From contig JBAWVI010000049.1 of the NCBI GenBank assembly GCA_037147375.1, forward strand, positions 1-7,126: a stretch of DNA of 7,126 nucleotides, in the 5' to 3' direction. Below the pieces are notes generated by a model that saw only the letters and a list, made by a program, of their open reading frames with translations, had not been told where the DNA came from and made no database searches. The position numbers were made by a program, and so were the translations under genes. Positions 1 to 7,126 of this stretch are shown here, piece after piece (within the stretch, counting starts at the first letter, position 1; each line of letters opens with the position of its first letter). The DNA is from an archaeon. GTDB taxonomy: Archaea; Iainarchaeota; Iainarchaeia; Iainarchaeales; CSSED10-239.

Positions 1-11
1 TATACATATAG

Positions 12-20
12 TATATAACT
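12..20 (+). promoter_or_regulatory. Candidate archaeal TATA-box-like element upstream of the large ORF
   Basis: tatataact lies at 12-20, roughly 35-40 nt upstream of the ATG at 53. It is bracketed by a 7-bp inverted repeat, ataacta (15-21) / tagttat (30-36). Such matches are frequent in this AT-rich background, so support is weak. Confidence 0.25.
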
Positions 21-31
21 ATAAGTTTGTA

Positions 32-59
32 GTTATTTATGAAAAGTTATTTATGAAAA
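32..59 (+). repeat. Perfect 14-nt tandem duplication (gttatttatgaaaa x2) spanning the start codon of the large ORF
   Basis: Positions 32-45 and 46-59 are identical by direct reading. Each copy contains an ATG (39-41 and 53-55). Confidence 0.9.
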
Positions 60-3000
60 AAGATAAGACATCAACTAATACAAGAGATGAAAAGAACAGT
101 GATACAGGTATCACTTTAAAGAAGATTGATTCAACTATAAGTGTATCTGATAATAATGATATTTCTGAAAAAGTAGATATTTCTCAAGAAATCACTTCAA
201 AGGTATCTTCTTCTATTGAGGTTACTGATGATGAAAGTAAGGAAAATATTTCAAAATATATACCCTTAAAAACAAGAACAATTAAGAAAAAAATAGTTGT
301 TTATGATTATGGCAAGCATAATCAAGATAATAAAAAAATAGAGCTCAATGATGTTAAGCTTCCTAAAATTAAACTTGTAAATGATGATGAAGAAAATTCG
401 AAGTCACTAAATCCAGATGGGTCTATTAAAAAGAAAGAAGATCCAACAGTTCAAATTAAAAGAATGGTTGTTGATGTTGAAGATAAGCCACATGTTCTTC
501 CTCCTAAAAATATTTCAAGTGAACCACCAAAGATCGAAGATGTAAAACCAATTATTTCTGTTACAGATATTTCAAAAGAAATATTTGATAATTTAGATAA
601 TCAGGTTCCTGTATCAGCTCCTTTTGTTGATACACCAGATTTACAACCAGCAGAACCAAAGATTGAAGATAATAAACCAATCATTCCAGTTACTGAAATT
701 TCAAAAGAAATATTTGATAATTTAGATAATCAGGTTCCTGTATCAGTTCCTTCTTTTGATACAAATGATTTAGATAAAACTGAAACAAAATTATTACAAG
801 AAGAACCTGAATTAATACCTACACAAGAACCAATGATTGTTCCTCAAGAATTTCCAGAAGTTGTTCCTCAAGAACTTCCTATGATTATTCCTCAGGAATT
901 GCCTGAAGTTATTCCTCAAGAATTACCAGCAATCATTCCTCAAGAACTTCTAACTGAGGTTTATGATTTTAAACCAGATGGAATACATGAACTTCCAGTA
1001 TCTATTCCACTTGATAAACTTCCTGAAACTTTAGAAAAACAATTCTTAGAAAAACAACAAAAAGAATTACAAGAAAGAATACAAAAAGAAATTGAAGATA
1101 CTTTAAAAGAAAGATATAATAAACTTGATTTAAAAAATGTAACTGTTGTTATTGAAGATAAAATAGTAAATGATAAAATAAATGAAACAATTCCTAAAAA
1201 ACCAGAAATTAAAATAATTATTGTTGAAGATATTAATAAATTATTATTAGAGCTTGATGAAAGAACAAAAACATTAATCTCTGATGACACTATGCTTGAA
1301 TTATATAGTTTTAGAGGTGAACTTCCAAAGGTAAGTAAAATATCCTATAAAACATATAATATTCAAAATTTATATTCAAAGATTGATGACCTTTCAAAAA
1401 TTGCAAAACAAAATTCAGCAAATGCTCAAATAAAGGTTAGTGATATTTCAGATACACAAATCCCACTTAGTTCAAAACAAAAATTTAAACAAGAACTTAA
1501 TGAAGATGCAATTATTGAAGAATTAATGATTCCAGAAATTATTCCAATTAAAGACAACATAACAGATATAGATAGTTTGGTTAATAATAAATTTAGCGAA
1601 TCAATTGAACTTAGAGACGAAAGTATGCAAATACCAACCTTTGTAGATTCAAAGTCTGGACCTGAATTAAATAAAAAGGTTCAGGATAATCTAAAAACAA
1701 TAAACGAAAATAAATTAAAAAAAGAACAAAGCAAACAAAATACTCAAAAACATAAATCCATTAATTCAATTGTGGATAGTAAGAAGGTTACTCCAACAAC
1801 ACAAAATCAAGAACATAAACAAAAGGAAATAGATCCAAGAATATCTCTTCTTGAAAAAGAATTAAAGGAAGAAAAAGAAAGATTTGATTCCTTTATTAGA
1901 CAAGAAAGAGATAAGCCAGTAAAAACTACAACTAATGAAATAGATCCAAAAACATATCTTCTTGAAAAAGAACTAAAGGAAGAGAAAGAAAGATTTAATA
2001 ATTATTTAAATCAAGAAATGAATAAGCCTATAGAAGCAAAAGAAATTAATCCTAGAGCACAAGTTCCAACAAATGAACCAACAGGAATAAATGCACCTAG
2101 AAAAGAGCAAAAACCAGAAAATGAAATTTATATAAATAAAGATCAAGTTCCAAAAAGTCAAGAAAAAGGAGTATCTTATATTCTTCCAAAGGATGCTAAA
2201 ATAAACTTTTCAAAAAATGCAGGGTATGTTGGACTTGAAGGCGTACAATCTACACCTCATACATTTAATTTTGAAAAAAATAAAATGCAATCTTTGGTTT
2301 ATTCAACACCAATGAATATTCTTGATTCAGATATAACAAAAGTATTTGAAAAGTATTCTCTTGATGATTTCACGTATGTTACAATTTCTTATATTAAGGG
2401 TAAAGGTTTATTCTATAACATGATTCAATTAGAATTAACTCCAGAGCAAAATAAAGTATTTTATGAAATTAAAAAAATATTTTTCAATTCAATAGATCAA
2501 AACTATTATACATTTAATGGAGATAAATACACTCTTGATCAATATACTCAAAAGATATTTGATATTTCTTTATCTAAACTATCTTATCAAGTTAATTCAC
2601 TTGATAAAAAATTATTTTATAAGTTCATACAAAGAGAATTTTCTGGACTTGGAATATTAACTGCACTATTATCTGATAAAAAGGTTCTTGAAGTTTCTTG
2701 TGCAGGAGAAAAAACAAGTGTTGTAGTGTACCATATGGAATACGGTACTCTTGAAACAAATATAAATTTTGATAATATAAATAAATTAAATCAATTTGTT
2801 CTTCTTTTAACTAAAAACATGGGGCTTTATGTAAACTCATCACACCCAATAATTGAAGGTTACCTTCCAAATGGATATAAGGTTGAGGGTTTATTTTCTG
2901 CAGGAGAACTAAGTAGCAAAGGTTCTTCATTTGTTATTAAGAAGTACTTAGATGCACCAATAACTCCAACCTCATTAATTAAAGCTGGAGTTGGAACTAT

Positions 3001-3682
3001 TGATGTGTTTGCTTATATTTGGAGTGCAATAAATGAAGATTATAAAATCATACTAACTGGTGATGATACTTCGTTTATATTCCTAAACTCAGTTGGTCTC
3101 TTATATCCTGATAAGAAAATAATTTCTGTTCAATCATATGATAGAATTAAGTTGCCACAAAAGCAATGGATAAAAAGAGTTGTTACTGGAAATGAAGAAG
3201 TGGATAAAAAAACAATAATACAACACACAGTGTCTGAAAGACCAGATTATATCTTTGTTGATGAATTTGGAAGTGATGTGTTTGATGTTCCATGGTATGC
3301 AATAAATTTATTTTATGTAACTTACAACCAAGTTCCACAATTAAGAGAAAACATAAGAACTATGGGTCAAAAAGCAATAATTATTGAATTACAAAAGCTT
3401 AAGATTGGATATAGTGAAAACACACAGATAATAAAAATTGAAGAAATTGTAGATAGAAACGATTTTATAACAATTGAGCTTTCAACTAAGGATAAAGCAT
3501 ACCATATGAATTTATTATCATCAACAATTGATATTGTTAATTTCAATAAGAGAAGGAAATACATGAGATGGTTAAGTGACACTAATATGGTTGACTATCG
3601 TGATTTTAATAATATAGTTAATGAGTTTTATGTTAACGAAGAAAAAGTTATAAAAAGATTAGGAATAGATATAACTGCATAA
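53..3682 (+). CDS. Giant FlaI/PilB/GspE-family (type II/IV secretion NTPase) homolog with degenerate nucleotide-binding motifs and a ~730-aa repeat-rich N-terminal extension; predicted pseudo-ATPase
   Basis: Uninterrupted 1209-codon ORF. From about aa 740 the sequence follows the FlaI-type layout: YSLDDFTYVTISYIKGKG...ELTPEQ (FlaI N-terminal domain pattern), FSGLGILTALLSDKKVLEVSCAG...VVVYH, IIEGYLPNGYKVEGLF, SSKGSSFVIKKY...ITPTSLI, FAYIWSAINEDYKIILTG. The expected GxxGxGK[ST] position reads GDDTSFIF. Confidence 0.85.
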   Translation: MKKDKTSTNTRDEKNSDTGITLKKIDSTISVSDNNDISEKVDISQEITSKVSSSIEVTDDESKENISKYIPLKTRTIKKKIVVYDYGKHNQDNKKIELNDVKLPKIKLVNDDEENSKSLNPDGSIKKKEDPTVQIKRMVVDVEDKPHVLPPKNISSEPPKIEDVKPIISVTDISKEIFDNLDNQVPVSAPFVDTPDLQPAEPKIEDNKPIIPVTEISKEIFDNLDNQVPVSVPSFDTNDLDKTETKLLQEEPELIPTQEPMIVPQEFPEVVPQELPMIIPQELPEVIPQELPAIIPQELLTEVYDFKPDGIHELPVSIPLDKLPETLEKQFLEKQQKELQERIQKEIEDTLKERYNKLDLKNVTVVIEDKIVNDKINETIPKKPEIKIIIVEDINKLLLELDERTKTLISDDTMLELYSFRGELPKVSKISYKTYNIQNLYSKIDDLSKIAKQNSANAQIKVSDISDTQIPLSSKQKFKQELNEDAIIEELMIPEIIPIKDNITDIDSLVNNKFSESIELRDESMQIPTFVDSKSGPELNKKVQDNLKTINENKLKKEQSKQNTQKHKSINSIVDSKKVTPTTQNQEHKQKEIDPRISLLEKELKEEKERFDSFIRQERDKPVKTTTNEIDPKTYLLEKELKEEKERFNNYLNQEMNKPIEAKEINPRAQVPTNEPTGINAPRKEQKPENEIYINKDQVPKSQEKGVSYILPKDAKINFSKNAGYVGLEGVQSTPHTFNFEKNKMQSLVYSTPMNILDSDITKVFEKYSLDDFTYVTISYIKGKGLFYNMIQLELTPEQNKVFYEIKKIFFNSIDQNYYTFNGDKYTLDQYTQKIFDISLSKLSYQVNSLDKKLFYKFIQREFSGLGILTALLSDKKVLEVSCAGEKTSVVVYHMEYGTLETNINFDNINKLNQFVLLLTKNMGLYVNSSHPIIEGYLPNGYKVEGLFSAGELSSKGSSFVIKKYLDAPITPTSLIKAGVGTIDVFAYIWSAINEDYKIILTGDDTSFIFLNSVGLLYPDKKIISVQSYDRIKLPQKQWIKRVVTGNEEVDKKTIIQHTVSERPDYIFVDEFGSDVFDVPWYAINLFYVTYNQVPQLRENIRTMGQKAIIIELQKLKIGYSENTQIIKIEEIVDRNDFITIELSTKDKAYHMNLLSSTIDIVNFNKRRKYMRWLSDTNMVDYRDFNNIVNEFYVNEEKVIKRLGIDITA
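521..781 (+). repeat. In-frame tandem duplication (~129-132 nt, two copies) encoding EP(P)KIED-KPII-VT-ISKEIFDNLDNQVPVS...
   Basis: Copy 1 starts at 521 and copy 2 at 653. A 49-nt core (atttcaaaagaaatatttgataatttagataatcaggttcctgtatcag) is perfectly identical at 569-617 and 698-746. Confidence 0.9.
800..961 (+). repeat. In-frame 24-nt (8-aa) tandem repeat, about 6-7 units, encoding PQE(L/F)P-x-(I/V)(I/V)
   Basis: Translation: EEPELIPTQEPMIVPQEFPEVVPQELPMIIPQELPEVIPQELPAIIPQELLTEV. The DNA unit attcctcaagaa... recurs with a 24-nt period. Confidence 0.9.
1826..2056 (+). repeat. In-frame ~111-nt (37-aa) tandem repeat, two full copies plus a partial third
   Basis: EIDPRISLLEKELKEEKERFDSFIRQERDKPVKTTTN starts at 1826 and EIDPKTYLLEKELKEEKERFNNYLNQEMNKPIEAK at 1937. 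A third initiation, EINPR, starts at 2042. Confidence 0.85.
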
Positions 3683-3706
3683 ATTAAATTATAAAGAGTA
3701 AAAAAT

Positions 3707-4552
3707 ATGTTTGGAAAAATATTTACGAAACTATCCACCTATTTTCTAGGGGAATTAGTTTCAAGATTTGAAAATAGATTTAAGAATTTCTCAAAGGTAT
3801 TAACTTATGCAAACATAAATGAAGACCCTACAACATATATATCAAATTCCTTATTTGCTTCTTTTCTTCTTTTCCTATTCTTAGAATTTGGAACTATTTT
3901 AATGATGATTAGACTAAATATTATGTTTGGTTTATTTTCATTTTTAATAACTATTTTATTATCTTTTACGTTTGCAGGATTGGTTTTCATACTCTTTTGT
4001 AAGTACCCTTACTACGTACTAGAATCGAAGAAGAAAGAAATTGATTATGAAATTGAAAACTCAATAAGGCACTTATCTGTTTTAGAAGATAAATCTTTAA
4101 CCATAAAGGATATATTAAATATTCTATTAAAACTTGAAAACAATAAACTATTATCTGAAGAAGCACAAAAGATATTAACTCTTTCAAGCATAAATTCAAA
4201 TATTAAAGATACTCTTCGTCAAGTTATTAAAGAAACATATTCTGAACTTGAAAAAAACTTCTTTAGAAGATTAATTGATGTTATTGATAATAAGGATCAA
4301 ATCGGTAAAGTAGTTAATGAATTTTTAGAAAGTCTTGAGCAATTAAGAAAAGAAACTAGTGAACAAAAGAAATCAAGCATAAATCTATTATTTGAAGTAA
4401 ATATATTTTTATTCTTTTTTGTAATTATTTTATTAACTAGTTTGTTTTTAGTTTCTCTTGATCAACAAACAATTAGAAGCTTATTAATGTTTATTGCAAT
4501 TGTGTTTCCTATAGTTGAATTTGTTTTAGTAGTTATATTATTTAAAGGTTAA
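3707..4552 (+). CDS. Polytopic membrane protein with one type II secretion system F (FlaJ/TadB/PilC-like) platform domain
   Basis: 281-aa ORF starting 24 nt after the ATPase-like gene. Layout: N-terminal cytoplasmic segment, a hydrophobic block (about aa 48-97), a ~125-aa charged helical region (EIDYEIENSIRHLSVLEDKSLTIKDILNILLKL...) and C-terminal TM helices. This TM / helical bundle / TM pattern and the position next to the ATPase are typical of T2SSF platform proteins. Confidence 0.7.
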   Translation: MFGKIFTKLSTYFLGELVSRFENRFKNFSKVLTYANINEDPTTYISNSLFASFLLFLFLEFGTILMMIRLNIMFGLFSFLITILLSFTFAGLVFILFCKYPYYVLESKKKEIDYEIENSIRHLSVLEDKSLTIKDILNILLKLENNKLLSEEAQKILTLSSINSNIKDTLRQVIKETYSELEKNFFRRLIDVIDNKDQIGKVVNEFLESLEQLRKETSEQKKSSINLLFEVNIFLFFFVIILLTSLFLVSLDQQTIRSLLMFIAIVFPIVEFVLVVILFKG

Positions 4553-4573
4553 TTTAGATAAAATGGATAATTT

Positions 4574-5722
4574 ATGACAGAGATGAAATTTAAGCCAAGT
4601 AAACTAGAAGATGAGTTTACGTTATTTTTCTATAGTCATGAATATGATGTGTTAGAAATTGCTGGTATTCTCTCTGGGTTATTAATTATATTTATTACAA
4701 ACAGATTCTTTTTTCTAAGCTCTATTTATTATTTATTATTAATATTTGGAATTGTTGTTTGTTCACTTGGGTTCTTGCTTGAATATGTAATTAAATTTGC
4801 TAAAAAGAAAGCAATTGAACTTGAATTTGGATACTTTCTTCAAGATCTTTCAAGAGAGTATAAAAACACAAAAAATTTATCTATTGCAATAACTAATATT
4901 TCTAATAATAATACCTATGGTTCTGTGGACTCAGAGATTAGACGTATAGCAACTAGACTATCTTGGGGTGATGATTTCTATAATGCTTTATTATCAGTAA
5001 ATAAGGAAATAAGAAGTCCAATAATTCATCATACTCTTGTATTACTTGATACATTTAAAACAAGTGAGGTTCCTTTAAATAGAATTCTATTAAACATTTC
5101 AAAAGATATTTCTATTTATAGAGAAGAAAACTTAAAAAAGAAATATTTTAAGAATCTTTATTACTTAGCAATTGTTTTCTTTTCAATCTTCTTATTTGTA
5201 TTAGTTTATTTTGATTTACTTATTGGTAGAAATTTCTTATGGTATTCTACTACTGATGTAGTAACTAGAATATTCATTGATAATTTCTTATTGTATATTG
5301 GTTTGTTATTATCTTTCTTTACTGCATTTGTAATGCATTCTATTAAAGGAGGTAAGAGTATAGACTTCTTAAAATATATTGGTGTGTTCTTTATAATCGT
5401 AATTGTTTTATTTCAAGTGTTTATTCCAAAACCAACTGCAGATGATGTTCTTATTGAAAGTATAAATCATATGAAAGAGAGTGGAGAAACAAATATAGTT
5501 TTAGAAAGGATAATTTCTCTTGAATCAATTAGTTCAAAGTATATTAGTGAGAATGTTAGAACTGATCAAATTTATTTCATTAATGGAAAGACAAGAAGTA
5601 CTTGTGATATTAAGTGTATAGAATACACTATCTTAGTTGATGATGCTACATTCTATAATTTTAATATAATTAGAGATGGAGATAAATTTATTATTTATTA
5701 TTATGTAGTTATTGAATTGTAA
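4574..5722 (+). CDS. Polytopic membrane protein with one type II secretion system F (FlaJ/TadC/PilC-like) platform domain plus a ~95-aa C-terminal non-membrane extension
   Basis: 382-aa ORF starting 21 nt after the previous gene. Two N-terminal TM helices are followed by a cytoplasmic segment (FGYFLQDLSREYKNTKNLSIAITNIS...GSVDSEIRRIATRLSWGDDFYNALLSV) that fits the T2SSF pattern (hP-x-hL-x-hL...G-x-s-h-x-x-A-h ... G-x-x-h-x-x-A-L). About three more TM helices follow, then a soluble Cys-containing tail. Confidence 0.75.
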   Translation: MTEMKFKPSKLEDEFTLFFYSHEYDVLEIAGILSGLLIIFITNRFFFLSSIYYLLLIFGIVVCSLGFLLEYVIKFAKKKAIELEFGYFLQDLSREYKNTKNLSIAITNISNNNTYGSVDSEIRRIATRLSWGDDFYNALLSVNKEIRSPIIHHTLVLLDTFKTSEVPLNRILLNISKDISIYREENLKKKYFKNLYYLAIVFFSIFLFVLVYFDLLIGRNFLWYSTTDVVTRIFIDNFLLYIGLLLSFFTAFVMHSIKGGKSIDFLKYIGVFFIIVIVLFQVFIPKPTADDVLIESINHMKESGETNIVLERIISLESISSKYISENVRTDQIYFINGKTRSTCDIKCIEYTILVDDATFYNFNIIRDGDKFIIYYYVVIEL

Positions 5723-5733
5723 TTTAATCATAC

Positions 5734-5747
5734 TATATATAATATAA
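5734..5747 (+). promoter_or_regulatory. Candidate TATA-like element in the 79-nt gap upstream of the DUF192-like gene
   Basis: tatatataatataa lies ~55-68 nt upstream of the TTG start. This is the largest intergenic gap so far in the cluster. Specificity is low in AT-rich DNA. Confidence 0.25.
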
Positions 5748-5788
5748 TGAATAATATGTTTTCTCACAAACAAAGTTAATGAAAAGTA

Positions 5789-5794
5789 AGGTGA
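5789..5794 (+). promoter_or_regulatory. Shine-Dalgarno-like ribosome binding site (aGGTGa) for the TTG-initiated DUF192-like gene
   Basis: GGTG at 5790-5793 sits 8 nt upstream of TTG 5802. The first in-frame ATG is the Met of the conserved GLM motif, about 28 codons downstream of the TTG. Starting there would delete the conserved N-terminal strand and the G and L of that motif. Confidence 0.55.
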
Positions 5795-5801
5795 ATTTAA
5801 T

Positions 5802-6152
5802 TTGTTATATAATGTTTCAAAGAAGAAAACAATTCTTAATAAAGTTAAGATTGCAGACACTGAATTTAAGCAAGCTCTTGGACTTATGTTTTCAAGAAGA
5901 AGTAAGTTTAATTATTGTTTAATATTTTCAAGACCAACTTCATCAATTATAGGTTCATCTATACATATGATGTTTGTGTTTTATCCAATCACAGTTATCT
6001 TTCTTGATGAAAATAAGAAAGTAGTTGATATTAAAAAGAAAGTAATTCCATTTTGGTTTTATGCTCCTAAGAAACCAGCAAAGTATATACTTGAAATGCC
6101 TACAAGTACAAACATAAATTCCGTAAATGTAAATGATAGATTTAAATGGTAA
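5802..6152 (+). CDS. DUF192 (COG1430-like) family small protein
   Basis: 116 aa. The pattern matches the DUF192 layout as I recall it: V-x-h-A-x-T-x-x-x-x-x-x-GLM near the N-terminus (VKIADTEFKQALGLMF), a central hMhxxxxPhxhhFhDxxxxVV block (HMMFVFYPITVIFLDENKKVVDI) and a C-terminal A-x-YhLEh block (AKYILEMP). Confidence 0.65.
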   Translation: MLYNVSKKKTILNKVKIADTEFKQALGLMFSRRSKFNYCLIFSRPTSSIIGSSIHMMFVFYPITVIFLDENKKVVDIKKKVIPFWFYAPKKPAKYILEMPTSTNINSVNVNDRFKW

Positions 6153-6161
6153 TTAGTCTAG

Positions 6162-6170
6162 TATATATTT
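6162..6170 (+). promoter_or_regulatory. Candidate TATA-like element upstream of the pilin-like gene
   Basis: tatatattt lies ~45-53 nt upstream of ATG 6215, within a 62-nt intergenic gap. Specificity is low. Confidence 0.25.
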
Positions 6171-6214
6171 GTATTTTTGTATTAAGAGATACAATTATAA
6201 AAGAGAAGTAATTA

Positions 6215-7126
6215 ATGACGCAAAATGAAATTAAAACTTTAGAAGATATAGATAAGAAATCTATTTCTTCAATTATAGTTGTAATCTTAATTGTATTAAT
6301 TGCAGTTATTTTAATAGGTATGATTCTTACTTGGTCTAAAGATACTGTAAAAACTAAATTAGATGATGCTACAGAGAATATGAAAGTGTTATCTGAACTA
6401 GAATGTAGTAATGCTAAGTATGAAGTTGAGTTTTGTAATATTAACACAGTAACTAAGAATATAGATTTTTTAATAACAAATAATTCAGGGGTTGACTTTT
6501 CTTATTTTACTTTATCTGTGTTTGGTAAGAATATTTCTGGAGATTCTATGGTAGTTACAGGTTTATTTAATACAAATATTAGTAGTGGTTCTTCTAAGTT
6601 ATTGTCTACAAATTCAGATTACTATAGTGTTGTTAAACAAGATTCAAATTTATCTTTATTAGATTTAGATCAAGAATATACTTTCAATTTAGTAAGTGCA
6701 ACTTGTCCAAATTCAGTTGTTGATTTATCTTGTACTTCTGCAGCAGAATATACTTCATCACCAATTTTTTCAATACCTGATGGTAATTATTATTTATCTC
6801 AAAACGTAATTATATCCACAGATTCTGATGCAGTTATTTATTATACACTTGATGGAACTAATCCAACTACAAGTAGTTTAGTTTATTCAAGTGCAATTAA
6901 CCTTCTTGAAGATACAACTACAACAATTAAAGCAATTGCAGTTAAGCCAGGATATTTAGAAAGTACAGTATCCACAGGAACATATATTATTACACATACA
7001 CTAACAACTCTAGGTGCATCTCCAGCTGCAGGTTCTTATTATTCTATTCAAAATGTGACTTTATCAGGAGAAGCTGGTTCAACCATTTATTACACAATAG
7101 ATGGATCAACACCAACTACAGGAAGT
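6215..7126 (+). CDS. Archaeal type IV pilin-like protein (class III signal peptide / Pilin_N-like N-terminus) fused to repeated Fn3_assoc / CHB_HEX_C-like surface domains; 3' end truncated by the window
   Basis: This ORF is absent from the supplied track because it has no stop codon in the window. An in-frame TAA at 6209-6211 precedes ATG 6215, and 304 codons then stay open to the last base. The N-terminus is MTQNEIKTLEDIDKKS-ISSIIVVILIVLIAVILIGMILTW: a charged leader ending KK-S, then a ~20-residue hydrophobic helix resembling the archaeal pilin N-terminal consensus ([21 protein letters not shown]). Downstream, YYTLDGTNPTTSS...IKAIAVKPGY..S and again YYTIDGSTPTTGS match the signature I recall for Fn3_assoc/CHB_HEX_C domains. 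Confidence 0.7.
   Translation, partial: MTQNEIKTLEDIDKKSISSIIVVILIVLIAVILIGMILTWSKDTVKTKLDDATENMKVLSELECSNAKYEVEFCNINTVTKNIDFLITNNSGVDFSYFTLSVFGKNISGDSMVVTGLFNTNISSGSSKLLSTNSDYYSVVKQDSNLSLLDLDQEYTFNLVSATCPNSVVDLSCTSAAEYTSSPIFSIPDGNYYLSQNVIISTDSDAVIYYTLDGTNPTTSSLVYSSAINLLEDTTTTIKAIAVKPGYLESTVSTGTYIITHTLTTLGASPAAGSYYSIQNVTLSGEAGSTIYYTIDGSTPTTGS
6741..7126 (+). other. At least two tandem Fn3_assoc / chitobiase-C-like domains within the pilin-like ORF
   Basis: Domain 1 spans about 6741-6990 (SSPIFSIPDGNYYLSQNVIISTDSDAVIYYTLDGTNPTTSSLVYSSAINLLEDTTTTIKAIAVKPGYLESTVSTGTYII). Domain 2 starts about 6991 (ASPAAGSYYSIQNVTLSGEAGSTIYYTIDGSTPTTGS...) and runs off the window. Confidence 0.6.

Follow-up and report, generated by a model that had tools for sequence, protein, structure and literature searches.

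A long N-terminal arm, predicted to be mostly disordered, with conserved islands on a degenerate FlaI/GspE-like protein of Iainarchaeota type-IV-filament loci

The window, that is, the whole stretch of 7,126 nucleotides analysed here, contains on its forward strand (as are all features given below) a fused ORF of 1209 aa (53..3682; NCBI MEI8364521.1, annotated as "hypothetical protein"), in which a degenerate FlaI/GspE-like core is preceded by an N-terminal extension of aa 1-746 (53..2290). The extension could have been taken for the oddity of one gene, but it is a family trait of a lineage specific to the Iainarchaeota (DPANN), to which the tiny, symbiotic-type archaeon of the window belongs. 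Throughout this family the Walker A motif of the core is lost, and the extension consists of short conserved islands separated by linkers of variable length. The reading preferred here, at a probability judged slightly above even, is that the extension is a genuine, translated, family-specific disordered arm on a non-catalytic FlaI/GspE-type scaffold and that its islands recruit partners.

The joining of extension and core in one frame, as proposed in the initial annotation, was confirmed: no stop codon interrupts the 1209 codons of 53..3682, and approximately 745 aa stand before the core. The two remaining forward frames contain 50 and 130 stops along the extension, so that in DNA of 26% GC the open frame extends far beyond chance. 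The ATG at position 53 is kept across an alignment of five loci, and the intergenic region upstream of it (1..52) is strongly conserved in these loci, more so than the N-terminal part of the coding sequence. This region includes a TATA-like box (TATATAAC, nt 12-19), a putative promoter element. The start region also carries a 14-bp tandem duplication (31..59), which is present in the window and in loci L001 and L002, absent in L022 and L023, and creates a uORF of five codons (ATG39..TGA56) overlapping ATG53. No RNA families were detected in the window by Rfam.

Complete ORFs of the fused gene are found in several independent assemblies, which excludes a sequencing error hiding a stop codon, and 30 homologues are full-length. 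Indels among the homologues preserve the frame of the extension. An internally initiated form starting from the Met at 2286 (Met745) had been suggested; it is unlikely, and this start is rejected because the residue is not conserved: P0003 and P0004, both close homologues, have I or V in its place, and the distant ones lack it. More generally, an annotation artefact, in which an internal start or the misjoining of two genes would leave the upstream 2.2 kb untranslated in this protein, has nothing in its favour except the unusual length and the frameshift-split genes of L036 and of the pair P0022/P0007, though these are broken elsewhere than at the arm/core junction. The full-length ORFs, the frame-preserving indels, the purifying selection described below, the conserved ATG53 with its upstream region, the unconserved Met745 and the stops of the alternative frames all count against it, and on sequence grounds it appears effectively refuted, with hardly any probability left.

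Relatives of the protein were collected by a core-only query and by an exhaustive search with a profile of the extension; a word-indexed search with the full-length sequence returned just four relatives, with low-complexity words interfering. In the exhaustive HMMER search of 1.84 billion (1.84e9) proteins, the extension profile gave 18 matches, all from one Iainarchaeota (Diapherotrites) family, located N-terminally in proteins of 791-1132 aa or in fragments. The survey of homologue lengths against the loss of Walker A resulted in complete co-occurrence. In detail, an extension of 327-745 aa is present in each of the 30 full-length members, that of the window being the longest, and the G.{4}GK[ST] regex has no match in any of the 30. 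At E<=1, no Pfam family is found on aa 1-746, the GSPII/T2SSE_N profile (PF05157) included, and no PDB sequence matches the profile of aa 296-745. NCBIfam, PDB sequence and Foldseek searches showed no relatives of the extension either.

The bias of the extension towards K, E, D, N, I and P was borne out, as these six residues compose 13.1, 11.2, 8.0, 6.8, 10.6 and 7.6% of it, respectively. G (1.5%) and A (1.6%) are scarce, W and C are absent, charged residues amount to 34% and the mean hydropathy is -0.84. The absence of a hydrophobic segment holds as well, the highest 19-residue Kyte-Doolittle mean in aa 1-735 being 0.74; with neither a signal peptide nor a TM segment, the extension is of cytoplasmic type. 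The net charge is -30 in the window protein and is not conserved in the family (a tract of P0011, for instance, is strongly basic). Since the net charge flips between family members, a nucleic-acid-binding or charge-based role was rejected; a mechanism based on charge is thus unlikely, and no particular partner is indicated.

Three tandem repeat families, as initially reported, were recovered by two tools. The first is a 43-aa (129-bp) repeat in two copies at aa 157-242 (521..778; 84-88% nt and 74% aa identity), the second a PQELPxxI octapeptide (24-bp) in ~5 copies (~813..950), and the third a 37-aa (111-bp) repeat, IDPxxxLLEKELKEEKERF..., in two copies at aa 593-666 (1829..2050; 79-84% nt identity), each predicted as a helix. 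Their copy numbers differ among homologues: the 129-bp repeat is found 2, 2, 1 and 0 times in four close homologues, the octapeptide varies likewise and the 111-bp unit is single in the other close homologues. Different lineages show independent linker repeats, for instance ISKKEVPLDKVDNSN in five copies in Forterrea.

Disorder was judged by proxies, namely pLDDT, charge-hydropathy, dN/dS and repeat copy number. In the AF2 models, about three quarters of the arm has pLDDT<50. The first 315 residues are entirely below this value and show no secondary structure, and aa 296-746 are mostly below it, barring isolated helices at aa 320-356, 394-412, 437-464, 541-562, 595-619 and 632-655. The monomer models of the extension contain single amphipathic or charged helices; the best-predicted element is the long amphipathic charged helix of aa 320-356 (1010..1120; pLDDT 77-84 and 60-75), with a hydrophobic spacing of mostly 4-4-4 and not the 3-4 of coiled-coil heptads. 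By charge-hydropathy, blocks aa 296-450 and 451-550 fall among "folded" sequences. Low pLDDT, low hydropathy with high charge, indel-rich fast linkers and short conserved islands are thus found together, which places the arm in the class of disordered regions with motifs. The proposed disorder stands for most of the extension, which is repeat-rich and largely of pLDDT<50, but it is not uniform, because the islands are as constrained as the core.

The plain "tentacle" of the first description is replaced, on the basis of the alignments and dN/dS, by a string of five conserved islands with variable linkers. Island M0 (aa 19-28, GITLKKIDST; 107..136) matches the N-terminal tip of the family, MVELKKLxRI. 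Island M1 (aa 392-449, DINKLL..SFxGxLPKVSKISYKTYNIQNLYSKIDDLSK; 1226..1399) is conserved family-wide. It is followed in the alignment by M2 (aa 486-517, AIIEELxIPEIIPIKDN..NNKFSES; 1508..1603) and by M3 (aa 527-548, IPTFVDSKSGPELNKKVxDNL; 1631..1696), where AF2 predicts a hairpin and the start of a helix. Island M4 (aa 708-715, SYILPKDA; 2174..2197) has the family consensus FDYILPKD. The islands are duplicated in some members, and the length of the linkers varies by lineage-specific tandem duplication.

Selection is distributed along the protein in the same pattern. The extension as a whole has a dN/dS of 0.24-0.40 versus 0.04-0.09 for the core. Within it, the values are 0.13-0.27 for aa 296-450 (including M1) and 0.06-0.14 for aa 481-550 (M2 and M3), and the linkers range from 0.3 to 1.07, with aa 451-480 evolving near-neutrally (0.5-1.07). 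Between the window and the near-identical strain of L001, aa 296-550 differ by 13 synonymous and 0 non-synonymous changes. The conserved start and upstream region, together with these ratios, indicate that the extension is translated and functional.

A different structure for the constrained part deserves consideration. Islands M1-M3 (aa about 392-550) may form a small cryptic alpha/beta domain, a functional analogue of the bacterial PilB/GspE N1 domain that would bind a small ligand or a partner associated with the platform; the remainder of the arm would then be only linker. The dN/dS of its blocks (0.06-0.27), the predicted hairpins and helices, the "folded-side" charge-hydropathy value and the persistence of the block as a stand-alone 235-aa protein (see below) are consistent with this, and bacterial N1 domains are likewise flexible and poorly resolved (PMC11656802). 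Furthermore, AF2 had few sequences to work from (alignments of 18 and 5), so the low confidence at M1-M3 may conceal a small folded domain. On the other hand, pLDDT is 40-57 across most of M1-M2, the block is split by the near-neutral linker of aa 451-480, which varies in length, and neither GSPII/T2SSE_N nor any other Pfam or PDB match is found. A folded domain is therefore regarded as possible but doubtful.

The core (aa 747-1209; 2291..3679; pLDDT 80-90) shows by AF2, Foldseek and phmmer the two-lobed NTD+CTD fold of the FlaI/GspE/PilB-type ATPase superfamily. Its best support comes from 2oap (Foldseek TMt 0.73, E 7e-30; phmmer 9.7e-40) and from FlaI 4ii7/4ihq (Foldseek E about 1e-28). The expected start of the core near aa 740 agrees with a boundary at about aa 735-747, which is deduced from the alignment of FlaI 4ii7 residue 27 with aa 762, that of position 25 of the NCBIfam FlaI model with aa 759, and the climb of AF2 confidence from about aa 747.

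The fold is kept, but the nucleotide site is not. At the degenerate Walker A position (aa 1000-1013, ILTGDDTSFIFLNS; 3050..3091), the GETASGKTTTLNA of 2oap aligns to GDDTS--FIFLNS, where a two-residue deletion takes out the GK. The Walker B region (aa 1063-1072, RPDYIFVDEF; 3239..3268) retains the D-E pair in the window's clade (VDEF), whereas most of the family has LDNF, LDTF, VENF or VDKF, the pair being changed to N/T/K/Q/H/Y/V and the Glu mostly lost. The Asp box (SIEDTREI, aligned to SVQSYDRI here) and the His box (TGHASYS, aligned to INLFYVTYN) are both degenerate. In line with this, PF00437 (T2SSE) has no match in the window protein at E<=0.1, the NCBIfam FlaI model NF058587 stays below threshold (116.5 bits, cut-off 550) and PilB3_C scores 26.9 against a cut-off of 27. 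As far as these alignments go, the core is a catalytically dead pseudo-ATPase.

These losses also bear on the number of arms. Six flexible arms on a hexamer had been envisaged; however, FlaI/GspE hexamer formation is reportedly nucleotide-dependent (Reindl 2013; Yamagata and Tainer 2007), and with every nucleotide-binding motif lost here the picture is weakened and would be inference only. With nucleotide-dependent hexamerization gone, the arm could instead be a self-assembly device that joins subunits or cross-links neighbouring machines, and does not recruit other proteins; its strand-like islands would act in this together with the amphipathic helices (aa 320-356, 437-464, 595-655). The long amphipathic or charged helices are indeed the best-predicted elements of the arm, and one helix unit is tandemly duplicated in the window protein. 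Nevertheless, the helix-rich stretch of aa 551-704 ranks among the least conserved parts, and most members lack it or have another sequence there, the family-wide islands M1-M4 differ from the long helices, and the stand-alone M1-M3 protein has no core to assemble. Self-assembly as the function of the arm is considered conceivable, though not likely.

The loss of the catalytic motifs and the fast-evolving, repeat-prone linkers, whose dN/dS reaches about 1 in aa 451-480, would also suit evolutionary debris, that is, a decaying ATPase gene which gathers functionless low-complexity sequence. Against this, the core evolves at a dN/dS of 0.04-0.09 and retains its fold, the islands are kept across members with 42-58% core identity, and about 20 loci retain the operon. 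Debris is already unlikely, and very little weight is given to it.

The fused gene is followed in the window by two platform protein genes, the first of 281 aa with a T2SSF profile match (3707..4552) and the second of 382 aa with a weak T2SSF match (4574..5722). A DUF192 gene (5802..6152; profile match) comes next, which locus comparison shows to be always the last of the operon. The remaining truncated ORF (6215..7126) has full-length equivalents in L002 and L023; it begins with a charged and then hydrophobic, pilin-like N-terminus followed by adhesin-type CHB_HEX_C_1/Fn3_assoc repeats, and is a candidate pilin or adhesin. The order class III signal peptidase, fused gene, PilC1, PilC2, DUF192 is found in all loci with enough sequence except L019, in which the fused gene is directly followed by DUF192 and no platform genes were detected. 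For instance, Peptidase_A24/Arc_PepC_II, the fused gene, T2SSF and T2SSF-like genes are arranged in this way in L001, L002, L023 and some 18 further loci. The archaeal TFF system 1 is recognized by a cluster of just this composition, in which a dedicated class III signal peptidase accompanies an ATPase homologue and two separate platform genes.

In a single genome (L034/L035), a stand-alone gene of 235 aa with M1-M3 is placed directly upstream of DUF192, and core, platform and peptidase genes are absent from that genome region. This gene could be the remnant of an operon deletion and not a working protein. A second stand-alone candidate, P0030, was rejected as a full gene fragmented by frameshifts. 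The series of arm, core, platform and DUF192 in most loci, arm, core and DUF192 in L019, and the arm alone beside DUF192 in L034/L035 fits an alternative in which the arm is an autonomous adaptor (M1-M3) working with DUF192, and the dead core merely its anchor to the pilus platform. This alternative is held to be unlikely.

Intact ATPases of the superfamily are present in related genomes, at least two of which carry a separate intact Fe-S/T2SSE ATPase. In L016, a Fer4+T2SSE ATPase (10080-11870) is encoded 3 kb downstream of the fused gene, and the contig of the L021 homologue has an intact one as well. On the contigs of the closest homologues, none was found within 10 kb. The one hint of an intact ATPase in the window's organism is that the intact P0046 and the homologue P0003 come from the same ENA sample with similar GC, though they are not tied to one genome. 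P0039 was rejected as the intact ATPase of the window's organism, since it comes from an unrelated assembly.

According to the preferred reading of a recruiting arm on a non-catalytic scaffold, this Iainarchaeota locus is a type-IV-filament locus resembling the archaeal system 1, and its arm is organized like beads on a string, M0-M4 and a few isolated helices being separated by low-complexity linkers. Linker length drifts via tandem duplication, the window lineage having reached the longest form. The core, no longer binding or hydrolysing ATP, would have the structural task of docking on its cognate platform protein, which is split, and the islands of the flexible arm would act as binding motifs that capture partners and concentrate them at the machine's base. 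Such partners could be the co-conserved DUF192 protein, the signal peptidase, the platform proteins through their cytoplasmic domains, or the intact Fe-S/T2SSE ATPase that related genomes encode separately.

A hexameric ATPase motor, whose variable N-terminal parts are suspected adaptor surfaces, is assumed to be required by type-IV-filament machines, and DPANN archaea are believed to depend on cell-cell contact. Here, an entire lineage-specific family of DPANN archaea has a motor homologue with no nucleotide site, under strong purifying selection and with a long disordered arm of conserved candidate docking motifs. If the scaffold reading is true, it is a natural secretion-ATPase pseudoenzyme, and such machines can split "docking and recruitment" from "energy supply"; concrete candidates for interactions are also given, in islands M0-M4, in DUF192 and in the Fe-S ATPase. 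If, on the contrary, the arm is an adaptor working with DUF192, it would represent a previously unrecognized cytoplasmic adaptor system of DPANN archaea, and might pass one active Fe-S ATPase on to different platforms or link the assembly of filaments with some other process in the cell. The organisms are uncultivated, and the immediate impact is thus confined to heterologous and structural work.

Among known systems, FlaI (ArlI) and afGspE (4ii7/4ihq, 2oap) share the two-lobed fold of the window core (aa 747-1209). They comprise about 510 aa and begin where this core begins, whereas the window protein has 745 extra N-terminal residues. Their Walker A and B motifs, Asp and His boxes are intact and they form hexamers with nucleotide, in contrast to the P-loop deletion and degenerate boxes found here.

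The archaeal TFF system 1 (Epd-like), reported in DPANN, combines an ATPase with two platform genes and a signal peptidase of its own (bioRxiv 10.64898/2026.04.22.720090; PMC4858521), and the locus described here has the same gene set with an ATPase homologue. Subsystem-specific N-terminal additions of TFF ATPases have been proposed as interfaces for accessory proteins in the same preprint, which reports "functional ATPase binding motifs" and extra parts that are domains (bioRxiv 10.64898/2026.04.22.720090); in Makarova et al. (2016), the additions are small Cys-rich domains (PMC4858521). Those ATPases combine functional motifs with added domains, unlike the present family, in which the addition is mostly disordered, 327-745 aa long, and the motifs are lost. 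Neither Diapherotrites/Iainarchaeota nor inactivated ATPases are mentioned in these two papers.

The N1 domains of bacterial assembly ATPases are, as in the window protein, a flexible N-terminal add-on. They are folded, of about 100-150 aa, with a recognizable profile and often c-di-GMP binding; the window extension, on the contrary, is several-fold longer, mostly predicted disordered, lacks Pfam and PDB matches and is attached to a dead core. In Thermus PilF, the N-terminal parts can be multiplied. The contacts of the N1 domains (GSPII/MshEN) of PilB, GspE, MshE and PilF are with the stator or GspL-type partners and with regulators (PMC11656802).

The intact Fer4-T2SSE ATPases of Iainarchaeota and Micrarchaeota (for example in L016, P0077 and P0046) belong to the same superfamily and the same genomes or lineage as the window family. 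Similarly to it, they have an N-terminal addition and are followed by two small platform-like genes. They differ in that their addition, about 100 aa long, folds as a 4Fe-4S ferredoxin-type domain, their P-loop GSGKTT is intact, their loci include neither DUF192 nor a signal peptidase, and their identity to the window core is about 22%. In the literature searched, no description of this family, of such an extension, of dead archaeal TFF ATPases or of a link between DUF192 and pili was found. In conclusion, the dead core with its long disordered arm is undescribed in that literature and is a variant of the known variable N-terminal add-ons of pilus ATPases.

The window spans a MAG contig of 7126 bp in full. 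Its large ORF (53..3682, forward strand, 1209 aa; deposited as MEI8364521.1, "hypothetical protein") lies in DNA of ~26% GC and ends in a FlaI/GspE-fold core (aa 747-1209). In phmmer comparisons this core matched the afGspE structure 2oap (9.7e-40) and FlaI 4ii7 (8.9e-26), with FlaI residue 27 pairing with aa 762. The NCBIfam FlaI model covers aa 759-1072, at 116 bits far under its 550-bit cut-off, while the sole Pfam match of the protein was a borderline PilB3_C (aa 1164-1206) and T2SSE gave none. Since the phmmer and NCBIfam alignments place the beginning of the core there, ~745 residues stand ahead of the usual FlaI-type start, in agreement with the ~730 aa of the initial annotation.

The two other forward frames over this extension (aa 1-746) contain 50 and 130 stops, and its open frame is therefore not a chance product of AT-rich DNA. 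In four close homologues, of 1073-1209 aa and 65-75% identity, the gene is likewise one unbroken ORF, and ATG53 with roughly 100 nt upstream is kept in five loci, with a TATA-like box 34-41 nt upstream. The alternative of an internal start at Met745 did not hold, as the related proteins P0003 and P0004 have I or V at this place and more distant members lack the residue. By the Nei-Gojobori method, dN/dS is 0.24-0.40 in the extension and 0.04-0.09 in the core. In detail, it falls to 0.06-0.14 at aa 481-550 and 0.13-0.27 at aa 296-450, is 0.3-0.6 in the variable parts of the extension and reaches 0.5-1.07 in the linker aa 451-480. Between the window and its near-identical strain L001, aa 296-550 show 13 synonymous and no non-synonymous differences. 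The extension is translated and constrained; its explanation as an annotation artefact is essentially excluded, and so is decay.

The differences from L001 are clustered in window 938-1702: the core, of 463 codons, has two synonymous ones and aa 551-746 have none, a distribution resembling a recombination patch. The intergenic stretch that separates the ORF from the signal peptidase gene (window 1-52 and the corresponding regions of L001, L002, L022 and L023) is better conserved than the first 60 codons and holds two TATA-like boxes, suggesting that a promoter or regulatory element is conserved here. A perfect 14-bp tandem duplication (AGTTATTTATGAAA x2, window 31-59) copies the start-codon region, and the resulting five-codon uORF (ATG39..TGA56) overlaps the real ATG53; the duplication is found in the window, L001 and L002 and is absent from L022 and L023. 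In L036 (2510-3990) and P0022/P0007 the gene is frameshifted inside the extension or the core, through either an assembly error or pseudogenization.

The core has lost its catalytic motifs. The P-loop of 2oap, GETASGKTTTLNA, pairs in the alignment with GDDTS--FIFLNS of the window, which includes a two-residue deletion (window 3050-3091). None of the 30 full-length family members has GxxxxGK[ST], most of them miss the Walker B glutamate (window region 3239-3268), and the Asp and His boxes are degenerate. As the loss of Walker A holds in all 30 members, it is not a sequencing problem, and by sequence the core is a conserved pseudo-ATPase. Its fold and strong purifying selection have been kept despite the loss of the motifs, and a non-catalytic role for the protein is thus indicated.

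The survey of homologues proposed by the initial annotation showed complete co-occurrence of the extension with Walker A loss (30/30), the extension ranging from 327 to 745 aa (median 399) and being longest in the window. In a HMMER search of 1.84 billion representative proteins, the extension profile matched 18, each match lying either N-terminally in a protein of 791-1132 aa or in a fragment. The labels of the genomic relatives (Candidatus Iainarchaeum, Diapherotrites, Ca. Forterrea multitransposorum) assign the family to the DPANN phylum Iainarchaeota.

The extension has the composition first ascribed to it, that is, no hydrophobic segment (highest 19-residue Kyte-Doolittle mean 0.74) and a strong bias (K 13, E 11, I 11, D 8, P 8 and N 7%), with G, A, W and C nearly absent and a net charge of -30. 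TRF and a repeat finder both recovered the three tandem repeat families: 129 bp x2 (43-aa unit, nt 521-778), 24 bp x about 5 (octapeptide PQELPxxI, nt 813-950) and 111 bp x2 (37-aa unit, nt 1829-2050). A motif I-K-x-hydrophobic-hydrophobic-V-(E/D)-D occurs three times (nt 453-486, 1144-1161 and 1206-1227; aa 135-145, 363-370 and 386-393) and is similar to the N-terminal tip motif of the family.

The suggested disorder of the extension stands for most of its length, but not for all of it. AlphaFold2 gave pLDDT<50 without secondary structure for aa 1-315 (run on aa 1-460); in a run on aa 296-1209 the core reached 80-90 and aa 296-746 remained largely <50. The exceptions are two small hairpins and a set of isolated helices (aa 320-356, 394-412, 437-464, 541-562, 595-619 and 632-655); self-assembly through the arm helices is a rival, less likely explanation of what the arm does. 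Foldseek matches were confined to the core. Neither Pfam on the extension alone nor a PDB search with a profile of aa 296-745 returned anything at E<=1.

Alignment of the window protein with distant members (42-58% core identity) defined five conserved islands. M0 is the N-terminal tip, MVELKKLxRI in the family and ITLKKI in the window (aa 20-25, after 19 clade-specific residues); M1 (aa 392-449), M2 (aa 486-517), M3 (aa 527-548) and M4 (aa 708-715, FDYILPKD) follow. The linkers between them differ greatly in length and sequence across the family. Repeat copy numbers vary even between the four homologues closest to the window: the 43-aa unit is found in 2/2/1/0 copies and the octapeptide in 4-7, and the 37-aa unit is doubled in the window alone. 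Ca. Forterrea has its own unrelated repeat (ISKKEVPLDKVDNSN x5), other lineages likewise have unrelated ones, and in some an island itself is duplicated. Islands with variable linkers form the pattern expected for a disordered region with short binding motifs, not for a globular domain. A rival, less likely reading takes M1-M3 as a cryptic folded domain, a counterpart of N1/GSPII in bacteria.

The locus order is class III signal peptidase, dead-ATPase gene, platform genes 1 and 2, and DUF192, at every locus with enough sequence except L019. There (8867-11790) DUF192 directly follows the dead-ATPase gene, and no platform genes were detected between the two in this MAG. DUF192 (COG1430; window 5802-6152) is the constant last gene in about 18 loci; no literature linking it to pili was found. 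In L034 (2845-3907) and L035 (1340-2402), a stand-alone 235-aa gene with M1-M3 lies immediately upstream of DUF192. The neighbourhood otherwise shows synteny to the operon's downstream end, and these contigs yielded no core, platform or peptidase gene. The 235-aa ORF is intact, with 20 and 23 stops in its other frames, and is identical in the two contigs, which differ by 0.8% elsewhere.

In the clade of the window, genes after the operon encode candidate pilins or adhesins of the system, each with a pilin-like N-terminus and CHB_HEX_C_1/Fn3_assoc repeats. The window carries one such ORF (6215-7126), cut off at the contig end, with a charged-then-hydrophobic N-terminus before the repeats; homologous loci have two or three, the longest reaching 1034 aa.

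At least two related genomes also carry an intact paralogue that has a 4Fe-4S domain at its N-terminus and two small platform-like genes of its own. In L016 this set (10080-13475) lies 3 kb downstream, next to the dead-ATPase operon, and the paralogue shares a 57.6-kb contig with the L021 homologue; in the clade of the window it is tied by same-sample co-occurrence only (P0046 with P0003). This ferredoxin-type ATPase (also L030 4001-5749 and L025-L029) is widespread in Iainarchaeota and Micrarchaeota, and besides the platform-like genes a VTT-domain gene often follows it.

The family thus combines a private, mostly predicted disordered arm bearing conserved islands with a dead yet conserved FlaI-fold core in a conserved operon. 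The core may play a structural part, docking on its platform, and the arm may act as a flexible scaffold whose islands would bind partners, DUF192 being, from comparative genomics, the most persistent candidate. Unfolded chains scale with Rg about 0.19 x N^0.59 nm, which gives an estimate near 9 nm for a 745-residue arm; in cells with a diameter of a few hundred nm this would be a considerable capture radius. The picture of a hexamer with six arms is uncertain, because nucleotide-driven hexamerisation cannot operate in a dead core.

As in the initial annotation, such an extension is not known to have a described function; the literature search found no account of this arm/dead-ATPase family. 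The family would be of note to those who study archaeal surface machines or pseudoenzymes. Its organisms are uncultivated and the mechanism is a proposed one. The locus, in which an ATPase homologue is joined by two platform genes and its dedicated peptidase, resembles the archaeal type-IV-filament "system 1" reported in DPANN. Variable N-terminal additions on archaeal filament ATPases are already known (bioRxiv 10.64898/2026.04.22.720090; PMC4858521) and an interface role has been proposed for them (bioRxiv 10.64898/2026.04.22.720090), while the N1 domains of bacterial PilB/GspE are flexible modules binding partners and ligands (PMC11656802). The additions of the present family differ from these in their size (327-745 aa), their mainly predicted disordered, beads-on-a-string organization, their restriction, as far as homologues can be detected, to one Iainarchaeota family, and their strict association with the loss of all ATPase motifs.

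Follow-up and report, generated by a model that had tools for sequence, protein, structure and literature searches.

The window, i.e. the whole stretch of DNA analysed here, is a complete 7.1-kb contig that starts 52 nt 5' of the first gene; it stems from a MAG assigned to the Iainarchaeota (DPANN). Five ORFs lie on the + strand, separated by gaps of 24, 21, 79 and 62 nt, and our ORF calls give the same values as a first-pass annotation of this DNA, which had described five co-directional genes:

53-3682, + strand: g1, 1209 aa, homologue of PilB/FlaI/GspE
3707-4552, + strand: g2 (TadC1), 281 aa, T2SSF platform protein
4574-5722, + strand: g3 (TadC2), 382 aa, second T2SSF platform protein
5802-6152, + strand: g4, 116 aa, TTG start, DUF192 protein
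6215-7126, + strand: g5, at least 304 aa, putative pilin-adhesin fusion, cut by the contig end
1-52, + strand: intergenic region 5' of g1 with a TATA-like A/T-rich stretch, TATACATATAGTATATAACTATA

All four complete genes end with TAA, and the ORFs on the minus strand are short, low-complexity shadows of the + strand genes. Neither Rfam families nor tRNAs were matched in the window. The single PADLOC match, a weak one of g2 to LeoBC (E 5.8e-4), was set aside. Upstream of g1, a tandem 14-nt duplication, reported by the repeat scan at 31-59, creates a uORF of five codons (39-56, MKSYL*), whose stop overlaps the ATG of g1. This uORF was found in the window and in the related locus L003 only, and the two differences between both versions are synonymous. 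Although synonymous sites between the window and L003 are near saturation, positions 1-52 are nearly identical in the alignment to the intergenic stretch that separates the peptidase gene of L003 from its ATPase-like gene.

The C-terminal part of g1 carries the homology to secretion ATPases:

2327-3682, + strand: ATPase-like domain of g1 (residues 759-1209) with N-terminal domain, RecA-like C-terminal domain and PilB3_C tail
3050-3091, + strand: degenerate Walker A, ILTGDDTSFIFLNS, GK(T/S) deleted
3239-3328, + strand: Walker B remnant and site of the missing His box, RPDYIFVDEFGSD and WYAINLFYVTYN

This domain matches NCBIfam FlaI (1.4e-33, residues 759-1072) with 116 bits, far under the 550-bit equivalog cut-off, and Pfam PilB3_C at residues 1164-1206 (5.5e-6, 26.9 bits against a cut-off of 27). 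Pfam T2SSE (PF00437) gave no match to g1 even at E<=1, and we therefore regard the protein as a homologue of the PilB/FlaI/GspE ATPases rather than a functional member. The closest solved structure is Archaeoglobus GspE (2oap, 2e-40), with FlaI (4ii7) at 4e-26 and CpaF matched only at 7e-4; the best sequence relatives are AfGspE 2oap, FlaI and active archaeal ATPases with 26-31% identity. No TM segment is predicted in g1, and the protein is expected to be cytoplasmic.

The Walker A of 2oap, GETASGKTTTLN, aligns with 'GDDTS--FIFLN' in g1, and a deletion of 2-3 residues removes GK[T/S] in 20/20 family members (the window and 19 relatives). A regex scan for the P-loop GxxGxGK[T/S] found it in no member of the family. 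The Asp box has changed from EE to QS, QA or similar (20/20), the His box is absent (again 20/20), the position of the catalytic Glu in Walker B varies (E/N/Q/D/T/V/Y), and where active relatives have arginine in 'DGSR' and 'IRKF', g1 has Lys (PNGYK, VIKKY). A search of 1.84 billion proteins yielded about 18 clusters at 50% identity, divided from the active relatives by a sharp gap. Across about 20 genomes, the members share 45-85% identity and have intact reading frames. Values of dN/dS are 0.07-0.10 for the g1 C-domain, g2, g3 and g4, with the ATPase-like domain of g1 being the lowest in the operon (0.074), which places this dead domain under strong purifying selection. Judged by its sequence motifs, the ATPase homologue is catalytically dead throughout the family, and as every member shares the losses, the inactivation is ancient and has persisted. 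The dead and enlarged ATPase of the first-pass annotation is thus borne out, the protein having 1209 aa and the motif losses extending to all 20 members of its family.

The enlargement is due to a long N-terminal extension:

53-2326, + strand: N-terminal extension of g1 (residues 1-758), K/E/N-rich, low complexity
1229-1396, + strand: conserved island 1 (residues 393-448)
1517-1561, + strand: conserved island 2 (residues 489-503), EELMIPEIIPIKDNI

The extension contains internal repeats (129 nt x1.8 at 526-763, 24 nt x4.6 at 840-950 and 111 nt x1.8 at 1826-2028), ranges from about 340 to 750 aa in relatives, has a dN/dS of 0.29 and found no match in a Pfam search. Island 1 (DINxLLxELxxxTK ... 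LExYSFxxxxPKVxKIxYKxYxIxNLYSKIDDL) is kept in 16/16 full-length family members, and island 2 is also conserved in the family. AlphaFold modelled residues 385-550 with a pLDDT of 52, so this fold is not reliable.

Both membrane proteins are related to T2SSF, a kinship that had been queried and that the profile searches confirm. The g2 protein matches Pfam T2SSF (PF00482) with 9.4e-10 and 39 bits (gathering score 25.2; domain at nt 4064-4435), has four predicted TM helices and a dN/dS of 0.094, and covers positions 5-240, the first half, of the 555-position ArlJ/FlaJ model. The match of g3 itself stays below the cut-off (2.8e-4, 21.3 bits against 25.2; domain at nt 4835-5206); across its family, T2SSF was matched in 15/15 members (best 2e-8), and the distant L027 orthologue matches cleanly. 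The g3 protein has five predicted TM helices and an additional domain:

5426-5719, + strand: g3 C-terminal domain, 98 aa (residues 285-382)

This domain has two nearly invariant cysteines (C344 and C348) and gave no match in family and PDB searches. With five TM helices and the T2SSF domain taken as cytoplasmic, it is predicted to be extracellular. When the profiles of g2 and g3 were compared with hhalign, they proved only weakly similar (E 0.011, probability 4%). In the archaeal form, a single chain of about 550 aa holds both T2SSF domains; g2 and g3 carry one domain each, and by these profile matches the split platform proposed earlier is a Tad-like arrangement.

The small g4 protein matches Pfam DUF192 (PF02643/COG1430; 9e-15, 55 bits, gathering score 27) and NCBIfam PRK03760 (2.5e-28), carries the GLMF motif region and weakly matches the solved DUF192 structure 3m7a. 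AGGTGA lies 7 nt 5' of its TTG start, dN/dS is 0.086, and since g4 has neither a signal peptide nor a TM helix, it is predicted to be cytoplasmic. The DUF192 gene between the platform and pilin-like genes, which the first-pass annotation had listed among the atypical parts, is a conserved gene that occupies the equivalent position in 16 related loci. An apparent TadC2-DUF192 fusion turned out to be a gene call reading through a TGA and was rejected, so that the linkage of DUF192 is one of synteny.

Three features were assigned in g5:

6254-6334, + strand: class III-type signal peptide and pilin helix, KKS|ISSIIVVILIVLIAVILIGMILTW, predicted cleavage after S16
6215-6769, + strand: pilin module (residues 1-185), long N-terminal helix and beta-sandwich in the AlphaFold model
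6776-7126, + strand: two CHB_HEX_C_1/Fn3_assoc Ig-like domains (residues 188-254 and about 268-304+)

The N-terminus shows the short charged leader, the [K/R]-[G/A/S] site and the hydrophobic helix of about 20 aa that define a class III signal peptide, with KKS|ISSII preceding the sole hydrophobic helix (a single TM helix, residues 20-38). In a PDB profile alignment, KKS|ISSIIVVILIVLIAVILIG is in register with 'RA|' of the archaeal pilin PilA2, and the motif K-K-[GAS]-[IV]-S-x-[IV]-I is common to 11 paralogues and orthologues. The pilin module was modelled with a pLDDT of 75.6 (88-93 in the sandwich), has two conserved cysteines (C64 and C164), and also exists as stand-alone proteins of 172-179 aa in L005, L006 and L025. 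All pilin profiles remained sub-threshold: Arch_flagellin (PF01917) reached 9e-4 and 20 bits against 29.5, and Pilin_N (PF07790) matched 3/12 members with 8e-3 at best. The top matches of a PDB profile search were archaeal pilins (E 0.04-0.12, PilA2 8gi2 at 0.04); the best pilin in Foldseek was the archaeal 8fk7 on rank 3 (E 8e-3, TM 0.51), and no Foldseek hit of any kind fell below 1e-3. Of the suggested pilin-adhesin fusion, the adhesin domains (Pfam CHB_HEX_C_1/Fn3_assoc, 7e-28 and 3.6e-22) and the class III motif hold firm, whereas the pilin identity lies below every curated threshold; the N-terminal motif, the place of the gene in the operon and an AlphaFold model of moderate quality nevertheless point to a pilin. 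P0274 is the exact g5 protein and is annotated as 'partial'. In L003, the orthologue spans about 1437 codons, with an in-frame stop, and carries at least seven CHB_HEX_C_1/Fn3_assoc domains plus a Gly_rich_2 domain; by this comparison the Ig-like domains of g5 are the first repeats of an adhesin array that continues past the contig end.

The gene order proved to be conserved, as the first-pass annotation had proposed to examine, over more than 17 related genomes. ATPase-like gene, TadC1, TadC2 and DUF192 follow each other in 15/16 related loci of sufficient reach, and pilin-like genes come next in 8 of the 15 order-keeping loci and additionally in L025. In L018, the TadC1/2 genes are gone and the dead ATPase and DUF192 are still adjacent, which implies that another platform is in use. 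The distant dead member P0149 (30% identity) retains peptidase, dead ATPase and two T2SSF genes; in the distant lineage L027, no DUF192 gene and no pilin gene lies adjacent. ORF and profile searches found neither a prepilin peptidase nor an active ATPase in the window, in agreement with the earlier reading. A FlaK-type prepilin peptidase lies directly 5' of the ATPase-like gene in 19/19 loci that extend upstream (Pfam Arc_PepC_II and Peptidase_A24 above cut-offs, FlaK model 4e-12), and its absence from the window is hence a contig-edge effect. By gene content and order in the relatives, the full operon form consists of a FlaK-type peptidase, the pseudo-ATPase, TadC1, TadC2, DUF192 and at least one pilin or pilin-adhesin fusion.

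A complete T4P system would encode an active ATPase and a peptidase together with platform and pilins, and the window does not hold this set. The only active ATPase seen in the relatives belongs to a separate module: a ferredoxin-fused (Fer4) T2SSE ATPase whose Walker A (GNTGSGKTT) and Walker B are both intact. On 3/3 contigs that reach past the operon flank, it is encoded 0 to 18 kb downstream. In L011, it lies immediately 3' of DUF192 together with T2SSF-like proteins; on the other two contigs, the distance is about 11 kb (ENA NODE_1490) and about 18 kb (L020). By far the larger of the two families is that of the active Fer4-ATPase. As this module encodes T2SSF proteins of its own, it could also be a fully separate machine.

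We did not find a prior description of such an operon in the literature. The nearest archaeal counterparts are the PilB3/PilC3 adhesion T4P of Haloferax volcanii and the Archaeoglobus GspE-like clade (survey PMC4858521), which likewise combine, in one operon, a FlaK/PibD-type peptidase, a PilB-family protein ending in PilB3_C, a platform resembling TadC and pilins with class III signals. In contrast to these systems, the ATPase here is dead, the platform is split over two genes, DUF192 is fixed in the operon and the putative pilins are fused to large adhesin arrays. This survey and the accessible part of its supplementary text mention neither DUF192 nor an inactivated secretion ATPase. Bacterial Tad/Flp systems (TadA/CpaF, TadB+TadC, TadV) likewise build the platform from two separate single-T2SSF proteins and have a dedicated A24 peptidase, and the DUF192 gene is consistently found at the 3' end of the Tad operons of Bulleidia and Helcococcus (PMC12786226). 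Unlike g1, CpaF is an active bifunctional motor (PMC12019362). The pilins of Tad are Flp pilins, and diderm (two-membrane) bacteria add a secretin, whereas the putative pilins of the present operon belong to the archaeal type.

For the pseudo-ATPase itself, only functional analogies are at hand, namely ATPase-fold rings with a structural or coupling role such as PilT for PilU. In the archaellum, ArlH/FlaH forms such a ring under ArlI/FlaI, and catalytically inactive PilT reportedly still supports PilU. Two studies describe PilU as working only through PilT (PMC6762196, PMC6821130). PilT is, however, natively active, and ArlH, which is of the KaiC/RecA type, has kept its ATP binding, whereas here the PilB/FlaI-family protein itself has lost the P-loop. 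In the bindosome assembly system (Bas) of Sulfolobus, large surface proteins with class III signals depend on a PilB/TadC-type pair and PibD. The present operon resembles Bas in its large functional surface proteins with class III signal peptides, and differs in that BasE is an active ATPase, the Bas substrates are sugar-binding proteins in place of the Ig-like or LamG adhesin arrays seen here, and no DUF192 is known from Bas.

A rival reading is a self-contained, motor-less display similar to a bindosome, in which platform and peptidase only process large pilin-headed adhesins and anchor them in the membrane or a short stub, with no ATP-driven polymerisation. The pseudo-ATPase would then be a static plug or an organiser, and the module with the Fer4-ATPase would be a machine unrelated to it. 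Most operon-adjacent substrates are indeed large fusions (358-1571 aa) and not small pilins, an active ATPase within the operon was seen in 0/20 loci, save for the adjacency in L011, and the second module's own T2SSF proteins fit as well. However, small stand-alone pilins of the same family are encoded directly 3' of DUF192 in several genomes, and L018 retains the dead ATPase without platform genes. To our knowledge, every characterised T4P-type system, including Bas, needs an active ATPase for subunit extraction, which also counts against this display, and we consider it unlikely.

We judge about equally improbable that the pseudo-ATPase acts as a regulatory brake, competing for the platform or forming mixed hexamers with the active ATPase, so that the filament is locked in the extended state or assembly is switched off, while the disordered N-terminal arm integrates signals. 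Retention of the entire ATPase fold including the PilB3_C tail after loss of catalysis would suit a brake, as would the long variable arm, whose short conserved motifs are of the kind seen in regulatory docking sites, and the conserved promoter-like region that g1 has for itself, apart from the peptidase gene. But the identity between the dead protein and the Fer4-ATPase is only about 22%, which makes mixed rings unlikely, and a first position in the operon at tight spacing with its own platform genes fits a stoichiometric structural part better. That the locus is a decaying or non-functional T4P remnant in a reduced genome is hardly conceivable: the lost catalytic motifs, the in-frame stop in the L003 adhesin gene and the missing platform genes of L018 could be read this way, but the low dN/dS of the g1 C-domain, g2, g3 and g4, the intact frames and conserved order in about 20 genomes and the identical motif losses in all members already contradict it.

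We therefore lean, by elimination, towards a T4P/adhesin machine in which the pseudo-ATPase would serve as scaffold or adaptor and the motor would be supplied in trans. Since the ATP motifs are lost and the protein is nevertheless strongly conserved, its power probably comes from a second, active motor, which relatives encode close by. An accessory module relying on the motor of another locus was one of the readings offered by the first-pass annotation, and with the Fer4-T2SSE ATPase on the contigs of three relatives it is now the best supported one. In the proposed mechanism, the class III N-terminus of g5-type proteins would insert them into the membrane, and the FlaK-like peptidase would cleave them after K-K-[G/A/S]. 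A heterodimeric TadC1/TadC2 platform would then lift them out of the membrane into a short filament or surface-anchored stalk, and the small cytoplasmic DUF192 protein would assist this platform as an accessory factor. Docked beneath the platform, the pseudo-ATPase, presumably unable to bind or hydrolyse ATP, may form a ring-shaped scaffold or adaptor, conserved short motifs on its long disordered N-terminal arm may recruit partners, and the active Fer4-ATPase of the second module would deliver the mechanical energy in trans. Taken by its sequence and synteny, the window represents most of a lineage-specific archaeal T4P-like operon of the Iainarchaeota (DPANN), an affiliation that suggests an episymbiotic lifestyle, and the stalk would serve attachment through the adhesin domains that it presents, be they Ig-like, LamG or Gly-rich.

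The five genes of the window lie on one strand and share a compact layout.

Genes of the window (coordinates, strand, product)
53-3682, + strand: g1, PilB/FlaI/GspE-family pseudo-ATPase, 1209 aa
3707-4552, + strand: g2, platform protein TadC1, 281 aa
4574-5722, + strand: g3, platform protein TadC2, 382 aa
5802-6152, + strand: g4, DUF192 protein, 116 aa
6215 to beyond 7126, + strand: g5, putative pilin-adhesin fusion, 304+ aa

These ORF coordinates reproduce the gaps of 24, 21, 79 and 62 nt that the first-pass annotation had given for the five co-directional genes. All four complete genes end with TAA, the GC content is ~25% along the whole window, and the minus-strand ORFs are short shadows of g1-g5. 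Neither Rfam families nor tRNAs were found in the window, and a scan with bacterial promoter and terminator models, which are not applicable to archaea, returned fewer sites than shuffled sequence. A single weak PADLOC match of g2 to LeoBC (E 5.8e-4) was set aside. The database record for g5 on the same contig is a "partial" chitobiase-C-domain protein, and an exact-sequence look-up of g3 gave no recorded protein. The window is the entire 7126-bp NCBI MAG contig, and its own flanks are therefore unreadable.

In g1, the FlaI model covers residues 759-1072 (1.4e-33) and PilB3_C covers residues 1164-1206; Pfam T2SSE gives no match anywhere in the protein. The nearest solved relatives are Archaeoglobus GspE (2oap, 2e-40) and FlaI (4e-26). 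We aligned g1 and 19 relatives to one active archaeal ATPase: in every member, a deletion of 2-3 residues removes GK[T/S] from Walker A, the Asp-box glutamates are replaced and the His box is absent. The position of the Walker B glutamate is unconstrained across the family (E/N/Q/D/T/V/Y), and where active relatives have arginine in "DGSR" and "IRKF", the dead family has lysine (PNGYK, VIKKY). When 1.84 billion representative proteins were searched exhaustively, this family formed a tight island of ~18 clusters with E below 1e-117, followed by a gap to ~1e-41, where active ATPases set in, with GGTxxGKT and 26-31% identity. One intermediate between the island and its active relatives, P0149 (30% identity), is likewise dead. 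The other proteins without a Walker A motif among the 150 best representatives (P0191, P0202 and P0269, archaeal relatives of the active type) were rejected as members: two carry inteins exactly in the Walker A P-loop (GGTATGKC...), and the remaining one has an unrelated GxxGxGRT / VGDTRD variant that may reflect an independent inactivation. A motor homologue devoid of every nucleotide-handling motif has thus been kept across a whole archaeal lineage.

Between the window and the closest relative, locus L003 (dS ~1), the dead ATPase domain of g1 has the lowest dN/dS of the operon (0.074), followed by g4 (0.086), g2 (0.094) and g3 (0.101), with higher values for the N-terminal extension of g1 (0.29) and for g5 (0.33). 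Since the dead domain is the most constrained part, its inactivation is not decay.

The repeat-rich extension covers residues 1-758 of g1, and among relatives its length ranges from ~340 to 750 aa. Every full-length member conserves four or five short islands within it, such as residues 393-448 and 489-503. An AlphaFold model of residues 385-550, which span conserved islands, reached a pLDDT of 52 with no confident fold. The islands may be linear docking motifs in a disordered arm. Just upstream of g1, a 14-nt tandem duplication (window 31-59; L003:7950-7990) creates a five-codon uORF, MKSYL*, whose TGA overlaps the g1 ATG; both nucleotide differences between the window and L003 are synonymous in the uORF frame, and the uORF was not seen in loci more distant than L003. 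A conserved A/T-rich element, roughly TTTATAAATATAATGNACTTAT ... TATAAATATATTT, lies 80 nt upstream of the ATPase-like gene, in the region between it and the peptidase gene, in ten loci (L005-L008, L010, L012, L015, L016, L018 and L019). It is probably a dedicated promoter or regulator site of the pseudo-ATPase operon.

A scan of 185,579 species genomes returned 18 related loci, and exact-protein look-ups added two more. All 18 come from DPANN archaea annotated as Iainarchaeum, Diapherotrites or "archaeon", and include the complete genome of Ca. Forterrea multitransposorum. Gene order is conserved: of the 16 loci with sufficient reach, 15 have ATPase-like gene, TadC1, TadC2 and DUF192 in succession. 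The sole exception, L018, is without TadC1/2, with no homologue within its 21-kb locus, and still has the dead ATPase and DUF192 genes adjacent; here (L018:8864-12206) the dead ATPase is directly followed by DUF192, a 141-aa ORF and ribosomal protein L16. The prepilin peptidase, which the first-pass annotation had noted as not visible in the window, is found in the relatives, with a FlaK-type gene directly upstream in 19/19 loci extending in this direction; its product matches Arc_PepC_II and Peptidase_A24 above threshold and the FlaK model at 4e-12. Since the first 52 nt of the window match almost perfectly the spacer that separates the ATPase gene of L003 from its peptidase gene, the missing peptidase is a contig-edge effect. 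In the distant dead lineage L027, which encodes P0149, the order is peptidase, dead ATPase, T2SSF, T2SSF, with no adjacent DUF192 or pilin gene. Just upstream of the peptidase gene, a 309-aa protein (L003:6201-7130; equivalents in 17 loci) is 57-69% identical across loci, a conservation that no pilus part reaches; it is without a Pfam match, has only a weak CehA/McbA (PHP-type) metallohydrolase match, and is probably an unrelated housekeeping protein. An opposite-strand prenyltransferase gene separates its gene from the peptidase gene in L001 and L025.

Of the two platform proteins, g2 passes the Pfam T2SSF model (9.4e-10); its alignment to the ArlJ/FlaJ model (555 positions) covers the first half of that model. 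The window copy of g3 scores 21.3 bits against T2SSF, under the 25.2 threshold; 15/15 g3 orthologues match the model (best 2e-8), a distant one without reservation. Hydropathy gives four TM helices for g2 and five for g3, so that the 98-aa C-terminal domain of g3, with two nearly invariant cysteines, is predicted to lie outside the cell. The two families align to each other only at E 0.011 and a probability of 4% (hhalign), and profiles of g2 and g3 found no PilC, GspF or Tad platform structures in the PDB. The g4 product is a DUF192 protein (9e-15) without a signal peptide. An apparent TadC2-DUF192 fusion of 494 aa ("T2SSF+DUF192"; L002:13268-14752 = L015:12242-13726) was dropped as linkage evidence because the gene call reads through a TGA stop; under code 11 it resolves into two same-frame genes 6 nt apart (L015 stop 13367-13369, ATG 13376). 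The position of DUF192 beside platform genes matches a recent, independent observation in bacteria, where a DUF192 gene was noted at the end of Tad operons of Bulleidia and Helcococcus (PMC12786226).

For g5, the N-terminus reads KKS/ISSIIVVILIVLIAVILIG and precedes two CHB_HEX_C_1/Fn3_assoc domains. At least nine genomes encode similar N-terminal modules after DUF192, some with two or three copies. The modules share the motif K-K-[G/A/S]-[I/V]-S-x-[I/V]-I, a hydrophobic helix and a domain of 130 aa in which cysteines are conserved. The module stands alone in Forterrea, L006 and L025, with 172-179 aa, the classic size of a pilin; other copies, that of the window among them, carry CHB_HEX_C arrays, LamG, Gly-rich or Lcl_C domains as fusion partners. 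Profiles of these modules match Arch_flagellin (9e-4) and Pilin_N (8e-3), both below the curated threshold, and their top PDB matches are archaeal pilins and archaellins (E 0.04-0.12), in register at the cleavage motif. A g5-family profile search found only four proteins, and the alignment for the structure model was shallow. The AlphaFold model of the module combines a 44-residue N-terminal helix with a beta-sandwich (mean pLDDT 75.6, sandwich 88-93); Foldseek returned nothing below E 1e-3, with a Pyrobaculum T4 pilin in third place (E 8e-3, TM 0.51) and mostly generic Ig-like sandwiches otherwise. Based on motif, size, context and model, we accept g5 as a pilin-like substrate. Its orthologue in the closest relative (L003:14014-18327) is one frame of ~1437 codons with the pilin module, at least seven CHB_HEX_C domains and Gly_rich_2, which suggests that g5 of the window also continues for >1000 aa. 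One in-frame TAA (15088-15090), located within a repeat, interrupts this orthologue; it could reflect a nonsense mutation, misassembly of the repeats or another cause.

A possible source of energy is encoded in the relatives. Right after DUF192, L011 has a gene for a 596-aa T2SSE ATPase in which the Walker A, Walker B and His boxes are all intact and which has a ferredoxin domain (2x[4Fe-4S]) at its N-terminus; genes for T2SSF-like membrane proteins and a VTT/DedA protein come next. On the L020 contig, the same module B follows the pseudo-ATPase operon at a distance of ~18 kb; on a third contig it lies ~11 kb downstream, behind a conserved housekeeping run (L16, methyltransferase, NDK, PRPP synthase). 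Of the membrane proteins of module B, one scores above the T2SSF threshold. As a gene set, module B comprises the active Fer4-T2SSE ATPase, two or three membrane proteins, of which one or more is T2SSF, and VTT/DedA (L011:10080-14113, L021:10001-15352, L024:10001-15267), and the module-B family is widespread in DPANN; that of the Fer4-ATPase exceeds the dead family by far in size and spans more taxa (Iainarchaeota, Micrarchaeota). Because module B adjoins no pilin or peptidase genes on L011, L020 and the third contig, yet has an active ATPase, the two modules look complementary. With its Fe-S fusion, this pilus motor may be under redox control.

The analysis shows what the parts are, that catalysis has been lost, that selection is purifying, that the operon is conserved and that relatives have an active ATPase module nearby; on these findings we build a conditional mechanism. 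Class III substrates would be cut by the FlaK-like peptidase and assembled at a heterodimeric TadC1/TadC2 platform, where the outside-facing Cys domain of TadC2 may touch the nascent filament. The pseudo-ATPase would form a scaffold or adaptor ring beneath the platform, its motif-bearing arm recruiting partners; energy would come from the Fer4-ATPase encoded elsewhere, and DUF192 would act as a cytoplasmic accessory. As a functional analogy, there is a useful precedent for an ATPase-fold protein as coupling adaptor: PilU does not work without PilT (PMC6762196, PMC6821130). In its complete form, the model is a two-module, two-ring T4P machine of Iainarchaeota, in which a dedicated pseudo-ATPase ring permanently docked on the split TadC1/TadC2 platform is the obligatory adaptor for a motor ATPase that senses redox state (2x[4Fe-4S]), is encoded at a second locus and powers the assembly of adhesin-tipped pili, and in which DUF192 is an unrecognised cross-domain accessory of Tad/T4P platforms in DPANN archaea and Firmicutes; we put this forward tentatively and consider it rather unlikely to hold in full. 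Competing readings are that the operon works as a display system without any motor, or that the pseudo-ATPase acts as a regulatory brake. A third, that the locus is a decaying remnant, would fit the loss of the catalytic motifs and is contradicted by the dN/dS values.

The system is clearly a T4P relative and hence not categorically new. What is new is that a fixed pseudo-ATPase is combined with DUF192, with pilins fused to adhesins, with a split platform that has an outside-facing domain, and with a ferredoxin-fused motor in trans. The archaeal T4P census and the available part of its supplements mention neither an inactivated secretion ATPase nor DUF192, and no description of the system turned up in the DPANN "dark matter" review or in literature searches on inactivated T4P ATPases, DUF192 and pili of DPANN/Iainarchaeota.

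Within archaea, this is the first genomic setting to be conserved around DUF192, a widespread domain whose function is unknown. An ATP-driven motor is what defines type IV pilus machines, and a conserved dead motor will be surprising to specialists; it is testable with recombinant proteins and complex prediction. That the most constrained gene of the operon is one without nucleotide motifs points to an unrecognised structural or coupling role of the PilB/FlaI fold. With peptidase, platform, pilins and giant adhesins, the locus is a candidate attachment apparatus for an uncultured DPANN group.

Follow-up and report, generated by a model that had tools for sequence, protein, structure and literature searches.

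The window, i.e. the whole 7,126 nt stretch of archaeal DNA analyzed here, begins with a gene for a predicted pseudo-ATPase, followed on the same strand by genes for the two halves of a platform protein, a DUF192 protein and a pilin-like surface protein. The layout is as follows.

53..3682, + strand: predicted pseudo-ATPase ORF (1209 aa), in which a long N-terminal extension precedes a FlaI/GspE-like two-domain module without canonical catalytic motifs
53..2281, + strand: N-terminal extension (aa 1-743), rich in K, E, I, D and P, mostly predicted to be disordered, with coiled-coil helices
526-763: tandem repeat in the N-terminal extension, 129 bp x1.8
840-950: tandem repeat in the N-terminal extension, 24 bp x4.6, encoding PQELPxxI
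1295..1390, + strand: short family-conserved motif in the extension (LELYSFRGELPKVSKI...IQNLYSKIDD)
1517..1558, + strand: second short family-conserved motif in the extension (EELMIPEIIPIKDN), recognizable also in the distant family member P0041
1826-2028: tandem repeat in the N-terminal extension, 111 bp x1.8
2282..2989, + strand: N1 and N2 domains (aa 744-979) of the ATPase-like module, with the highest conservation in the family
2990..3679, + strand: RecA-like C-terminal domain (aa 980-1209), fold kept, catalytic residues lost
3542..3670, + strand: C-terminal helical bundle of the archaeal FlaI/PilB type (Pfam PilB3_C at 26.9 bits, just under the cut-off of 27)
3707..4552, + strand: half a of the platform protein (281 aa), ArlJ/FlaJ-like, with a single T2SSF domain
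4574..5722, + strand: half b of the platform protein (382 aa), with a single weak T2SSF domain
5802..6152, + strand: DUF192/COG1430 protein (116 aa)
6215..7126, + strand: pilin-like surface protein with CHB_HEX_C_1/Fn3_assoc repeats after its N-terminus, truncated by the window end

The gaps between the pseudo-ATPase and platform genes are only 21-24 nt. The N-terminus of the pilin-like protein, read by eye, resembles a class III signal peptide, being charged and carrying a hydrophobic helix. In ORF 53..3682, the FlaI/GspE-type two-domain module occupies the last ~465 aa. The preceding extension differs in length among homologs, which span 791-1209 aa as whole proteins, and its dN/dS is 0.28 when compared with the homolog at locus L009. 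The mean pairwise identity of the N2 domain is 0.64 within the motif-less (hereafter dead) family to which the ORF belongs versus 0.44 in its canonical relatives.

The homology of ORF 53..3682 to FlaI and GspE is unambiguous. HMMER matched it to Archaeoglobus GspE (PDB 2oap, E=3e-40), Sulfolobus FlaI (PDB 4ii7, E=2e-26) and the NCBIfam FlaI model NF058587 (E=1.4e-33, 116.5 bits). As the equivalog cut-off of NF058587 is 550 bits, the ORF does not qualify as the archaellum motor FlaI/ArlI by this model; live near relatives score 309-450 bits. FlaH, FlaF and FlaG were not detected among the neighbors examined, and the platform is split over two genes. The Pfam T2SSE profile (PF00437) gave no match to the ORF at E<=1, leaving PilB3_C as the sole Pfam hit, and no precomputed Pfam domain was present in 17 close homologs. 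An AlphaFold (AF2) model (pLDDT 86.5, pTM 0.83) displays the two-domain fold of the T2SSE superfamily, composed of an N-terminal PAS-like domain and a RecA-like C-terminal domain. This model superposes on 2oap with a TM of 0.73 over ~500 columns and on FlaI with a TM of 0.65, and the best Foldseek matches were 2oap, 4ii7/4ihq, CpaF, VirB11 and PilT.

While the fold matches, the catalytic motifs have degenerated. We compared 24 aligned dead-family members from independent assemblies with 36 aligned canonical relatives, which keep each motif residue at 31-36 of 36. The remnants in the window are the following.

2918..2947, + strand: arginine-finger remnant KGSSFVIKKY (canonical [RK]GSxFTIRKF)
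3059..3082, + strand: Walker A remnant GDDTSFIF (aa 1003-1010)
3119..3142, + strand: Asp-box remnant IISVQSYD (aa 1023-1030), with 'VQSYDR' opposite 'IEDTRE'
3245..3274, + strand: Walker B remnant DYIFVDEFGS (DYIFVDE, aa 1065-1071, 3245-3265), opposite 'DYIIVGEVRG'
3302..3331, + strand: His-box region, with VTYNQ at aa 1089-1093 (3317-3331)

At Walker A, 'GDDTS--FI' aligns to 'GETASGKTT' of 2oap and 4ii7, so that a 2-residue deletion takes out Gly-Lys. A hydrophobic residue takes the place of Thr/Ser, and an acidic one occupies the former phosphate loop. In the AF2 model, which is a confident one, the P-loop has collapsed to a turn of just 3 residues joining the strand of aa 998-1003 to the helix of aa 1007-1015. 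In the Asp box, the first Glu (36/36 canonical) is changed to Gln in 24/24 family members, and the Asp is Ser; the second Glu, likewise invariant in the canonical set (36/36), is lost in all 24, being Arg, Asn or Tyr. A new family-conserved residue, D1030, lies by the Asp box (23/24). The hydrophobic strand of Walker B is retained, but its Gly (36/36 canonical) has become Asp or Glu in 24/24 and the following Arg-Gly (36/36 canonical) is absent in 24/24. The catalytic Glu of Walker B is present in the window (E1071), but it is found in merely 7/24 members, with Asn in 10. The His box has suffered a 5-residue deletion between I1084 and N1085, which removes the 'TGH' loop with the first His. Opposite the second His (35/36 canonical) stands T1090, inside VTYNQ, a position filled by Asp, Thr or Asn across the family; both His are absent in 24/24. 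The arginine finger in the N-terminal domain (FTIRKF, Arg in 36/36 canonical) is replaced by K963 (FVIKKY), and Lys is found in 22/24 members. The former active site has gained family-conserved residues, namely Gln (24/24), Asp (23/24), Asp/Glu (24/24) and Phe (24/24).

The original prediction, made from the DNA letters, had described this ORF as a pseudo-ATPase with a P-loop about two residues short and devoid of Gly-Lys and Ser/Thr, degenerate Asp and His boxes, and only a Walker-B-like strand with an acidic pair surviving. The positions given for GDDTSFIF, IISVQSYD, DYIFVDE and VTYNQ all held, and the flanking strings quoted were present in frame. The shortened P-loop was confirmed by the HMMER alignments and the degenerate boxes by the 24 aligned members, while the statement on Walker B held for the window, with the proviso on Glu given above. 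The absence of GK[ST] from the whole 1209-aa protein and of a P-loop from the other frames also held, and we could extend the latter: no [AG]xxxxGK[ST] occurs in the window in any of its six frames. The pseudo-ATPase claim is therefore supported by sequence and predicted structure, from which the inability to bind or hydrolyze ATP is inferred without biochemical data.

A cryptic NTPase that uses migrated or non-canonical residues, e.g. the Lys-Lys of FVIKKY or the new acidic residues, could be invoked instead. Relocated catalytic residues have been found in some pseudoenzymes called by sequence (PMC10211241), the window does carry Glu at the Walker B position, and the former active site is conserved. 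Nevertheless, we regard this explanation as very unlikely: the phosphate-binding loop is deleted and modeled as a 3-residue turn with an acidic side chain, the Walker B Glu is kept by a minority of the family, both Asp-box Glu, Arg-Gly and both His are missing throughout, and there is no alternative P-loop anywhere in the protein.

The losses are not peculiar to the window. Walker A was absent in all 32 relatives of the dead family used as cluster representatives, and a genome scan with the dead-family profile found the dead state in 18 GTDB species genomes. In the next tier of relatives, Walker A was standard in 128 of the 132 listed and split by an intein in one more. The dead family is restricted to MAGs of Iainarchaeota (Diapherotrites) and unclassified archaeal MAGs. 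It is monophyletic on a long stem in 100/100 neighbor-joining (NJ) bootstraps, even with the 29%-identical P0041 included, and the motif loss has a single ancient origin. The tree is solely distance-based, and the position of the long stem among the canonical clades is unreliable. The dN/dS against L009 was 0.09 for the gene and 0.095 when only the dead RecA-like domain is counted; other pairs gave 0.04 and 0.11. The dead domain is under strong purifying selection, and hence the gene is not a decaying pseudogene.

These data bear on the possibility that the missing motifs reflect an assembly or frameshift artefact or a decaying pseudogene. The ORF is intact over 1209 codons, numerous stop codons interrupt the other frames across 3000-3160, the same state recurs in the cluster representatives and species genomes counted above, and dN/dS stays within 0.04-0.11. 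The read support of the window was not checked, and yet this explanation is all but excluded; the original judgment that a frameshift is improbable held, as the same losses are seen in 24/24 aligned members from independent assemblies, and the dead state in more than 30 independent assemblies overall.

As regards the wider gene context of the dead ATPase, we relied on homolog loci. A prepilin peptidase gene lies directly upstream of the dead ATPase gene in relatives, and the order peptidase, pseudo-ATPase, T2SSF, T2SSF is found at about 20 distinct loci as well as in the distant member P0041. The placement of the dead paralog directly upstream of the platform genes, which had been noted for the window, holds at these loci as well. 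In the core family, DUF192 comes after the module wherever the locus is long enough, but it is absent from the locus of the distant member (L039). In the nearest live relative (P0034, locus L040), the order is ATPase, T2SSF, T2SSF. This synteny shows that the dead protein keeps the genomic slot of the cytoplasmic partner of a split platform, next to the prepilin peptidase. A conserved upstream gene of ~310 aa was considered as a hidden ATPase and rejected, being a PHP/CehA-like metallohydrolase with no match to P-loop proteins.

One lineage departs from this arrangement. The P0017 lineage (L001-L003 and L024; GCA_029563035.1) has kept the pseudo-ATPase and DUF192 with no adjacent platform genes, and the gene is under selection there (dN/dS 0.11 for L025 versus L024). 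This favors a protein repurposed away from pilus assembly, e.g. as a signaling hub or a partner of DUF192, whose operon position would be merely historical. Against this view, the other loci (about 20, plus P0041) have the peptidase before and two platform genes right after the dead gene, and the P0017 lineage may simply carry its platform genes at another genomic site. We consider such repurposing unlikely.

A canonical paralog had been proposed as worth seeking elsewhere in the genome, and one was found in four related assemblies: a live ATPase fused to ferredoxin (Fer4), with a platform pair of its own, sharing either a contig or a MAG with the dead gene. In L019 and L029 it lies directly downstream of the dead module, in JAQVTI010000004.1 it is ~18 kb from the dead gene on the same contig, and in the CAYXAY01 MAG the live ATPase (P0201) is on a different contig. 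The live paralog scores 119.6 bits on PF00437 and falls in a different ATPase clade from the dead family in the NJ tree. The count refers to the four assemblies where the paralog was found; the genome of the window, Ca. Forterrea and the 813-kb contig were not covered. This difference in clade, together with the separate platform pair of the live paralog, makes it unlikely that the two are recent duplicates that simply join in a heterohexamer. Scaffold, regulator and heterohexamer-partner roles had all been suggested for the dead protein, and these remain inferences.

The dead ring could alternatively act as a stand-alone lock or regulator that holds the platform fixed, serving a static, non-retractile adhesin anchor or an assembly gate, with no ATPase engaging the platform at all. 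In support, the module forms a conserved unit complete in itself (peptidase, dead ATPase and two platform halves, joined in the core family by DUF192 and pilin-like adhesins), the live Fer4-ATPase has a separate platform pair, and the former active site acquired new conserved residues instead of drifting. On the other hand, the extraction of pilins from the membrane needs ATP hydrolysis in all type IV filament systems studied (PMC4371748; PMC4187195), and all four related assemblies in which it could be sought hold a live paralog alongside the dead gene. The lock remains a less likely possibility.

The hexameric ATPase of the PilB/GspE/FlaI family, seated on the platform, drives every type IV filament system studied, including pili, archaella, type II secretion, Tad and Com. 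The dead protein shares the N1-N2-RecA-like architecture and the C-terminal helical bundle with GspE of A. fulgidus (2oap) and FlaI/ArlI of S. acidocaldarius (4ii7/4ihq), and its gene, like theirs, precedes the platform gene(s) and lies next to that of a prepilin peptidase. Unlike them, it lacks Gly-Lys-Thr of Walker A, both Glu of the Asp box, Gly of Walker B, Arg-Gly, both His of the His box and the Arg finger, and adds a disordered N-terminal extension of ~740 aa. An ATPase homolog followed by two platform genes with a single T2SSF each is also characteristic of Epd/system 1 of Methanococcus (EpdL/EpdJ/EpdK), clade 2, subsystem 4A/4B, and bacterial TadA/TadB/TadC. Systems with an ATPase and two TadC-like platform proteins have been described with functional ATPase motifs (10.64898/2026.04.22.720090; PMC4858521), although we did not inspect the EpdL sequence itself; the ATPase homolog of the present module, in contrast, is dead.

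NTPase homologs that serve as stator, adaptor or regulator of a live motor without hydrolysis are familiar in concept from FlaH/ArlH of the archaellum, the clamp-loader delta-prime subunit, F1 alpha and GspL/PilM, the degenerate actin-like partners of T2SS/T4P ATPases. These differ in fold or family, nucleotide binding through an intact P-loop persists in FlaH and F1 alpha, and none of them is a dead copy of PilB/GspE/FlaI in the motor slot. PilU/PilT2 provides a second paralog of the ATPase family in the same organism that depends on another motor, as PilU depends on PilT (PMC6762196), but the PilU and PilT paralogs retain all four catalytic motifs (PMC5065972). Among broad archaeal surveys, the 2026 preprint states that the ATPase motifs are functional, and the 2016 survey is silent on inactivated ATPases. 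The literature we searched contained no relevant description of a dead PilB/FlaI homolog, of pili in Forterrea/Diapherotrites or of DUF192 with pili.

On the basis of sequence and predicted structure, ORF 53..3682 very likely encodes a conserved pseudo-ATPase descended from the FlaI/GspE-type motors of archaeal type IV filament machines. As to its function, we lean, with a probability of only about 0.55, toward a ring or scaffold without catalytic activity that sits on the platform and is possibly powered in trans. By homology, the dead protein would still form a ring docked on the cytoplasmic face of platform a/b. The ring would be a non-catalytic stator, adaptor or scaffold to assemble or anchor the adhesin-type pilins encoded downstream, the live ferredoxin-fused ATPase may provide any ATP-driven step in trans, and the long disordered extension with its few conserved short motifs may be a tether or interaction arm. 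Several points weigh against this reading. No biochemical data exist, and homology is the sole basis for assuming that the protein forms hexamers and binds the platform. The live paralog is documented only in the four related assemblies. The Fer4-ATPase, having two platform-like genes of its own and belonging to another clade, may run an independent machine and never touch the dead one. The P0017 lineage without adjacent platform genes fits a platform-bound scaffold poorly, unless those genes moved.

A bolder version of the scaffold reading takes the permanently dead cognate ring as a stator or docking adaptor whose power comes in trans from the Fe-S (redox-sensing) ATPase of the other clade; in its extreme form, the adhesin filament would be assembled or anchored without any dedicated ATPase. 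We suspect that this version is clearly more apt to prove wrong than right, but if true, it would be the first natural division of labor between dead and live rings of the PilB/FlaI family.

Whichever role applies, a dead but selected copy that occupies the motor slot and has a platform pair to itself is a natural separation-of-function variant, which isolates the roles of the ring other than ATP hydrolysis: docking, gating and scaffolding. The dead family has no Pfam assignment, and most members are unnamed or listed as 'hypothetical protein', while a few JGI entries call them VirB11 or archaellum ATPase. For these reasons, pilus-system finders that require an ATPase match would overlook the dead-ATPase loci or mistake the gene for that of a motor. 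In the very small genomes of Iainarchaeota and related uncultured archaea, such as the complete one of Ca. Forterrea with 0.84 Mb, a gene of 2.4-3.6 kb is costly. DPANN archaea are believed to attach to their hosts by means of pili, and the dead ATPase is therefore likely to matter for the symbiotic lifestyle of these organisms.

The genes of the AT-rich window (G+C 23-31%) all run in the same direction in one string separated by short gaps (21-79 nt). ORFs on the minus strand gave no matches and were put down to AT-rich noise. The features are as follows.

53..3682, plus strand: predicted pseudo-ATPase ORF, 1209 aa
3707..4552, plus strand: platform a, half-size (Pfam T2SSF, E=9e-10; also matches an ArlJ/FlaJ-like model)
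4574..5722, plus strand: platform b, half-size (weak T2SSF match)
5802..6152, plus strand: DUF192/COG1430 gene
6215 to the window end, plus strand: pilin-like surface protein (charged N-terminus, hydrophobic helix, then CHB_HEX_C_1/Fn3_assoc repeats)

The last ~465 aa of the first ORF are unambiguously homologous to archaeal FlaI/GspE-type ATPases, and phmmer against the PDB retrieved Archaeoglobus GspE (2oap, E=3e-40) and Sulfolobus FlaI (4ii7, E=2e-26). The NCBIfam FlaI model matched with E=1.4e-33, yet the score of 116 bits fell far below its cut-off of 550. Pfam T2SSE did not match the ORF at all, the sole Pfam match being the C-terminal PilB3_C (26.9/27 bits). In the HMMER alignments, 'GDDTS--FI' stands opposite 'GETASGKTT' at Walker A, 'VQSYDR' opposite 'IEDTRE' at the Asp box, and 'DYIFVDEFGS' opposite 'DYIIVGEVRG' at Walker B. 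The original prediction had placed the lost nucleotide-binding and catalytic motifs of a secretion-ATPase homolog at 3059-3331, with no P-loop hidden in the other two frames across 3056-3090. Its coordinates and peptide strings were all correct when rechecked, and the pseudo-ATPase observation was confirmed: the protein contains no GK[ST], none of the window's frames encodes a P-loop, and stops close the alternative frames across 3000-3160. The predicted pseudo-ATPase is thus supported, while the part of the interpretation concerning its role stays open.

Seventeen homologs came up in a word-indexed search, 42-58% identical and, when complete, 791-863 aa long; none of the 17 has a Pfam assignment, and most are unnamed or 'hypothetical protein'. 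When phmmer was run exhaustively against 1.84 billion cluster representatives, these proteins formed a compact family (full-length members ≥460 bits, fragments down to 120), below which scores fall to ~150 bits, the level of ordinary ATPases. Walker A is present in 0/32 family representatives, whereas the standard G....GK[ST] occurs in 128 of the 132 proteins listed from the next tier, most commonly as GGTA[ST]GKT. Among the four exceptions, P0100 is a fragment of the dead family and P0041 a distant member (29% identical). In the third, the live relative P0102, a ~520-aa insertion lies directly after the Walker A Gly-Lys and looks like an intein by its position and boundary residues. The fourth, P0082, has Lys replaced by Arg in Walker A (GDAGTGRT) and Glu by Asp in Walker B but keeps the Asp and His boxes; we regard it as a partly degenerate variant. 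Separately, the 1154-aa protein P0033 has two Walker A motifs and may be a tandem ATPase fusion.

Alignment columns were compared between 24 dead-family members and 36 live relatives. The Walker A G/K/T, both Asp-box Glu residues, the Arg of FTIRKF, the Walker B Gly-Glu with the following Arg-Gly, and the His-box Gly-His with the second His are conserved in 31-36 of the 36 live proteins. In all 24 dead members, the Walker A Gly-Lys is deleted, the Asp-box Glu is Gln, and the Walker B Gly is Asp or Glu. The catalytic Glu of Walker B persists in only seven, including the window protein, and the Arg-Gly after it is gone. A five-residue deletion takes the first His of the His box, the second is D, T or N, and the Arg finger is Lys in 22/24. 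Set beside these columns, a cryptic NTPase that still binds or hydrolyses nucleotide is very unlikely. The old active site is not merely degenerate, because new family-conserved residues have appeared there, namely Q1027, D1030, D1070 and F1072 plus an acidic position within what is left of the loop.

AlphaFold2, given a 61-sequence alignment, produced a confident model of aa 700-1209 (pLDDT 86.5, pTM 0.83). In the PDB this model came closest to 2oap (TM 0.73 over ~500 columns) and to FlaI, for which TM reached 0.67; CpaF, VirB11 and PilT ranked next. In the model, three residues join the strand KIILTG (aa 998-1003) to the helix at aa 1007-1015, where live enzymes have an eight-residue phosphate-binding loop. 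When aa 380-699 were added in a second model, the N-terminal extension was mostly low-confidence with a few helices, and its short structured elements coincided with family-conserved motifs. The length of the extension varies widely among homologs (proteins of 791-1209 aa), and that of the window protein contains three in-frame tandem repeats on the plus strand.

526-763: 43-aa unit, 1.8 copies
840-950: 8-aa PQELPxxI unit, 4.6 copies
1826-2028: 37-aa 'LLEKELKEEKERF' unit, 1.8 copies

The variable length and the repeats together suggest repeat expansion in a disordered arm.

Selection was estimated as dN/dS (Nei-Gojobori) against the closest relative, locus L009 (83% identity). The ATPase-like module gave 0.09, its dead RecA-like domain taken alone 0.095, and the N-terminal extension 0.28; ratios for two further pairs were 0.04 and 0.11. 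An artefact or a decaying pseudogene is virtually ruled out. The best-conserved region of the dead family is N2 (mean identity 0.64 vs 0.44 in live relatives), while identity in the RecA core falls a little short of that in live relatives (0.51 vs 0.55); constraint has therefore moved from the catalytic core to the N-terminal domains. In a distance tree, the dead family including P0041 formed one clade (100/100 bootstraps) on a long stem among FlaI/GspE-like ATPases, far from ferredoxin-fused ATPases. This simple tree leaves the exact sister group unresolved. We infer that catalysis was lost once, long ago, and that the inactive state then stabilised.

A scan of GTDB species genomes located the dead ATPase at 18 loci. 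Carriers named to taxon are all Iainarchaeota/Diapherotrites (Ca. Forterrea multitransposorum, complete genome CP045477.1; Ca. Iainarchaeum; 'ainarchaeum'; Diapherotrites MAGs), and the remainder are labelled only 'archaeon'. The gene order is fixed across ~20 distinct loci: PHP-like hydrolase, prepilin peptidase, dead ATPase, platform a, platform b, DUF192, variable pilin-like/adhesin genes, and ribosomal protein L10e ... NDK. The locus of P0041 (peptidase/dead ATPase/T2SSF/T2SSF) and that of the nearest live relative P0034 (ATPase/T2SSF/T2SSF) both have two T2SSF genes after the ATPase gene, and the dead ATPase therefore fills the motor slot of a module common among archaea. The protein is a folded FlaI/GspE homolog under selection, standing where the motor belongs in a module of peptidase and split platform; its loss of catalysis is predicted from sequence and model.

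The exception is the P0017 lineage (L001-L003, L024; locus coordinates ~9900-12950), which keeps the dead ATPase and DUF192 under purifying selection. No T2SSF platform genes adjoin them there; these may have been lost or moved elsewhere. This lineage suggests that the protein was repurposed away from pili, an explanation we nevertheless consider unlikely.

The flanking genes have features of their own. A ~310-aa PHP/CehA-McbA-like metallohydrolase gene is conserved directly upstream of the prepilin peptidase (L009 6339-7277, ~20 loci). DUF192/COG1430 (window 5802-6152) comes after the module in every core-family locus that is long enough (~20 loci), is present also in the lineage without platform genes, and is absent from L039, the distant member's locus; no link between DUF192 and pili was found in the literature searched. 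Downstream lie large variable pilin-like/adhesin proteins (window 6215-7126; L009 14143-20203; L004 15538-18879), with CHB_HEX_C_1/Fn3_assoc repeats in the window, three paralogs in L009 and a 1113-aa Laminin_G_3 protein in L004. We regard them as a hypervariable cargo region beside a conserved machine.

Related genomes also encode live ATPases from another clade, which accompany the dead gene in four assemblies or loci. In L019 and L029, a canonical ATPase (GNTGSGKTT, VEEVRE, IGEIRN, FHS; Pfam T2SSE 119.6 bits) with an N-terminal 4Fe-4S ferredoxin domain directly follows DUF192, and its own two platform-like genes and a VTT/DedA gene lie downstream. In the MAG GCA_028700115.1 the dead gene and the live Fer4 module share a 57.6-kb contig, the latter ~18 kb downstream; the two sit on different contigs in the MAG GCA_964463155.1, with the dead gene on contig 4 and the live module on contig 6. 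Iainarchaeota and related archaea commonly carry this Fer4-ATPase module.

L019, 10080-14113: Fer4-ATPase module
L029, 7291-11484: Fer4-ATPase module
L027, 10001-15352: Fer4-ATPase module
L030, L034, L035 and L038: Fer4-ATPase module

The module usually adjoins PRPP synthase. A Fer4-ATPase query matched ~45 cluster representatives at ≥50% identity and thousands of more distant ATPases. The Fe-S fusion is a hint that a pilus motor may be under redox control. Recent duplicates forming a plain heterohexamer are unlikely, because the live paralog falls in another clade and comes with a pair of platform genes of its own.

We slightly favor (probability ~0.55) the inference that the dead protein would still form a ring on the platform, serving as a non-catalytic stator, adaptor or scaffold by which adhesin-type pilins may be assembled or anchored. 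For any ATP-dependent step, the Fer4-ATPase would act in trans, and interactions would come from the disordered N-terminal arm and the conserved short motifs in it. A stand-alone lock or gate working without any motor remains a less likely possibility.

A 2016 census of archaeal type IV pili (PMC4858521) does not mention inactivated ATPases, and a 2026 survey (10.64898/2026.04.22.720090) reports that functional ATPase motifs are kept in core domains while N- and C-terminal domains vary. Neither discusses Iainarchaeota, and pili go unmentioned in the Forterrea genome paper. We found no dead or degenerate PilB/PilT/FlaI homologs in the literature searched. The closest concepts are the non-catalytic partners of ring NTPases, namely FlaH, clamp-loader delta-prime, F1 alpha and GspL/PilM, which differ in having other folds or in retaining nucleotide binding. 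Thus, the dead family is predicted to be a branch of pseudoenzymes within the family of type IV filament motors, without a precedent that we could find, its function being inferred. A conserved dead motor in the motor slot would surprise a specialist. Although the organisms are uncultured and the function is inferred, such a motor would be a natural tool to part the structural from the enzymatic roles of the ring.
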